Positions 1 to 64,000 of a stretch of DNA of 64,000 nt are shown one piece after another (position 1 is the first letter of the stretch; each line of letters opens with the position of its first letter). The notes under the pieces were generated by a model that searched no databases, was not told where the DNA came from, and was given only the letters and a program-made list of their open reading frames with translations. The DNA comes from Candidatus Aenigmatarchaeota archaeon (GTDB lineage: Archaea > Aenigmatarchaeota > Aenigmatarchaeia > QMZP01 > QMZT01). The stretch is from the NCBI GenBank assembly GCA_026397315.1, contig JAPLVC010000003.1, positions 41,258 through 105,257 of the forward strand, in the 5' to 3' direction. The position numbers and the translations under genes are program-made.

Positions 1-906
1 TGCGTTGCCGCCCTGCTGCGCGAGCATTTTAGCAAAGACCTGCACATTCGCTAGTAACGCGCCTATGAGTATGACCGGAATGTTTGAAGTGTAAAGGAAC
101 TTGAGAGGCCAGCGCCTGCCGAAGCCGCGCACCGTCGAAAAAGCCAGCGGTATCTCGACGCGAATCGCCTGGACGTAGACAACTAACAGGAAAACAATCA
201 ACGTCGCTATGACGGGTAGCAGGACTATGAACGCGCTGAGCGGTTCGCCCGCGCCCATAAGGACGGCGGCGTTGGGTATCGCTCCGGACGGCGGGTTCTG
301 GATGCCGGTCGATATGGACCCGTCCGACGTGAGCGGGTTGAAGGCGCGGATGACCATCGTCTTCGCGACGCCGGCGACTATGAAAAGGCTTATGCCCGAG
401 CCGAAGCCCCACTTGGAGACGACCTCGTCCATGAACAGGACTATCCATCCGCCCAACGCCAGCTGGAGCACGACGATGAAAGCCATGCCGGAGATCGCGG
501 CTATCGCTCCGAAGGCAACGTAAACATAACCTTCTATGAGACAGAGTGCTATTGAGAGCAGTTTCTGAGTGCCCTGGAAAAGCGTCTTGCCCTTCTGTTC
601 GGAGAGGTCCCATGGTATTATCTTGGAACCGACGAGCAGCTGAAGAATAATGGACGCCGTGACTATGGGGCCTATACCTAACGTGACTAGAGAACCGAAG
701 GTCGAGCCGAGCAGGATTTCAAGGTATTTGAAGTATTCGTAGTTCGTCTTCGATATGCCGAAGACGGTGACCTGCGTCATCGCGAAATAAATAAGCAGCG
801 CGATGCCCGTCCACTTCAGCTTTTCCTTGAAGCTCTGCCTCTTGAGAGGCTCAGATACGCCTGGCAGCCTCTTCAACACGCCGATATAAGCATCTTCAAG
901 TCCCAT
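1..906 (-). CDS. secY: Preprotein translocase subunit SecY (C-terminal part runs off the window)
   Basis: Manual translation from ATG 906: MGLEDAYIGVLKRLPGVSEP...FKEKLKWTG...LGIGPIVTASIILQLL...MDEVVSKWGFGSGISLFI...PLKFLYTSNIPVIL; lies downstream of uL15. Confidence 0.97.
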   Translation of the reverse strand, partial: MGLEDAYIGVLKRLPGVSEPLKRQSFKEKLKWTGIALLIYFAMTQVTVFGISKTNYEYFKYLEILLGSTFGSLVTLGIGPIVTASIILQLLVGSKIIPWDLSEQKGKTLFQGTQKLLSIALCLIEGYVYVAFGAIAAISGMAFIVVLQLALGGWIVLFMDEVVSKWGFGSGISLFIVAGVAKTMVIRAFNPLTSDGSISTGIQNPPSGAIPNAAVLMGAGEPLSAFIVLLPVIATLIVFLLVVYVQAIRVEIPLAFSTVRGFGRRWPLKFLYTSNIPVILIGALLANVQVFAKMLAQQGGNA

Positions 907-1063
907 GCAAAAACCTTCAGATATCCTGTTTTATCCTGCATAATTTTGTGGTGTGTTTTTTATTTGCAGTATTAACAGATAACAGGATTTGTTAATTATA
1001 TTTATAAGTCTTGCTAAAATACGTTTCGGATTTGGAAGGTTTAGTTAAAATAAAAAATAAGAT

Positions 1064-1489
1064 TTACTCGCTGGCTGCGTTCTCTTCCACGGCTTTGCCG
1101 CCGGCTTCCTCTATCTTTTCCTTCGCGTGCACTGAGAATGCCTTTGCAGTCACAGTCAGCGCCTTGGTTATCACGCCTGAGCCGAGGACCTTGTCGAAGC
1201 CGAATTCCGCCAGGTTTATTTCGACCTTGCCGTTTTTCAGCGCCAGGTCTTCGAGGCTGCTGAGGTTTATGACCTTTACTTCCTTCACGCACTTGTAGCT
1301 CTTGGGGACGAAGCCGCGCTTGCCGAGATGGTCCGGTTCGTACTTCTGAAGCCATGACTTCATGTGCTTGAAACCGCCGGAATAACCCTTGCCGCCGCGC
1401 ACGCCTTTGCCGCGCCTCTTGCGCATGCCGCCGTAGCCGCACGTGCGCGTTCCGCGCTTCTTCTCTATTTTCTTTTTCCTGTTCGCCAT
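1064..1489 (-). CDS. rpl15: 50S ribosomal protein uL15
   Basis: RGTRTCGYG...GGKGYSG...GKRGF, KVLGSG motifs; spc operon position. Confidence 0.97.
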   Translation of the reverse strand: MANRKKKIEKKRGTRTCGYGGMRKRRGKGVRGGKGYSGGFKHMKSWLQKYEPDHLGKRGFVPKSYKCVKEVKVINLSSLEDLALKNGKVEINLAEFGFDKVLGSGVITKALTVTAKAFSVHAKEKIEEAGGKAVEENAASE

Positions 1490-1921
1490 TTACATCATCC
1501 TCTCGATGAGCTTGTTTATCTTGTCGCCCCTGTAACCCAGCGCGCCCTTCGGGAACGCTCTCTTAATGCCCTCGTATCCCTTCCTCGGCGGGCTGAGCCT
1601 GAAAAGGGGCTTGAAACCCTTGATATCATTCATGTTTTTCTGCTTCTTTATCGTGTCTGCGACGTCCTTAGCAGCTTTTTCGTCGAGCTTCTTGTCGCCT
1701 TCCATGCGGCCGCGGGCAGCGACTAGCTTCTCGAGCGTCGCTTCGCTGATCTCGCCCCACGTGACGAAGTCCTTGACCTTTTTTATCATGCCCTCGATCT
1801 GCGGCTCTTTCCTGACGATGACGCAATGATTCACGCGCGTGAGGCGCATCATCTTCATCGTGGCGTTTATTTCCTTTTTCTTGTCGACTGTGCCGCGGAC
1901 CCTTATGACAGCAAACATCAT
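1490..1921 (-). CDS. rpl30: 50S ribosomal protein uL30
   Basis: FAVIRVRG...VKDFVTWGE...FRLSPPRKG...GALGYRGDKINKLIERM. Confidence 0.97.
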   Translation of the reverse strand: MMFAVIRVRGTVDKKKEINATMKMMRLTRVNHCVIVRKEPQIEGMIKKVKDFVTWGEISEATLEKLVAARGRMEGDKKLDEKAAKDVADTIKKQKNMNDIKGFKPLFRLSPPRKGYEGIKRAFPKGALGYRGDKINKLIERMM

Positions 1922-2805
1922 CAGATATCACCCTTCGTCCTGCTCAGGTTCTTCAGAGCCTCGAACATAGCCAGCGCGAGGTTTATTCTCGTGCATGACT
2001 GGCCGGAAATCTTTGAGCGGATGTCTTTTACGCCGGCGAGTTTAAGCAGTTTCTTGCTTTCCTTGTCAGCCACTATGCCTACGCCCATCGGCGTGGGCAT
2101 AAGCTCGATCTTGACCGAGCCGGTCTTGCCTGTTGTCTTGAAAGGAATAGAATGCGCCCCGCCGCAGTTGCACTCCCACGAGCCGCAGCCCCTGCGGACG
2201 CTTATGACGTTCAGTTTCGCCTGTTGTAAAGCCTTTTCTATCGCGGTCCTGTGCTCGTTTGAGGACGCCTTGCCTATGCCTATGACGCCGTCGCCGTTGC
2301 CTACTGCGACGACCGATGTGAGCTTGAATCTCCTGCCCGACTTGTGCATCCTGGCTGTCATTCTCGTTGGCGTGCGGCGAATACCGCCGCCCTTGCCTGG
2401 CGTGCCGCCTATGTGCACAAGCTCTTCCATCAGGTCCGGGACAAGATAATCGACAATCTGTGGCTCGAGAATTATTTTGCCTTTCGAAAGCAGGTCTTTG
2501 ATGTCCTTGAACTTGCCGCTGACCACTTCTTTACCCAGTTCAGTCTTCGGCAACCATGCGGAAACCCTTTCCTCAGCCTTTCGCCTCCGAGACGGTTCGT
2601 ATTCGCGGCCCTTCTTTATCTGCTCCTCGACTTCCTCGGTCACGACTTCCTTTTTCTCGGCCGTTTCCTCGACAGCTTCCTGGACTTTCTCCTCTGCAAC
2701 TTCGAGTTCGGTTTCAGCCGTTTCCTGGGCTGCGTCTTCCAAGTTTTCTTCCTTCTTCTCCATTTCTACTCCGGTTTCCTCATGCTTGAGTTTCTTTTTA
2801 GTCAC
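1921..2805 (-). CDS. rps5: 30S ribosomal protein uS5 with acidic N-terminal extension
   Basis: WLPKTELG, RMHKSGRR, VRRGCGSWEC, HSIPFK motifs. Confidence 0.97.
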   Translation of the reverse strand: MTKKKLKHEETGVEMEKKEENLEDAAQETAETELEVAEEKVQEAVEETAEKKEVVTEEVEEQIKKGREYEPSRRRKAEERVSAWLPKTELGKEVVSGKFKDIKDLLSKGKIILEPQIVDYLVPDLMEELVHIGGTPGKGGGIRRTPTRMTARMHKSGRRFKLTSVVAVGNGDGVIGIGKASSNEHRTAIEKALQQAKLNVISVRRGCGSWECNCGGAHSIPFKTTGKTGSVKIELMPTPMGVGIVADKESKKLLKLAGVKDIRSKISGQSCTRINLALAMFEALKNLSRTKGDI

Positions 2806-2882
2806 TTTTTCACCTGCAATCCTGAATCCTAAATGATAATTTTATTGGTTATTATAGATATACACATTATATAAAAGGATAC

Positions 2883-3509
2883 TTATTTATATCTTCGCCT
2901 TTTTTTAATAGTTTCCATCCTCGCCAGGACGTCTTTTGAGGCCGTAAAACAGTCCGCATAAGCGGCCAGCACGCTTTCCCAGCACTCGTCGAGGACGGCG
3001 AAATGAGTCGATTTCAGCGCCTCGTACAGCAGGAAAAGGTCGACCGCGCGATCTTCTGCCGAAAGCGAGAACTTGCCCAGGCCGAAATCGATAAGGTAAA
3101 CGCGGCCATCGCTTCCGCTTAGAATCATGTTCGAGGTCGTCAGGTCGCCGTGTATGATGCCCGCGATATGGAGGCCTGCGACCAGCGCGCCGACCTCTTC
3201 GCACGTCTTCCTGCGCGCTTCTGCATCCATCGAGTTGAGCGCGTCCTTCAGCTTCGTCCCTTTCACGTATTCCATGACGAGCCTGAAGTCGTCCTCTGTG
3301 CGGACGCGCGGGACAGACACGTTGCTAGCGCGTGCGCGCTCCATGAGCTTCGCTTCTGCTCGCGTCCTCTGCTTGCGTATCTTCACGTCGATCTGCGGGA
3401 TGCGATACCCTTTCGCGACGCGCTCTTTCACCAGTTCGCCATCGCGCAGGTAGAGAATCGCTTCAGCGCCCCGCTGGATTATTTTTTCCTTTGTAATATC
3501 ATGGCTCAT
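2883..3509 (-). CDS. bud32: KEOPS complex kinase Bud32
   Basis: RGAEA, KERVAKGYR, HGDLTTSN, IDFGL, EDRAVDL, C-terminal RRRY; start moved to ATG 3509. Confidence 0.95.
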   Translation of the reverse strand: MSHDITKEKIIQRGAEAILYLRDGELVKERVAKGYRIPQIDVKIRKQRTRAEAKLMERARASNVSVPRVRTEDDFRLVMEYVKGTKLKDALNSMDAEARRKTCEEVGALVAGLHIAGIIHGDLTTSNMILSGSDGRVYLIDFGLGKFSLSAEDRAVDLFLLYEALKSTHFAVLDECWESVLAAYADCFTASKDVLARMETIKKRRRYK

Positions 3510-3540
3510 AGAATAAAGATGTAAGGCTTTTTTATATGGT

Positions 3541-3867
3541 TTAGCAGTTGTACCTGTTGACGTCTCTTTTTTCAAGGCACAGAAGCGGTGAACGTGTGAG
3601 GTACATCAAATAAGTCTTAAATTCGCCCTGTGTTATGTCATAGGAATTGCTCGAACCGTAACCGTTTTTTACGTATAACTTAACGGGGGTTTTCGGCTTT
3701 CCTGTATCAACATAGCGTTGCAATATTATGCTCGATGTCTTTGGGCCTATCTCTATGGTTTTATCTCCGAGCGTTATCTCTCCAAATTTAATATTACCGG
3801 AATCGTCTTTCTGTGACTTAAAATGATATTGTATATCTACGATATCCTTGTTCAATCTAGGACACAT
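3541..3867 (-). CDS. Hypothetical protein (AT-rich orphan)
   Basis: 108-aa ORF filling the gap; upstream TTTAAA. Confidence 0.6.
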   Translation of the reverse strand: MCPRLNKDIVDIQYHFKSQKDDSGNIKFGEITLGDKTIEIGPKTSSIILQRYVDTGKPKTPVKLYVKNGYGSSNSYDITQGEFKTYLMYLTRSPLLCLEKRDVNRYNC

Positions 3868-3936
3868 TTAAATCACTTATTAGTGATAAATTTTGTATTT
3901 AAAAAGGTTATTGCGCCGCTTTTGATGATTTCGAAG

Positions 3937-4878
3937 TTATTTTCTCCACAGCTCGCACGTCTTGCATATTTTCTGCGAACTCGGCTCCCCGCACTTCTGG
4001 CAGCGCAGCAGCTCGAAGCCGCCCTTCTTGACGACTTCCCTGATACCGGGCGCGAGGCGAAGGAACGTGTTGAGCACCGAGAACTTTGTGCCCGGACTCT
4101 CGGCCTCGAGCGTGTTCAGGAAGTCGCGCACTTTGAAACGCGGCCCCTCGATGAACGGGCATTCGTTCTCCTGTATCTCCAGCCCGTTGAGTAGCGCGTA
4201 GAGACCGATCTCGCGCTCAGGAATCTCGCGAAAAGGCTTTATACGCGGCACGAAAAGCCTGCTCTGGACCAGCGGCTCGCCTGCCATGCGCGCTAGGCGC
4301 ATCAGGTCGCCGCGGATGTAATCCATCATTATGCCCTGCACTTCGTCGTCGAGGTTCATGCCGAACACGATTTTATGCGCGCCCAGCTCCCTCGCCTTCC
4401 TGTTGAGCAGCCAGCGGCGGGCGAGGCCGCAATAAGTGCACGCCGTCCCTTCCCACTTGCCGGACTTTTTCAGGCCTTTGACGACGTCGCTCAGCGGCCT
4501 GCCTAATTCGTCGCTGAACGAAAAAACGTGATGCTTTATGCGGAGCTTTTTGCACAGCTTTTTGGCTATTTTTAGGCTATCGTCCCTGTAACCGGCGATG
4601 CCCTCGTCGATGGTTATGGCGAACATCGCTACGTCCCGTCGCTTGCGCAGGATTTTGTGCAGCATGTAGAGCGCGGCTGTCGAATCCTTGCCGCCGGAGA
4701 CTGCGAAAGCGACGGTTTCGCCATGGCCTATCATCTTGCCCTTGCGCATCGTCTTGCGGACCTTGTCCTCGATGCTCTGGATGAAGTGCCCGCGGCAGAG
4801 ATACGTGCCCTCGTATTTCCTATGATAGACGGCCTTTTTGCCGCATTTGGTGCAATAACCGGGCTTTGACATAATCAT
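3937..4878 (-). CDS. tRNA 2-thiolation protein, TtuA/NcsA/Ctu1 family (TIGR00269-like)
   Basis: PP-loop SGGKDS, CTYCG, N- and C-terminal Zn fingers, CPF. Confidence 0.93.
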   Translation of the reverse strand: MIMSKPGYCTKCGKKAVYHRKYEGTYLCRGHFIQSIEDKVRKTMRKGKMIGHGETVAFAVSGGKDSTAALYMLHKILRKRRDVAMFAITIDEGIAGYRDDSLKIAKKLCKKLRIKHHVFSFSDELGRPLSDVVKGLKKSGKWEGTACTYCGLARRWLLNRKARELGAHKIVFGMNLDDEVQGIMMDYIRGDLMRLARMAGEPLVQSRLFVPRIKPFREIPEREIGLYALLNGLEIQENECPFIEGPRFKVRDFLNTLEAESPGTKFSVLNTFLRLAPGIREVVKKGGFELLRCQKCGEPSSQKICKTCELWRK

Positions 4879-4986
4879 AGAATAAACCCTGGATTTAAAT
4901 CCCGGCGTATGGCCGGTATGAATTAGTGTTATCACTATAAAGAAGTTAAAATAAAGCTTTATAAGGAGAGAAACGTAGTATATAAT

Positions 4987-5379
4987 ATGGTCAAAAAAGC
5001 AACGATTATCGCGCTAATACAACAGTATGATAAACACACAGAAGTTGAAATCAACTTTAAACCGCGCAACGAAGACGTTGATTTGCACGCGCACGATTTT
5101 TTCGCAACGCCACGTTTGGCCGGCACCAAAATTTTTACATATGACCAGGAGCCGGAAAAAAAACACCCCGGACAAACTGTCCATAAAATAAGATTCAAAT
5201 TGCCTCACACAGGAGATCTGAATGCTCAAGCCGTTGAAGTCATGGTAAATGGCTATGTGAGCCAGCTCACTAGCACTATTAGCGATGCGATGGCAAAAAG
5301 CACGGGTGTAAACACATACCCGATTGCAATGAAAAGTGTCACACAATCAATGGGAAGTGCCGCACAAAAGAAATACTGA
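4987..5379 (+). CDS. Hypothetical protein (orphan)
   Basis: 130-aa ORF with TTTATAA about 22 nt upstream. Confidence 0.65.
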   Translation: MVKKATIIALIQQYDKHTEVEINFKPRNEDVDLHAHDFFATPRLAGTKIFTYDQEPEKKHPGQTVHKIRFKLPHTGDLNAQAVEVMVNGYVSQLTSTISDAMAKSTGVNTYPIAMKSVTQSMGSAAQKKY

Positions 5380-5390
5380 TCCCGTTTTTT

Positions 5391-5591
5391 TCAGCCGCCT
5401 GAGACTACCTTTATCAATTCTATTTTATCGTTGTTCGCCAGCGGCTCGTCGTCCGTTATTATCTCCCTGCCGCGCCTGACGAGGACGGTTTCCGGGTTCA
5501 CGCCGAGCTTTTGCACGGCGTCTATCGCTTTCGCTTTATCCGGCAGGACGAGCGTGTGTTTCCTGCCCTGGAGCTCGGCGACGATTTTCAT
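5391..5591 (-). CDS. Ubiquitin-like sulfur carrier, SAMP2/ThiS/MoaD family
   Basis: 66-aa beta-grasp pattern ending VVSGG; near TtuA. Confidence 0.92.
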   Translation of the reverse strand: MKIVAELQGRKHTLVLPDKAKAIDAVQKLGVNPETVLVRRGREIITDDEPLANNDKIELIKVVSGG

Positions 5592-5652
5592 AACTAATAT
5601 AAAAGAGATTTATAATAAATACTGTAAACCGGGAACAGAGCGCAAAAACAAA

Positions 5653-5812
5653 GCTGGGATGGCCGAGCTAGGTTCAAGGCGATGGACTCGAATGGATATC
5701 ATGAGGCGAATGCCTGTGATTGCGCGACATCCATTGGGCTTCTGCCCGCGCAGGTTCAAAAGCGAAAGACGCAGATTGCATCTGCGTCCGCTTGAAACTC
5801 CTGCTCCCAGCG
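5653..5812 (+). tRNA. tRNA-Ser(CGA) with two introns (37/38 at 5693-5728; 59/60 at 5761-5798)
   Basis: GCTGGGA/TCCCAGC acceptor, ATGGA/TCCAT anticodon stem, long variable arm, G73; BHB-like motifs, e.g. TTCA/TGAA in the T-loop. Confidence 0.9.
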
Positions 5813-5818
5813 CTAACC

Positions 5819-5890
5819 GGGCTGGTGGTCTAGTGGCATGACGTCGCCTTCACACGGCGAAGATCAAGGGTTCAATTCCCTTCCGGCCCA
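5819..5890 (+). tRNA. tRNA-Val(CAC)
   Basis: Cloverleaf with TCGCC-TTCACAC-GGCGA anticodon arm. Confidence 0.96.
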
Positions 5891-5935
5891 TCACGCTGAA
5901 CTTATAAAAACGCATCGGAATAATATGTTGTAATC

Positions 5936-6008
5936 GGGTCCATGGTCTAGTGGCTATGACGTCTGCTTGACGTGCAGAAGATCGCTGGTTCGAGTCCGGC
6001 TGGACCCA
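5936..6008 (+). tRNA. tRNA-Val(GAC)
   Basis: Cloverleaf with TCTGC-TTGACGT-GCAGA anticodon arm; TTATAAA upstream. Confidence 0.96.
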
Positions 6009-6094
6009 TCTTTTTCCAAAGCTTTCACGTGCTTTTTCCGGCGCCTCTTATCAATATATAAATAAAAGACACAGTGATTATTGTTATCAGGCAT

Positions 6095-6227
6095 GCCCCG
6101 GTAGTCTAGTGGCCAAGGATACCGGCCTTTCGGGTGCTTTTCGAAGTCTCGAAAGGTAAGAGCTCCGCAGCGAGCGATGACTTCACGAAGAAAGCCGGTG
6201 ACCCGGGTTCAAATCCCGGCCGGGGCA
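6095..6227 (+). tRNA. tRNA-Glu(TTC) with 60-nt 37/38 intron (6133-6192)
   Basis: GCCCCGG/CCGGGGC acceptor, CCGGC-CTTTCG^A-GCCGG, BHB central helix CTTT/GAAG. Confidence 0.92.
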
Positions 6228-6301
6228 CTTGAGCAAAAGCGCGGTTTCCGCCGCGCCGGCCTGCTTTTTAAACTTTTAAAATTTGACGACAAGTATATTA
6301 C

Positions 6302-7060
6302 ATGAACTACGGCTGCGACAACTGCACCAACTGCGGCGCATGCTGCACTGGCTTGGACATCGAGCTCTCGAAAGAGGACATCCGCTCGCTCGTTTCTCTG
6401 GGCTACAAGCTTGAAGATTTTCTCGAAACAGAGCCGGTTCCCATGCTCAAGACGAGCCCAGGCAAGAGGAGATGCATTTTTCTCGACAACAAAAATTTCT
6501 GCGCTATCCACGGCCGACATGGCCACGCAGCGAAGCCCCACACGTGCAGACATTACCCGAAGATGACGCAAGAAGCGCTTAGCCAGAGGGATTACAGATT
6601 CTTCAAATACGGCGGCAAGACGCTTTCGCGCGACGTGCTGGCCAATATCCTGGCATCCATGAAAGACGTCCACGAGAGCGAGCTTTTCAAGTCTCTTCTC
6701 TTCCGCCTGGAGAAACTGAGAAAACAAAAGGCGTCTTACATAGACACGTTCAATTACGACGATAACAGGAGACACTCGGAACTGCGCAAGACCTTCGCGA
6801 GGAGAAGGGCAATCAAGCTGGCGAAGGCTAAGGTCAGAAGCGACGACATCGCGGAATTCGCCGCCATTACCAAAAGGCGAAGCTTCGACTCGTCCGGTTT
6901 CACCGGTGAGCTGCGCGCGAGGCTCATGAAAGGCGAGGGACACAACCACAACCTGCCGGAAATGTTGCTAGCGTATCTCTACGCGATAAAGAAAGCGGAG
7001 CCGCGCGACGCGAAGGCGGCTGCCAAATATTTCTTCGAGTGGAACGCCAAGAGATTCTAG
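6302..7060 (+). CDS. YkgJ-family cysteine-cluster protein
   Basis: CxxCGACC...CIFL....CAIH......KPxTCRHYP. Confidence 0.85.
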   Translation: MNYGCDNCTNCGACCTGLDIELSKEDIRSLVSLGYKLEDFLETEPVPMLKTSPGKRRCIFLDNKNFCAIHGRHGHAAKPHTCRHYPKMTQEALSQRDYRFFKYGGKTLSRDVLANILASMKDVHESELFKSLLFRLEKLRKQKASYIDTFNYDDNRRHSELRKTFARRRAIKLAKAKVRSDDIAEFAAITKRRSFDSSGFTGELRARLMKGEGHNHNLPEMLLAYLYAIKKAEPRDAKAAAKYFFEWNAKRF

Positions 7061-7127
7061 TTTCCGCCTGCGGCGGGCGCTCAAGTTTTTAAACTGCGAA
7101 ATACTATGTATTCTACAGTGATGGCAA

Positions 7128-7289
7128 ATGCCCGTGTTTGAAAAATACTGCGACAAGTGCGGAGAGCCTTCCACGAGCCTCAAGAACGTCAACGGCAGGA
7201 TGATATGCGCCAAGTGCCGCGGCGTGCATTTCGAAGAGGACGAGGAGCTCACGAGGAAAGCGAAACTCAGGAAAATGTGGCTGAAGTAA
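7128..7289 (+). CDS. Small Zn-finger protein (53 aa)
   Basis: Manual translation MPVFEKYCDKCGEP...MICAKCRG...; GTGA SD-like site upstream. Confidence 0.7.
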   Translation: MPVFEKYCDKCGEPSTSLKNVNGRMICAKCRGVHFEEDEELTRKAKLRKMWLK

Positions 7290-7329
7290 GCAAAAAATGG
7301 CGCCATATAAAAAATCACTCGAAACAATC

Positions 7330-7486
7330 GCGGGGGTACCCAAGCGGTCAAAGGGGCTAGAATACCTAAGTTCGCTTCGACTGGTATGGCCAAGTTTAGG
7401 TATGGCTAAGTTCAGGCATTGGCTGCAAGGCCGTTGAAATGCCTAGTGCTTTAGTAGCTTCCAGGGTTCGAATCCCTGCTCCCGCA
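7330..7486 (+). tRNA. tRNA-Leu with introns at 30/31 and 37/38; anticodon CAG (exon 7410-7416) or possibly TAG (exon 7394-7400)
   Basis: GCGGGGG/CTCCCGC acceptor, CTAGG/CCTAG anticodon stem after splicing, Leu-type variable arm, CAGGG-TTCGAAT-CCCTG, A73; BHB motifs at both junctions. Confidence 0.9.
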
Positions 7487-7550
7487 TAACTTTTTCTTTT
7501 GTTGTCCGGTCTTTTCCAGATTTATTAATAAACCGGGACATAATCTAAAT

Positions 7551-7949
7551 ATGGCAGTTTTCGGCAAATCGCCAGACGAGAAACAGGAAAGGATAATGGT
7601 GGACCTGATAAACAGGGTCAACGAGAACGTCCAGCGATTGAGGGTCATAGAGCAAAAGATGCAGGCGGCCGACCTCAGGATAAACTCGGCCGAGCAGAAC
7701 GTCGTTTCTTACACCAAGAACATGCAGAAGGAGCTCTCGGACAAGAATACAACCATTTCCCAGATAGATGAGAGGATAGAGAAGATAGAGATCGCATACA
7801 TGGAGATTCTCAAGCAGCTAAAGCTCGTCGCCACCAGGGCGAATCTCGATGAACTTAAGCAACTCGTTTCGATATACGACCCGATGAAATCGAGTTTCGT
7901 CACCAAGGAAGAGATGGAAAGGTTTGTCGAGGAAAAGCTTTCAAAATAG
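7551..7949 (+). CDS. Coiled-coil hypothetical protein
   Basis: 132-aa ORF with heptad pattern. Confidence 0.8.
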   Translation: MAVFGKSPDEKQERIMVDLINRVNENVQRLRVIEQKMQAADLRINSAEQNVVSYTKNMQKELSDKNTTISQIDERIEKIEIAYMEILKQLKLVATRANLDELKQLVSIYDPMKSSFVTKEEMERFVEEKLSK

Positions 7950-7987
7950 TATTTTAAGAGGATGCTACAAAGAATATAATAGACGGG

Positions 7988-8854
7988 GTGTTCGCAGTGA
8001 ATCTTAATCCTTTTGGCGGCAAAAAAAAGAGTAAAGGCCCACCGGGCATGGGTGACGAAGCTTTCGGTCCGCCGGCTCATGCGAGAGGTCCTCCGGAAAG
8101 GCGCATCGTACCCACCGATGAAGTGAGGGCATGGTCGTCGAGGGGGATGTCGGAACCCGACATAATAAGGAACCTGCGAAGGGAGGGCTATGCCACGGGC
8201 GAGATAGACCAAGCCATGAAGGAGGCGCTGCGCAGCAGGGTCTCAGGCAACTTCTACAACAACAAACCCATGGTCAACGAATACGGCGAGGCGTCGCTGG
8301 GGCCTCCGCCGGAAGAGGCGCCTGAAAGGGAAGACATACCCAAGGGCCTCGGCTACCCCGGAGCCGACATGGACGATGATGACATAACGCCGCCGCCTTA
8401 TGATTCTCCAGCAGAGCAGCAGAGAGAGCCGCAATACCCTGACATGCCTGAAGGCGACTACTTCAACGAGCCTGCCCCAAGAAGGCCCGCTCCGGCCATG
8501 AGAGGCCCGACGAGGGGGGTTGACAGGCGCGAAATCGAAGAACTAGCGGAAGTCATAGTCGAGGAGAAGCTGCGCGAACTAAAGGAGCACTTCAAGGCGA
8601 TAGACATGCAGTTCCAGCAGGTGACCAGGAAAGTCGACTCGATTTCGGATGAGATGAACAGGGTGCGCATGGAAAAGAGCAACGAAGTGAAAGGCATCGA
8701 GGGCAAGATAGACGGCTACTCCAGGAACATGGACGAGATCAACGGCCGGATGGAATCGATGGAGAAGGCGCTTAAAGACTCGTTGTCACCGATGCTCGAA
8801 TCGATGCGCTCGCTGGCGGATCTCGTAAAGAGCATGAAGGAAAAAAGCAAATAG
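7988..8854 (+). CDS. Hypothetical protein with Pro/acidic linker and C-terminal coiled coil
   Basis: 288-aa ORF, host-like codon usage. Confidence 0.85.
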   Translation: MFAVNLNPFGGKKKSKGPPGMGDEAFGPPAHARGPPERRIVPTDEVRAWSSRGMSEPDIIRNLRREGYATGEIDQAMKEALRSRVSGNFYNNKPMVNEYGEASLGPPPEEAPEREDIPKGLGYPGADMDDDDITPPPYDSPAEQQREPQYPDMPEGDYFNEPAPRRPAPAMRGPTRGVDRREIEELAEVIVEEKLRELKEHFKAIDMQFQQVTRKVDSISDEMNRVRMEKSNEVKGIEGKIDGYSRNMDEINGRMESMEKALKDSLSPMLESMRSLADLVKSMKEKSK

Positions 8855-8856
8855 TT

Positions 8857-9801
8857 TTATTGCGGCTTATTGTCTTCTTTTGTCCACTTCTTTATTTTCA
8901 GCGTTATCTTGTTGGTCCTGCCCATGCTTTCCACGTCGACGACTTCGCGCTCCTTCAGGTCGGCGATTATTCTCGAAACCTTGGCCTTCGAGAAATCGCT
9001 TTCGCGCACGATGATCTTCTGGTTGACGGTGTCGCCGTGCTTTCTCAGGATGTCGACGATCATCTTCTCGTCCCTCTTGAGCAGAGGCATGACGACTTTC
9101 ACAGAGTCCTGCCTGCGGATCGAGCGCACGTAATACATGCCCAGCGACGCTATTATCACGACCGCTATCACGACCATTATGCCCACGCCGTAAACGCCCA
9201 TCATGTTGGTGGCCGCTGTCCTGTAGGTCGCGGAGAAATATAGGTCATCGCCAGCCTCGACGTTCTCCTTGTCCCAGTAGACCATTATGTGCTTGCCGTC
9301 GCTGAGAGTCTTGCCGTTGCGCGGCGAGAAAGACTCGTTGGACACGTCTGTAGCGAGCGTCGACGACGTCGGCAGGTAAATAACGTTGAAGAACCTTTTC
9401 GCGTTCGCGTCCATCGAGACGAAATTGGAGAACTGGTAATCGTCGTTCTTCTTTTCCACGAGGCCTGTCGCCTCGAAAGTTATCCTGACGTTTGCCTGCA
9501 CGCCCGGCCTGGGGTTTACGAATCTGCACGAAATGAGCGTCGTGTCCGTGACTTTCGTCTGGCAGTCGATTGGAGACTGGTCGGACTCGTAATTGATGTT
9601 TAGTGCCCTGTATTTCATATTGTATTCAAAATTGGTGACGTTCTGGTCCATTGTAAGCGTAACAACATTCGAAACGGTCGTATCGTCCTGAATGCGGCTC
9701 TCTATGCCATAGTATTCAAGGTTTAAAGCATTTACCGGCGCGATGAAACAATTAAGAGCAAGAATGAACAATATCATGCCTGAGATTTTACTGAATTTCA
9801 T
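8857..9801 (-). CDS. Membrane-anchored protein with extracellular domain and C-terminal winged HTH (COG2512-like)
   Basis: Signal peptide, single TM, then QKIIVRESDFSKAKVSRIIADLKEREVV...GRTNKI. Confidence 0.85.
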   Translation of the reverse strand: MKFSKISGMILFILALNCFIAPVNALNLEYYGIESRIQDDTTVSNVVTLTMDQNVTNFEYNMKYRALNINYESDQSPIDCQTKVTDTTLISCRFVNPRPGVQANVRITFEATGLVEKKNDDYQFSNFVSMDANAKRFFNVIYLPTSSTLATDVSNESFSPRNGKTLSDGKHIMVYWDKENVEAGDDLYFSATYRTAATNMMGVYGVGIMVVIAVVIIASLGMYYVRSIRRQDSVKVVMPLLKRDEKMIVDILRKHGDTVNQKIIVRESDFSKAKVSRIIADLKEREVVDVESMGRTNKITLKIKKWTKEDNKPQ

Positions 9802-9870
9802 ATAGAATATATTGGTTCAAATGGGTTTAAAAAAGCAGAAAAATGCCCTGCGATAAAGCCGATGCGTGAC

Positions 9871-10131
9871 TTAAAGGCTTCTCGAAATCTCGACGGTTTC
9901 GGCGTTCTGCACGCCGCTGATTTTCGCAAGCTTCTCTTCCATGGCCGGAAGCGTCCCCTCTGCGTCGGGTATTATTATTGTGAACTTCCACGCCTTGATG
10001 CCGAAGGCAAGCGGCTCCTCTTCGAGGCGCTGCGGCTTGAGCTTCTCCAGCTCGTGCTTAAGTTTCTCGAAATGAATCATGTCATCCGGCGTTATCCTGA
10101 AAACAACGATTACGTCTCCCATTTGAAACAC
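9871..10131 (-). CDS. ef1b: Elongation factor 1-beta
   Basis: MGDVIVVFRITP...EEPLAFGIKA. Confidence 0.95.
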   Translation of the reverse strand: MFQMGDVIVVFRITPDDMIHFEKLKHELEKLKPQRLEEEPLAFGIKAWKFTIIIPDAEGTLPAMEEKLAKISGVQNAETVEISRSL

Positions 10132-10178
10132 CTCACAAGTATAATAAAATCATAAAATCCGAATTCAGGCGCGAGCGT

Positions 10179-10364
10179 TTAAGGGCCCTTGAAACTGCAG
10201 TTCGAGCACTCGTAAACGTTCATGAGGCTCCTGCACTTCTCGCACCTTATTATCTTTGCCTTGCCGCAGCCGGGGCACTCGAATTGGACCCAGTTCTTCT
10301 GGTTCTCTATCCTGACGCCGCAGCTTGAGCATTTCATTGAATCGGCACTGGTTTCGCTTTTCAT
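10179..10364 (-). CDS. Zn-ribbon protein (DUF1610/COG2888), conserved upstream of EF-1beta
   Basis: CSSCG...FECPGCG...IIRCEKCR...YECSNCSFKGP. Confidence 0.92.
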   Translation of the reverse strand: MKSETSADSMKCSSCGVRIENQKNWVQFECPGCGKAKIIRCEKCRSLMNVYECSNCSFKGP

Positions 10365-10464
10365 ATTTTTCCTCTCTGGTCCGGTAACGCTAACCGGTGA
10401 TTTACAATAATTGTAGGGCGATATATTTAAATACAATACAGCATTAATTAGTGTATTAATATGA

Positions 10465-10496
10465 CTGAGCCTTTCGTTATCGAAGGGCGAGGAGGG
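10465..10496 (+). promoter_or_regulatory. Kink-turn in the L7Ae 5' leader overlapping the SD site
   Basis: CT-GA-GCCTTTCG(TTAT)CGAAGGGC-GAG-GA-GG: C-stem, 3-nt bulge and tandem G.A pairs; GGAGG lies inside it. Confidence 0.8.
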
Positions 10497-10502
10497 ATGA
10501 AT

Positions 10503-10874
10503 ATGGCAAAATTCGTTAAAGTCGAAATCTCAAAGGATCTTACGGACAAGATATACGAAGCGATAGAAGCTGCAAGCAGCACGGGCAAGCTGAGAAAAGG
10601 CGTCAATGAAACGACCAAGTGCATAGAGCGCGGCATGGCCAAGATGGTCATACTCGCGACTGATGTCACACCCGAAGAGGTCGTTATGCATCTTCCCGTG
10701 ATTTGCAACGAGAAGAAAGTTCTTTGCGTTGAAGTGCCTTCGAAGCTTGAACTGGGCAAGGCCGCGGGCCTTGAAGTCGGCACCTCGAGCATCGCCATCG
10801 AAGAGGTGGGAGACTCGAAGAAGCTCGTCGACGACATAAAGAGGAAGCTTGAAGGCCACGCTATTCAGGCTTAA
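10503..10874 (+). CDS. rpl7ae: 50S ribosomal protein L7Ae
   Basis: GKLRKGVNETTK...DVTPEEVVMHLP...ELGKAAGL; start 10497 or 10503. Confidence 0.97.
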   Translation: MAKFVKVEISKDLTDKIYEAIEAASSTGKLRKGVNETTKCIERGMAKMVILATDVTPEEVVMHLPVICNEKKVLCVEVPSKLELGKAAGLEVGTSSIAIEEVGDSKKLVDDIKRKLEGHAIQA

Positions 10875-10885
10875 GAGGATGAACC

Positions 10886-11083
10886 ATGGTAGTTACTGCT
10901 GAAATCATTCAGGTATTGGAGAAGCTTGGAGTAAAAGGCGTAACCAAAGTCCGCTGCAAAGTCCTTGAAGGCAGGGATAAAGGCAAGGTTCTGATGCGCA
11001 ACGTCTCCGGCCCGATAAGGAAAGGCGACATCATAATGCTCAAAGACACCGAGATGGACGCCTCAGGCAGGATGTCCGGTTAA
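10886..11083 (+). CDS. rps28e: 30S ribosomal protein eS28
   Basis: [12 protein letters not shown]...[11 protein letters not shown]. Confidence 0.96.
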
Positions 11084-11100
11084 GCCAGGAAAGTGAAAAC

Positions 11101-11271
11101 ATGAAATGCTCGATGTGCAAGACAAACGTGGCGAGAGGAACGGGAAAGATGTACGTCCGAAACGATGGTCGGATTTTTTACTTTTGTGGCTCCAAGTGTC
11201 ATAAGAACTGGAAAATGGGCAGGGCGGAGAAAAACATAAAGTGGGCCAGCCCAGAGAAAGCCAAGAAGTAA
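11101..11271 (+). CDS. rpl24e: 50S ribosomal protein eL24
   Basis: Manual translation MKCSMC...GTGKMYVRNDGRIFYFCGSKC...KW. Confidence 0.95.
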   Translation: MKCSMCKTNVARGTGKMYVRNDGRIFYFCGSKCHKNWKMGRAEKNIKWASPEKAKK

Positions 11272-11317
11272 AATTCCTTACTTTATTTTTCCGTTTTAAT
11301 CGCGTCAGGCGTCAGTC

Positions 11318-11722
11318 TCACTGTTTGTGCTGCTCTTTTTCTTCCTTCTTCTCTGCCTTGCTTTTCCCGGCGGCCACGAACTTCTGCAGCCACGTGACCA
11401 GGACCAGGATGGCCGTTATGCCCAGCCATAAAAGCAAAAAGCCCCAGACATGGAAAGCGAGGGACACGACCAGACCCAAACCAGCGAAAACGAAATTCTG
11501 GAAAATGAACACCTCTTTGCGGTAGCTGATGTTAGTGTCTATGAAAAGTATGATGCCGGCGGCTATCAGCGCGAGGCAGGAGAAGAAAGATACGATGTTA
11601 TCCGTTGCCGTGATAGTTATAATGAGATAAATGAATGCGGATGTGACCAGGCTGCCCGTAAGGAAGCATTTCCAAGCCTGCTTTTTGTCGGCCACGCGGC
11701 CCGGGTTGTACATCATCCTCAT
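11318..11722 (-). CDS. Membrane protein (about 4 TM)
   Basis: Hydrophobic segments. Confidence 0.75.
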   Translation of the reverse strand: MRMMYNPGRVADKKQAWKCFLTGSLVTSAFIYLIITITATDNIVSFFSCLALIAAGIILFIDTNISYRKEVFIFQNFVFAGLGLVVSLAFHVWGFLLLWLGITAILVLVTWLQKFVAAGKSKAEKKEEKEQHKQ

Positions 11723-11793
11723 GTTAAATAATTAAGCGGGGAATTTTAAAAACCAATTTCCCCTTTTGAAACCAGAGTTTTCGCTGACAGCGC

Positions 11794-14214
11794 CTATTCG
11801 AGATAGTCAGTGTCCTCTTTTTTGCTGCCTTTCTTCATCTCCATGCCCCTGCTCCTGAAGCTCTCGATTATCTTCTCGTAGTAGCGGAGCATGTCAGGCG
11901 TTATGGACGGCCTTGAGTTTCTCAGCGCCTCGTCGAAATGCTTTTTGGTCACGAAGTATTCTTCCTTATTATCGGCGGGCTTCTCCGTTTTCGCTTTCTT
12001 CGTCTTTGCATTCGCTGCGCTTGGCGTCGCCGGCTTCTCCTTCGCCATTATCTCCCTTATGGCGTTTATGCCGGCTTCCCTCACTAACGCTTCGAGATCC
12101 GCGCCTGAATAACCGTCGGTCAGTTTCGCGAACTTCTTCAGGTCGACGTCCTTCATCTTCATTTTTTTGGTGTGTATCTTGAGCACCTCGAGCCTCGATT
12201 TCTCGTCAGGCGCTGGAACGAGAACCTGCCTGTCGAAACGGCCAGGCCTCAAAAGCGCGGGGTCGAGTATGTCCGGCCTGTTCGTCGCGCCTATCACGAC
12301 GACGTTGTGCATCTCTTCCACGCCGGACATGTGGGTGAGGATCTGCGACACCACGTTCTCTGCCACGCGCGTGCCCATGTCGAGGCCGCGCCTCGGCACG
12401 AGCGCGTCCATCTCGTCGAAGAAGATGATGCTCGGCGCGACCTGTTTCGCCCTCTTGAATATCTCGCGTATGTGCTTCTCGCTCTCGCCGACCCATTTGC
12501 TCAGCACTTCGGGTCCGCGAACCGATATGAAGTTCGCGCCGCTTTCGGAAGCGACAGCCTTCGCTAGCAGCGTCTTTCCCGTGCCCGGCGGGCCGTAGAG
12601 CAGTATGCCTTTCGGAGGCGAGACTCCGATGTTCGTGAAGACTTCAGGGTTTTTGAGCGGCCACTCGATTATCTCTTTCAGCGACTGCTTCACCCCTTCG
12701 AGGCCTCCGATGTCGTTCCATTTCACATTCGGGATTTCTATCATCACTTCACGCATGCCGGACGGCTCGACCATCTTAAGGCCGTTCTCGAAGTCCTTCT
12801 TGCTGACCTTCAGTTTCTTGAGCACGTCCTGCGGGATTTCCTCTTCCTTCCTCCAGGTTATCTGGGGAAGAATGCGCTTCAGCGCGGACATCGCAGCCTC
12901 TTTAGCGAGCGCTTCCAAATCGGCGCCGACAAAGCCGTATGTCCTGCCTGCAAGGAAGTCCAGGTCGACGTCGGGCTCGAGCGGCATGTTTCTCGTGTGT
13001 ATCTGCAGGATTTCTTTGCGTCCTCTAGCGTCCGGAACGCCTATCTCTATCTCGCGATCGAAGCGCCCGGGCCTCCTGAGGGCAGGGTCGAGTGAGTTGG
13101 GTATGTTGGTTGCGGCAATGACAATAACCTTGCCTCTCGCTTTAAGACCATCCATGAGCGCAAGCAACTGTGACACAGTGCGCTTCTCCACCTCGCCCGT
13201 CACCTCTTCCCTCTTAGGAGCTATGGCGTCAATTTCATCTATGAATACTATCGACGGCGCGTTCTTTTCGGCTTCCTCGAAAAGCTTGCGCAGGTTTTCT
13301 TCCGTTTGTCCGTACCACTTGCTCATTATCTCGGGTCCGGCAATCGAATAGAAATTCGCGCCGCTCTCGTTAGCTACCGCCTTCGCTAGCAGCGTTTTAC
13401 CAGTGCCCGTTGGGCCGTATAACAAAACGCCTTTCGGCGGGTCGATGCCTAAGCGCACGAAAAGCTCCGGATGTCGTAGCGGCAGCTCGACCATCTCCCT
13501 TATCTTGACCAGCGTGTCGTGCAGGCCGCCTATGTCCTCGTAGGTGATCGTAGGCACCCTGCCCGCTGCTTCGAGATCGACTGCTTCTTTGCGCAGCTCT
13601 ATCTGCGTCGTTGGAGCTATCTTGACTATGCCCTCCGGCTGCGTCGCAACTATTGCCAGTCTCGTCTCGCTCTGCATGGGGATGAAAGACGAGAAGTCGC
13701 CTCCCTGGATGTTTATACCCATGCTCCTGAAAATGTCGAAAAAAGGATCCATCCCATTGTCACCGAACGGGCTTCCCTGCCTTTGACGGCCGCGCGAAGC
13801 CGGCGATGGTGATATCACGTCGCCTTTCGTCAGCGGCCTGCCCATAAGGTTCTGCCTGAGCAGGTCAGCGACGCCCTGGGATATTTCCAGCACTTCGTCT
13901 TTCTGCGCGGGCGCGATGACGACTTTCTTCGCCTCTTTGACGTCGGCTTTTGCGATTTTGACCGTTTCTCCCACGCCAACGCCGATGTTCGTCCTGGTTA
14001 TGCCGTCCATGCGGACCAGGCTGAGGCCGATGTCAGCAGGGTAAGCGCGCACGGCGATAGCCCCGGTCTTCTTCTTGCCCTGGAGCTCGATGACGTCGCC
14101 CTCTCGTATGCCGAGCTCGTTCATCATCTTGGACTCCAGCCTTACCATGCTCATGCCCGACTCGCTCCTGTCGGTCAGCTCTCCCACCCTCAGCGATATA
14201 TCTTTCTCTGCCAT
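11794..14214 (-). CDS. cdc48: CDC48/VCP-family AAA+ ATPase
   Basis: N-domain plus two AAA modules ([16 protein letters not shown]; DEID, DEMD; RPGRFDR twice). Confidence 0.98.
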
Positions 14215-14219
14215 GAAAA

Positions 14220-14420
14220 TCACCCTCCATAAGGCATTTCCTGAATGCCTTCAAAAACATCATTAAACGCAGTAGACGCGTTAGCTGCAATGATTGTATA
14301 TAACAGCTGGTCAGCGTCCTGCACCGGGAATTCGAATTCGCGTCCCGGCCTCAGCGGGAACGGCCTTTCTGGTCTGTCGCCCGCAGCGGCCTCTAAACCA
14401 AAAATCTCAAACGTTCTCAT
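14220..14420 (-). CDS. Small hypothetical protein in HTH-cdc48 operon
   Basis: GGAGGT SD upstream of ATG 14420. Confidence 0.6.
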   Translation of the reverse strand: MRTFEIFGLEAAAGDRPERPFPLRPGREFEFPVQDADQLLYTIIAANASTAFNDVFEGIQEMPYGG

Positions 14421-14443
14421 AACATTACCTCCGAACAATTGCG

Positions 14444-14671
14444 TCATTCTCTCTTCTCCTTCCTTATCCTGACTATGATCGAATGGCCGGTCCTGATGAT
14501 CTCGATTTCCGGCTCGTTTCTGACCATCTGGATTATCTCGACGTAGCGCCGGACCGTGACGTTATGAATCCCGGTTTTCTCCGATATTGCGTTGAGGCTC
14601 ATCGCCTCGTTCCTTTGCTTTTCAAGGAGCGTCAGTATCTCCCTCATTATTTCCAGCGGGTCTCGTTTCAT
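14444..14671 (-). CDS. Winged-HTH transcription regulator
   Basis: MSLNAISEKTGIHNVTVRRYV HTH pattern. Confidence 0.8.
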   Translation of the reverse strand: MKRDPLEIMREILTLLEKQRNEAMSLNAISEKTGIHNVTVRRYVEIIQMVRNEPEIEIIRTGHSIIVRIRKEKRE

Positions 14672-14748
14672 ATCCGGTCACGTCAATTTCCAGTTCTAAG
14701 TGTTCAGCGTCTCAGTGAATGACTATTATATTTTGATGATGTAGTTTG

Positions 14749-14784
14749 ATACCATAATGTATAAACTTATACATTAACTGGTAT
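14749..14784. promoter_or_regulatory. Inverted-repeat operator candidate at the HTH-cdc48 promoter
   Basis: ATACCA-TAATGTATAA-AC-TTATACATTA-AC-TGGTAT, adjacent to the minus-strand TTTATATA box. Confidence 0.6.
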
Positions 14785-14991
14785 ATAAAGGTTACGCATC
14801 AGTAGTAGATAGAAATAACTAACGTATTGTCGCCAGAATGTCAAGATATTCAATATTGCTAACGAAAAGCTTTCATGACTACTTTAGAAATGAATCATGA
14901 ATCTGCGCTAAAACTTGAAAATTCAACTCAAAAATCACGTGAGAATTAGTCTTTCATCTGAACAAAAAGCAGCTGCCAGAAGGAAAAATCG

Positions 14992-16581
14992 TCATGGACT
15001 ATAGTTTATGAAAGCTTCGTAGAACTTCTTCATAAACATCTTGGCTGTGATGAGCCTGTATTCGACTTGTTCTCCGAACAGATACTGACTCAACATGGCG
15101 TTTGTGATAACCCAAAGATTGTATAATAGCGTTGAAAACATGAAGTAAAAGCAGCGTATCTTGTGATTTTTTGACGTGGTGTTCGGTCGGAACTCATGTT
15201 TTTTGACTCTGTATCCAGTTTCTATGTTCCATCTTTTTCCGTAAAGCCTGAACAGATTGGCGGTATATAACATCAGAGTCGGAAGGTTCGTGATAAAGGC
15301 TACGTCCTTTCCTTCATGATCTCTCTTTACGACCAGCTTCGTTCTGGCTAAATATTTATCGTCGTTGCTTCTCAATTTCATTTCAACGACAGCCGGTGGC
15401 GAACTTCTTTTCATGATTCTTAAAACTCTTTTCGTCTTAACGCCTGGCATCAGATATTTGATTCCCATTTCGTCGAACAGGCTGATGAACTTCGCGGAAT
15501 AGAAACCCCTGTCGACATAGAAATATCTCGCGTCAACCTTGTTTTTCGCGTATTCTATAAGCGTTTTTACGGCTTCCCTTTCGTTAGTGAAAACGCCTAC
15601 GGGCAGAGCCAACAGAGTAAAGTCTCCGTATTTTTCGGCTATCTTGATTGTGACGAACCTGAATCTTTTGCAAGTTCCGAGCTTGTATTCTCCGCCCACG
15701 ACCATCTTATCGGTCTTGTCTCCGTAATACAGCCAATCGTGATAGTCTATCGCCAAGTCCACGGGACCGCTTAACAATCCTCTTGCTTTGGCAATCTTGT
15801 ATATCCTCTCGAAAGCAGCCATGAACATTTCTTTAATCTCTTCAGATTCGAGCTTGGCGAGGTATCCAAGCATGGTTCTCGCATGCGGAACGTTGTCCTT
15901 GAACTCTTTCTCGTCTCTCATGAGCTGGTAGCCTTGATTCGCGAACGTATTGTTGTAAGCGACATAAGCCAGCAGGTCGAGTAAGTTATCTTTGCAATAT
16001 CTCGCCTTGCAGTTCAGGGGAAGCGCAAGCGTAGGGAAAATCTCTTCCCTGAGCAGCCTGATTACTTTGGTTCCTTCCTTGTCTACATGTCTTTTGATAG
16101 TTTTCTCGCACTTCTTGCCAAGATTTTTATCTTCCGCGAAGTCGATGTCGAGCAATTTTCCCTCTTCCTTTGCGATTTCCCTTATCCGTTTCGCCATGAA
16201 GTCGATTATCGATTCGATTTCATCGTCTATTCTTTCGTTCACCATGACGCTGAAGCTTTGCTGACAAGGAAGCGTTCCGTCCTTGTAGCCGAGCAGCTTG
16301 GCTTCTTCCGGTCTTCTTTTCAGATGAGAAATCAGCGAACCGAACGATTTTATGTCTTTTAGCTCTTTGTAAAGAATCGATTTTATTATGGTGAAAGGGT
16401 CATACCTGAGCCTTCGGTCGCCGACCCATGTCTTGTATTTGGTGAGCAGAAGCTTCTCAAGTGAATACAATTCAACCTTAGAGAGAAGAGCCGCTATCGT
16501 GCTTTCTTCTGGTTTAAGCTCCGAAAAAGCTTTTTTAATCTTCAATTCCAAGTCATTACATGTGGTAGGTGTTGTCTGCAT
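14992..16581 (-). CDS. DDE transposase, ISH3 (IS4-like) family, with long N-terminal extension
   Basis: AIDYHDWLYYG, YVDRGFYS, YGKRWNIETGYR motifs. Confidence 0.92.
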   Translation of the reverse strand: MQTTPTTCNDLELKIKKAFSELKPEESTIAALLSKVELYSLEKLLLTKYKTWVGDRRLRYDPFTIIKSILYKELKDIKSFGSLISHLKRRPEEAKLLGYKDGTLPCQQSFSVMVNERIDDEIESIIDFMAKRIREIAKEEGKLLDIDFAEDKNLGKKCEKTIKRHVDKEGTKVIRLLREEIFPTLALPLNCKARYCKDNLLDLLAYVAYNNTFANQGYQLMRDEKEFKDNVPHARTMLGYLAKLESEEIKEMFMAAFERIYKIAKARGLLSGPVDLAIDYHDWLYYGDKTDKMVVGGEYKLGTCKRFRFVTIKIAEKYGDFTLLALPVGVFTNEREAVKTLIEYAKNKVDARYFYVDRGFYSAKFISLFDEMGIKYLMPGVKTKRVLRIMKRSSPPAVVEMKLRSNDDKYLARTKLVVKRDHEGKDVAFITNLPTLMLYTANLFRLYGKRWNIETGYRVKKHEFRPNTTSKNHKIRCFYFMFSTLLYNLWVITNAMLSQYLFGEQVEYRLITAKMFMKKFYEAFINYSP

Positions 16582-16636
16582 GGCTTCACTTCCACCCAAA
16601 GGGTTAGGGGTCCAATCCAGACCCTTTGGATATTGA

Positions 16637-16708
16637 TGCGGCAGGCGGGAATCGAACCCGCATCACCCAGTTGGGAACACCGGTGGGTTGCCGTTACCCC
16701 ACTGCCGC
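16637..16708 (-). tRNA. tRNA-Gly(TCC)-like element with atypical anticodon loop (G32, C37)
   Basis: GCGGCAG/CTGCCGC, GGGT/ACCC, CCGGT-GTTCCCA-ACTGG, GCGGG-TTCGATT-CCCGC, A73; 72 nt. Confidence 0.7.
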
Positions 16709-16863
16709 TTTTTCTTTATAATTCTTCGTCCGATGTACTATTAACTTGGATAGCGTATTTATAAAGGTTATCTATTTTTCGTCCTACAAATTATCAAATA
16801 AACTTATATATAACTTCGTCCTAACTATTATATATAAATACAAAATATTAAGGACGAATTATT

Positions 16864-17130
16864 ATGGAAAAAGAACTGACCGATATTGAACGAAAATTTG
16901 CAGATGAGTTGATCGAAACATTACCATTGGAACCAGAAATAAAGAAAAGTTCAGCAGAAGTGCCAATTATTTATGATGGAAGGCAGTATTCTATTAGGAT
17001 ACCAAAGAAATTTGCAGAGGCACTGAAACTTGATCCAAAAAATGACAGATTTGAGTTTAATATGGAAATTCCACCTTTTAAGGCTAAAGATAATAAACCG
17101 AAATTGATTGGAAAATTGATAAAGGGTTAA
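16864..17130 (+). CDS. AbrB/SpoVT-like DNA-binding protein
   Basis: QYSIRIPKKFAEALKL...DRFEF. Confidence 0.75.
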   Translation: MEKELTDIERKFADELIETLPLEPEIKKSSAEVPIIYDGRQYSIRIPKKFAEALKLDPKNDRFEFNMEIPPFKAKDNKPKLIGKLIKG

Positions 17131-17131
17131 T

Positions 17132-17305
17132 ATGGTAGGTTCAAGACATCTTAATAAAAATGAGCGAATAATTCTCGCACTATTATACAAAGAAAGAAGA
17201 CCTATGAGCATCAGAGAAATATCAAAAAGAACGGGCATAAGCTGGATAACTGTAAAAAAATATCTTAAAACACTTCAAAGCAAAGGTGTGTTGGTGGGTG
17301 GATGA
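17132..17305 (+). CDS. Small winged-HTH protein (57 aa)
   Basis: Manual translation ...ERIILALLYKERRPMSIREISKRTGISWITVKKYLKTLQSKGV. Confidence 0.8.
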   Translation: MVGSRHLNKNERIILALLYKERRPMSIREISKRTGISWITVKKYLKTLQSKGVLVGG

Positions 17306-17424
17306 AAAGAAAAAGGCTTCCGAGAAACAAATGGGAAGTTAACTTTGATAATGTAGGAAGGTTAATTGACACAAGACTTAGGGAACTCGAAAGACAGAGA
17401 AAGAAGAAATTCAAATTCATATAG
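17302..17424 (+). CDS. Small basic protein (40 aa)
   Basis: ATGA-coupled to the HTH gene; fills the gap before the methylase. Confidence 0.5.
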   Translation: MKRKRLPRNKWEVNFDNVGRLIDTRLRELERQRKKKFKFI

Positions 17425-17435
17425 AAGAGATATTT

Positions 17436-18302
17436 ATGGAAAACAAAAAACTAAACATATCGTATTTGAAAACTTGTAATTGTTCGCCTAATCATATCAA
17501 CTGTTTAACTGCTAAAGAATGGGTCAAGGGTCAGGTTGGCATCTGGGAATTCTTTTATGAAAAAAGAGACGTAAGAGACAAGAGCATCCATCCTGCTGTT
17601 TATCCGATTGCTTTGGCATCTCAATGCATCAAACTCTTCACACATAAAGGCGAATTGGTTCTGGATCCGTTTGCTGGCATAGGAACAACACTAATAGCCG
17701 CAAGTGATTTAGAAAGAAATGCGGTAGGTTTCGATTTGAAAAAGGAATATATCGAATTTACAAAGAAGAGATTATCTCAAAAGAAGTTGGAAGAAAAAAC
17801 AAAACAGATACCGATACTTGACGATGCAATAAACATCCCAAAATATTTGAATGAGGAAACAGTGTCTCTTTGTGTAACATCGCCACCATATGCTCACATG
17901 CTTGGCAAGCCTCGCCTTAACAAAAGCATGAGGGGCGACATCAGGAGCAATAATCATTTCAAGGAAGTTCAGCAATATTCCGATAATCCGAGAGATCTCG
18001 GAACCATGACACATGATAAATATGCAGAAGCCTTAACAGAAATCTACAAAGGAATTTTACCATTAATGAAGCCAAGAGCTCACAGTGTAATTAATGTAAA
18101 TGATGTGTGGTGGGAAAACAAGCGCATACCAACACATCTCTATGTCGTTGAAGCTCTTCAAAAAGCAGGTTTTGAACTCAGAAATATTTTAATCTGGGAT
18201 AAGAGAAACCTCGTAAATAAAGTTGGTATCTTCGGATGGCCAAGTAATTACATCAAACTTGGAGCTACTTTTGAATACATTCTGGACTTTTGGAAACCTT
18301 GA
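17436..18302 (+). CDS. Amino (N4-C/N6-A) DNA methyltransferase
   Basis: HPAVYP, DPFAGIGTT (motif I) followed by TSPPY (motif IV). Confidence 0.93.
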   Translation: MENKKLNISYLKTCNCSPNHINCLTAKEWVKGQVGIWEFFYEKRDVRDKSIHPAVYPIALASQCIKLFTHKGELVLDPFAGIGTTLIAASDLERNAVGFDLKKEYIEFTKKRLSQKKLEEKTKQIPILDDAINIPKYLNEETVSLCVTSPPYAHMLGKPRLNKSMRGDIRSNNHFKEVQQYSDNPRDLGTMTHDKYAEALTEIYKGILPLMKPRAHSVINVNDVWWENKRIPTHLYVVEALQKAGFELRNILIWDKRNLVNKVGIFGWPSNYIKLGATFEYILDFWKP

Positions 18303-19248
18303 AGTTATTCCCTTCTCTATCGCATCTATTACAAATTTTATTATATGTTTTTTCACATTTAAAAGTAGATTTCCTTGTTTCTATTTTTATTTCTCTACCG
18401 TCTGGTTTTTTACCTTTAAACTGTTTCAAACATAAATATTCTTTCGGTAATGTGTATCGATATTCTATAATAAAATATTCATAAATTTTATTTAACAGTT
18501 CTGGAGATATTTTAAGTTGGTCACAAATGAACTTCAATTTATCTTCGTGGTCTTTGGCATCAAATGTAGATGATCCTTGCTGCTTCACCGATAAGTCAAT
18601 ATAAAATGGGACTATGCCTTTTTTTAAGATGTTAATAATAATGTCAAGTTCAATTTCAAAACCATTTGCACTCAATTCTAAATCTTTTACAATTGAATGA
18701 TGCATTCCCCAACAACCACACTGACCATCTGGAATTGATTTGTTGAATATAGACTCAACTATGTTTAATTCAAATCTTTCAATCTGATCTCTTGGTTCAC
18801 CCATTCCGAATTTACCTTGTCGACAAGAAAGGCAAACTTTTTCTCCACTTATAAGAGAATCTAACACTTTGAAAATATTATTGAATGATATGTCATTATC
18901 GCCATCAATACATATCACAAAATCATGCACTTTCTCTATGTTTCCATAAACTTCTTTATGCATCTCTTTTAAATAATATCTTATAATATCCCCCTTTTTG
19001 TGTGTTCCAACAAACAAATCTTCTTCGCCAGTATCTGCATTGACAATAATTGGTCTACCTCTCAAAATTGGTATATGATGTGGATTAACATCTCTTTTGG
19101 CAAACTCGTTTTTGTGTTCTCTAAACCAATTTAAGAAATTATTGCAAAGTGTCATTTCATCATCTATTTTGCCCTTAAACATAGGTGTGAGCAAAAGTAG
19201 ATTTTTTACAATAACCATAGAAAATCGCATTTTATTATTTGAATGCAA
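18265..19248 (-). CDS. Divergent GT2-like glycosyltransferase
   Basis: KGDII...ICIDGD...DGQCG...GFEIELDI pattern of DPM-synthase-like GT2 enzymes. Confidence 0.6.
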   Translation of the reverse strand: MHSNNKMRFSMVIVKNLLLLTPMFKGKIDDEMTLCNNFLNWFREHKNEFAKRDVNPHHIPILRGRPIIVNADTGEEDLFVGTHKKGDIIRYYLKEMHKEVYGNIEKVHDFVICIDGDNDISFNNIFKVLDSLISGEKVCLSCRQGKFGMGEPRDQIERFELNIVESIFNKSIPDGQCGCWGMHHSIVKDLELSANGFEIELDIIINILKKGIVPFYIDLSVKQQGSSTFDAKDHEDKLKFICDQLKISPELLNKIYEYFIIEYRYTLPKEYLCLKQFKGKKPDGREIKIETRKSTFKCEKTYNKICNRCDREGNNFKVSKSPECIQK

Positions 19249-19492
19249 ATGAAAATATTTTGTCTACATCCTTATGAAGTCCCTGAATTCCAATTCCCAT
19301 TCCAAATTCAATCATTTTTTCTTGAGAGGGATTATTTTCTCTCGTTTCTTGAGCTATTCTTGGATTATGATAAAATTTAACCGTAATATTAAACTCTTTT
19401 TCTATATCTTTTATATGTAATCCAATAAGATGTGAATTACGACAAATAGGCAAAACAGTGTCCGTCTGTAAATTTTCTAAATCTATCATCAA
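19235..19492 (-). CDS. Small protein resembling a TrkA-C/RCK-C domain
   Basis: SHLIGLHIKDI...FNITV...NPSQEKMIEFG..I.IQG..KDVDK. Confidence 0.55.
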   Translation of the reverse strand: MMIDLENLQTDTVLPICRNSHLIGLHIKDIEKEFNITVKFYHNPRIAQETRENNPSQEKMIEFGMGIGIQGLHKDVDKIFSFAFK

Positions 19493-19612
19493 ATCCCCAT
19501 TTTCATAAATGGGTTATATATTTAAATAATAAAACCCTATTTTTGACACTTATATATAAACTTTACTGTTTTTTGGAATATATACGTTTCTGTTTACTGA
19601 TAAGTAATTAAT

Positions 19613-20368
19613 TCATATAATATTCTTTCTTTTTTGGAAACACATATCGAGTTTGTTAATTTGAACTCTAAATCCAGTCCCATGATCATGTGATCTCCCA
19701 TTTGGATATTGCCCTATCCGTATGTCAACGAGAATATCTCCGCTTTTCAATAGATTAATGAAATTATCGAAACTAAACTCACTAAGCAGCCAAGCTTCAT
19801 TGAACCAGAATTCTTCATTTTTCCCGCTTCCTCTGCATTCTGCCTTAACGAATAACAACTGAGGGAACTTCTTCTCGAAACACTCCCTTAAAATTCTTCT
19901 ATTCCAATACCCCAAAACTTCTTTCTTCTCTTCAGGTTTGTCAGTTAGATATTTCATTATATCCATTGGTGCAGGACCGCCAGACACAAGTTCTACCTTA
20001 TCTTCGCTTACCTCAACTATGAATCCTTGTTTCCCTCTGAGAGTATTGAATTTTAATGTGCTTACCGTGGTATGCAGGTCTGGTTTTTCATTCCCTCTGG
20101 CTTGATACCCGAATCTTTTGAGAAGAACAGAATTGGCACCATCCGGCAAAGGCGATTTTGTGAATAGTGTCAGCATGCTTTTAGCGGTTTTCCTTGTAGA
20201 CTTCAATTCAGCACCCTTCATATCGGGAGTTGGAATGTTATTTTCTGGTATCCCAGTGAGGTCTTCAAGCGTTTTCCCTATCCCAGTTGGACCAGCTCTA
20301 TGAGTTTTAACCCATTTCCTTTCGTTTAGAAGTTTCAACTGTTCTACGACTTCCTCATATGTAAGCAT
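19613..20368 (-). CDS. MvaI/BcnI-family restriction endonuclease
   Basis: TGIGKTLEDLTGIPENN...PD...ELKS...LTLFTKSP...HDHGTGFR. Confidence 0.88.
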   Translation of the reverse strand: MLTYEEVVEQLKLLNERKWVKTHRAGPTGIGKTLEDLTGIPENNIPTPDMKGAELKSTRKTAKSMLTLFTKSPLPDGANSVLLKRFGYQARGNEKPDLHTTVSTLKFNTLRGKQGFIVEVSEDKVELVSGGPAPMDIMKYLTDKPEEKKEVLGYWNRRILRECFEKKFPQLLFVKAECRGSGKNEEFWFNEAWLLSEFSFDNFINLLKSGDILVDIRIGQYPNGRSHDHGTGFRVQINKLDMCFQKRKNII

Positions 20369-20396
20369 ATTTATAATTGGTCGAGACATTAAAAAT

Positions 20397-20696
20397 ATGG
20401 CAAAACAGGTAAAGATTATCAAATGTCCATTTTGTAACGATGGTGACGTTGAGATTACGATGTTTACATCGGTTTTAAACAAAAGAACTGGACCATATGG
20501 CGGCAATAAGCCCAAATTTGAACGTTCAGCCGAGCAGATGTATGTCAATACCATAAAGTGTCCAAAATGCGGGAGATCTGGCAAAGACATACAAAGAGTA
20601 ATGAAAACCGGAAAAACAAAGCAATTATCTCACGAAGAACGCATAGAAATGCTAAAAAAACGAGGCTTACCGCTTGTTCTCGATTCAAAAAACTGA
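20397..20696 (+). CDS. Zn-ribbon protein
   Basis: CPFC...CPKCG. Confidence 0.75.
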   Translation: MAKQVKIIKCPFCNDGDVEITMFTSVLNKRTGPYGGNKPKFERSAEQMYVNTIKCPKCGRSGKDIQRVMKTGKTKQLSHEERIEMLKKRGLPLVLDSKN

Positions 20697-20708
20697 ATTT
20701 ATTTTTAC

Positions 20709-20924
20709 TTACGCTTTCATAATTTTCTTCGCTTTGAGTTTGCCGTCTTTCGGTAAAATGACAATGATATTCTTCCCGATATGCCTTTTGTGGACGGACA
20801 CGTAGCCCGTATTGCCGAGACGTTTTACTTTCTTGACAAACACTTTCTCTACATCATCGACATGAACAGATATCGGAAGTTCGGCTTCGTCTTTCATTGT
20901 CGCTTCAACCCTAACAAATCCCAA
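20709..20924 (-). CDS. DUF2080-like transposon-associated (AbrB-fold) protein
   Basis: KKVKRLGNTGYVSVHKRHIGKNIIVIL. Confidence 0.75.
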   Translation of the reverse strand: MGFVRVEATMKDEAELPISVHVDDVEKVFVKKVKRLGNTGYVSVHKRHIGKNIIVILPKDGKLKAKKIMKA

Positions 20925-21373
20925 CGGTTTAAATATTTTCCTTCTTTATCTCTGAACATTCTTATCGAAGTTTTATTATGTTTTTTACCGGTCTTCCCTG
21001 GTTTGTTCTTCCATTCAGCATGTTCAGTTTTTGTATATTTTGAGACATTCTTACACGGAACTACGAAGAATTCTGGCAATCTTCCTCTTTTCGCTTCATC
21101 TAAATTCACAAAGACATAGAAAAGGTTATCGGATTTAACTACTTCATCATTTTCAGAAAGTATCCACGCTCTCGGTGAATTCTTACCCAATGTTGCTTTA
21201 ACCTGTATGGCTATTGGCTTTTTACCACCACTGTCTGAAACGAGGATGTCTATCCCCTTGGTGTTTCTTGAAGTAATCGTAGCGATATATCCCCGTCTCG
21301 TCAACTCACCGGCAACAAAATGGGTTCCAGAAATTCCGATTAGAGCTTTCGGAATCGATTTTGCATTATTCAT
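20894..21373 (-). CDS. PD-(D/E)xK endonuclease
   Basis: FVAGELTRRGY...GIDILV...IQVKAT. Confidence 0.8.
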   Translation of the reverse strand: MNNAKSIPKALIGISGTHFVAGELTRRGYIATITSRNTKGIDILVSDSGGKKPIAIQVKATLGKNSPRAWILSENDEVVKSDNLFYVFVNLDEAKRGRLPEFFVVPCKNVSKYTKTEHAEWKNKPGKTGKKHNKTSIRMFRDKEGKYLNRWDLLGLKRQ

Positions 21374-21558
21374 TATCCACCTCTTTTCCTTAAAACAACC
21401 TTTCCGTTTTCCATTATAAACACCAGTTCGTCGCCCTTCTTCCAATCAAGCGTTTTAATGATTGAAGTCGGTATGGTGACAAAATGCTTGACATATTCCT
21501 TGCTTCTTTTTTTATCTGCCAAAAGGTTGGTGCTTTTGAATGCTTGAATTCGCGGCAT
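21373..21558 (-). CDS. AbrB/MazE/SpoVT-family DNA-binding protein
   Basis: FVTIPTSIIKTLDWKKGDELVF. Confidence 0.85.
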   Translation of the reverse strand: MPRIQAFKSTNLLADKKRSKEYVKHFVTIPTSIIKTLDWKKGDELVFIMENGKVVLRKRGG

Positions 21559-21673
21559 ATTTGAAATTCAGAAGCTGGGTATAAATTGTTATGTTTAAAC
21601 ATTTTTTGGTGATATTTTTGCCATATATCGGTTTACAAAATTATTGGTAACTTTTGTCATTTCCAACTACTGT

Positions 21674-21743
21674 CAGGCTTTGCACATTAAGTCCTTGATT
21701 TAAGCGACTATTTGTGCAGGAGCTACTATTTGTGCAAAGCCTA
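21674..21743. mobile_element. 70-bp MITE or deleted IS remnant
   Basis: CAGGCTTTGCACA ... TGTGCAAAGCCTA terminal inverted repeats, followed by CGCAT. Confidence 0.65.
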
Positions 21744-21762
21744 CGCATCACGCACGCATCAG

Positions 21763-22353
21763 TCAGCCAGCATTCAGAACGTGTAACGTTATCGGCACGT
21801 TGGAGCCGAAATTAGTCGTGTTTTCCAGGCAGTCGCCGAACTTCATGTCCCTGCACGCGACCGCGTTATACATGTATGTCCCGGCAGGCGTGCCGTCGGG
21901 GATGCGTATTTTTATCGAATAAAGGTCCACGTATCCGTAGCTCACGAGCGTCGAGTTATCCGGTTGTTCCATCATCACCCGCATGCGAGTGAGGAGCGGC
22001 TCGCACGTCGTGAAATGCAGGCACTGGTAAGCCGCCATCACGTCGAAATCCGCGGCTGAAGGGAATACCTTGGCGACGAACATGTGCGCCTCTTCATCGT
22101 CCGCGAAGTTGTTGAAGACGACGTCAAATCCCACCGTGTCATTCGCCTTCAGCCAGAACACGCCGTCGCCGTTTATCTTGAATGTGAAGTCATTCGACAC
22201 GGATATCTGCGAGCCGTTGGTGGAATTATCCAGCGTTTTGTTGTAGTATTCGTATTCCGTGGTCTCGTTTACGTCCTTGACGCCTCTGCCGACACATCCG
22301 CTTGCCGCGACGAGCGCGACCAGCGCGAAAGCGATAACAAACGAAACTCTCAT
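21763..22353 (-). CDS. Secreted or lipoprotein-like hypothetical protein
   Basis: Hydrophobic N-terminus with ASGC lipobox-like motif; NxS/T sites. Confidence 0.75.
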   Translation of the reverse strand: MRVSFVIAFALVALVAASGCVGRGVKDVNETTEYEYYNKTLDNSTNGSQISVSNDFTFKINGDGVFWLKANDTVGFDVVFNNFADDEEAHMFVAKVFPSAADFDVMAAYQCLHFTTCEPLLTRMRVMMEQPDNSTLVSYGYVDLYSIKIRIPDGTPAGTYMYNAVACRDMKFGDCLENTTNFGSNVPITLHVLNAG

Positions 22354-22411
22354 AATAACCAATTCCCCGAGCCCTAATAAATGATTAAAAGCTTGCAACG
22401 AAGATTTTAGC

Positions 22412-22843
22412 ATGAAGGCGCTCAAAACCTTCTACAGGGCAGTCCTGCCGTTTGATTATTCCGCGTTTAAGCCGGAGGAGCTTAACGAACATATGATAAA
22501 CGTAATGGCAGGCGATCTTCACAAGAACCACGGCTATGACGTTTCCGTCAAAGGGAACATGATGAAGATAACGGTTCCAGACGGGGAAGATGGGATTTCA
22601 AAGATGCCGGGTTATATGCTGGAAGGCCTGAAGAAAGCCGGCCTGTGCATGGAGGAAGTTTTTGTTCTGGATGATCTGACAAAAGTGGAGCTTTTCGGCA
22701 TCGAGATGAGGGCCAACCGCCGAGGAAAAACCATATTTCCCATAGCCATGCACGAAGGAGGCGGCGTAGAGATAGTGTTAAGAGACTCGCCTTACAAGCC
22801 GGCCGTTTCTAGGAAAAAAGCAGCGCAGCGAAACCAGCGATAG
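22412..22843 (+). CDS. Hypothetical protein
   Basis: 143-aa ORF. Confidence 0.65.
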   Translation: MKALKTFYRAVLPFDYSAFKPEELNEHMINVMAGDLHKNHGYDVSVKGNMMKITVPDGEDGISKMPGYMLEGLKKAGLCMEEVFVLDDLTKVELFGIEMRANRRGKTIFPIAMHEGGGVEIVLRDSPYKPAVSRKKAAQRNQR

Positions 22844-23405
22844 CCAGAGCTAACGCGGCAAGCCATATCTTCTTGCTCCAGTCCATCACTTTCCTGCCGT
22901 CCAGCGGCCCGAACGGGATGAGGTTGAATATCGCCAGCCATCCGTTTACCGTGCCGATGAACGAGAACAGCTGGAAGCCTGTCCAGAAGTAAAGCGACAG
23001 GGAAAAATACATGACGCAGATGTTGAACACTATGCCTGCTATGCCTATTATGCCTATGTCCTCTATGGTCGGGTTCCTGAACATCCAGTAGCCCGCGAAG
23101 ATGACCGCGCCCGGCGCGGCGAATATCATGTTCCCGTTCGACACGAACGCCATGACCAGCGCTAGCAATAAACCCTGAGGCCACATCTTGTATGCCGAAT
23201 AGAAGCCGCGTTTCCTGGCGATGTATCGATGCGCCATCTCGTGTCCGAAGAAGGCGATGCCTACTCCGAGAAGCGACGTGACTATGAATACAGGGCTCGT
23301 CAGGATTTCCGGATAGGCGAAAACGAAGGTCAGCACTGCCAGTGAAATCAGTATCTCCTTTATCTCCTGCCTCGTGAAATCGAATGGACTCAGCATGCTG
23401 TTCAT
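22809..23405 (-). CDS. Site-2 protease (M50) family zinc metalloprotease
   Basis: HEMAH, FAAPGAV, FNLIPFGPLDG. Confidence 0.92.
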   Translation of the reverse strand: MNSMLSPFDFTRQEIKEILISLAVLTFVFAYPEILTSPVFIVTSLLGVGIAFFGHEMAHRYIARKRGFYSAYKMWPQGLLLALVMAFVSNGNMIFAAPGAVIFAGYWMFRNPTIEDIGIIGIAGIVFNICVMYFSLSLYFWTGFQLFSFIGTVNGWLAIFNLIPFGPLDGRKVMDWSKKIWLAALALAIAGFAALLFS

Positions 23406-23576
23406 ATGCTCACCTTGAAACCGGCATTTAACCTATTGGAGTTTTTCTGTATTTAACTTTTTTCCTGTAAGTGGCCTTGTATTTCTTCCGCTTCTTGCTC
23501 TCGAAAAATTCAATCTTTCCCTCTTCCATATTCTCTAATTATCTCGTTTTTTAAATAAAGGCCCAATAAGATAATT

Positions 23577-24407
23577 ATGGCGCTCGAAGGGGACGTTTTC
23601 TTTTACGCACTGGCAGGGCTTGTAGCAGGACTAGTGCTTTTCATCCTTGGCCTGAAGTGGTTCAGGCAGAAGCAGCTCATGGACAACACGCCGACTTCGA
23701 AGGTTCGCTCGTTAGCGATGGGGCTCGTCGAAATATACGGCGAGGTCGTGGCTGCCAAAGGACGGCTGCTCAAAAGCCCGTTCACTGACAACGACTGCGT
23801 ATATTACAGATACACTATAGAGGAGCAGAGAAAAGGCAAGGGCGGCGGGATGTCGGGCATACCCGGCAGCGTAGTCATGGGCGAGAATCCAGGGAGCTTC
23901 GCCACCGGTGGCTCGTGGGCGGTCGTGCGCAAGGGCGAGGAGAGGACGCAGTTCTTTCTGAAGGACGAGACGGCTCTCGTTCTGGTCGACCCGGACGGCG
24001 CGAAGGTGGACATACCCAAGGACGCGGAATATAGTTCGGGCTTTGGCAGGGACCCGCCGGTTCAGGTCACCAATTTCCTCAAAAGCCAAGGCGTCAGCCA
24101 CGAAAGCTTCTTCGGCCTCAACAAGACTATGAGATATCGCGAGTTCTTCATCGCCCCGAAAGACAAGCTCTACATAATGGGCACGGCTGGCGACAACCCG
24201 TTCGTGGACGAGCTTACCGCGAAGAACAGCGTCGACGACGTGATGATACAGAAAGGCAAGAACGACAGGTTCTATTACATATCGGACAAGCAGGAGAAGG
24301 ACATCGTATCCGGCCTGCGGTGGAAGTCGCTGGGAGGCATATGCGGCGGCATAGCGCTTGTCGCCATCGGGCTTTTTGTCATTTTCTTCCAGACCGGAAT
24401 GCTGTAA
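23577..24407 (+). CDS. GIDE-domain membrane protein
   Basis: DNTPTSKVRSLAMGLVEIYG...SPF...CVYY...FFLKDET..VLVDP; TM at both ends; upstream of lemA. Confidence 0.8.
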   Translation: MALEGDVFFYALAGLVAGLVLFILGLKWFRQKQLMDNTPTSKVRSLAMGLVEIYGEVVAAKGRLLKSPFTDNDCVYYRYTIEEQRKGKGGGMSGIPGSVVMGENPGSFATGGSWAVVRKGEERTQFFLKDETALVLVDPDGAKVDIPKDAEYSSGFGRDPPVQVTNFLKSQGVSHESFFGLNKTMRYREFFIAPKDKLYIMGTAGDNPFVDELTAKNSVDDVMIQKGKNDRFYYISDKQEKDIVSGLRWKSLGGICGGIALVAIGLFVIFFQTGML

Positions 24408-24413
24408 TCGCGC

Positions 24414-24824
24414 TTAAACATCATGAGCTAATTCACGTTCAATGGCGTCATGCATCGTTTTCAGGTCTTTTACGTGGCTCAATATTCTTTTTTTCATCCA
24501 TTCCTTATCCAAAGTTTCCTTGTCATATTCGTCATCTATAACTCCCAGTTCTTTAGCGTTATTGTAAGTTTTTTCGCCAACTCTTTCCTTGAATCTTACG
24601 CCATCCTGGTTGGCTTTTACAAGATCGAAATAGCCTTTTAACCCTTCGAGTTTATATCTCATGAGCCTTATGTCCCCTTCTAAATGCACACTCTTTTTTC
24701 CATTCGTTAGAAGTTGCGGAAGCTCAAGATATTTTTTTTCAATTGGGTCGAAATACGCTCTTTTGAGAAGATCTATGCACACGTATTTTTTGCAATCTGG
24801 CGATATTCCAAAGTACATAAGCAT
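24414..24824 (-). CDS. Hypothetical protein (AT-rich orphan)
   Basis: 136-aa ORF between the GIDE gene and lemA. Confidence 0.6.
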   Translation of the reverse strand: MLMYFGISPDCKKYVCIDLLKRAYFDPIEKKYLELPQLLTNGKKSVHLEGDIRLMRYKLEGLKGYFDLVKANQDGVRFKERVGEKTYNNAKELGVIDDEYDKETLDKEWMKKRILSHVKDLKTMHDAIERELAHDV

Positions 24825-24888
24825 TTAAAAATGGAAAAAGTTTAATATACACATATTACATATAGACAGAATAGGATGGTGATGCCGT

Positions 24889-25458
24889 ATGGCGTTCGGT
24901 CTTGAGTTGATAATCTTGATTGTGCTTGGCCTTGTAGCTTTAGTCATTGTTTTCTACGTGATTTCCGTTTTCAACGGGCTGGTGCGCCTGAAGAACAACA
25001 TCAAGAAGTCGCTCTCTAACATAGAAGTCTTATTGAAGCAGAGGGTCGACGAGCTGCCGAAGCTTATCGAATCTGTCAAAGGATACATGAAGCACGAGCG
25101 CGGCACGCTGACTGAGCTCACGAAAGCGCGAACTGAGTTCATGAACGCGAAGACGCTGCCTGAGAAAGCGAAAGCCGACGGCATCATATCCGGCGCGCTC
25201 AAGACGATATTCGCGGTCGCGGAGAACTACCCGAACCTCAAGGCGAACGAGAACTTCATTCAGCTCCAGACGAGGATAAGCGGCATCGAGAACGAGCTGG
25301 CTGACCGCCGCGAATTCTACAACGATTCCGTCAATACATACAACATCCGCATACAGTCAATCCCTGATAGATTCGTCGCGGGCATGCTGGGCTACACGCC
25401 TGAAGAATTATTCAAGGCGACGGAAGCCGAGAAGCGCGACGTGGAAGTGAAGTTCTGA
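24889..25458 (+). CDS. lemA: LemA family protein
   Basis: N-terminal TM; GYMKHE, AVAENYPNLKANENF, RREFYNDSV. Confidence 0.95.
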   Translation: MAFGLELIILIVLGLVALVIVFYVISVFNGLVRLKNNIKKSLSNIEVLLKQRVDELPKLIESVKGYMKHERGTLTELTKARTEFMNAKTLPEKAKADGIISGALKTIFAVAENYPNLKANENFIQLQTRISGIENELADRREFYNDSVNTYNIRIQSIPDRFVAGMLGYTPEELFKATEAEKRDVEVKF

Positions 25459-25525
25459 ACCGGGCTTTCGGTCAAAGCCGAACAAAAACGCAAGACTATT
25501 TAATGAGGCCTGCCAAGATTAGTGC

Positions 25526-27766
25526 ATGAAAGGCAAAATGGTTCTTGGCTCAAAAAAAGGTTTCGCAGGAATAGCTGTTTTTTTTGTTCTGGCTCTTCTG
25601 GTCAGCGGGACGGTCGCGTATTACGCTTACACTTCCAACCCGCAGCCGGTCGAACGGCTGGAAAAGTTCGGCTCGTGCAACGCTATAACCGACAAGCTGA
25701 AGGACATCCAGACCAGGACTCAGAATTATTACGCGCTGCAGGGCGGCCTTATGAGAACCTTCGGCGCAGTTGGCGCTCCAATGGCCATGGCCGAGAATGC
25801 GGCTAAGGATTCCAGCGCGAACGGTGCCGGAACTGGCGGTGGCGGAGTCGCTTACTCAGAGACTAACGTCCAGGTCGAGGGCGTAGATGAAGCGGACATA
25901 GTCAAGACTGACGGTCAGTATATTTACACCATAACGACTTCTTACGGATATTACGGCAACCAAAACAGCACTCTTGTCATAGCAAAAGCATACCCAGCCG
26001 ATGAAGCTGCGATACTAAGCGAGCTTGACCTTGGCGAATTCTATCCTCAGGAAATGTTCATACAGAGCAATCACGTTCTCATATTCGGCAGCACGAACAA
26101 GCAGATTCCCCTCACCGAGGAAGAAATGGCTGCATCAGGCGGCTCGGGCAGTTCAGGCTCATCTGGCTCCGCAGCACCAGACTCTCCCACAGCGGAAAAA
26201 ATGATAGCGCCACCTTATTATCAGCCCTATCGCTACATCCAGCTCGCAACCGTGAGAATCTACGACGTCGCGGACAAGGCCAATCCATCATTAGTCCGCT
26301 CTGTCGATTTCGAGGGCAATTACCTTTCATCGAGGAAGATTGGCTCATACGTTTATTTCATCGTTAACTCCTACCCGAACTACGCCATAATGCCGGTGCT
26401 TTACAGGGGCGCTGCCGCCACCGATGAAGGGCAGGCTTCAACCAGCGTAAGCGCAGAAGACATAGTGCCGGAATTCAGGGACAGGAAAGCAGGCGACGTT
26501 TCCAAGGAAACTGAACTGGTAAATACTGTTGGCTGCGACGAGGTGGCGTATTTCGAGCCGGTCAACCCCGAGAACTTCATAACCATAGCTTCAATTTCAA
26601 TGGACGACACGCAAGCGGAAGTTGAGAAACAAGTCATAATGGGTTCCGGCCAGAGCGTTTATGCATCGCTTTCGAACATCTACATAGCGGAGACCAACTA
26701 CCCGATGTGGATGGCTTACGACGAGACGAACCCGATCCAGCCGACTGAGACGACGCTTATCCACAAGTTCGCGCTTAGCAACGGCCAGATAACGCACATC
26801 GGCCACATGGAGGCGCCGGGTCACATACTCAACCAGTTCTCCATGGACGAGTACGATAGTCACTTCCGCATAGCCACGACCATAAGCGAAACCTGGTCGC
26901 GCATGGGACAGGAGGCGGCCAAGAGCAAGAACAACGTCTACATATTCGGCGACGACCTCAAGATGACAGGCAAGATCGAGGACATCGCTCCGGGCGAGAG
27001 CATTTACTCCGCGAGGTTCATGGGAGCGCGCGGCTACCTAGTCACGTTCAAGAGAGTCGACCCGCTTTTCGTGCTCGACCTTTCGGACCCTTCGAATCCT
27101 CAGATACTGGGCAAGCTGAAAATCCCAGGCTATTCAGACTATCTCCACCCGTATGACGAAAACCACATAATCGGCATAGGCAAGGAAGTCGACGAGAGCA
27201 TAGACGCGGACAAGGTCCACGAGTCAGATGCGGTCTACTACACGGCGATACAGGGAGTCAAGATAGCGATATTCGACGTGACTGACGTCGCGAACCCTGT
27301 AGAGATGCACAAGGTCGTGATAGGAGACCGCGGGACCGATTCGTACGCCCTCAGCGACCACAAGGCTTTCTTGTTCGACAAGGAGAAGAACCTGCTGGTC
27401 GTTCCCATACTGCTGGCACAAATATCTGAGAAGCAGAAAGAGGAAGGCCTGCAACAGGGATGGCTGCCAGACGGCGAATACACGTACCAGGGCGCGTACG
27501 TTTACGACCTTACGCTGGAGAACGGGTTCCAGCTTAAAGGACGCGTTACGCATTACGACGACAACCAGACGTTCCAGAAGGCCGGATACTATTACTTCGG
27601 CGACGACTATTCGGTGAAGCGTTCGCTCTACATAGACAACATCCTATACACCATATCCGGCATGAAGATAAAGCTCAATTCGCTGGACGACGTGTCAGAG
27701 ATAAAGCAGCTGGTCTTTACGAAGAATGTTTCGCAGTCGCCAGGACCTATTGAATACTTGAAATAA
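25526..27766 (+). CDS. Secreted beta-propeller domain protein (PF09826-like)
   Basis: YSETNVQVEGVDEADIVKTDG, LNQFSMDE, GESIYSARF, LKIPGYSDYLHP. Confidence 0.92.
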   Translation: MKGKMVLGSKKGFAGIAVFFVLALLVSGTVAYYAYTSNPQPVERLEKFGSCNAITDKLKDIQTRTQNYYALQGGLMRTFGAVGAPMAMAENAAKDSSANGAGTGGGGVAYSETNVQVEGVDEADIVKTDGQYIYTITTSYGYYGNQNSTLVIAKAYPADEAAILSELDLGEFYPQEMFIQSNHVLIFGSTNKQIPLTEEEMAASGGSGSSGSSGSAAPDSPTAEKMIAPPYYQPYRYIQLATVRIYDVADKANPSLVRSVDFEGNYLSSRKIGSYVYFIVNSYPNYAIMPVLYRGAAATDEGQASTSVSAEDIVPEFRDRKAGDVSKETELVNTVGCDEVAYFEPVNPENFITIASISMDDTQAEVEKQVIMGSGQSVYASLSNIYIAETNYPMWMAYDETNPIQPTETTLIHKFALSNGQITHIGHMEAPGHILNQFSMDEYDSHFRIATTISETWSRMGQEAAKSKNNVYIFGDDLKMTGKIEDIAPGESIYSARFMGARGYLVTFKRVDPLFVLDLSDPSNPQILGKLKIPGYSDYLHPYDENHIIGIGKEVDESIDADKVHESDAVYYTAIQGVKIAIFDVTDVANPVEMHKVVIGDRGTDSYALSDHKAFLFDKEKNLLVVPILLAQISEKQKEEGLQQGWLPDGEYTYQGAYVYDLTLENGFQLKGRVTHYDDNQTFQKAGYYYFGDDYSVKRSLYIDNILYTISGMKIKLNSLDDVSEIKQLVFTKNVSQSPGPIEYLK

Positions 27767-27796
27767 GCCGGTTTTTTTGCGGCTTTTTCTTTCCCT

Positions 27797-27991
27797 TTAT
27801 TTTTTCCACTTCTTGCCGAACCTGCCCACGTTCATCGCGACCAGCCAAACGGCAATCATCATTATGGCGAAGAACGCAGGCGCGTACGCGCGGAACGCTT
27901 CAAGCGTCGAGCCGAACCACAACACCATTATGACGGACACCAGAACCAGTATTATCATGATGTTCAGGTCGCGCTCTTTCTCGTAGTCCAT
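27797..27991 (-). CDS. Small 2-TM membrane protein
   Basis: Hydrophobic ORF. Confidence 0.65.
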   Translation of the reverse strand: MDYEKERDLNIMIILVLVSVIMVLWFGSTLEAFRAYAPAFFAIMMIAVWLVAMNVGRFGKKWKK

Positions 27992-28053
27992 GCATATTAT
28001 TTGTGAGCGGCGGAATAAATCCATATTAAATACGCTGACAATATTAACACATC

Positions 28054-28779
28054 ATGAAGCCGCTTACATTGTCGCCGTCGTCCATCTCCATTTTCAGGGA
28101 CTGTCCGCGCTGCTTCTGGCTGCAGTTCAACCGTGGCATAAAGAGGCCGGACACGATTTTCCCCTCGCTTCCGGCGGGCATGGACCGGGTCCTGAAGATG
28201 CATTTCGACAGGCACAGGGCCGACCGCTCGCTTCCGGAGGAGCTGCACGGCAAGTTCCAGGGCTCGCTGTTCGACGACCTTAAACTCCTGGAAATATGGC
28301 GCAACAACTACAAGGGCTTGCGCTACAAAGACGAGCGGACCGGCGCCACGCTCATGGGCGCGCTCGACGATCTTTTCGTGACCAGCGAAGGGAAATACGC
28401 GCCGCTGGACTTCAAGACACGTGGCTACCCGAGGAAAGACGATACTCATTCGTATTACCAGCACCAGATGGACATATACTCGTTCCTGCTGGAGAAGAAT
28501 TCGCTGGTCCCTGCGGATTTCGCGATCCTCATATTCTTCCACCCGACCGGCGTCGACGAGCGGCATAACGTCATCTTTGACGCAGACCCTGTGAAAGTCG
28601 CGGTAGACCGCGCGCGCGGCGAGAAGCTTTTCCTGTCCGCGGTCGCATGCCTTAACGGGGCAGAGCCGCCGTCGGCGAAGGAATGCGGTTTCTGCCAGTG
28701 GGCGGAGAAGCTGAACCATAAGGAAGAGAAGCAGGCAAACAAAACGGAAAAGAAAAACAACCTTTTCGATTTCGCCTGA
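28054..28779 (+). CDS. PD-(D/E)xK nuclease, RecB/Cas4-like
   Basis: LSPS...CPRCFW...GALDD...LDFKT...QMDIY...CGFC. Confidence 0.9.
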   Translation: MKPLTLSPSSISIFRDCPRCFWLQFNRGIKRPDTIFPSLPAGMDRVLKMHFDRHRADRSLPEELHGKFQGSLFDDLKLLEIWRNNYKGLRYKDERTGATLMGALDDLFVTSEGKYAPLDFKTRGYPRKDDTHSYYQHQMDIYSFLLEKNSLVPADFAILIFFHPTGVDERHNVIFDADPVKVAVDRARGEKLFLSAVACLNGAEPPSAKECGFCQWAEKLNHKEEKQANKTEKKNNLFDFA

Positions 28780-28818
28780 TGCGCCACATTTAAATAATCG
28801 GTCCTCAATAATTATTTC

Positions 28819-29280
28819 ATGAAAACTTTGGTCATTTTTTATTCGCGCACAGGTAACACTAGAAAAGTCGCTGATGAAATAGCGAAAGTGTTTGGCTGCG
28901 ACACTGAGGAACTCGCGGACACCAAGAAGAGAGCGGGCATTTTGCATTACCTGTCATCTGGCCGAGACGCCCAGAAGGAGATGCTAACGACTCTCGTGGA
29001 GCCGAAAAACGACCCTTCCAAATACGATCTCGTCGTAATAGGCACTCCCGTGTGGGCAAGCAAGATGTCAGTCCCCGTCAGAGCATATCTGCATCTTAAG
29101 AAGGATAGTTTCAAGAAAGTCGCCTTCTTCTACACCGCGGGCAGCCAGAACGACAAAATATTCCCGGACATGAGCAAGGTCTGCGGCAAAACGCCTGTCG
29201 CGACTCTCGGCCTGTCAGCAGCGGAAATCAGGAAAGGCGACAGCGCCCAGAAGATAAAAGAGTTTTTGGAAAAATTGTAA
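28819..29280 (+). CDS. Flavodoxin family protein
   Basis: YSRTGNT, IGTPVW. Confidence 0.92.
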   Translation: MKTLVIFYSRTGNTRKVADEIAKVFGCDTEELADTKKRAGILHYLSSGRDAQKEMLTTLVEPKNDPSKYDLVVIGTPVWASKMSVPVRAYLHLKKDSFKKVAFFYTAGSQNDKIFPDMSKVCGKTPVATLGLSAAEIRKGDSAQKIKEFLEKL

Positions 29281-29290
29281 ACCACCCATC

Positions 29291-29587
29291 TCAGTTGGCA
29301 TTTGTTTTTTTGTGTCTTGCATATCGAATTTGCCCATAGGCATCGCCAGCCTCGTGATCATACCAGTATTTCTTGAGCAGCTTGCGGTATTCCATGACTT
29401 CCGGTGTTGCCCATGTTTCAGGATCGCTTTTCGAGAGTCTGACAAGATAATTAAAGACGCCATATGCCTTCCTCTGACCCGCCGGGTTCGCCATGTCAAG
29501 CTGGACTTTCAACCCTTCAAAAGGCATTGAGGTCTGTATGGCGTATTTTATCTTCTCTATTTCAGGAACTGTGTAAATCACTGCCAT
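29291..29587 (-). CDS. Hypothetical protein
   Basis: 98-aa ORF filling the gap. Confidence 0.6.
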   Translation of the reverse strand: MAVIYTVPEIEKIKYAIQTSMPFEGLKVQLDMANPAGQRKAYGVFNYLVRLSKSDPETWATPEVMEYRKLLKKYWYDHEAGDAYGQIRYARHKKTNAN

Positions 29588-29628
29588 GAAAAGCTTTCGA
29601 TAAAAAGTTTTTTAAGCCAGCCGTTGCC

Positions 29629-30552
29629 TCAGATGGCGTGGCCTTTGCCTATAAGATGCAGTTTCTTCGCGTTCAGGTCTAGCAGCAGGAACACGTCGCT
29701 CCCCGTGTACGCCAGCGGCTTCTCGGCCTCTATGACCAGCGAGCTGTCCGTGATTTCAGAAACTTTCACTGGCACGGTCTGCATGCCCACGGAGACGTGG
29801 AGCATCCCTTCCGTGAGCTTTTCCGCGTAGAACTTGCTCTTCTCAAACGAAAGTTTAATTCTGGTCCCGGTTTTCACGCTTCCGGGAACGCAAAGGACCG
29901 CGCCTCTTTTCAACTCGTCTATGGACGCGCCCTTGAGCGCGAGACCGACGCGCGAGCCTGCGTCAGCCGAATCGAAATCCTTGTCGTGCATCTGTATTGA
30001 GCGGACCACGATCTCTTTGCCGGCTGGCAAGAGCATGAGCTTGTCGTGCTTCTTCAGTACGCCTCTCTTCACAAACCCCAGTATGACTTCTCCGACGCCT
30101 TTGACTGCGAAGGAATGGTCTATCGTGACCAGCGTCGGGAGAGCGACGTCCCTCACGACGTCGATTTTTTCCAGCGTGGCCATTATCTCAAGCGCGTTGC
30201 GCTGCTTGACCACGAACGACTCCAGCGACGTGTCTTTGGTCAGCTTTATCGCCTGGCATATGTCAGTCCCAGCGGGCACGATGCATATGCCCTTCTTTAT
30301 GCCCATCGCGTCCAGCATGAGTATCGTCTCCCCGACTTCGGAGGTCATGCTGGCGAACGAGACGATAGCCGCGTCTATGCACGCCATTATCTGCACCTTC
30401 GCGGCTAGCTTGTCGTCCACGGGCTGCAAAAAGGTGAATATCGCGTCGTCAGTCTTGCGGTTGAACATGCGTATGTCGCTTACAGTCCCCTTTTTCGCAA
30501 TCTCGTTAGCCAGCGTCTCGTCATGGAAAACGCCGACAGTGAGGTTTTTCAT
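29629..30552 (-). CDS. SelB-like/EF-Tu domain-2 protein with degenerate G domain
   Basis: KKGTVSDI; IDHSFAVKGVG; RSIQMHD; GSRVGLALK. Confidence 0.85.
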   Translation of the reverse strand: MKNLTVGVFHDETLANEIAKKGTVSDIRMFNRKTDDAIFTFLQPVDDKLAAKVQIMACIDAAIVSFASMTSEVGETILMLDAMGIKKGICIVPAGTDICQAIKLTKDTSLESFVVKQRNALEIMATLEKIDVVRDVALPTLVTIDHSFAVKGVGEVILGFVKRGVLKKHDKLMLLPAGKEIVVRSIQMHDKDFDSADAGSRVGLALKGASIDELKRGAVLCVPGSVKTGTRIKLSFEKSKFYAEKLTEGMLHVSVGMQTVPVKVSEITDSSLVIEAEKPLAYTGSDVFLLLDLNAKKLHLIGKGHAI

Positions 30553-30646
30553 GGACTAGTTTTGTTGTTCATAATTTAAAAAAGATTTTCGGTTTTCTCC
30601 GAACAAAAAGCTGCCGGTTTATAAGACGGCTTAACTGATTGTTATT

Positions 30647-31150
30647 ATGGAAAGGAAAACTCTTGTTTATGGCTTGTTCATGATACTGATAATAATAACG
30701 GTCGGCGTGGCCGGCTGCGTCAGCGGCCAGCCGAAGGCATGCACCGAGGAAGCGAAGCTCTGTCCCGACGGAAGTTACGTGGGACGCGACTCTAACAACA
30801 ACTGTGCGTTCACGCCATGCCCGGGCGAAGGCACGCAACTGGCCAATCCTGCGTCGGTAAACTGCATCAACAACGGCGGAAAGCTTGATATCGTGACTGC
30901 GGAAGACGGCAGCCAAAGCGGCATGTGCACTTTTGAGGATGGCTTCTCCTGCGAGGAATGGGCTTATTACAGGGGAGAATGCCCTCCGTTCAGGCACATA
31001 TGCACGGATGAAGAAAAGGCGGCACAAAACTGCACAACGGCATACGAGCCCGAATGCGGAAACAACGGTGTCACATACAGCAACGGATGCCTGGCATGCG
31101 CGAGCAATAACATAACCTTGTGGAGCCACGGAAAATGCCTCACAGTGTAA
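30647..31150 (+). CDS. Cys-rich lipoprotein with DUF333 and Kazal-like domains
   Basis: AGC lipobox, CTEEAKLCPDGS, LANPASVNC, YEPECG...TYSNGC. Confidence 0.85.
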   Translation: MERKTLVYGLFMILIIITVGVAGCVSGQPKACTEEAKLCPDGSYVGRDSNNNCAFTPCPGEGTQLANPASVNCINNGGKLDIVTAEDGSQSGMCTFEDGFSCEEWAYYRGECPPFRHICTDEEKAAQNCTTAYEPECGNNGVTYSNGCLACASNNITLWSHGKCLTV

Positions 31151-31193
31151 ACGCGCGATTAATTTTTCTAAAACACAGATTCAAGACTTGCTC

Positions 31194-31304
31194 ATGGACA
31201 TCCTACCCGAGATAGCCAAAAGAAAAAGCCCGCTGGTTTTCGACGAAACGAAAGATGTTGAGAAGGCGAAGCAAGACGGCAACTCATCAAATTCAAAAAG
31301 CTGA
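31194..31304 (+). pseudogene. Probable nitroreductase 5' remnant
   Basis: MDILPEIAKRKSPLVFDETKDVEK resembles a nitroreductase N-terminus, then stops after 36 aa. Confidence 0.45.
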
Positions 31305-31440
31305 TGCCCAACAAAAAAACGCATCTCTTTTATTACATCGGCCAAACCGGCCTTATGGATGAAGTCTTAATGTGATTCTTGTCAAGGATAAAAAAATTCG
31401 CATGCAATATATAATCAGGGTTGTTCTCCGGGTGGGGTAA

Positions 31441-31953
31441 ATCTTTTCGAAAAGGGAAGCAACGTTAACGTGCATAGTTTTGGTTTTTGCTGCAGGTCTC
31501 TTCATCTCAATGCCCACGCAGTTCACCGGCCAGATGACGACTAATGTAAGCGAGAAAGCAGACGTTTCCGGCGGCGAGCAGTCAAACGAGCCTGAAATCA
31601 TTTTCACTACTTTCGACACCGAGCAATGCAAAAGCGACTTGGCCGTCTGCGAGAACTCCGTGGGCGAGCTGAAAGGCATAGTGCTTGACAAGTGCGAAAA
31701 ACCCCACCATGATTTCGAACTGGCCGCGTGGGACGTCGCCAGGTCGAACGTGTACCTCGAAGACGATTTCAACTGCGTGGATTTCAGCAACTTGCTTGTA
31801 AACCGGCTGAATGGCATGGGCTACAAGACGCGCATTGCACACGGCTTTTACAACGGCGAGCCGCACGCGTGGGTGGTCGCCGAAATACCGATAGAGGCGA
31901 CGAGCGGCAGGCTCATTACCCCGCAGCAATATGTCGAGTATGTTGAAAAATAA
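31441..31953 (+). CDS. Membrane-anchored transglutaminase-like protein (start uncertain: ATC 31441 or TTG 31480)
   Basis: NCVDFS...HAWV..E putative catalytic triad; N-terminal TM. Confidence 0.7.
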   Translation: MFSKREATLTCIVLVFAAGLFISMPTQFTGQMTTNVSEKADVSGGEQSNEPEIIFTTFDTEQCKSDLAVCENSVGELKGIVLDKCEKPHHDFELAAWDVARSNVYLEDDFNCVDFSNLLVNRLNGMGYKTRIAHGFYNGEPHAWVVAEIPIEATSGRLITPQQYVEYVEK

Positions 31954-32002
31954 TGAAATCTTTTTATCGGCGGCGCGCAATAAGTATTATTCCGGTGTTT
32001 GC

Positions 32003-32641
32003 ATGTTCAGGCTTGTGATTTTCGACCTCGACGGGACGCTTTTCAGTTCGGAGAATGTGATACTCGAGAGCCTCAACAGGGCTTTCAATGAGATTAACCT
32101 CGGTCCATACGACTGGGAAAGCGACATAGTCAGGTTCTTCGGAAAGCCTTTCCGCATATGGGCCGAAACGCTGCTCAGGGAAGCGGGCAGATACACGCCC
32201 GGGCTTGCGGAAAGGATTACGCAGAAGGCATGGGACAACTACGCGCTTTTAGGGCCGTCAATGGTCAGGCTTAACCCGGGCGCGAAAGAAACCCTGGAAA
32301 AACTTAAAAGCAAAGGCGTGAAGCTTGCTGTGGCCAGCAATATGATGACAAGGCACGCGCATATACTCCTGCCCCATTTCGGCATCCAGAACTATTTCGA
32401 TAAGATATGCACCGCTGACAGCGTGAAGCGGCCGAAGCCATTCCCGGACCAGTTCGACTGCATAATGGAAAGCGTCAAAGCGGACAAGAAAGAAACACTC
32501 ATGGTCGGCGACACCGCTTCGGATGTGGACTTCGCGCGCAACTGCGGCATAAAGGTCGCGCTGCTGGACGCATCGTGGAACAGGTCGCTAGCACCGGATT
32601 ACAGGATAAAAAATCTAAGCAAAGTCTTGGAACTTAAATGA
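32003..32641 (+). CDS. HAD-superfamily hydrolase (phosphoglycolate phosphatase-like)
   Basis: FDLDGTL, KPFP, MVGD. Confidence 0.93.
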   Translation: MFRLVIFDLDGTLFSSENVILESLNRAFNEINLGPYDWESDIVRFFGKPFRIWAETLLREAGRYTPGLAERITQKAWDNYALLGPSMVRLNPGAKETLEKLKSKGVKLAVASNMMTRHAHILLPHFGIQNYFDKICTADSVKRPKPFPDQFDCIMESVKADKKETLMVGDTASDVDFARNCGIKVALLDASWNRSLAPDYRIKNLSKVLELK

Positions 32642-32686
32642 AAGTTCCAAGTTCCATATCCCTTTATAATGCATCGTGTTAAATAA

Positions 32687-32842
32687 ATGCAAGGTGATTT
32701 CATAGCGAAGAAATGCAACAATAACATAGGTGCTTACGGACAAATAAGCAGATGCAAACTTGACAATTGTCTGTGTTGCATATACCCGCAGGACAAATGC
32801 CCCCAGTTCGTAGAAAGGAAATTCCCCAAGTTCAAAGCCTGA
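32687..32842 (+). CDS. Small Cys-rich protein (51 aa)
   Basis: Manual translation MQGDFIAKKC...RCKLDNCLCC...KCPQF; TTTATA upstream. Confidence 0.55.
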   Translation: MQGDFIAKKCNNNIGAYGQISRCKLDNCLCCIYPQDKCPQFVERKFPKFKA

Positions 32843-32852
32843 TTTTAACAGT

Positions 32853-32999
32853 TTAGTCTTTCTTGTTGAAGATGAAATAAGTCGCTATCCCTATCAGCGT
32901 CAGGACCGGCCCCAAAGGCGACTGAAAAAAGGCGAAAAGCACGGTGCCGGTTATAAGCACCGCGAGTATCAGAAGCGCGATAAATTTGTTTTTTATCAT
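32853..32999 (-). CDS. Small 2-TM protein (48 aa)
   Basis: Manual translation MIKNKFIALLILAVL...GIATYFIFNKKD; follows htpX. Confidence 0.6.
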   Translation of the reverse strand: MIKNKFIALLILAVLITGTVLFAFFQSPLGPVLTLIGIATYFIFNKKD

Positions 33000-33012
33000 T
33001 TCATCGACCGTC

Positions 33013-33957
33013 TCACTCGAGCGTCGAAAGGTGCTGCACTCTCTTGAGCATGTTGGGGTGGGTGCTGAGGATTTCCATGAGCTTGTCGCCTGTGCTGACC
33101 CGTACTTTGGAGTTCCTTATTTTGGCAAGTTCGTCCTTTTCTATGGAACCGCTCATGTCGCTGTCGAGCTCTTTGAGATTCTGGAAATCGCTTATGGCCC
33201 TGGACGGGTCGTTCACGAAGAAAGCCTTGAAGCCCTCCACATGTTTCAGCGAATCCTTGTTGGCCCTTGCGCTGCCGTAGACCAGCTTGTAAAGAGCCGA
33301 CGCCATCGAAGAAGGCTTGTTGCCCAGCTTCACGCTGCCCTTGTCCGCCCCGTATTCGCGTATCCTCGATGCGTAAAGGACCAGCAACTGCGTGACGAAA
33401 TAGAGTACGAAAGCGGCTATGCCTATCAGCACGGCGTTGCCCTTGTTCCTGCCGGATGAATATAAAGTGCCCCTGCTCACGAACCAGCATATCATCGGGA
33501 TGACGCTAAGAAGCGTTATGAACGCGACGTCACGGTTGTTTATGTGGGAAATCTCGTGGCCCAGGACTGCTCGCAGCTCGTCCTCTTTCATCAGGTTGAG
33601 TATGCCTCTCGTCACGCAGACGCGTCCGTCGCTCTTCCAGCGGCCGAAAGCGAAGGCGTTGGGCACTGCTATCTCCGAGATGCCTACGCGCGGCTTCTTG
33701 ATGCCGGCCTTTTCGGCCAGTTCGGCGACCATTTTGTGCAATTCAGGCGCGTCTTTCTCCGAAACGTAGTGCACGCCCATGGACCATTCGACTATCTTCG
33801 GCCCGATCATGTACTGTATGAAAATTATTCCTATCGCGACGACGCCGTAAAAGAAAAATCCCTCGATGCCCATGTATGCAGCCACGGCTGCTATCATGGC
33901 GTAAAGTATGCCGAAAAGTATAGTCGTGAGCAGGAACATCTTAAGCTGAAGCCACAT
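33013..33957 (-). CDS. htpX: Zinc metalloprotease HtpX
   Basis: PNAFA, GHEISH, SRIREYGAD, STHP. Confidence 0.95.
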   Translation of the reverse strand: MWLQLKMFLLTTILFGILYAMIAAVAAYMGIEGFFFYGVVAIGIIFIQYMIGPKIVEWSMGVHYVSEKDAPELHKMVAELAEKAGIKKPRVGISEIAVPNAFAFGRWKSDGRVCVTRGILNLMKEDELRAVLGHEISHINNRDVAFITLLSVIPMICWFVSRGTLYSSGRNKGNAVLIGIAAFVLYFVTQLLVLYASRIREYGADKGSVKLGNKPSSMASALYKLVYGSARANKDSLKHVEGFKAFFVNDPSRAISDFQNLKELDSDMSGSIEKDELAKIRNSKVRVSTGDKLMEILSTHPNMLKRVQHLSTLE

Positions 33958-34039
33958 GATATCACCGGGTAAATTATATAAGAGCGCCTGCTTTAAAAGA
34001 TTTCGCATTTTTTAGGATGGCCGGCCAAGATTTAATCAG

Positions 34040-34423
34040 GTGCGCATGGGGCAGATGGGCTACTACAAGATGCTGGCGGTCATTTTCGTAATCCTCGTCT
34101 TCTCCGTCGCCGTGCAGGGCCAGCAGCTTTTTGCCGACACGTTCTTCGCGCTCGCTTATGCCGTCATGGCTTTCGCTCTGTTCATAGGCACGAAATGGAA
34201 AAGCACGTCGCGCACGGCGATAGCGATCGGCCTGCTGCTCATCTTCTCGGTCGGCTTCCTCTCGACGAACGTGCTGATAGACTTCTTCAGCAAGCCCGTG
34301 ACCCCAAACGTCTTCTTCAAGCTGGCGATTGTCGTCTCGCTTGACGCGAGCGCCCTCTTCTTCCTGAACTACGGCAGGCAGATGAGGAAGGAAGAGCGAA
34401 TTCCGGAGACCGTCGAGTTTTGA
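34040..34423 (+). CDS. 4-TM membrane protein
   Basis: Hydrophobic segments. Confidence 0.75.
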   Translation: MRMGQMGYYKMLAVIFVILVFSVAVQGQQLFADTFFALAYAVMAFALFIGTKWKSTSRTAIAIGLLLIFSVGFLSTNVLIDFFSKPVTPNVFFKLAIVVSLDASALFFLNYGRQMRKEERIPETVEF

Positions 34424-34473
34424 GGCTCGGCTCGGCATGCAAAACTTATATTGGGGTAAATTATATTGTAAAT

Positions 34474-35220
34474 ATGGAAGCTTCCGGAGAACCGCAAAAT
34501 CCAGCAGTCCCTCAGGTCCAGCCTCAGCAGGCACCTGCGGGCCAGACGGGCGCGTATCCGGAGCAGGCTTCCGGCGGCGTTCTTTTCGTCCTCAAATGCA
34601 TATGGCTCTTCATACTCGGCGCCATTCTCGCGGTCGTGGGACTCATCACTCTTCTTACAAGACCCGACATGGGCACCAACCCCTTCATCATAATGCTCAT
34701 GGGACTAATGTTCACGGCCATCGGCTCGATATACGGAAAACGAAAGCTGGCTGGCCAGGCAGCGGTCGCGGATTACGTGGTCGACCCTGCCCAGATGCTG
34801 CAGATCAGGCCGGTGGACACGCCACCGCAACCACAGCAACAGCAGCAGATGCAGCCGTTCCCTACATATCCCGCTTACCCATCATATCCTCAGTCCGTCC
34901 AGCAGAGGCCGGCTGAAACGCCAAGAATCCAGCAGCCAGCGCAACCATCGACACAGTTGGCGCAGGCGGAACAGCCTTCCGGAATAAAGAGGATATTCGT
35001 ATGCCCGAAGTGCGGTGCCGAGAACGAGATGGATGACAAGTTCTGCTACAAGTGCGGTTTCAAGTTCACCAAGCCGAAAAAGAAACCCGCCAAGAAAGCG
35101 GCGAAGACGAAAACAGAAAAGGAAAAGCCCATATTAAAGTCAAAGCCCGCCGCAAAGCCAAAGCCAGCACCGAAAAAAGCACTCGTCGCCAAAAAGAAAA
35201 TACCTAAAGAAACCGTTTAA
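34474..35220 (+). CDS. 2-TM protein with Q/P-rich linker, zinc ribbon and Lys-rich tail
   Basis: CPKCG...FCYKCG. Confidence 0.8.
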   Translation: MEASGEPQNPAVPQVQPQQAPAGQTGAYPEQASGGVLFVLKCIWLFILGAILAVVGLITLLTRPDMGTNPFIIMLMGLMFTAIGSIYGKRKLAGQAAVADYVVDPAQMLQIRPVDTPPQPQQQQQMQPFPTYPAYPSYPQSVQQRPAETPRIQQPAQPSTQLAQAEQPSGIKRIFVCPKCGAENEMDDKFCYKCGFKFTKPKKKPAKKAAKTKTEKEKPILKSKPAAKPKPAPKKALVAKKKIPKETV

Positions 35221-35228
35221 TTCTGCAT

Positions 35229-36764
35229 TCAGATGATTCTCCACCTGACGCCGCCTTCCTTGTCCTCCAGCGTTATGCCTGCGTCTTTCAGGTCCGCGCG
35301 TATCTTGTCTGACAAGGCGTATTCTTTCTTCTTGCGCAGCGTTTCCCTCACGTCGATGAAAACCGCCATCAGTTTTGCGAAGTTCTCCGGGTCGTATTCC
35401 TTGCCTTTCAGATGCGTTATGTCCTTGTCCAGCCTTTTAGCTGTCTCGGCATCCTTCGTCTTTAGCGTCTCGTGAACTTCCACCAAAAGGTTCAGCGCCT
35501 TCTCCACCAGCTCTTTCGACGGACCAGCGTCCTTCTTCAGCACGCCCAGAACCTTGTCGAAGCGCTGCATGGCATGGATGCATTTTTCAGCGCCTGCCTT
35601 GCCGATTTTTCCCGCGTCAATGAGCTTGTTTATCTCTTTCATGAAGTCGAATAATGCTGCGAGAGCGGTGTTTATGTCAAGATCGTCGTCCATCGCTTCT
35701 GTGAAAGCCTTCTCGGCCTCATGGACGAGCTTGTCCACATCATGTTGCGGCTTCTCGCCTTTCGCTTCCCTGAGAAGGTCGATAAAATTATCGATTCTCT
35801 CGACTGTCTGCTTCGCCGCCCATAAAGATTCGTCAGTCACGTTGAGCTTTGAGCGGTAATGCGTCGATAGCAGGACATATCTTATGGCGCGCGGGTCATG
35901 TCCGCGCGCTAGTAACTCTTTGAGCGTGAGGTAGTTGCCCAGCGACTTCGACATCTTCTGCCCCTCGACCATGACGTGGTCGTTGTGCAGCCAGTAGCGC
36001 ACGAACTGTTTGCCATACGCCGCCTCGGACTGCGCGATCTCGTTTTCATGATGAGGGAACATCAGGTCGACGCCGCCCGTGTGGATGTCGAATGTCCTTC
36101 CGAGATATTTCGACGACATCACGGAGCACTCGATGTGCCATCCCGGCCGGCCTTTACCTATCTCCGTATCCCAGAAAACGTCGCCATCCTCCGGCGACCA
36201 CGCCTTCCATAAAGCGAAGTCCCTTGCCTCGTCTTTAGCGTATTCGTCCTGGCAGACGCGCGCGCCGGACTTGAGGGCGGACACGTCGAGCTTCGAGAGC
36301 TTCCCGTAGTCCGGGAATTTCCTTATGTTGAAATAAACAGAACCATCGGAACCCTTGTATGCGACGCCCTTGTCAAGCAGAATCTTTACCAGTTCGACCA
36401 TTTCATTGATATGCTCCGTCGCCCTCGGGTAATGTTCCACCCTTTCCGCATTCATCGTCTCCAGACTCTCGAAGAATACTTTCGCGTATTTCTCCGTGAA
36501 TTCGGCCAGCGTCATGCCCTCTTTCTTCGAGTTGCGGATGGTCTTGTCGTCGACGTCCGTGAGGTTCATGACGTGCGTAAGCTTGAAGCCACGGTATTTG
36601 AGGTAACGCCTTAGCAGGTCGTCGAAGACAAACGCCCTCAGGTTGCCGATGTGCGGGTAGTCGTATACCGTCGGGCCGCACGAATACATCCTGACCTCGC
36701 CCGCGTGCAGCGGCACGAATTCGTCCTTCGAGCGCGTCAGCGTATTGTAGAATTTCAGGACCAT
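35229..36764 (-). CDS. cysS: Cysteine--tRNA ligase
   Basis: CGPTVY, HIGN, GRPGWHIEC, KMSKS. Confidence 0.98.
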   Translation of the reverse strand: MVLKFYNTLTRSKDEFVPLHAGEVRMYSCGPTVYDYPHIGNLRAFVFDDLLRRYLKYRGFKLTHVMNLTDVDDKTIRNSKKEGMTLAEFTEKYAKVFFESLETMNAERVEHYPRATEHINEMVELVKILLDKGVAYKGSDGSVYFNIRKFPDYGKLSKLDVSALKSGARVCQDEYAKDEARDFALWKAWSPEDGDVFWDTEIGKGRPGWHIECSVMSSKYLGRTFDIHTGGVDLMFPHHENEIAQSEAAYGKQFVRYWLHNDHVMVEGQKMSKSLGNYLTLKELLARGHDPRAIRYVLLSTHYRSKLNVTDESLWAAKQTVERIDNFIDLLREAKGEKPQHDVDKLVHEAEKAFTEAMDDDLDINTALAALFDFMKEINKLIDAGKIGKAGAEKCIHAMQRFDKVLGVLKKDAGPSKELVEKALNLLVEVHETLKTKDAETAKRLDKDITHLKGKEYDPENFAKLMAVFIDVRETLRKKKEYALSDKIRADLKDAGITLEDKEGGVRWRII

Positions 36765-36813
36765 AAAGCCACTTATAATAGATTGTCTTTTGTGCCTTTA
36801 AAAACAGGGCTGT

Positions 36814-37545
36814 TTATTCAGCAATTATTGTATTGCCATTATCGTTTTCGTCATCGTAGCCAAGAGAAATTGACAACACACCTTTATTTTCAGTTATTGA
36901 CGTGATTGAGTCCAATTCTTGCGGTTTTATCTGTTTTTCTTTCAGCAGTGCGTTCAGAAGTCTTTCTTCGAAGAATATTCCTTCCCCCCTTTTAACGAGT
37001 TTCATTGCAGTGCTACCTTCTTTCAGTGCTTGTTCCAAATTGGAGAAGAGCTTCTTTATTTGCGGGTTTAATATGTAGTCCCAGAAGAATATGCCGCCTT
37101 CCCTTATTCCTGTTTCAACCGAATCCGATAGATGCACGCCATTGTCCATTGGCCTGTTTTCCCTGTTGACCCGTTCTATCGAATCACCGGTCACTTCATA
37201 CACAAAACTCCTGAAACTGCCGGGTTTTGCCTTAATCGGGTCTTTGTATCCTATCACGTCGTCTCTCATGTGCTCAATCCATTTTGCAGGGTTTTTATGG
37301 TCTTCTCCCGCTTCAAAAACATTTGTCACAAGCCTCTTGCCGGAATAGAGATTCCACAGGGAATCGAAGAACGGCCTATCTTTGTGTACGGCATAAAGCT
37401 CTTTCATGAGTTCATCTGGGCTTGCATCCCATGTTCTTGTCGATATTATGCGCCCTTCCTGCCTCAGCAGGTCAAGAAGTTTTTTTTCGATGTACTCATG
37501 GCTTGCCGTTAACGGCTTGTAAAGCATCAATAACCTGGGTTCCAT
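36814..37545 (-). CDS. ndk: Divergent nucleoside-diphosphate kinase with C-terminal extension
   Basis: YKP, YAVHKDRPFF, AKPGSFR, NGVHLSDS...REGGIFF. Confidence 0.75.
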   Translation of the reverse strand: MEPRLLMLYKPLTASHEYIEKKLLDLLRQEGRIISTRTWDASPDELMKELYAVHKDRPFFDSLWNLYSGKRLVTNVFEAGEDHKNPAKWIEHMRDDVIGYKDPIKAKPGSFRSFVYEVTGDSIERVNRENRPMDNGVHLSDSVETGIREGGIFFWDYILNPQIKKLFSNLEQALKEGSTAMKLVKRGEGIFFEERLLNALLKEKQIKPQELDSITSITENKGVLSISLGYDDENDNGNTIIAE

Positions 37546-37620
37546 TTTTAGTATTCGTGGTTAGTTTTAAATTCATTGCCTTTTCCAAACATTTTTAACC
37601 CCGCGGACGAAAACGATAGC

Positions 37621-38808
37621 ATGGAGCTGTGGGTGAACAAGTACAAGCCGAAAACGGCGAAAGAAATTCTCAGCCAGGGCAGCGCGCTCAGCGCGACTGA
37701 AGCATGGCTTTCCTCATGGAAGCCGGGCAAGGCGCTGCTCATCGCGGGGCCGCCGGGCACGGGCAAGACTCTGATAGCCGAGACGGTCGCTAACGAACGA
37801 GGATGGATGCTCATGCAGGTCAACGCGAGCGACGAGCGCAACTCGGAAGCGGTAGAGAAGACGCTGACAGAAGTTTCGAGAAACCAGCCTCTCTTCCATA
37901 GTGGCAAGATAATTCTCATAGACGAGGTCGACAGCCTCTCTTCCGGCGACCGCGGCGGCATACAGGCGATAGTCAGGATAGTAAAGGCATCGCGCTTCCC
38001 GATTATAGTCACGGCCAACGACCCTTACATCCACAAGCTGCAGCCCCTGCGCTCTTATGCGAAAATAGTCAAGCTTTCCAAGGTCGACGTGCGTTCCGTC
38101 GAGAAGCGCCTCCGCGAGATATGCGAGGCCGAGAGAGTCGAAGTCAGCGGCGACGTGCTGAAGAACCTGGCGCGCTGGTCATCCGGCGATTTGCGTTCTG
38201 CGATAAACGACCTGCAGATGATGTGCGAGGGCCGCAAGGAGATAAGCGAGCGCGACTTCGAGGCCCTGGGCTTTCGCGAACGCGAGTCCAACGTCTTCTC
38301 CGTCCTGCCCATCGTGTTCCGCTGCAAGAACATCACTGCCGCGAAGAACGCCATAAACACGTGCGACAAGGATGCCGACGACCTGTTCTGGTGGATAGAG
38401 AACAATATCCCGTTCGAGTTCACGGACGCTGAATCGCTGGCTAATGCGCTTGACATGCTTTCAAAAGCCGACATTTTCAGGCAAATAGTCCACCGCCAGC
38501 AGAACTGGAGGTTCAAGGCGCACATGGTCGACATGCTCGCGGGCATATCGCTCGCGGGCGAAGGGACGCACCAGTACGTACAATACAAGCCGCCTGAGAA
38601 ATTCGCGCTGCTGGCGCAGCTGAGGTTCAGGAACGCGGAGATGGGCAAGATTTACGAGAAACTGTCGGCGTACACGCACAGCCCGCAGAGGATCGTCAGG
38701 AACGAATACCTGCCATTCATTAAAATCATACTTTCTTCAAAAAAGACGCATGACAGCTCCGGCATAGAATTCACAGAGGAGGAAGCGAAGGCGCTTGTTT
38801 CTGGATAA
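37621..38808 (+). CDS. rfcL: Replication factor C large subunit
   Basis: [37 protein letters not shown]. Confidence 0.95.
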   Translation: MELWVNKYKPKTAKEILSQGSALSATEAWLSSWKPGKALLIAGPPGTGKTLIAETVANERGWMLMQVNASDERNSEAVEKTLTEVSRNQPLFHSGKIILIDEVDSLSSGDRGGIQAIVRIVKASRFPIIVTANDPYIHKLQPLRSYAKIVKLSKVDVRSVEKRLREICEAERVEVSGDVLKNLARWSSGDLRSAINDLQMMCEGRKEISERDFEALGFRERESNVFSVLPIVFRCKNITAAKNAINTCDKDADDLFWWIENNIPFEFTDAESLANALDMLSKADIFRQIVHRQQNWRFKAHMVDMLAGISLAGEGTHQYVQYKPPEKFALLAQLRFRNAEMGKIYEKLSAYTHSPQRIVRNEYLPFIKIILSSKKTHDSSGIEFTEEEAKALVSG

Positions 38809-38845
38809 CGAACGGTTTTTATTTTTTATTGCGATAATCAATAAA

Positions 38846-39280
38846 ATGAAAAAGCCATTTCACAGTTGGCATGAATTGGGCGATTATTTTTCAGCTGTCC
38901 GTTTCGGAAAATATACGGTTTGCCTTAACGATGAAAGTTGCAGAGCAATAACGACCACCTATCGCGACAAGGGGCCCAGAATAGAATTTTACGGAAATCC
39001 CATGAACGGTTTTCCGTTGGGATTCTGTTTTCCTGAATTTAGAGAAAATGCCGAAGAAACCGAAGTGGCGGTGAAGTCGCCGCTCTCCGGCCTGAGAATC
39101 AGCGACATTGGATCGGACTGGGCGGATTTCACCGAAGGCCCCGTGCCAATGGAAGGCCGTAAATTTCATTTAAAAAGCGGTGACATAAAGCGGATAACAA
39201 AAGAGCCGGGTTTTCTGCGCAGAATTTTTGGCGCAGCCGAAAAAGAAATTTATGTTGCGGACAACGAACAAATTATTTAA
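38846..39280 (+). CDS. Hypothetical protein
   Basis: Open ORF filling the gap. Confidence 0.6.
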   Translation: MKKPFHSWHELGDYFSAVRFGKYTVCLNDESCRAITTTYRDKGPRIEFYGNPMNGFPLGFCFPEFRENAEETEVAVKSPLSGLRISDIGSDWADFTEGPVPMEGRKFHLKSGDIKRITKEPGFLRRIFGAAEKEIYVADNEQII

Positions 39281-40223
39281 GGTAAACGCTGCCGAAATTG
39301 CCCAGGAAGATGTAATCGTCGTCCGTCTCGGCCTTGTTGATGTATGTTATCATTTCAGTTATCTTTGAATCGATGTCGTCCGCCATGTAGACGGCCAGTG
39401 CTTCAGGGATTGCCGGCTGCTTTGGCGAGCCGTATTCCAGCTTGCCGTGGTGGCTGAGAAGCATGTGCTTAACTTTCATCTTGAGCTCTTCAGGCGTATT
39501 GAGCTGGTCCATCTTCTTCGAGACGTCTTCGAAGGTCATGGCCAGGTGCCCGAGAAGCATGCCCTCGTTAGAAGGCTTTATGTGCGTCGTGACTTCCAGC
39601 TCTCGCATCTTGCCTATGTCGTGGAGTATCGCTCCGGTGAGCATGAGGTCCCTGTCGAGCTGGGGATGTATTTTGCTCAGGAAGTCGCATATTTTCGCGA
39701 CGTTGAGAGTATGCTCCAGAAGCCCGCCCAGCCATCCGTGGTGCTTGTACATCGCGGCCGGATGCTTCACGAATTTCTCAGAGAACGCCTTGTCCCTTAT
39801 GAACGCCTCTACTATATCCTTAAGGTGGCGGTTGCCTATCGAATCCGACAGTCTCGTCAGCTCGGCATACATTTCTTTCGTGTCTTTTTCGCTCTCTGGA
39901 ACGAACGCAGCCTTGTCGTATTCGTTTTCCTTGAGCGCTGCTATCTTGCCGACCGGCGGGTTGACGTTAACAGCGATCTTGCCGTTATACATGGTGGTTT
40001 CGCCTGAGACGTAAACTACTCCGTCTCTTTTTATGGCGTTGTATATGCGTTCGACTTCGTCCTTGCTGTCGGAGCCCCAGTAACTGACCGGCACTTCGCC
40101 TGACGCATCGCCGACACGGATGTGGAACATGTAACCCTTGGCGTATTTCTGGACCGGCTTCTTGAATTTTACGACGTATTTTCCATCGAATGCCTCGTAA
40201 GCCACGAGGTTTTTCACAAGCAT
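39273..40223 (-). CDS. YhaM-like OB-fold plus HD-domain 3'-5' exonuclease
   Basis: PAAMYKHH..GGLLEHT, LHDIGK, SHHGKLEYGSP. Confidence 0.92.
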   Translation of the reverse strand: MLVKNLVAYEAFDGKYVVKFKKPVQKYAKGYMFHIRVGDASGEVPVSYWGSDSKDEVERIYNAIKRDGVVYVSGETTMYNGKIAVNVNPPVGKIAALKENEYDKAAFVPESEKDTKEMYAELTRLSDSIGNRHLKDIVEAFIRDKAFSEKFVKHPAAMYKHHGWLGGLLEHTLNVAKICDFLSKIHPQLDRDLMLTGAILHDIGKMRELEVTTHIKPSNEGMLLGHLAMTFEDVSKKMDQLNTPEELKMKVKHMLLSHHGKLEYGSPKQPAIPEALAVYMADDIDSKITEMITYINKAETDDDYIFLGNFGSVYLK

Positions 40224-40272
40224 GGTTAAGATAGGGATGTACGATTTAAAAATATCATGCAGATTGGATAAT

Positions 40273-40734
40273 CTAATATGTTGTAGACAATCCATACAGC
40301 CTGTGTTTAATTGCGGGAACATTACCATTTTCAGTGCCAATTAAGAAAAAACCTAGTCTTTGACAAATTTTTTCTGAGATAGAACCAGCTTCCACGTGCG
40401 CGTCAATTTCTTTAATACCAACATTTTTTCTAGCGAAATCTATTGCATGTGAAACTAGAATCTCACCTATTTTCCTCTTTCTGAATTCTGGGTGAACTAA
40501 AGCGGCAATCATATATTTACCATCATCACGCTCTTTTAGCGAAGAATAGCCTACCATTCCTGTATCAGCAGATAATCTGGCGTAAAACTTAAACTCAGCC
40601 CCGCCATCAAGAAGAAGAGGTGTATCGGGATCAATTTTATAACAATCTTTCCAAAAATTTATCAGCTCTTCGTCTGAGGAAGCGTTCGGGGATACGTTTT
40701 CAATAACCAAATCTGCATATCCCACGTACATCAC
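40273..40734 (-). CDS. GNAT-family acetyltransferase
   Basis: VHPEFRKRKIG...LGF. Confidence 0.8.
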   Translation of the reverse strand: MMYVGYADLVIENVSPNASSDEELINFWKDCYKIDPDTPLLLDGGAEFKFYARLSADTGMVGYSSLKERDDGKYMIAALVHPEFRKRKIGEILVSHAIDFARKNVGIKEIDAHVEAGSISEKICQRLGFFLIGTENGNVPAIKHRLYGLSTTY

Positions 40735-40798
40735 TTCCTGAAAATGATATTGTCAGAAGTTTTAAAAATGATATATACACAAAAGTCAAAATAAGAGC

Positions 40799-41212
40799 AT
40801 GGATATCGCGGATGATGAAACGATTGGTTCTGAAGAGCAGGCCGAGCGGGAAAGGGAAGAATATGTCGACTTCGACTCGCTCAAGGAAAAAGTCAGGCAC
40901 TTTGTGCGCGAGCGCGACTGGGAGAAATACCACAACCCGAAGGACATAGCCATATCGATTGCCGTCGAAGCCGGCGAGCTGTTGGAGATATTCCAGTGGA
41001 TGCAGCCGGACGAACTGGCGAAGGTCAAGGACAACGAGCAGGTCGTGGAGAAGATACGAGGCGAACTTGCCGACGTAATAAATCACTGCATCAGCCTTGC
41101 AAACAACCTGGACCTCGACATCCCCACGCTGGTCGTGGATAAGCTGAAAAAGGCAGAGAAGAAATACCCCAAGGAACAGTTCATGGGCGTCTGGCAGAAG
41201 CCTGAAGGATAG
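40799..41212 (+). CDS. MazG-like nucleotide pyrophosphohydrolase
   Basis: ERDWEKYHNPK, EAGELLEIFQW, ELADV, KKYP. Confidence 0.93.
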   Translation: MDIADDETIGSEEQAEREREEYVDFDSLKEKVRHFVRERDWEKYHNPKDIAISIAVEAGELLEIFQWMQPDELAKVKDNEQVVEKIRGELADVINHCISLANNLDLDIPTLVVDKLKKAEKKYPKEQFMGVWQKPEG

Positions 41213-41247
41213 GCTCCGGATTTAAAAGTTCCGGCTAATTTTAAAGC

Positions 41248-41742
41248 ATGAACGGGCTTAATAAAAAGAATTACATGACGCTTCTTGAGTTCGCAGGAGT
41301 AATCGGAAACCCGAAATGCGCTGAATGCCCGCTCAACAGGTTTTACGAGAATGGATACGCGGCCCTGCGCGAAGGCAGGGAAGGCGACGCGGTCGTGCTT
41401 CTCGAAAAAGCCTCGGAATCACTGCTCTCGCAGAACATGGAGTGCTGCGGCGTATGGGGTTCGCTGGGCTACATCCTTGGCATAGGAAAAACCCTGGCGC
41501 CCATTTACAAAAAAGAGCTTATGAGAGACCTTTCCAGCAGCCATACCCCGGAAAAGGCCAGCCTGGCCATGAGCATATCCGGGCTTTCCTCGACCGATGA
41601 AATCAACGACGTCCTGGCGTTATCCGGCAAATACATGGAAGTTGCTGATTACAGGAAAAAAATGGACTGGTTGAACATCATGCACCTGAAAGTAAAGGGA
41701 ATGATGCTCACGAATCTGGTGAAAGCCGGAATTTTCGATTAG
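41248..41742 (+). CDS. Hypothetical protein
   Basis: 164-aa ORF, TTTAAA upstream. Confidence 0.65.
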   Translation: MNGLNKKNYMTLLEFAGVIGNPKCAECPLNRFYENGYAALREGREGDAVVLLEKASESLLSQNMECCGVWGSLGYILGIGKTLAPIYKKELMRDLSSSHTPEKASLAMSISGLSSTDEINDVLALSGKYMEVADYRKKMDWLNIMHLKVKGMMLTNLVKAGIFD

Positions 41743-41779
41743 CTCAAAAAGGTTTAATATCCGTTTCGCAATTCTTATC

Positions 41780-42304
41780 ATGAAAGTCATAGTCTTCCGC
41801 CTCGGCCACCGCATCTCCAGGGACCACCGCATCTCGACGCACTGCGGTCTCGTCGCCAGGGCGTTGGGCGCGGACGGCATCGTTTATTCAGGCGACCAGG
41901 ACCAGGCGATACTCGACAGCGTGACTCGCGTCCGTGAGGATTGGGGCGGGAAATTCTCCGTAGCTTATGAAAAGAGCTGGAAGAAGGTCGTGAAAGATTA
42001 CAAGCGAAAGGGTTATACAATCGTGCACCTGACCATGTACGGCATGCCAGTCCAGAAGAAGCTCAGCGGCTTGCGCAGGAAAGGAAAGCTGCTGGTCGTC
42101 GTGGGCGGGGAAAAAGTCCCCTGGGAGATGTATGAGATGGCAGACTTCAACGTCGCCGTCACCAGCCAGCCGCACTCGGAAATAGCCGCGCTGGCGGTTT
42201 TTCTTGACAGGATTTTCTTCAGCAAGGAACTGGACAAGAAATTTTCTAGGGCGAAAAAAACCGTCATCCCGCAGGAACGCGGGAAGAAGGTCATAGGGAA
42301 ATAG
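41780..42304 (+). CDS. trm56: tRNA (cytidine56-2'-O)-methyltransferase
   Basis: RLGHR..RD.R.STH, HLTMYG, GGEKVP, QPHSE. Confidence 0.96.
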   Translation: MKVIVFRLGHRISRDHRISTHCGLVARALGADGIVYSGDQDQAILDSVTRVREDWGGKFSVAYEKSWKKVVKDYKRKGYTIVHLTMYGMPVQKKLSGLRRKGKLLVVVGGEKVPWEMYEMADFNVAVTSQPHSEIAALAVFLDRIFFSKELDKKFSRAKKTVIPQERGKKVIGK

Positions 42305-42506
42305 GGAAGCCCGCATTTTTTTTATACTCTTCAATCAGCGTTTCCACAAGTTCCTGGCTGCTGTCGTCCACGCCGACGGCATAAAGGTTAAAATGGCCAG
42401 CTATGGTTTTTATGTCACTTTCAGAAAGGCCGTATTTGTTCAAATTGTTGAGCTTGGCTATGTACAGTTCCCATGAATTATTTAGCATGTTTTTACTTGA
42501 AGGCAA
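42291..42506 (-). CDS. Small hypothetical protein
   Basis: Short ORF filling the gap. Confidence 0.45.
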   Translation of the reverse strand: MPSSKNMLNNSWELYIAKLNNLNKYGLSESDIKTIAGHFNLYAVGVDDSSQELVETLIEEYKKNAGFPISL

Positions 42507-42524
42507 GTTTTTTAAACAGACCCT

Positions 42525-43532
42525 TCACTGGGAAAACATTATGTTCTCGAGAAGCGCCTTGGCTCTCTGTTTCTTCGCCTCGTCCAGCGTGACGACGACG
42601 AGACCCTCGTCGAATTGCCCGTAGACGATTTTGCTGCCGAGCGGGAGATGGATGGCGCACGGCAGGACAGCGAGGTCTTCTTCTCCGCTCACGGTAATCC
42701 TGACTTTTTTCTTCTTGAGCGTTGGTATCGACTTCTCGACGGCCTTCCATAGCCGGGCCGTTATGCGAGTCTTGGGATTCCTGACCTTTATCTCGGTTCC
42801 CTTGAAATGGATTTTATCCTTGAATTTGCCGCGCTTCTCCTTGCCGTCGACTATTATCATGTGCGGTTTTATGCCGCTTTTTATGAGCGAGTAGCTGGCC
42901 GAGTCGCCTACGGCGACGAGCAGGCCCCTGAAGCCTTTGAGCTCTTTCGCGACCATTCTGGTCGCCTCGATCTTGTCGCCTTTATAGAGCTTGCCGAAAG
43001 GCATCCTGAATTCCATGAGCAGTCGCTCGGGCACGGCCAGGTCTTTTTCCACGTAGCTCTGGTCGTTTATTATCTCCTCGATTTCCTTAGCGACGACTCC
43101 CGGTTTTTTTCTCGTCGTGTCAATCTCGTGGACGTTCTTGTGCGCTTCCTTCGCCTCGTCAATAATGACCTGCATCATTTCCGCCTCGATGTTCTCCGCA
43201 ACTTTCTCGGTGTGGAAGCCCTTTTTCAGCATGCGCTTTCTAAGGACGGTGGTGTCGGTCCTCAAAACAATCACCATGTCGCACGGCATGTCGTGCGCGT
43301 AATGGGACTCGATTATGAAATTCTTGTGCTCGTTTGCCAGAAGGTTGACTTCGGCTTTCAGCCGTTCGATGTCCACTATCTTTGACATGCGTTCGCTGTC
43401 GTAACCCTCGTAAAGTCCCTTCGCCGCGGCTATGCAATTCAGCGAGAACCAGTTCCAGCCCAGGCGTTTCGCCAGCGCCTTCGCCACTTCAGTCTTCCCG
43501 GTTCCTGGCGTGCCCGTGATGGCTATTATCAT
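42525..43532 (-). CDS. Fusion of AK6/Fap7-type adenylate kinase and DUF359 GTP-dependent dephospho-CoA kinase
   Basis: ITGTPGTGKT, ESHYAH, KVAENIEAE; then P.GKL, AVGD, VDGK..R, GEEDL, YGQ. Confidence 0.88.
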   Translation of the reverse strand: MIIAITGTPGTGKTEVAKALAKRLGWNWFSLNCIAAAKGLYEGYDSERMSKIVDIERLKAEVNLLANEHKNFIIESHYAHDMPCDMVIVLRTDTTVLRKRMLKKGFHTEKVAENIEAEMMQVIIDEAKEAHKNVHEIDTTRKKPGVVAKEIEEIINDQSYVEKDLAVPERLLMEFRMPFGKLYKGDKIEATRMVAKELKGFRGLLVAVGDSASYSLIKSGIKPHMIIVDGKEKRGKFKDKIHFKGTEIKVRNPKTRITARLWKAVEKSIPTLKKKKVRITVSGEEDLAVLPCAIHLPLGSKIVYGQFDEGLVVVTLDEAKKQRAKALLENIMFSQ

Positions 43533-43598
43533 ATAATAATGTTTGTCCAGCCCTCTTATATCCTGCGGCGGCGCAGGCTTTTAACATTCGCGCTTCAA

Positions 43599-44375
43599 AT
43601 GAATACTATGTTCAGGAAAGACAAGAAGAGGAGCTTCTGGGATTCGGTGAAGAAGGTAATACGCCTGGCCGACGTCCTGCTGCTCCTGCTTGACGCGCGT
43701 TTCGTGGACGAATCGAGAAACATCGAGATAGAAGACAAGGTCAGGCTCGCGAGGAAGCCGCTCATTTACGTCGTCACAAAGTCTGACATGGTGGGCAAGC
43801 GGAAGGCAGAGTCGCAGAAGGGCAAGATGAGCCCGTGCGTATTCATTTCCGCGAAAGACCACACAGGCAGGGCGAAGCTCAAGGAGCGCATAATCATCGA
43901 GGCCGAGCGACGCTTCGGCAAGAAGGCTAGGATAAACATCGGCGTGCTCGGCTATCCCAACGTGGGCAAGTCGTCGCTCATCAACTACATGAAGGGCCAG
44001 CACTCCGCCAGGACCAGCAGCCTCAGCGGTTATACGAAGTTCGCCCAGGTCATAAAGAGCGACAACAGGCTTTACTTCATAGACACGCCGGGAGTCATAC
44101 CCTACATGGAAAAAGACGCTGTCAAACACGTCTCGATGAGTGTCATCGACTCCACCAAGGTGCACGACCCGGACCTCATGGTCGCGGAGCTCATGCGCAG
44201 GCATCCCGGGAAGATAGAAGCCTATTTCGGCGTCGCCGTCCATGAAGACAAGCAGAAGACAATCGAAGAAATCGCTCTCCAGAAGCACATGCTCTTGCGC
44301 GGAGGCGTGCCTGATGTTGAGCGCATGTGCAGGCTGATAATAAAGAACTTCCAGTCGGGCAAAATAAAAATCTGA
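43599..44375 (+). CDS. Circularly permuted ribosome-biogenesis GTPase (YlqF/RbgA family)
   Basis: DAR, TKSD, GYPNVGKSS, DTPG in G4-G1-G3 order. Confidence 0.93.
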   Translation: MNTMFRKDKKRSFWDSVKKVIRLADVLLLLLDARFVDESRNIEIEDKVRLARKPLIYVVTKSDMVGKRKAESQKGKMSPCVFISAKDHTGRAKLKERIIIEAERRFGKKARINIGVLGYPNVGKSSLINYMKGQHSARTSSLSGYTKFAQVIKSDNRLYFIDTPGVIPYMEKDAVKHVSMSVIDSTKVHDPDLMVAELMRRHPGKIEAYFGVAVHEDKQKTIEEIALQKHMLLRGGVPDVERMCRLIIKNFQSGKIKI

Positions 44376-44442
44376 ATGCCGTAATCATAAATCTTAAAAA
44401 CCACGGAACCATTAGATTGTTATCTGTTGACAGGGTATCATT

Positions 44443-45390
44443 ATGCATCTCGAGATATGGACGGAGAAATACAGGCCCAAGATGCTGGAAGACGTGATCG
44501 ACCAGAAGCACGTCGTTTCGCGCCTGAAGGCCTGGGTCAAGAGCGGCTCGATACCTCACATGCTTTTCGCAGGGCCGGCCGGAGTGGGCAAGACTACGGT
44601 CGCGCTATGCCTCGCACGCGAACTCTTCGGCAGCAACTGGAAGAGCAATTTTCAGGAGACAAATGCATCGGATGAAAGAGGCATCAACATCGTGCGCGGG
44701 CGAGTGAAGGAATTCGCGCGCATGAAGTCCATGGGCTCAGAATTCAAAATCGTGTTTCTCGACGAGTCGGACGCGCTCACGCAGGAGGCGCAGCAGGCGC
44801 TCAGGCGAACGATGGAGCGCTTCTCCGATTCGTGCCGTTTCATTCTTTCATGCAATTATTCCAGCAGGATAATCGACCCGATACAGTCGAGAACTTCCGT
44901 CTTTCGTTTTAAACGCCTCAACAAGGAAAGCGTCAAGGAATACATGAAGCGCATCGCGGCCGGAGAGAAGATTCAGGTTAATGACGACGCGCTTGACGCG
45001 ATTTTCGAGATTTCCGAGGGCGACCTGAGAAAAGCGACCAATCTTCTTCAGTCGAGCTCGGCGCTGGGCAAGGTCACAAAGGAAAGCGTATACGATGCCG
45101 CGGCGCAGTCGAAGCCCGAGGACATCCGCAACATGATAGAGAGCGCGATGGCCGGCAAATTCATGGACGCGAGGAAGAAGCTATACGAACTGCTCATAAC
45201 CCAGGGCCTTTCCGGCGAGGACGTCATAAAGGGGATACACAAGGAAATCTTCGACCTGAAGCTTGCCGAGGAGACTAAGATACAGCTCGCCGAGAAAATA
45301 GGCGAGTTCGAGTTCCGCCTGAACCAGGGCGGCTCGCCTGAGATACAGCTCGAGGCATTGCTGGCCCAGTTCATGAAGCACGGCAAATAA
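44443..45390 (+). CDS. rfcS: Replication factor C small subunit
   Basis: WTEKYRP, GPAGVGKT, NASDERG, LDESD, PIQSR. Confidence 0.97.
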   Translation: MHLEIWTEKYRPKMLEDVIDQKHVVSRLKAWVKSGSIPHMLFAGPAGVGKTTVALCLARELFGSNWKSNFQETNASDERGINIVRGRVKEFARMKSMGSEFKIVFLDESDALTQEAQQALRRTMERFSDSCRFILSCNYSSRIIDPIQSRTSVFRFKRLNKESVKEYMKRIAAGEKIQVNDDALDAIFEISEGDLRKATNLLQSSSALGKVTKESVYDAAAQSKPEDIRNMIESAMAGKFMDARKKLYELLITQGLSGEDVIKGIHKEIFDLKLAEETKIQLAEKIGEFEFRLNQGGSPEIQLEALLAQFMKHGK

Positions 45391-45401
45391 AAAAATTTTT
45401 A

Positions 45402-45959
45402 TTAAAGCCCTAATTTTTCAAAAGCTAGTCTAATCGAAGGATTTTGTGGAGGAACTTCGTTCTTGATTATTGGCGGCTTCATAGGTTCTTCCGGTTTGAA
45501 TATTCCGTCACCTAAAAGCTCATATTCGGCAAATGCTCTTATTGCATGCATTTGACCTCTTTCAGAATGGATATAAGAATTATATGTCATTGCTAGCATT
45601 TCCAGTAATTTACGATTATCACTGCATATGAATTGAAATATTTTTTTTGCAGCATTTTCTTTCAACTTAAGACCGGATTGCAGATTTTGCACACATTTTT
45701 GCTCAATTATTTTACCCTTTTCGGCATTCACTACAAATTCATAACTTTTACCGACAAGGTCTTTATATTTTTCAGCTTCAGGACGTCCCTGAATTTCTGT
45801 CAATATTTCATTATATCGATTTCTTATCTTTCTGTCCAAGTAAAAAGCTACAGGATTCCTTTCAATCAAACATTGCAGAGGATAAAGAGTCATGTTTTGA
45901 ATTTTTATTAAAAATTTTATAAAATCGGCATGTTCCTTAATCGGCTCTAGTTTTCTCAA
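45402..45959 (-). CDS. Hypothetical protein (AT-rich orphan)
   Basis: 185-aa ORF. Confidence 0.6.
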   Translation of the reverse strand: MRKLEPIKEHADFIKFLIKIQNMTLYPLQCLIERNPVAFYLDRKIRNRYNEILTEIQGRPEAEKYKDLVGKSYEFVVNAEKGKIIEQKCVQNLQSGLKLKENAAKKIFQFICSDNRKLLEMLAMTYNSYIHSERGQMHAIRAFAEYELLGDGIFKPEEPMKPPIIKNEVPPQNPSIRLAFEKLGL

Positions 45960-46665
45960 GCTCGAACCTGACGCGTATCGTATCCTTGCCTTTGTTGTCG
46001 ACCTTCGTTATCCTTATGTGGCCGATTTCTGCCGTGTTCGCGACGTGCGTGCCGCCGCAGGGGACTTTGTCCGCGCCCTCGATTTCGACGATGCGGACTT
46101 CCTTTACCGATTCCGGCAGGCGCGCGAACAAACGCCTCCGCCTCTCATCGACGGACTTGAGCACTTCATCACGGGCGGTGAAATATATCTTTACCGGCAG
46201 CGCGTCGTCGACTGCCTTGTTGAACTTCGTGGTAAGAATGTCGATGAAGTCCGTTGGAGGCGTTAATGGATTGAAGTCGATGCGCGAATAATCAAGCTCT
46301 ATCTGGTTCCCCGCCGTCGAGGAGCCCCATAGGTCGAGCACAATCGCCGAAAGCAGGTGCTGCGCGGTATGCATGCACATGAACGTGTGGCGCTTATCCC
46401 AGTCTATCGCGCCTTTCACGAGCGTCTCGTGGACCGGCGCTTCTGTGAAGTGCTTGACCACGCCCGCGTCTTTCTGAACACTGGTCACGCGAATGCCGTT
46501 CAGCGTTCCAGTATCGCTGCTCTGGCCGCCGCCAAGCGGGTAAAAAGCAGTCTTGTCCAGCACGACGAAATGGCGTCCTCCGTCCTCGCCGCGCTGGAGG
46601 ACCCTCGCCTCGAATTCCCTCAGGTAACAGTCGCGCATGTAAAGCATTTCAGTTTGCATAATCAT
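45937..46665 (-). CDS. alaX: Alanyl-tRNA editing protein AlaX
   Basis: FYPLGGGQ, HTAQH, CGGTH. Confidence 0.95.
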   Translation of the reverse strand: MIMQTEMLYMRDCYLREFEARVLQRGEDGGRHFVVLDKTAFYPLGGGQSSDTGTLNGIRVTSVQKDAGVVKHFTEAPVHETLVKGAIDWDKRHTFMCMHTAQHLLSAIVLDLWGSSTAGNQIELDYSRIDFNPLTPPTDFIDILTTKFNKAVDDALPVKIYFTARDEVLKSVDERRRRLFARLPESVKEVRIVEIEGADKVPCGGTHVANTAEIGHIRITKVDNKGKDTIRVRFELEKTRAD

Positions 46666-47561
46666 CAGAAATTCTTTTTAAGAAAGTCCGCGGCCTGCTT
46701 TATCACTGAAAATTTCGTGACCGGGGTCTCGATGGTGTCGCTGGCGTAATACTCGTCGGACTCGTCGCGTATGAGGTCTATCGAGTCCTTCCTGAACTGG
46801 CCGTTATAAACGGAAATCGCGTGGACCGCGATGCAGATTATCTTCTTAGCGTTCGCCTTCCTGCCCATCTGCACGGCCTTGTACATCGTGCCTCCGGACG
46901 ACGTTATGTCGTCGAAGATTATGAGCTCCTTACCGGTAAGGTCGGGGATGACCGCGGACGACTGTATCTCGCCCGTTATGTAATCGCGTTTCTTGTAGAC
47001 TGCGAGCGTCTCGCCCTTTATCGCCTTTGCGAGTATTTCGACATTCCCTTTGGTGGTCATGTCGGGCGCGATAACGATGGGTTTCTTGAAGCCCATGCCC
47101 CTGAGGAAGTCCGCCGCTGAAGAAGTGGCGTCTATGTTGTATACGCGCTTGTCTATCCAGCCCTCCTGCCTGAAGTCGTGGCTTGTAACGTTGACCATGA
47201 GGTCGCACTTGGACGAAAGCGCAGCCCTGACGCTTTTCAGCGACACCACTTCGCCCGGGGTGAACTCCTTGTCCTGGCGCGCGTATGGTATGTAAGGCAT
47301 GACGAGGCACGTCTTCTTCGCGCCCAGCTCCTTTATCGTGTCGAGGACGAAAAGCGCCTCTGTGAACATCTTATCCTGGTTCATGCCCGGCGTGCGGCCG
47401 CGCACTACGAGAATGACCTTGGCGCCTTTTAGCTGCTCCGGGTCGGATATCTTGAAGTTGCTCTCGCCGTCGGGGAAAACCTTGCTCTCTATCCTGACGT
47501 GGCCTGCTTTCATCTCTTTTGCAAGGCCTTCCGAAAACCTGTCCCTGCCCAGAACAATCAT
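46665..47561 (-). CDS. prs: Ribose-phosphate pyrophosphokinase
   Basis: FPDGE, PYIPYARQDK, APD, DDITSSGGT. Confidence 0.93.
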   Translation of the reverse strand: MIVLGRDRFSEGLAKEMKAGHVRIESKVFPDGESNFKISDPEQLKGAKVILVVRGRTPGMNQDKMFTEALFVLDTIKELGAKKTCLVMPYIPYARQDKEFTPGEVVSLKSVRAALSSKCDLMVNVTSHDFRQEGWIDKRVYNIDATSSAADFLRGMGFKKPIVIAPDMTTKGNVEILAKAIKGETLAVYKKRDYITGEIQSSAVIPDLTGKELIIFDDITSSGGTMYKAVQMGRKANAKKIICIAVHAISVYNGQFRKDSIDLIRDESDEYYASDTIETPVTKFSVIKQAADFLKKNF

Positions 47562-47649
47562 AAAGAAATGTAGTATGCCCGATATAAAAATGTAAGCCAT
47601 TCGCTAGCGCATGCGGAAACTTTTTAATCCCGTAAAACAATTTTTTAGC

Positions 47650-47880
47650 ATGTCAAAGGAAGAAACACGCGAAGAAAAGAAAAGCGTCTCCCTGTGGTGG
47701 ATGTTCGTGCCGGTATTCTTCGGAGTGGCCGGCGGCTGGCTCGCCTGGCAGCAGCACAAGGAAAGGGAGAGGGAAATGGCGAGGATAATGCTCGTCATAG
47801 GCATAGTGTTCACCGCGATAATACTGCTTCTTTACATATGGCTCGTTTCCGGCGTTAGAATCCCGCTGGTCCACCTCTGA
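47650..47880 (+). CDS. Small 2-TM protein
   Basis: WWMFVPVFFGVAGG; hydrophobic. Confidence 0.7.
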   Translation: MSKEETREEKKSVSLWWMFVPVFFGVAGGWLAWQQHKEREREMARIMLVIGIVFTAIILLLYIWLVSGVRIPLVHL

Positions 47881-47931
47881 AGGCGCCAGCTTAAATAATT
47901 CCAGCCTCAATAATAAAACAAGTGATATTTT

Positions 47932-48087
47932 ATGATGTGCCCCATCCGCAGCCTTAACAGCCACGCTTCAGACGAATGTGTCGAGAGGCACTGCGCTTTC
48001 TGGAACAAAAATGAATGCGTGATAACAGGATTTCTGAGAAGCTTCGTCAAAGGGAATGCAGATGACAGGGATGAGGCATCGATGTAG
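47932..48087 (+). CDS. Small Cys-rich protein (51 aa)
   Basis: Manual translation MMCP...ECVERHCAFW...CVI; GTGA SD-like site. Confidence 0.6.
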   Translation: MMCPIRSLNSHASDECVERHCAFWNKNECVITGFLRSFVKGNADDRDEASM

Positions 48088-48124
48088 GCAGGAATAAGCT
48101 GTAAATAAAAAAATAAATGCCAGT

Positions 48125-48649
48125 TTACTTGCCCAAGCTCATTATATCATTAAGATTAAGGCCCTTTATTTCGCCGCTCTTCACCGCTTGCACCATGCGC
48201 TGCTCCAGGCCTTCGTAATTCTGCGAGTCGGTCCTCTGCTTCAGCTCCAGCGCCAGCTCATAGCTGACGTAGACCGTGCGCTGCGGCGTTTCTGACGACT
48301 CGGTTATCTTTCCGCCCTCTATCTTCAAAACCTGGCAGTAGTTGTAGTCCTTGAACACGCAGAACTTTATCGGGTTGCCTATCTTAGCCAGGATGTTAAG
48401 CGAGCTGCCGGCATCGGACGAAGTCAGAGTCTCCAAGAGATTCGATAGCTGCGCGTCGCTTTTCATGTCCTTTTCAGGCAGGTTCGGTGGCGCCTGGTTG
48501 AACATGAAGTTGATCATGTCAGCGAAGCCGATTTTCTCGCCCATGACTTCAGTAATGGGAAAGTTGGTCACGTAAAGCCCGCCGAACACTGCGGTTATAA
48601 CAAGCGGTATTAACAAAACTAGCATGCCGATGCCTTTCATGTTCCCCAC
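48125..48649 (-). CDS. Membrane-anchored hypothetical protein
   Basis: N-terminal TM, 174 aa. Confidence 0.7.
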   Translation of the reverse strand: MGNMKGIGMLVLLIPLVITAVFGGLYVTNFPITEVMGEKIGFADMINFMFNQAPPNLPEKDMKSDAQLSNLLETLTSSDAGSSLNILAKIGNPIKFCVFKDYNYCQVLKIEGGKITESSETPQRTVYVSYELALELKQRTDSQNYEGLEQRMVQAVKSGEIKGLNLNDIMSLGK

Positions 48650-48664
48650 CCCACTACAACGTCT

Positions 48665-48862
48665 CTACCTGCAGCATTTCTTGGCCAGGAGGAAAACGCC
48701 CAGTATGAGGAAAATTATCGTCCAACTGCCCACGCCCGCTATAAAACCGACATCGCGCGCTAGGAACAGCAGACCTATCACCAAAAGGGCAATTCCCAGT
48801 GTGGATCCGTGCGCACCATGACAGCAGCAGTGTCCGTTTTCCTTGCTTTCTTTGTTTGCCAT
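48665..48862 (-). CDS. Small 2-TM protein (LiaF-TM/DUF5668-like)
   Basis: GIALLVIGLLFLARDVG...W..IFLILG. Confidence 0.7.
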   Translation of the reverse strand: MANKESKENGHCCCHGAHGSTLGIALLVIGLLFLARDVGFIAGVGSWTIIFLILGVFLLAKKCCR

Positions 48863-48905
48863 GATATATAGTTGTTTGGAGCCGCTTAAAAACAAGTTCC
48901 ATTTA

Positions 48906-49211
48906 TTAAGTCTCGTTATGTCTTGGCTTTAAGCGGCTTATTATTTTGTCAACTATCAGTGCAATAAAATAAGAGTAGAATGGTATTAGCACCAAACTAA
49001 ACATAAAGCCAGTGCTTCCGAAAAACTCCACTAATATCAAAGGCGGGCTGATCGCATAAGATTGTTTATCACACTTCATTCCCTCTTCTCCACCACCCAC
49101 CGGACTTATCCCATCGTTGCAAAATTCACGTACAGGCAAAAAACATATAACCAACAATGCTAAGAAAACAATCATGCTGATGGTAGATTTGAGCTTGAGG
49201 CTCGTTTTCAT
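48906..49211 (-). CDS. AT-rich 2-TM hypothetical protein
   Basis: Hydrophobic ORF next to the provirus-like region. Confidence 0.55.
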   Translation of the reverse strand: MKTSLKLKSTISMIVFLALLVICFLPVREFCNDGISPVGGGEEGMKCDKQSYAISPPLILVEFFGSTGFMFSLVLIPFYSYFIALIVDKIISRLKPRHNET

Positions 49212-49362
49212 GAATATCAATTGTCAGCTTCACTTAAATAACACATAACACAAGCCCCAGGAGGGCTTCATAACAGGCGCGGAGACTACTTCTGGTGAAA
49301 AACCTGCAGAAAACGCTAAATCCAAGACTCTGGGGCGCACTGAAAGGAAAAACCGACATGCA

Positions 49363-50646
49363 GTGGGAAATGTCAACGGCAAGAAAATCAATGTCAACGG
49401 AAAAAACCGACACACTGCGGGAAATGTCAACGGTCAATGTCAACGGTTGCTCATCAAACTGTTGACAATGCCGTACGCGTCCTTTTCTCTCGCCCCGATC
49501 GGGAAGGAAATGAAAATATCGAGGCAGGTTATGTCCAAGTACAAAAAACGTTTGGCGCATATCGGTTTAATCAAAAGAATCCTGCCGAGCTGGCCCCCGA
49601 TGTACCGGCTTACCGAGAAGGCCAAAAAGCTCAATGTCAACGACTTCTCGTATAGTACGACCACCGTTGACATTGACGAGAAAATCGGCATGGAGGACGT
49701 GTTCATCACAATCCCGATCGCCGACAAAACCGGCTCAAACCTGCCGGAAGGGTTCTGGGAAAAAATAAACCTGAAGCTGAACAACAACGTCCAGAAGCAC
49801 GGCCACGTCAACCTGGGCGACTATACCTGCTCGATCAGGGAGACCTCGAAGAGCGTGATCATCCAGCTGGGCCCGGTCAGGCTGCAGGACTTCAAGGACG
49901 CCATCCCGATCTACAACGAGCTCGTCATGCGCCTGTACCAGCTGCTCATCCAGTACAACTACTTCATCGACCCTTTCAAGGCTCGCTGCTCCGATCCTGA
50001 GTTCACGTATTCGAATGTTGTCACCAGGGAGAACGCCAAGGAAATCACCGAGCCCAGAGTCACGGAGTATCTCGGATTTCCAAGAGAGAAGATGCTCCCG
50101 GGCGATCAGCCGGAAGAGACCTGGGTCAAGGGCGACAACAGCCCGGACACCGGCACGATCGAGTCCAACCACCGGCCGCTCGCCGCGGCCTGGCGCGCAT
50201 TCCCGCTCGCCATTCACCAGCTGCTCCAGCTGCAGACCAGGCAGACCGAGATTATGGGGAAGTACGCGGCCGAGATTGAGGCTCACCTGGACACCTACGC
50301 GAAAGTCAACGTCGCCTTCGAGAAGAACAACGCGCTCACCGCGGACGTCGGCAGGATCGCGCAGGGCTTTACTTCGGCGCTCGATTCTTTCAAACAAGCC
50401 CTGAGTGAGGTCCGGACACCGGCTCCCCAAAAACGCTCTGTAGATACAGTTCTGAGCGACCTGCAGGCCATGCAGCCATGGGAGAGGGTCAGGGTCAGGA
50501 TAATCCAGAACATCAGGGATTTCACGTTTACGGACGAATCCGGAGCGTCCAGGAAGGTCGATCACCTGAAGGCCGGCTCGGAGATATATCTCGCTCGGGA
50601 CCAGGCCATCGACGTGGTGACGTGGAAGGAGGCCGAGCTCGTATGA
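49363..50646 (+). CDS. Putative replication protein: N-terminal wHTH and C-terminal GINS B-domain-like module
   Basis: IGKEMKISRQVMSKYKKRLAHIGLI HTH; C-terminal VRIIQNIRDFTFTD...LKAGSEIYLARDQA..VV..EAELV; repeats at the 5' end. Confidence 0.6.
   Translation: MGNVNGKKINVNGKNRHTAGNVNGQCQRLLIKLLTMPYASFSLAPIGKEMKISRQVMSKYKKRLAHIGLIKRILPSWPPMYRLTEKAKKLNVNDFSYSTTTVDIDEKIGMEDVFITIPIADKTGSNLPEGFWEKINLKLNNNVQKHGHVNLGDYTCSIRETSKSVIIQLGPVRLQDFKDAIPIYNELVMRLYQLLIQYNYFIDPFKARCSDPEFTYSNVVTRENAKEITEPRVTEYLGFPREKMLPGDQPEETWVKGDNSPDTGTIESNHRPLAAAWRAFPLAIHQLLQLQTRQTEIMGKYAAEIEAHLDTYAKVNVAFEKNNALTADVGRIAQGFTSALDSFKQALSEVRTPAPQKRSVDTVLSDLQAMQPWERVRVRIIQNIRDFTFTDESGASRKVDHLKAGSEIYLARDQAIDVVTWKEAELV
49369..49676. 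repeat. Iteron-like AATGTCAACGG repeats
   Basis: Direct copies at 49369, 49390, 49423, 49436; near-copy at 49633; inverted copy at 49664-49674. Confidence 0.85.
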
Positions 50647-50921
50647 CGGAAACACCAAAGGCGAAGATTTTGAAAATATGGAATAAAACATACTGCCCGA
50701 AGTGCGAGGGAAAATTCAGTGTTGATTGGTCCTGCTCAGATTGGGATGCTCATCACGACAAGCTGGCCGGCATCGCCATCTCCGAAATCCTATCAGCAGC
50801 CAGGAAAGTTGTCGAAGACGAAAGAGCCAGCCATTCGAAGGCCTGCAATAAACACTGCGATCTGCCGTTCTGGGACATCTTAGAAAAACTCGAAGCCCTG
50901 AAGGAGCCCGTGAAAAAATGA
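50643..50921 (+). CDS. Proviral Zn-binding hypothetical protein
   Basis: ATGA-coupled; CPKC. Confidence 0.65.
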   Translation: MTETPKAKILKIWNKTYCPKCEGKFSVDWSCSDWDAHHDKLAGIAISEILSAARKVVEDERASHSKACNKHCDLPFWDILEKLEALKEPVKK

Positions 50922-51115
50922 AGTACGTGCCGCACATCCCGTTCGACCGGAAGCTGGTCCGGAAGTGTTCGAACGTCACCGGCACGGACCCGAAGATAAT
51001 CATGAAGAACGTCGAGGCGATCCTCGAGGCCATCGGCGGAAAAAAGGAGAGCGACCTGCTCTTCACGTCCTGGGGAGTCCGGAGCAACAAGGAAATGGAG
51101 GCCGGAAAATGCTGA
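50918..51115 (+). CDS. Proviral hypothetical protein
   Basis: ATGA-coupled 65-aa ORF. Confidence 0.6.
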   Translation: MKYVPHIPFDRKLVRKCSNVTGTDPKIIMKNVEAILEAIGGKKESDLLFTSWGVRSNKEMEAGKC

Positions 51116-51264
51116 CAAGCGGGAAATTGCTATTTCCCGACTGTAAAGCCGGGTTTCAAGCGACAGATGCCGGTTTTCATCTGATGGAAGACCTGCCAGA
51201 AAGCATCCTGGAAGAAATTAATAGTAACTGAATATTCAGACGAATATTAAGGAGTTGATGACGC

Positions 51265-52038
51265 ATGGAAGCCAGAGAGATTGAAAAATACCCGAAGCAG
51301 ATCCTGGTCACTGTCGAGAACAGCGATGAGCTCGAGAAGCTGACCGAATTGTGCGACGGGTCGCTTGAGCACGTCGAGGCCGAGATTGCATTTCCAAACG
51401 GCAAAGAGATAGAAGTCCCTTCCCCGGCGCCTCCCGAGAAAGAGAAGCGGCACTACAAAAAGCGCGAGCCGAAAAAGCCCGAGCAGGAACTCGTCGGCGT
51501 GAAGCTGCGGAACAAGGACAGGAAAAAGCTGCCCATCGCCGCGGCCGCGAAGCGTGAGCGCATAGAGAGGGCCAAGGAGCTCGTGCGCAACGGCATGGAG
51601 CCGCTCAAGGCATACAAGAAGGTTTGGGGAGAAGGCCGCGTGAGCGGAAGGGTCCTGGGCGAACTCAACAAGGAAACCGGAAAAGAAGGGAGGCCGCCCG
51701 AGGAGACGGCCTCCACGGTTGCGACACCCAGACACATGACCAGGAAAGAGAGGGACGTCCGCAAAGAGAAAAAGAACGGAAAGACTGCTGACGCATTCAA
51801 GATCGCGGCCGGCTTCCTCGAGGATAAGAAAGGAAACGCGGACGGATTCGCGTTAGGATCCCTGCAGGAGCATCTTCAGATGAATGGAATTCCAGATTAC
51901 GAGATTGGAAAGATATCGTCAGCCATGACCGACGCGGGAAGCGATTTCATGAGAATGTTGTGGCACGATCACAGCGTCAAAATATCTACATTCAGAGGAG
52001 AGAACGGCAAGATGTTTTTGGCCGAGGAAGCATCATGA
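51265..52038 (+). CDS. Proviral charged, Lys-rich hypothetical protein
   Basis: 257-aa ORF with AGGAG SD. Confidence 0.8.
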   Translation: MEAREIEKYPKQILVTVENSDELEKLTELCDGSLEHVEAEIAFPNGKEIEVPSPAPPEKEKRHYKKREPKKPEQELVGVKLRNKDRKKLPIAAAAKRERIERAKELVRNGMEPLKAYKKVWGEGRVSGRVLGELNKETGKEGRPPEETASTVATPRHMTRKERDVRKEKKNGKTADAFKIAAGFLEDKKGNADGFALGSLQEHLQMNGIPDYEIGKISSAMTDAGSDFMRMLWHDHSVKISTFRGENGKMFLAEEAS

Positions 52039-52184
52039 AAAGACTCAACATCGAATTCCTACCTCTCAATACATCGAAGTGGAAATGCAGGAGATGCGGC
52101 TGCACCGACGACAAGCCATGCAGGGACGTCTACGGAAAGCCCTGCAGCTGGGTGAAGCCCGATCTCTGCTCGGAGTGTGCCTAA
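52035..52184 (+). CDS. Small Cys-rich Zn-finger protein
   Basis: CRRCGCTDDKPC...CSWV...LCSEC. Confidence 0.7.
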   Translation: MKRLNIEFLPLNTSKWKCRRCGCTDDKPCRDVYGKPCSWVKPDLCSECA

Positions 52185-52187
52185 ATT

Positions 52188-52448
52188 ATGCAGAAAGGAA
52201 GATGCGCGATGTGCGGACAGCAGGGAGTGATCGCCTGGTCCACGAGTGACGAGAAGGCAGGGAAGCTCAGCGGACAGCCCATCCTGATCAGCCACGGAAA
52301 GGAGTATCACTGCCTCGGCTGCGCGTCGGAGCACTGCAGGGAATGTTTTCTCAAGTCCGGAAGGTCGTACGGCGACCTCCGGGATTTATTGGTTTTGTCA
52401 CCCCTTAAGGCCCGGGCGTCTTTCAGGAGCGGAGGTCTGCCATCATGA
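52188..52448 (+). CDS. Zn-finger protein
   Basis: CAMC, CLGC, CREC. Confidence 0.65.
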   Translation: MQKGRCAMCGQQGVIAWSTSDEKAGKLSGQPILISHGKEYHCLGCASEHCRECFLKSGRSYGDLRDLLVLSPLKARASFRSGGLPS

Positions 52449-52606
52449 AGCTCCAGGAGACGAAAACGGGCCAGCTGACCGTGACAATACCTCGGCCGCT
52501 GGCCCGGGCCATGGGCCTGAAGAAAGGCGACGAGCTGCAGGTCGCAATCAACCAGCGCGGAAACCTGGAGATATCGAAATTGAAAAATCAGGAGAAGACT
52601 GAATAA
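52445..52606 (+). CDS. AbrB/SpoVT-family regulator
   Basis: Manual translation MKLQETKTGQLTVTIPRPLARAMGLKKGDEL. Confidence 0.85.
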   Translation: MKLQETKTGQLTVTIPRPLARAMGLKKGDELQVAINQRGNLEISKLKNQEKTE

Positions 52607-52683
52607 CATGAATCTTAACTATTGCCCATTGTGCGACTGCCATTACAGAAAAAAGCACAGGCATGTTTGAGGAGATGGTTTGA

Positions 52684-53085
52684 ATGAGAGTAATAGTCAT
52701 TTGCAGCGAGAAGGAACTGAATCAGATGGAAATTATTCAGAGCGAGTTCAACGGAGTAATGCATAATTTCGTCAAGCGTGGCTTCAGCGGAAGGATAACG
52801 ATTGAGAAGGCCGAACATCAGGACGTCCGAGATGCGGTTGAGGCGGAACTGGAAAACGCAAAAAAGAAATTTCCTTACTGGCCGGTCTGTGCTGTTCAGG
52901 CTGCCGCTGTCCCTTGTGAAGAGGCTGGCGAACTTCTTCAGGCATCCCTTGAATTCACGTTTGAAAACGGCAACAAGGAAGCCATGCGAAAGGAAGCGCT
53001 GCACACTGCGGCCATGGCGATCAGATTTCTCGAGAGGTTTGAGACTATAAAGAAAATTCCACCGAAGTCTATGGAGGACTCATGA
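52684..53085 (+). CDS. Phage-type MazG-like protein
   Basis: EEAGELLQA...RKEALHTAAMAIRFL. Confidence 0.65.
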   Translation: MRVIVICSEKELNQMEIIQSEFNGVMHNFVKRGFSGRITIEKAEHQDVRDAVEAELENAKKKFPYWPVCAVQAAAVPCEEAGELLQASLEFTFENGNKEAMRKEALHTAAMAIRFLERFETIKKIPPKSMEDS

Positions 53086-53243
53086 AGCCCCAACCAAAAC
53101 CAGCCTTCGAATACCAGGAAGACGTCAAGGATTTCACGGGCCTCATATTTCACTGCCCGGGCTGCGACGCCTGCTTCCACCTGCACATCGCGAAGGTCGA
53201 GCTGCTGCCGCTGCCAAAAACCAAAGTGAGGAATCGACTATGA
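53082..53243 (+). CDS. Small hypothetical protein with CxxC
   Basis: ATGA-coupled at both ends; HCPGCDAC. Confidence 0.55.
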   Translation: MKPQPKPAFEYQEDVKDFTGLIFHCPGCDACFHLHIAKVELLPLPKTKVRNRL

Positions 53244-53497
53244 AAAAAAAGGGTACAAATAAAAAAATTAGAACGGTCCTGGACATCGCAATGTTTGCCG
53301 TGAAATTTATTATAACCATGTCTTTATGGTTGTTGCTGGTTGCTGCATATAATCATGTCTGCGGAATTTACTGTGCAGCAGATCCTCCGATCTGCCCATG
53401 GATACGAGGCGTAATTTTTGCATACTGGCCGCTCGTAATATTGTTTATTTTTCGATACGCATTAAAGGATGACCATGAAATCAAAACCAAAAAGTAA
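53240..53497 (+). CDS. 2-TM membrane protein
   Basis: Hydrophobic ORF. Confidence 0.6.
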   Translation: MKKKGTNKKIRTVLDIAMFAVKFIITMSLWLLLVAAYNHVCGIYCAADPPICPWIRGVIFAYWPLVILFIFRYALKDDHEIKTKK

Positions 53498-54011
53498 GGC
53501 CCAGAAAATCGCCCTGGCGGCTGGCGCGATCCTCGGGGTCGTTCTGCTGGTTGCCCTGGCGTCGATGACGTTCCAGGAATATTCTCTCGTCCAAGTCGTG
53601 CTCCTGGTATCTTTCGTCGCGCTCGCCGTGCAGGACGCCAGGACCGGGAAGGTCAACATTCTCGTCCTGGTTCTCATGGCCGTCCTCGAGTGGATATTTC
53701 ACCAGTACATTTTCATGCAGGTATTTTTCATGCCTTTCATGGTCCTCACTGCGATCTGGGGAATTGTTTATTTCATACAGAGAAAAGCCGTTTTTAAAAA
53801 CCGCCTGCCTTTCGGCTTCGGCGACGTCGTCGCTGTCCCTCTCGCGATGACGCTGGCAGCCATACTCGCCGGCTTCTGGGGTCTCGTCCTTTTCGGAGCA
53901 TTGACAGCCCTGGTGATATTGCCGGCCGTCCTGAAAAGGAAAACCCTGAGGCTGGTCCCCTGGCTGCTCCCGGGCGTCCTGGCTGCTTTTGCCCTGGGAT
54001 TTTTTCTATAA
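53469..54011 (+). CDS. Prepilin peptidase (A24)-like GxGD intramembrane aspartic protease
   Basis: AVQDARTGKV, FGFGDV, RLVPWL; multi-TM. Confidence 0.65.
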   Translation: MTMKSKPKSKAQKIALAAGAILGVVLLVALASMTFQEYSLVQVVLLVSFVALAVQDARTGKVNILVLVLMAVLEWIFHQYIFMQVFFMPFMVLTAIWGIVYFIQRKAVFKNRLPFGFGDVVAVPLAMTLAAILAGFWGLVLFGALTALVILPAVLKRKTLRLVPWLLPGVLAAFALGFFL

Positions 54012-54040
54012 GATTTTTCACTTCTAAAATAAACAGCATC

Positions 54041-54133
54041 GGTCGAGATACTGACGAGCTCGTGCACGTCGCCGGCACCAGGCCTGCAGGATTCCGCAGC
54101 TGCTCCGCCGGCAACGCTCAGGAAGACCCGACC
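54041..54133 (-). ncRNA. Candidate structured ncRNA or DNA hairpin
   Basis: Minus-strand pairings GGTCGGG/CTCGACC, CTGA/TCAG, GCGTTGCCGGC/GCCGGCGACGT, CTGC/GCAG; G-U pairs favour this strand. Confidence 0.45.
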
Positions 54134-54259
54134 TTTACCTGTTTACAAAAGTCACTAAAAGTTACTTAAAGTAACCGATAAAAAAATATTCATGTCCCTT
54201 GAGAAAAGTAAAAACTGCGATGCAACGGATTGACCAGGGGGACGGCCTCCCGGCATCAT

Positions 54260-55171
54260 TCACAACTTTCGATGAGCTGTTTTAGAGTCCTTCGAGATGT
54301 TTTCCATGATATCCCTGGTAGTATTAAGGTCCCTTTCCCGGTCCATGTACTGGGTATATTTCAGAGTCGTCTCGATCTTCTCGTGTCCCAGCATCCTCTG
54401 GACCAGCTGCAGATTACCTCCGGTCTTCTCGAGGAGCTTTGTCGCGAACACGCGACGGAAGTCATGCGATCCCGTGGACCTGCCCAGGACGGCCTCGCAT
54501 GTTATTTTAAGTTTACGGTTGAAGATGTCGACTTTGCTCTCGAGGCTCGCCTTCGAGTTCGGCCAGAATATCGTCTCGTTGTCCAGGATGCCGTCGGCTT
54601 TCGCGGCCTTCTGCAGCTCCGCGCAGAAATCGAGCGGCAGTTTTGTGGGCCTTGGCTTTTTCTGCAGCCTGCCTTTTCCGTAAAGAATTACCCTGCCGGT
54701 CTTGAAGTCCACGTCTCTGAGCTTCACGCCCAGAGCCTCGTGTACCCTGCAGCCGGTGGCGAACATGAAACGCGCGATCCTCTGCTCCTCGCGCTCGAGC
54801 TTTTCAATTACCTGATAGACCTCATCGACCGTCGGGATCTCCCGGGGTTTCGCCGGAGGCTCCTTGACAGCCGGCAGCTTGGCGATCCACACCACGGCCT
54901 GGTCCTCCCCCAGGACTTTTTCATGCTCGAGAAACTCTAGGAACTTGACGATCGCCGCCCGGACATATACCCGGTTCTTTCTCTTTATCATTCTAATGGA
55001 GTCGTCCATGGAAAACAAAAGCCGGTTTCCCAGCAGCGATTTGACAACAGCCAGGTACTTCCTGGAAGTCGCCGGGCCTACCGGCGCGAGATCCGTGAGG
55101 AAACCTTCGAATTTTTTTGCCCAACCCGGGCCGAGCAGTCGGGAAATGTCTCTTTCTCGATTCTCTGACAT
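54260..55171 (-). CDS. Tyrosine recombinase/integrase
   Basis: TGCR, GKG, HDFR, LGH, terminal Y; catalytic set intact. Confidence 0.95.
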   Translation of the reverse strand: MSENRERDISRLLGPGWAKKFEGFLTDLAPVGPATSRKYLAVVKSLLGNRLLFSMDDSIRMIKRKNRVYVRAAIVKFLEFLEHEKVLGEDQAVVWIAKLPAVKEPPAKPREIPTVDEVYQVIEKLEREEQRIARFMFATGCRVHEALGVKLRDVDFKTGRVILYGKGRLQKKPRPTKLPLDFCAELQKAAKADGILDNETIFWPNSKASLESKVDIFNRKLKITCEAVLGRSTGSHDFRRVFATKLLEKTGGNLQLVQRMLGHEKIETTLKYTQYMDRERDLNTTRDIMENISKDSKTAHRKL

Positions 55172-55188
55172 GTTTAACGCTTGAATGT

Positions 55189-55208
55189 AGGAACTTTATA
55201 AAGGTCCT
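55189..55208. promoter_or_regulatory. Palindromic bidirectional TATA element
   Basis: AGGAACTTTATAAAGGTCCT; the TATA core is about 23 nt from both ATG 55171 (-) and ATG 55225 (+). Confidence 0.65.
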
Positions 55209-55224
55209 GATTCGAACCTCAATC

Positions 55225-55518
55225 ATGTTAGTTGTTTTCTTTCTGATATTCATTGCGGGGGCCGTGGGGACATTGTACTTCGGTTTTTTTCAGAAGGAAA
55301 GGCGCTGGCTATTGACAATGATATCAACCGTTCTCTGGGCCGTGCTCGCCTTCCAGGCCTTTAAGATAGAGGTCCCGTCCGGTGGCGTGACGCTCGTGTT
55401 CCAGGAAATAATCGTTGTGCTGTTCTGCTGGTTCATGACGTTCGTCGGTGCGGTCATCACGGGGATAGGCATCCTGGACACACTGAAGACCAACAAGCAG
55501 GAGGCGCAGCATGGCTGA
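55225..55518 (+). CDS. 3-TM proviral membrane protein
   Basis: Hydrophobic; first gene of the putative structural operon. Confidence 0.75.
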   Translation: MLVVFFLIFIAGAVGTLYFGFFQKERRWLLTMISTVLWAVLAFQAFKIEVPSGGVTLVFQEIIVVLFCWFMTFVGAVITGIGILDTLKTNKQEAQHG

Positions 55519-56011
55519 CAGCGGCCAGGCCCAGCCCGTGACCTACCAGATGGTCACGCTAACGTCGCAGCTGGCCGAGACCATCATCAAGGACGACAGC
55601 CCTCAGACCGTCATGAGCGAGATCTGGGAGTTCATGAACACGGAGCTCATGACCGCGAACCTGACTTACATCGACTTCCAGAACATAATGGACTTCGTTG
55701 ACCTGCGCTTCGCCAACATGCTGCTCGGCATCCCTGAGGACCTGTGGAACGACGTCTCAATCAAGGAGACTGTCTGGGACAAGGACGAGAACGGCAAGCT
55801 ATTCATGGCAGTCACGAAGGTCTACAACATAGTCGAACTCTGGGACAACGTCCGGGCGAAGGTTTACATCAAGTGCTGCAACTCTAGGGACGGCCATCTT
55901 CTCAAGGCCCTCACCACTCAGAGGTCTGAGACCAAGGGTTTCTATGAGGAAAGGGGAACGCAGAACCCGCTCGCCGGCGAGCAGCAGAAATCGAGATGGA
56001 GGCTGATATAA
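55511..56011 (+). CDS. Proviral hypothetical protein
   Basis: 166 aa, GGAGG SD. Confidence 0.8.
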   Translation: MADSGQAQPVTYQMVTLTSQLAETIIKDDSPQTVMSEIWEFMNTELMTANLTYIDFQNIMDFVDLRFANMLLGIPEDLWNDVSIKETVWDKDENGKLFMAVTKVYNIVELWDNVRAKVYIKCCNSRDGHLLKALTTQRSETKGFYEERGTQNPLAGEQQKSRWRLI

Positions 56012-56616
56012 TGGCAGAGCTGGATTTCCTGGCGAGCATCAACATCTGGATGTGGATAACCTTTATCGTCGTCGCGGTGTTCTCGGTACTGTTCGTCATC
56101 GTCATCATGTATTTCATTCTTCCCATGCGTTCCAGCCCTGCGAAGCACTTCGTCAAGGCCAAGAGGGAGAACAGGCCGGTCTTCTTCCTGGACGCGGGAA
56201 AATATTTCCGCTGCGTGGTCGGCAAGGACAAGAACAACGAAGGCCCCGCGGACATCTACCGCAGCGCCAAGGGCCGCGACTATATCAAGGGCGGCCTGGG
56301 GCTGAAATATTGTGAAGGCGTTCTCGTGGGAGTAGCCGAGGATTTCCGTTCGCTGACCACGAACATCGGGGTCATCGATCTGATGGAGATGATAGTCGCC
56401 AAGAAATGGGATCCGGAAGAGGCCAAGAAAAAGCTCGATGAAATTTCAAAGCATCTGAAGGAAGACCTCGGCATCAAGGACGAGTTCATGGACCTCGACG
56501 AAAAAAATAAAGCCGCCCTGAAAGAGGTCACGGAAAAATTCGACGCCCTCAGGGAGAAAATCCTGAAGGAGCATGCGGTCAAGGCCGTGGAGAAAACGGA
56601 GGAAGACCATGACTGA
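56011..56616 (+). CDS. N-terminally anchored proviral membrane protein
   Basis: TM followed by soluble, coiled-coil region; TAATG coupling. Confidence 0.8.
   Translation: MAELDFLASINIWMWITFIVVAVFSVLFVIVIMYFILPMRSSPAKHFVKAKRENRPVFFLDAGKYFRCVVGKDKNNEGPADIYRSAKGRDYIKGGLGLKYCEGVLVGVAEDFRSLTTNIGVIDLMEMIVAKKWDPEEAKKKLDEISKHLKEDLGIKDEFMDLDEKNKAALKEVTEKFDALREKILKEHAVKAVEKTEEDHD

Positions 56617-64000: not shown

Follow-up and report, generated by a model that had tools for sequence, protein, structure and literature searches.

Two mutually exclusive anticodon mini-exons in an archaeal tRNA-Leu gene: very probable alternative cis-splicing to tRNA-Leu(UAG) and tRNA-Leu(CAG)

Structure of the tRNA-Leu gene

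A tRNA-Leu gene with introns at tRNA positions 30/31 and 37/38 occupies positions 7330-7486 (157 nt, + strand) of the window, the 64,000-nucleotide stretch of DNA analysed here. Upstream lies a TATA-like element that may be an archaeal promoter (7306-7313), and downstream a T-rich tract that may be a terminator (7491-7500), both on the + strand and both read from the sequence; a sigma-70 promoter scan was set aside because its model does not apply to archaea. The constitutive exon 1 (7330-7360) covers positions 1-30 and ends with G30, and the constitutive last exon (7441-7486) covers positions 38-73, with a Leu-type variable arm and a discriminator A. Between them is a 16-nt tandem duplication (7383-7398 and 7399-7414, 14/16 identical) and, separated by a 9-nt spacer (7401-7409), two candidate 7-nt exons for positions 31-37, GTTTAGG (7394-7400) and GTTCAGG (7410-7416), which differ only at the wobble base and carry the leucine anticodons UAG and CAG. 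This organization, with a BHB-like motif at both junctions of each path, had been proposed in an earlier note on this DNA, and its coordinates were all borne out on recheck.

Two forms of the 30/31 intron are predicted: a proximal (UAG) form of 33 nt (7361-7393), indicated by the conservation of its flanking pairs, and a distal (CAG) form of 49 nt (7361-7409), indicated by pairing conservation and folding energies, which would remove the UAG exon. The 37/38 intron would measure 40 nt (7401-7440) on the UAG path and 24 nt (7417-7440) on the CAG path. At 30/31, a common central-helix strand within exon 1, GGCT (7355-7358), pairs with GGCC (7388-7391) on the UAG path and with GGCT (7404-7407) on the CAG path, with bulges of 3 nt and a flanking helix of 5 bp on the UAG path (ATACC 7362-7366 with GGTAT 7383-7387) or up to 10 bp on the CAG path. 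At 37/38, TTTA (UAG) or TTCA (CAG) pairs with the single acceptor TGAA (7435-7438), with a flanking helix that is complete (6/6) for UAG and requires a bulge for CAG. The spacer serves twice, as part of the flanking helix of the UAG 37/38 BHB and as acceptor strand and bulge of the CAG 30/31 BHB.

All four junctions in the source genome show 4/4 central-helix pairs (G-U allowed), and the 4-bp central helix with 3-nt bulges that characterizes BHB introns is found at each junction. In-silico joining with either mini-exon gave a complete 84-nt tRNA-Leu, called tag or cag by ARAGORN, and both products fold into the canonical cloverleaf expected after intron removal. The gene departs from the usual BHB-intron tRNA in the rule of one anticodon per gene, as it holds two conserved anticodon exons. 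Standard tools did not recognize it unspliced: ARAGORN made no call without introns and mis-called it Thr with introns allowed, and Rfam missed it.

Leucine tRNA inventory and splicing endonuclease of the source genome

The source genome is that of a small DPANN archaeon, a 1.05-Mb MAG (7 contigs, 91% complete) in which many tRNA genes have introns at non-canonical sites. The top Atlas cluster for a protein of the window places it probably in Aenigmatarchaeota. Its four Leu genes are the dual gene, TAA, CAA and AAG, and no separate Leu TAG or CAG gene was recovered by searches anchored on the 5' end or on the T arm, or by Rfam. Because other tRNAs are also unrecovered from this MAG (e.g., Tyr, Trp, and Pro TGG), the missing TAG and CAG genes weigh little in a single genome, and our argument therefore rests on comparison with relatives. 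By eye, no further dual-anticodon gene was found among the tRNAs recovered in this incomplete set.

CUG is about six-fold more frequent than CUA in the source genome (25.7 versus 4.1 per 1000 codons), an excess that fits a bias towards CAG and is no test of it. By wobble, a UAG anticodon could read CUG as well, and a Leu AAG tRNA, if deaminated, could read CUA; codon coverage is compatible with a single product and does not force both UAG and CAG. The A34 (AAG) tRNA-Leu gene lies at G000:C3:50143-50282 (- strand), and no GAG gene was found in that genome; Leu AAG without GAG is common in the order, and some genomes of family f5 have GAG. A leucine tRNA with A34 also occurs in ARMAN-4 and -5 (PMC3239211).

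The only EndA-domain gene in the genome, on contig C1 (L151:1189-2376, - strand), encodes a 395-aa protein that matches the ARMAN-2 epsilon2 enzyme 4FZ2 end to end (E=4.6e-104) and keeps the Tyr-Lys of the ARMAN-specific loop (ASL), with Y160/K161 corresponding to Y159/K160. [quoted passage not shown]

Several other tRNA genes of this genome are also unusual. A cluster in the window is headed by tRNA-Ser(CGA) (5653-5812, + strand), which has introns at 37/38 and in the T loop and was missed by ARAGORN and Rfam, and continues with Val(CAC) (5819-5890), Val(GAC) (5936-6008) and Glu(TTC) (6095-6227), the last with an intron and mis-called Stop by ARAGORN. Elsewhere, a tRNA gene that is probably Phe (G000:C3:149496-149620, + strand) has, by eye, an apparent intron in the acceptor stem (~4/5) and a second in the anticodon stem, and a tRNA-Ile(TAT) with an intron (G000:C2:82939-83068, + strand) stands in place of the usual modified CAT Ile2, resembling ARMAN lineages. 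A 535-aa ORF (14992-16599, - strand) that by eye looks like an IS4/IS5-type transposase adjoins tRNA-Gly(TCC) (16637-16708).

Conservation of the cassette in the family

The double cassette (23 nt, with a spacer that is always 9 nt) is present in 21 of 23 family genomes from nine genera; the twenty-second (G007) has a dual gene in another layout, and neither dual layout was found in the twenty-third (77% complete). The earlier note had asked whether relatives retain both exons and had held that an unconserved UAG copy or an independent Leu(TAG) gene would count against two products. Both exons are invariant in all 21 family genes, without a single substitution in the UAG copy, and neither a Leu(TAG) gene nor a stand-alone Leu(CAG) gene was found in the source genome or the 22 dual-gene family genomes, counts that come from incomplete MAGs of related, non-independent genomes. 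The family's remaining Leu genes carry TAA, CAA or AAG; fifth "Leu" matches in five family genomes proved not to be tRNAs. The exact 34-nt cassette also occurs in 16 separate JGI metagenome contigs, which argues that it is not an assembly artefact.

Around the mini-exons, 12 of 21 intron columns vary across the family, and the dual gene has D-loop, variable-arm and T-loop introns in some of its genomes and lacks them in others. Dual genes such as L016, L024, L026 and L012 contain extra introns, sited in the D loop, the variable arm, the T loop or at 21/22. With these additional introns, family dual genes exceed the three introns stated as the maximum (PMC3239211).

The splice helices of both paths are maintained within this variable background. 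The flanking pairs of the proximal (UAG) 30/31 junction are complete (5/5) in 18 of the 21 family genes and 4/5 in the remaining 3, with compensatory variants of the helix (ATGCC/GGCAT and GTATC/GATAT), and those of the distal (CAG) junction are 5/5 in 21/21, with covariation in the CAG-path helix (GTGCC/GGCAC). In 16/21 genes, the spacer that follows the UAG exon forms 4/4 pairs with the strand preceding the 37/38 acceptor, against a background of 3% of the other windows of the same introns. In the other five, the 37/38 acceptor has an A opposite base 34, which perfects the UAG helix there and mismatches CAG, and the CAG path of these same genes has a 3-5 bp flanking helix instead. Judged from these alignments of non-independent kin, the splice signals of both paths are conserved as under selection, and pairing of the UAG exon in the CAG-path helix could be a further source of that exon's conservation.

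Distribution of dual genes across the order and class

Going beyond the content of the earlier note, the arrangement was found to be widespread in the class and to occur in several layouts. Dual UAG/CAG genes are present in ~72 of 371 class genomes, comprising 40 of the 91 genomes of the order and ~32 genomes from 11 families of other orders. When the other-order matches were fetched, 18 of 19 were whole tRNA genes; the dual match in G284 was not a tRNA, and a loose pattern scan of all genomes, which returned mostly chance matches, was discarded. In layout A, as in the source genome, two mini-exons follow the 30/31 intron. In layout B (G007, G025, G052, G058, G060, G333, G338, G258, and G023, the last with a 30/31 intron in addition), an exon 1-37 with UAG is followed by a second copy of positions 22-37 with CAG, reached through a 21/22 intron, and in layout C (G028, G031, G046, G329, and others) an exon 1-37 with UAG is followed by a 31-37 CAG copy reached through a 30/31 intron. 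All three layouts are predicted to lead to the same result, UAG and CAG from one gene. UAG precedes CAG in every dual gene, and a CAG-before-UAG pattern with a stricter tail gave no match in the 371 genomes. Genes from other orders with C at tRNA base 25 have RGCG as the strand preceding the CAG exon (9/9 such genes fetched), and G092 shows the matching change ahead of both exons.

A lack of stand-alone genes in dual-gene genomes was set as a prediction before the census, which used a pattern that detects TAG and CAG genes without a 37/38 intron. This pattern matched 102 genomes, of which ~94 were real by eye. It overlapped with dual genes in just two genomes, G023 and G346, where the apparent stand-alone matches are protein-coding DNA, so that no real stand-alone TAG or CAG gene was found by this pattern in the ~72 dual-gene genomes, compared with ~94 other genomes that have one. 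Families f3, f5, f7, f11, f27 and f31 contain both states. Given kinship and genome incompleteness, we treat this complementarity as a strong pattern to which no P-value is attached; the hypergeometric values computed in the analysis take no account of kinship and do not serve as probabilities here. Since the dual gene replaces two separate genes in ~70 relatives, one gene very probably makes two tRNAs.

Folding of the precursor and a model of mutually exclusive splicing

The two first-step conformers at 30/31, proximal and distal, were compared by constrained folding. They lie 0.3 kcal/mol apart in the source genome and differ by -0.5 to +5.6 kcal/mol across the family, with the distal fold favored by 3.4-5.6 kcal/mol in 11/21 family genes; the conformers come close in energy where the distal strand has T in place of C. 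During transcription, the proximal hairpin is completed 16 nt ahead of the distal one. The earlier note had cautioned that the longer CAG-path helix may dominate, a concern that is weakened for the source genome by the small energy difference and the earlier UAG hairpin.

These observations suggest a mechanism in which one precursor would yield two leucine isoacceptors through mutually exclusive exon use, and in which the choice of 3' splice site at 30/31 very likely commits the precursor to UAG or CAG. Exon-1 bases 25-28 could pair with either of two acceptor strands, so that EndA would cut either the proximal or the distal BHB: the proximal cut would release the 33-nt intron and join the UAG exon, and the distal cut would release the 49-nt intron, discard the UAG exon and join the CAG exon. 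After this first ligation, bases 32-35 of the 37/38 BHB would come from the chosen exon; the one acceptor strand of this BHB would fit both exons because its G pairs with U34 or C34, and on the UAG path the second intron would carry the CAG exon away. As skipping both exons would leave no BHB and keeping both would leave no valid anticodon arm, the geometry itself would enforce a choice of one of two. Should an intermediate keep both exons, a further cut at 30/31 could yet turn it into CAG, the scheme on which layout C is built. Cutting at 37/38 after ligation at 30/31 would match multi-intron tRNAs, whose nested introns are removed in order (PMC3978253). The UAG/CAG ratio is probably set by folding, with the proximal hairpin forming first and the distal helix equal or more stable. 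Cutting, step order and product ratio are what we infer from DNA-level evidence.

One product or two

Wobble rules would allow either tRNA to be made alone, and either case would leave a conserved unused exon, its splice helices and the absent separate gene to explain. Of the two, production of tRNA-Leu(CAG) alone is the less improbable, though unlikely; the UAG copy would be kept as a strand of the 30/31 intron helix, and CUA would be read by the AAG (inosine) tRNA. The UAG exon does pair in an 8-10 bp distal helix in most family genes, and a structural role of this kind agrees with the distal preference (>3 kcal/mol) in 11 of the 21; yet compensated variation, as seen in the neighboring spacer, would be expected of a structural strand, and the UAG exon is constant even in genomes with a changed partner strand (G008, G011, G016, and G020). 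If only CAG were produced, neither the proximal acceptor nor the UAG 37/38 flanking helix would have a use, yet both are conserved, and exon 1 runs directly into the UAG exon in two other layouts. The six-fold excess of CUG and the presence of Leu(AAG) would suit CAG alone, but stand-alone TAG genes are the commonest in the class and are absent from dual-gene genomes.

Still less likely is that only tRNA-Leu(UAG) is made, reading CUA and CUG by wobble, with the CAG copy a leftover in the 37/38 intron. The invariance of the CAG exon beside a freely varying next base, the covariation of its own acceptor strand with tRNA base 25 across orders, and a distal helix unbroken in 21/21 genes all argue against this, despite the earlier formation of the proximal hairpin, the C.A mismatch with the acceptor on the CAG path in several genes, and the many class genomes that show just a stand-alone TAG gene. 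That two neighboring genes collapsed in assembly, or that a tandem duplication arose by chance within an intron, is barely credible: stand-alone TAG and CAG genes often share a contig in relatives (24 pairs), but the cassette occurs in 21 genomes, in one of them on a 1.1-Mb contig, as well as in the JGI contigs, and the copies have differing flanking introns and predicted working splice helices between the repeats.

The gene is therefore best regarded as real and conserved and, on the comparative evidence, very probably alternatively spliced. It is highly likely that this DPANN lineage uses true cis alternative splicing of mutually exclusive micro-exons to form tRNA-Leu(UAG) and tRNA-Leu(CAG), with competing folds setting the ratio and the dual gene replacing two separate genes across many families.

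Comparison with known systems

The closest counterpart is the tri-split tRNA-Gly of Caldivirga maquilingensis (Fujishima et al. 2009), in which one of two anticodon-loop transcripts is reported to be joined to a 5' quarter and a 3' half that are constant (PMC4390854, PMC4033280). Both systems combine constant parts with one of two anticodon pieces by BHB splicing to give synonymous isoacceptors, whereas the Caldivirga pieces are separate transcripts joined in trans by leader pairing and the dual gene would rely on competition in cis within 157 nt, with the unused exon thrown away inside an intron. The separate transcripts with complementary leaders that define split and tri-split tRNAs are not seen here, where the pieces are colinear on one strand within 157 nt; synonymous anticodon pieces with common constant parts, which also define them, are present at the DNA level. 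The split tRNA-Glu of Nanoarchaeum equitans has one 3' half common to two 5' halves with synonymous anticodons (PMC4033280) and resembles the layout in G007, G023, G025 and G333, but it depends on trans-splicing of separate genes rather than alternative cis-splicing. The multiple-intron tRNAs of Thermoproteales and ARMAN-2, with nested BHB introns, likewise combine non-canonical (30/31) and canonical (37/38) sites with removal in order and an EndA of broad specificity (PMC3978253, PMC3239211). Those genes have one anticodon and one product, whereas two acceptor and two donor sites would compete in the dual gene.

Spliceosomal mutually exclusive exons are likewise tandemly duplicated and chosen by competing RNA pairings. 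The dual gene is similar in this logic and differs in its machinery (EndA and ligase), its tRNA substrate, its 7-nt exons and its prokaryotic setting. No cis case of alternative tRNA splicing was found in the mostly open-access literature searched, and in the dual gene known BHB chemistry takes a cis form that is new. If true, this would mean that a prokaryotic tRNA is alternatively spliced in cis through mutually exclusive exons; it would give tRNA introns a positive role, the supply of two decoders by a single gene, bear on the long-standing puzzle of the persistence of introns in archaeal tRNAs, and provide a cis counterpart of, and possible intermediate to, tri-split tRNAs. Standard annotation would then miscount the tRNA sets of such archaea. 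At 157 nt, the system is small enough for in vitro testing with purified epsilon2 EndA.

Origin of the dual gene

We infer that the dual gene arose by collapse of a linked TAG/CAG gene pair or by internal duplication. Linked stand-alone TAG and CAG genes, found in 24 genomes, suggest collapse of a pair, and the 16-nt repeat of layout A suggests slippage. The idea that linked pairs are always TAG-first was refuted, as 19 are TAG-first and 5 CAG-first, and gene order consequently favors a fusion origin only weakly. Tandem pairs of stand-alone Leu TAG and CAG genes are seen in relatives at L023, L312, L333 and L345, and such tandem pairs are a possible precursor state of the dual gene.

Follow-up and report, generated by a model that had tools for sequence, protein, structure and literature searches.

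A look-alike of glycine tRNA, with an aberrant anticodon loop, in the transposase leader of a DPANN archaeon

A stretch of archaeal DNA of 64,000 nucleotides (the window) carries what looks like a glycine tRNA gene in the leader of a transposase gene. The location raises the question of what such an RNA is for: decoding, the maturation of the transposase message, some other task, or nothing at all. The leader contains the following features.

16637-16708, minus strand: tRNA-Gly(UCC)-like gene, 72 nt (ARAGORN, Rfam RF00005, sequence)
16758-16765, minus strand: TTTATAAA box, TATA-like (sequence, alignment with L017)
16596-16629, minus strand: hairpin CCAAAGGGU / ACCCUUUGG, 9 bp with a 16-nt loop (sequence, consensus fold)
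16582-16595, minus strand: GGUGGAAG, a Shine-Dalgarno-like box (GGUGGA) and spacer (sequence)
16725-16858, both strands: four GGACGAA repeats, at 16725, 16778 and 16815 on the minus strand and at 16852 on the plus strand (pattern count)

ARAGORN calls the cloverleaf tRNA-Gly(tcc), and the Rfam model RF00005, whose gathering score is 29, assigns it 52.4 bits (E 1.5e-9). The acceptor stem (GCGGCAG/CUGCCGC), the D stem (GGGU/ACCC), the anticodon stem (CCGGU/ACUGG) and the T stem (GCGGG/CCCGC) can be read directly from the sequence, and all four pair, as the first-pass annotation of this DNA had claimed along with a Gly-like acceptor ending in A73. The nucleotides that hold the tertiary structure of a tRNA are all present (U8, A14, G18G19, U54-U55-C56 and A58), and so is the glycine identity set (C2-G71, G3-C70, C35, C36 and A73); the discriminator A73 is followed by U, and CCA is not encoded. 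The anticodon loop GUUCCCA has 7 nt and places G at position 32 and C at position 37, a real breach, also pointed out in that annotation, of the rule by which canonical tRNAs have a pyrimidine at 32 and a purine at 37. Thermodynamic folding of the single sequence gave a z-score of -1.44, which is not significant, and its MFE fold did not recover the cloverleaf; the case for the structure therefore rests on the covariance-model score and on comparative data.

Known tRNAs very rarely have a pyrimidine at position 37. A census of 46 distinct intron-less tRNAs, sampled from this genome, its relatives and the fetched loci, gave A at position 37 in 31 cases and G in 13; the only 2 with C were both transposon-leader tRNAs. 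C37 exceeds chance, with no occurrence in the other 44 sampled tRNAs, and G32 is found in the window copy and in none of the remaining 45. The normal tRNA-Gly(UCC) of the genus has the loop CUUCCAA, as do at least 8 chromosomal tRNA-Gly(UCC) genes of the phylum; it sits elsewhere and differs in sequence from the window copy, and its locus in this assembly is interrupted by foreign DNA at a contig end. A full-length match to the window tRNA-like was found in none of 60 relatives.

The look-alike travels in a cargo transposon, with the following parts.

14803-21672, no strand: cargo transposon, about 6.87 kb (empty site, composition, ends)
14800-14819, plus strand: left inverted end CAGTAGTAGATAGAAATAAC, downstream of the transposase gene
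21656-21672, minus strand: right inverted end CAGTAGTTGGAAATGAC, as read on the minus strand
14992-16581, minus strand: DDE transposase, IS4/ISH3-like long form, 529 aa (Pfam DDE_Tnp_1, 1.1e-8)
16864-17130, plus strand: divergent ORF of 88 aa, weakly similar to AbrB/MazE-type DNA-binding proteins (PF04014, E 0.0025, under the cut-off)
17436-18302, plus strand: N6/N4 DNA methyltransferase, cargo (Pfam N6_N4_Mtase, 9.5e-30)
19613-20590, minus strand: MvaI/BcnI-family restriction endonuclease, cargo (PF15515, 1.6e-46; syntenic in L115)
20894-21445, minus strand: cargo ORF of 183 aa, weakly similar to Mrr-type nucleases (Mrr_cat, E 0.0033, under the cut-off)

The carrier is mobile. Its GC content is 31-45% against 50-58% in the flanks, TCAG borders it on both sides (14799-14802 and 21673-21676), and its inverted ends are imperfect, with homologues of the left end in L115 (6749-6762) and L017 (3296-3309). 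The same-genus genome G003 has a precise empty site (GCATCGGGCTT versus GCATCAGGCTT), and the whole 6.9-kb insertion is absent from G002, G003 and G004. The window tRNA-like is thus not a syntenic host tRNA, which was the case that the first-pass annotation had named against its own view; its placement of the cloverleaf inside the inverted ends of a transposon, in the leader of the transposase, is borne out. The transposase scores 129.6 bits with the NCBIfam ISH3 model NF033541, below the cut-off of 225, over residues 229-492, and has 278 homologues at E<=1e-20. Like ISH3/IS4-type elements (NF033541, PF01609), the carrier has a DDE transposase, short inverted ends starting with CAG and a 4-bp flanking repeat; unlike them, it encodes a transposase that is about 140 aa longer and falls below the ISH3 cut-off, and it extends over 6.9 kb with restriction-modification cargo. 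Such cargo also occurs in L115 and L125, and the methyltransferase gene shares 75% nucleotide identity with L115 3102-3955. The literature searched revealed no tRNA-like leader in ISH3/IS4-type families.

An arrangement in which a family targets tRNA genes, the tRNA lying outside the IS, was considered and rejected for the clade of the window element: the element ends are kilobases away, the upstream genes are syntenic with those of L115 and L017, and the empty site lacks the unit in its entirety. In relatives without the tRNA-like, the left end lies 260-360 nt (or kilobases) 5' of the transposase ATG.

Read on the minus strand, the leader runs from the TATA-like box over 50 nt to the tRNA-like and, after 7 nt more, into the hairpin. 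The Shine-Dalgarno-like box follows, and then the transposase ATG (16581-16579), which lies 55 nt past the end of the tRNA-like; the TATA-like box, cloverleaf, hairpin and start codon are all where they had first been annotated. From its sequence, TTTATAAA is likely the archaeal TATA box of a joint tRNA-like/transposase transcript. It belongs to a block, GATAAC(C)TTTATAAATA, that is also present in L017, a homologue without the tRNA-like. This TATA box is found only upstream of the tRNA-like, which shares its strand with the transposase gene, and the 55-nt gap between the tRNA-like and the ATG holds only the hairpin and the Shine-Dalgarno-like box, with no promoter motif, no room for one and no T-run. 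The hairpin is conserved about 41-50 nt 5' of the ATG in many family members (CCAAAG motif, 13 loci), and the Shine-Dalgarno-like box recurs in L115, L017 and G041. Farther upstream, 4 of the window's 20 copies of GGACGAA cluster in the 155-nt divergent intergenic region, an arrangement that is operator-like; L017 has four CGTACGA repeats in their place.

Five further loci have a homologous or analogous tRNA-like at the same leader position and on the same strand (L115, L125, L195, L197 and G041), in cargo transposons of DPANN and Thermoplasmatota-type archaea. Rfam scores are 44.5 bits for L115 and 55.2 bits for L125, and the L195 and L197 copies were detected by our covariance model R1 only. 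In the window, L115 and L125 alike, exactly 7 nt separate the tRNA-like from the hairpin, and all six copies have the same tetranucleotide GCAU, which is made up of the last two bases of the acceptor stem, A73 and U74. In G041 the module precedes a transposase of another family, IS5, together with the Shine-Dalgarno-like box and the first five codons of the window gene; no clear inverted ends were found for this IS5-like element. These related copies at the same site of other archaeal transposons suggest a reusable RNA module.

The distribution of the module is patchy. The first-pass annotation had held that a lack of the upstream cloverleaf in homologous transposases would speak against it; about 78 of the 83 full-length relatives with a complete upstream region, among the matches listed, indeed lack it, and five other elements possess it, the module being found in 5 of these 83 family members and in one other element. 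The metagenome relatives whose leaders were compared are, among the matches listed, at most 52% identical to the transposase, whose closest protein relatives are P0002 (87%) and P0003-P0009 (57-67%). Since most homologous transposases do without it, the cloverleaf counts as an accessory rather than as a trait of the family. Sister transposases without the module are L116 for the window, L017 for L115, L206 and L117 for L195, and L484, L471 and L122 for L125; in this last case the homology breaks off within the hairpin. A BLAST search with the L115 leader over 371 phylum genomes matched only G041 and this genome, and R1 run over 151 phylum genomes returned mostly ordinary tRNAs (50-62 bits), G041 (71 bits) being the only informative match. 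A degenerate 45-nt leader pattern occurred in one contig only, probably that of G041 itself, and in none of the viral contigs, in which the transposase profile likewise found no real relative.

Comparison of the copies shows that no other part of the leader is conserved as well as the tRNA-like. Between the window and L115 it is 76% identical, against 38% for the upstream region and 52% for the hairpin; between L115 and G041 the identity is 97%, with 35% and 19% in the flanks. The stems stay paired across transposases that are just 35-52% identical. In a five-sequence alignment, which was fitted to the structure of model R1 and three of whose rows had built that model, 92.7% of the cells pair, against 72.5% after shuffling and 39-52% after sliding, with compensatory changes in 19 of 31 pairs and with the acceptor and T stems 97% and 96% paired. 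The search for stem covariation that had been proposed thus found compensatory changes among the leader copies. It had been expected to reveal a variable anticodon loop as well; instead, UUCCCA is conserved in the four Gly-type copies (window, L115, L125 and G041) as their most conserved odd feature, C37 being common to all four.

Features of a decoding tRNA have decayed in several copies. L115 and G041 have a T-loop UGCAAUU, with G55, and a D loop without GG, so that the elbow contacts between G18G19 and U55 are lost, and in L195 and L197 insertions of 17-34 nt replace the anticodon loop. The acceptor stem, the T-arm and A73-U74 are retained in all six copies. The earlier proposal of selection for shape rather than decoding fits these homologues, which keep the minihelix without the elbow or the anticodon loop; decoding may still apply to the window copy, which is intact and resides in a GGA-rich element.

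Leader RNAs have a wider bearing on transposition, non-coding RNAs in transposase leaders having recently proved central to several systems, while for archaeal DDE transposons we know of no leader RNA. The explanation that we favour, tentatively and with slightly less than even confidence, is that the module is a portable, co-transcribed "t-element" that is excised by RNase P and RNase Z. Transcription would begin at the TATA box 50 nt upstream and continue through the tRNA-like into the transposase gene; neither a promoter nor a T-run separates the two. The host RNase P and RNase Z would recognise the acceptor/T-arm minihelix and excise the tRNA-like, with the RNase Z cut falling after A73 and ahead of the invariant U74, so that the transposase mRNA would start 7 nt before the stable hairpin and the Shine-Dalgarno-like box. 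Excision would fix the 5' end of the mRNA, and hence its stability or translatability, and uncouple the message from the primary transcript. The change from A37 to C probably keeps the excised RNA from normal decoding, or else serves another contact, and recombination would have carried the module into the leaders of various transposons, one of them belonging to another IS family. The processing enzymes are represented in the host: RNase Z at 319.9 bits, which exceeds its cut-off, and a probable RNase P RNA, matched over the full length by the archaeal model at 58 bits (E 5e-16), which falls short of the gathering score of 84.

The t-elements of Haloferax volcanii (Holzle et al. 2008, 2012, as described in PMC4326828 and PMC4946936) are reported to be tRNA-shaped, co-transcribed sequences beside 5S rRNA that are cut by RNase P and tRNase Z, and that are used as engineered flanks. 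The mechanism proposed here is the same, in that the cuts define the end of a neighbouring RNA. Unlike the t-elements as described there, the module in this case adjoins the mRNA of a transposase, on a mobile element; its processing is predicted, it moves from one element to another, and its Gly-type copies have the C37 loop in common. If processing occurs as proposed, mobile elements would borrow the universal tRNA-maturation enzymes to shape their transposase mRNA, and the module would provide a compact natural part for defining archaeal RNA ends. Several observations weigh against the t-element reading. About 78 of the 83 family members do without the module, which is hence dispensable; the window copy retains the nucleotides expected of a working tRNA-Gly; and the conservation of UUCCCA, with its C37, in copies with a decayed elbow is not explained by processing. 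An RNase P/RNase Z signal, already considered in the first-pass annotation, agrees with the acceptor stem, T-arm and A73-U74 kept everywhere and less well with the loss of the D/T-loop elbow, which would weaken recognition by RNase P.

The retained nucleotides are what a cargo tRNA would need, and the main rival reading, possible but doubtful, is a working tRNA-Gly(UCC) that aids decoding of GGA and GGG, codons used far more by the AT-rich transposon genes than by the host. Its leader position would then follow from its merely sharing the promoter of the element. The score of 52.4 bits falls within the range of the host tRNAs (26-70 bits, Rfam), and the tertiary nucleotides and identity set are intact in the window copy. 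In 230 long host ORFs, 18% of the Gly codons are GGA and 10% are GGG, compared with 38% and 17% in the transposon genes (28% compared with 55% for the two together), and 14 of the 24 Gly codons of the transposase are GGA; these figures are confounded by low GC, from which GGA enrichment is expected anyway. The interruption of the native locus in this assembly also speaks for this reading. The tRNAs that phages, plasmids and other mobile elements carry as cargo show canonical anticodon loops and mostly occur singly or in arrays. Like them, the look-alike lies in foreign, compositionally distinct DNA that favours the codon it reads (GGA); unlike them, it occupies a transposase leader, combines G32 with C37, and has relatives without decoding features, the closest homologues L115 and G041 lacking G18G19 and U55, and L195 and L197 lacking the anticodon loop. 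Also against decoding, the module recurs specifically 5' of transposase start codons, and C37 and G32 are absent from the other sampled tRNAs and from at least 8 chromosomal tRNA-Gly(UCC) genes of the phylum. A working C37 tRNA, borne by a transposon, would count among the few natural departures from the purine-37 rule.

We consider it unlikely that the module is a functionless relic, a tRNA gene captured by or lying beside an ancestral element and hitch-hiking since. The patchy distribution, with frequent gains or losses on the transposase tree, would suit such an origin, as would tRNA-likes at other sites in related transposons (L018, L196). A relic would hardly be kept paired by compensatory changes and conserved far better than the flanking leader, with a fixed position, strand and 7-nt spacing and a shared C37, nor be transferred onto an unrelated transposase, as in G041.

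The persistence of UUCCCA in elbow-decayed copies could point to a regulatory or defensive RNA acting through its anticodon loop, a reading that we regard as quite unlikely. The UUCC could pair in cis with a GGAA/GGAG Shine-Dalgarno box until the tRNA-like is removed, the transposase or the small divergent regulator could use the RNA as a platform, or anticodon nucleases could be drawn to it as a decoy, an idea raised by the defence genes of the element. A GGAA or GGAG does lie 9-13 nt 5' of the ATG in the window, L115 and L125, and these three have restriction-modification cargo. However, any tRNA-Gly(UCC) loop complements GGAA, C37 contributes nothing to the pairing, the loop is missing in L195 and L197, and inspection by eye revealed no consistent loop-loop complementarity with the hairpin.

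A broader and rather improbable proposal makes the C37 look-alike an active RNA component of transposon biology, beyond a cutting signal. It might be a disarmed tRNA whose conserved UUCCCA loop steers the translation or the frame of the transposase, or couples transposase expression to the state of the machinery with which the host processes or charges its tRNAs; on this view it would be swapped as a cassette among unrelated archaeal transposase genes. It is very improbable that the element uses the look-alike, with UCCC as its anticodon, for +1 frameshifting or quadruplet decoding in the manner of the sufD-type suppressor, a tRNA-Gly with an extra C in its anticodon loop: L115 and G041 do fold best with an 8-nt loop (CUUCCCAU; ARAGORN anticodon "tccc"), and the extra C relative to CUUCCAA resembles expanded-loop suppressors, but the loops of the window and L125 have 7 nt, the transposase ORFs are all uninterrupted, no GGGA shift site was seen at the one overlapping-ORF pair of the element, and neither a frameshift site nor a need for one is evident.

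Some candidates were discarded. The anticodon arm was compared with the transposon end as a possible mimic (TTCCCAACT versus TTTCCAACT), an idea rejected because a canonical Gly loop fits the end better than the C37 form. An exact 17-mer of the anticodon arm gave 84 bacterial chance matches in genome contigs, none in a Gly(tcc) tRNA, and the pattern TTCCCA..GCAT..CCAAAGG gave 200 loci in genome and viral contigs, all by chance, with no tRNA at the match. Of the related transposons with tRNA-likes elsewhere, L018 and L196 have theirs about 420 nt upstream, and L196 also has one in the 3' region.

The leader of a 529-aa DDE transposase gene (ORF 14992–16581; Pfam DDE_Tnp_1 match; 129.6 bits to the NCBIfam ISH3 model, below its cut-off) carries a tRNA-like cloverleaf upstream of the coding sequence. 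The Rfam tRNA match spans the whole model (52.4 bits, E 1.5e-9; gathering score 29), and a search of the leader returned tRNA and no other family. All four stems pair, as the first-pass annotation had claimed. The anticodon loop reads GUUCCCA (G32, U33, UCC, C37, A38). GG is present in the D loop and UUCGAUU forms the T loop; the discriminator base is A, with no CCA encoded. Single-sequence folding was not significant (z −1.44); the case for the tRNA-like rests on the covariance score and on comparisons.

Features of the leader and of the element ends
16758–16765: TTTATAAA box, upstream of the tRNA-like (sequence)
16637–16708, minus strand: tRNA-like, called tRNA-Gly(tcc) by ARAGORN
16596–16629: hairpin of 9 bp, 7 nt past the tRNA-like (sequence)
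Between the hairpin and the transposase ATG (16581): GGUGGAAG (sequence)
14800: left end, imperfect inverted repeat, CAGTAGTAGATAGAAATAAC
21672, read inward: right end, imperfect inverted repeat, CAGTAGTTGGAAATGAC

The inverted ends, and the absence of 14801–21772 from all three same-genus genomes compared, bear out the earlier placement of the tRNA-like inside a transposon. In genome G003, which is ~90% identical in the flanks, both sides of the insertion abut as an empty site. TCAG flanks the element on both sides, and the junction without the element and one TCAG reads GCATCAGGCTT, where G003 has GCATCGGGCTT. The inserted block has a GC content of 31–45%, against 50–58% in its surroundings, and its end sequence also closes the homologous elements at L115 and L017, two loci encoding relatives of the transposase. 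Among the cargo genes are an N6/N4 DNA methyltransferase and an MvaI/BcnI-family endonuclease; one further ORF gives a weak Mrr-like match, and a small divergent ORF weakly matches AbrB/MazE-like proteins. The precise empty site, inverted ends and cargo thus place the tRNA-like within a 6.87-kb cargo transposon, present as a single copy in its own genome, and the tRNA-like is not a syntenic host gene.

A further ~95 nt at 21673–21772, also absent from the G003 empty site, contain a palindromic unit of ~65 nt (GGCTTTGCACA ... TGTGCAAAGCC) followed by ACGCATC repeats, a motif found again just before the transposon; this segment resembles a small MITE-like insertion added at the transposon's site. 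Cargo transposons of 6–7 kb are common in the transposase family (L123 2554–9839; L125 4800–7750; L115 880–6762), and restriction-modification genes are a recurrent cargo: the window and L115 have the MvaI/BcnI type, L125 the TdeIII type.

At least ~190 loci with a relative of the transposase were collected, and in 83 the gene is full-length. A hairpin 41–50 nt upstream of the ATG is widespread among these loci. In tRNA-less members the element begins on its left side 260–360 nt to the 5′ side, in some cases several kilobases, which makes the leader internal to the element. Immediately 5′ of the hairpin, on the transposase strand, a tRNA-like was found at at least four further loci, and another precedes a transposase gene of a different family in genome G041.

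Further copies of the tRNA-like module
L115: transposase 52% identical to the window's; Rfam tRNA 44.5 bits; methylase/endonuclease cargo as in the window
L125: transposase 35% identical to the window's; Rfam 55.2 bits; ARAGORN Gly tcc; TdeIII-type endonuclease cargo
L195, L197: detected by R1, our own model of the leader tRNA-like, alone; clear acceptor stem and T-arm
L534 (G041:C2 1405–2648): sixth copy; precedes a 348-aa IS5-family DDE transposase

At L195 and L197, insertions of 17 and 34 nt replace the anticodon loop; ARAGORN made no call at either locus, and Rfam tRNA had no match at L195. The G041 tRNA-like is 96–97% identical to that of L115, against 19–35% in the flanks. Its leader lacks the hairpin; its SD box and opening five codons (MQTTP) match those of the window transposase, to which the IS5-family protein is just 22% identical in the DDE core. 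This leader is a mosaic of an L115-type tRNA-like, a window-type SD box with first codons, and an IS5-family gene. On the transposase tree the carriers are scattered and have sisters without the module (L017 for L115; L116 for the window; L484, L471 and L122 for L125; L206 and L117 for L195). L125 and L484 are 84% identical from mid-hairpin onwards and unrelated upstream. Together with the scattered carriers and the G041 mosaic, this break argues that the module spreads through recombination at or near the leader.

Other tRNA-likes and repeats were seen in related transposons. Two odd tRNA-likes with non-canonical T loops lie ~420 nt upstream of the transposase, one with an 8-nt loop (L018 991–1062; ARAGORN 'tgct') and one with an irregular loop (L196 1010–1081; ARAGORN 'gg'), and a third sits after the transposase stop codon and before the right end (L196 3139–3215; Rfam 33.9 bits). 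At L128 7849–7920, L130 7738–7810 and L122 7778–7810, an inverted repeat of 7–10 bp (ACUACUAGUA ... UACUAGUAGU; spacer 6 to ~50 nt) stands in place of the tRNA-like before the hairpin; these loci are tRNA-less, Thermoplasmatota-type members of the family.

In a five-sequence alignment, 92.7% of cells are paired, compared with 72.5% in shuffles and 39–52% with slid partners; this alignment had been fitted to the model, which was itself built from three of these rows. Both-sided changes occur in 19 of the 31 pairs, with G1-C72 and C2-G71 invariant. All six copies share GCAU, made up of the final two bases of the acceptor stem plus A73 and U74, and in three of them 7 nt separate the tRNA-like from the hairpin. 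Between the window and L115, identity is 76% in the tRNA-like, 38% in the upstream leader and 52% in the hairpin. UUCCCA is found in all four Gly-type copies (window, L115, L125, G041), being retained in L115 and G041 despite the loss of both elbow-contact partners (D loop without GG; G at 55). Among 46 distinct intron-less tRNAs from the window's own genome, its relatives and the fetched loci, 31 have A at position 37 and 13 have G; the two with C are the window and L125 copies. All chromosomal tRNA-Gly(UCC) genes seen have the loop CUUCCAA.

On the basis of these six copies, we read the tRNA-like as a module of the leader that derives from a tRNA, is portable and would be excised by tRNA-maturation enzymes. 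Co-transcription with the transposase gene is the simplest reading because no promoter fits between the tRNA-like and the ATG. Host RNase P and RNase Z would then excise the tRNA-like, the cut after A73 would yield an mRNA starting 7 nt upstream of the stable hairpin, and excision may alter transposase expression in either direction. Conservation falls on the features that RNase P and RNase Z rely on, namely the acceptor stem, the T-arm, the discriminator, a nucleotide other than C after it and the absence of CCA; several copies show decay of the decoding parts. The host has a gene for RNase Z (319.9 bits) and a full-length RNase P RNA match of 58 bits, below the gathering score. In Haloferax, t-elements (tRNA-shaped RNAs in a shared transcript) work by such excision, as described in PMC4326828 and PMC4946936; the mechanism is alike, the present one being a proposal. 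Among the papers searched on tRNA-like elements in connection with transposases, with insertion sequences or in archaea, this Haloferax work came up and nothing on IS leaders. We class the window tRNA-like as a t-element-like module employed by transposons, with a C37 signature.

Alternatively, the window copy could function as a tRNA. It retains its tertiary and Gly-identity nucleotides, and GGA makes up 38% of Gly codons in the element, 18% in the host and 14 of 24 in the transposase; C37 and G32 in this copy and the decay of its homologues speak against decoding. The native tRNA-Gly(UCC) of the genus is canonical, is dissimilar in sequence to the transposon copy and adjoins tRNA-Pro and tRNA-Thr in same-genus genomes. 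Its syntenic flank in the window's own genome (1.05 Mb in 7 contigs) is the beginning of contig C4, where C4:441–455 corresponds to the last ~15 nt of the gene and C4:1–440 is AT-rich foreign sequence reaching the contig end. An element has probably integrated into the native gene, with C4:1–455 as one of its junctions; the other junction, where the intact tRNA-Gly(UCC) would sit, lies outside the assembly. The closest relatives of this genome that carry a name are Candidatus Aenigmatarchaeota. Only 7 tRNA genes are called in it unless introns are allowed, the remainder being called solely in intron mode. With a completeness of 91%, the genome yields fewer than 30 detected tRNAs; several tRNA genes must therefore be split, permuted or missing from the assembly.

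A passive relic is disfavoured, as the stems covary, the position is fixed and the module has been transferred onto another transposase family. Loop-based regulation, a decoy role and quadruplet decoding are less likely, with nothing specific in their favour. On quadruplet decoding, the best fold of L115 and G041 has an 8-nt loop, and every transposase reading frame is intact.

Between the window tRNA-like and a divergent 88-aa gene lie four GGACGAA repeats (16725–16858). In the tRNA-less homologue L017, the matching places hold four CGTACGA repeats, which indicates that repeat and element change in step; the GGACGAA repeats are likely an operator array for the small regulator or for the transposase.
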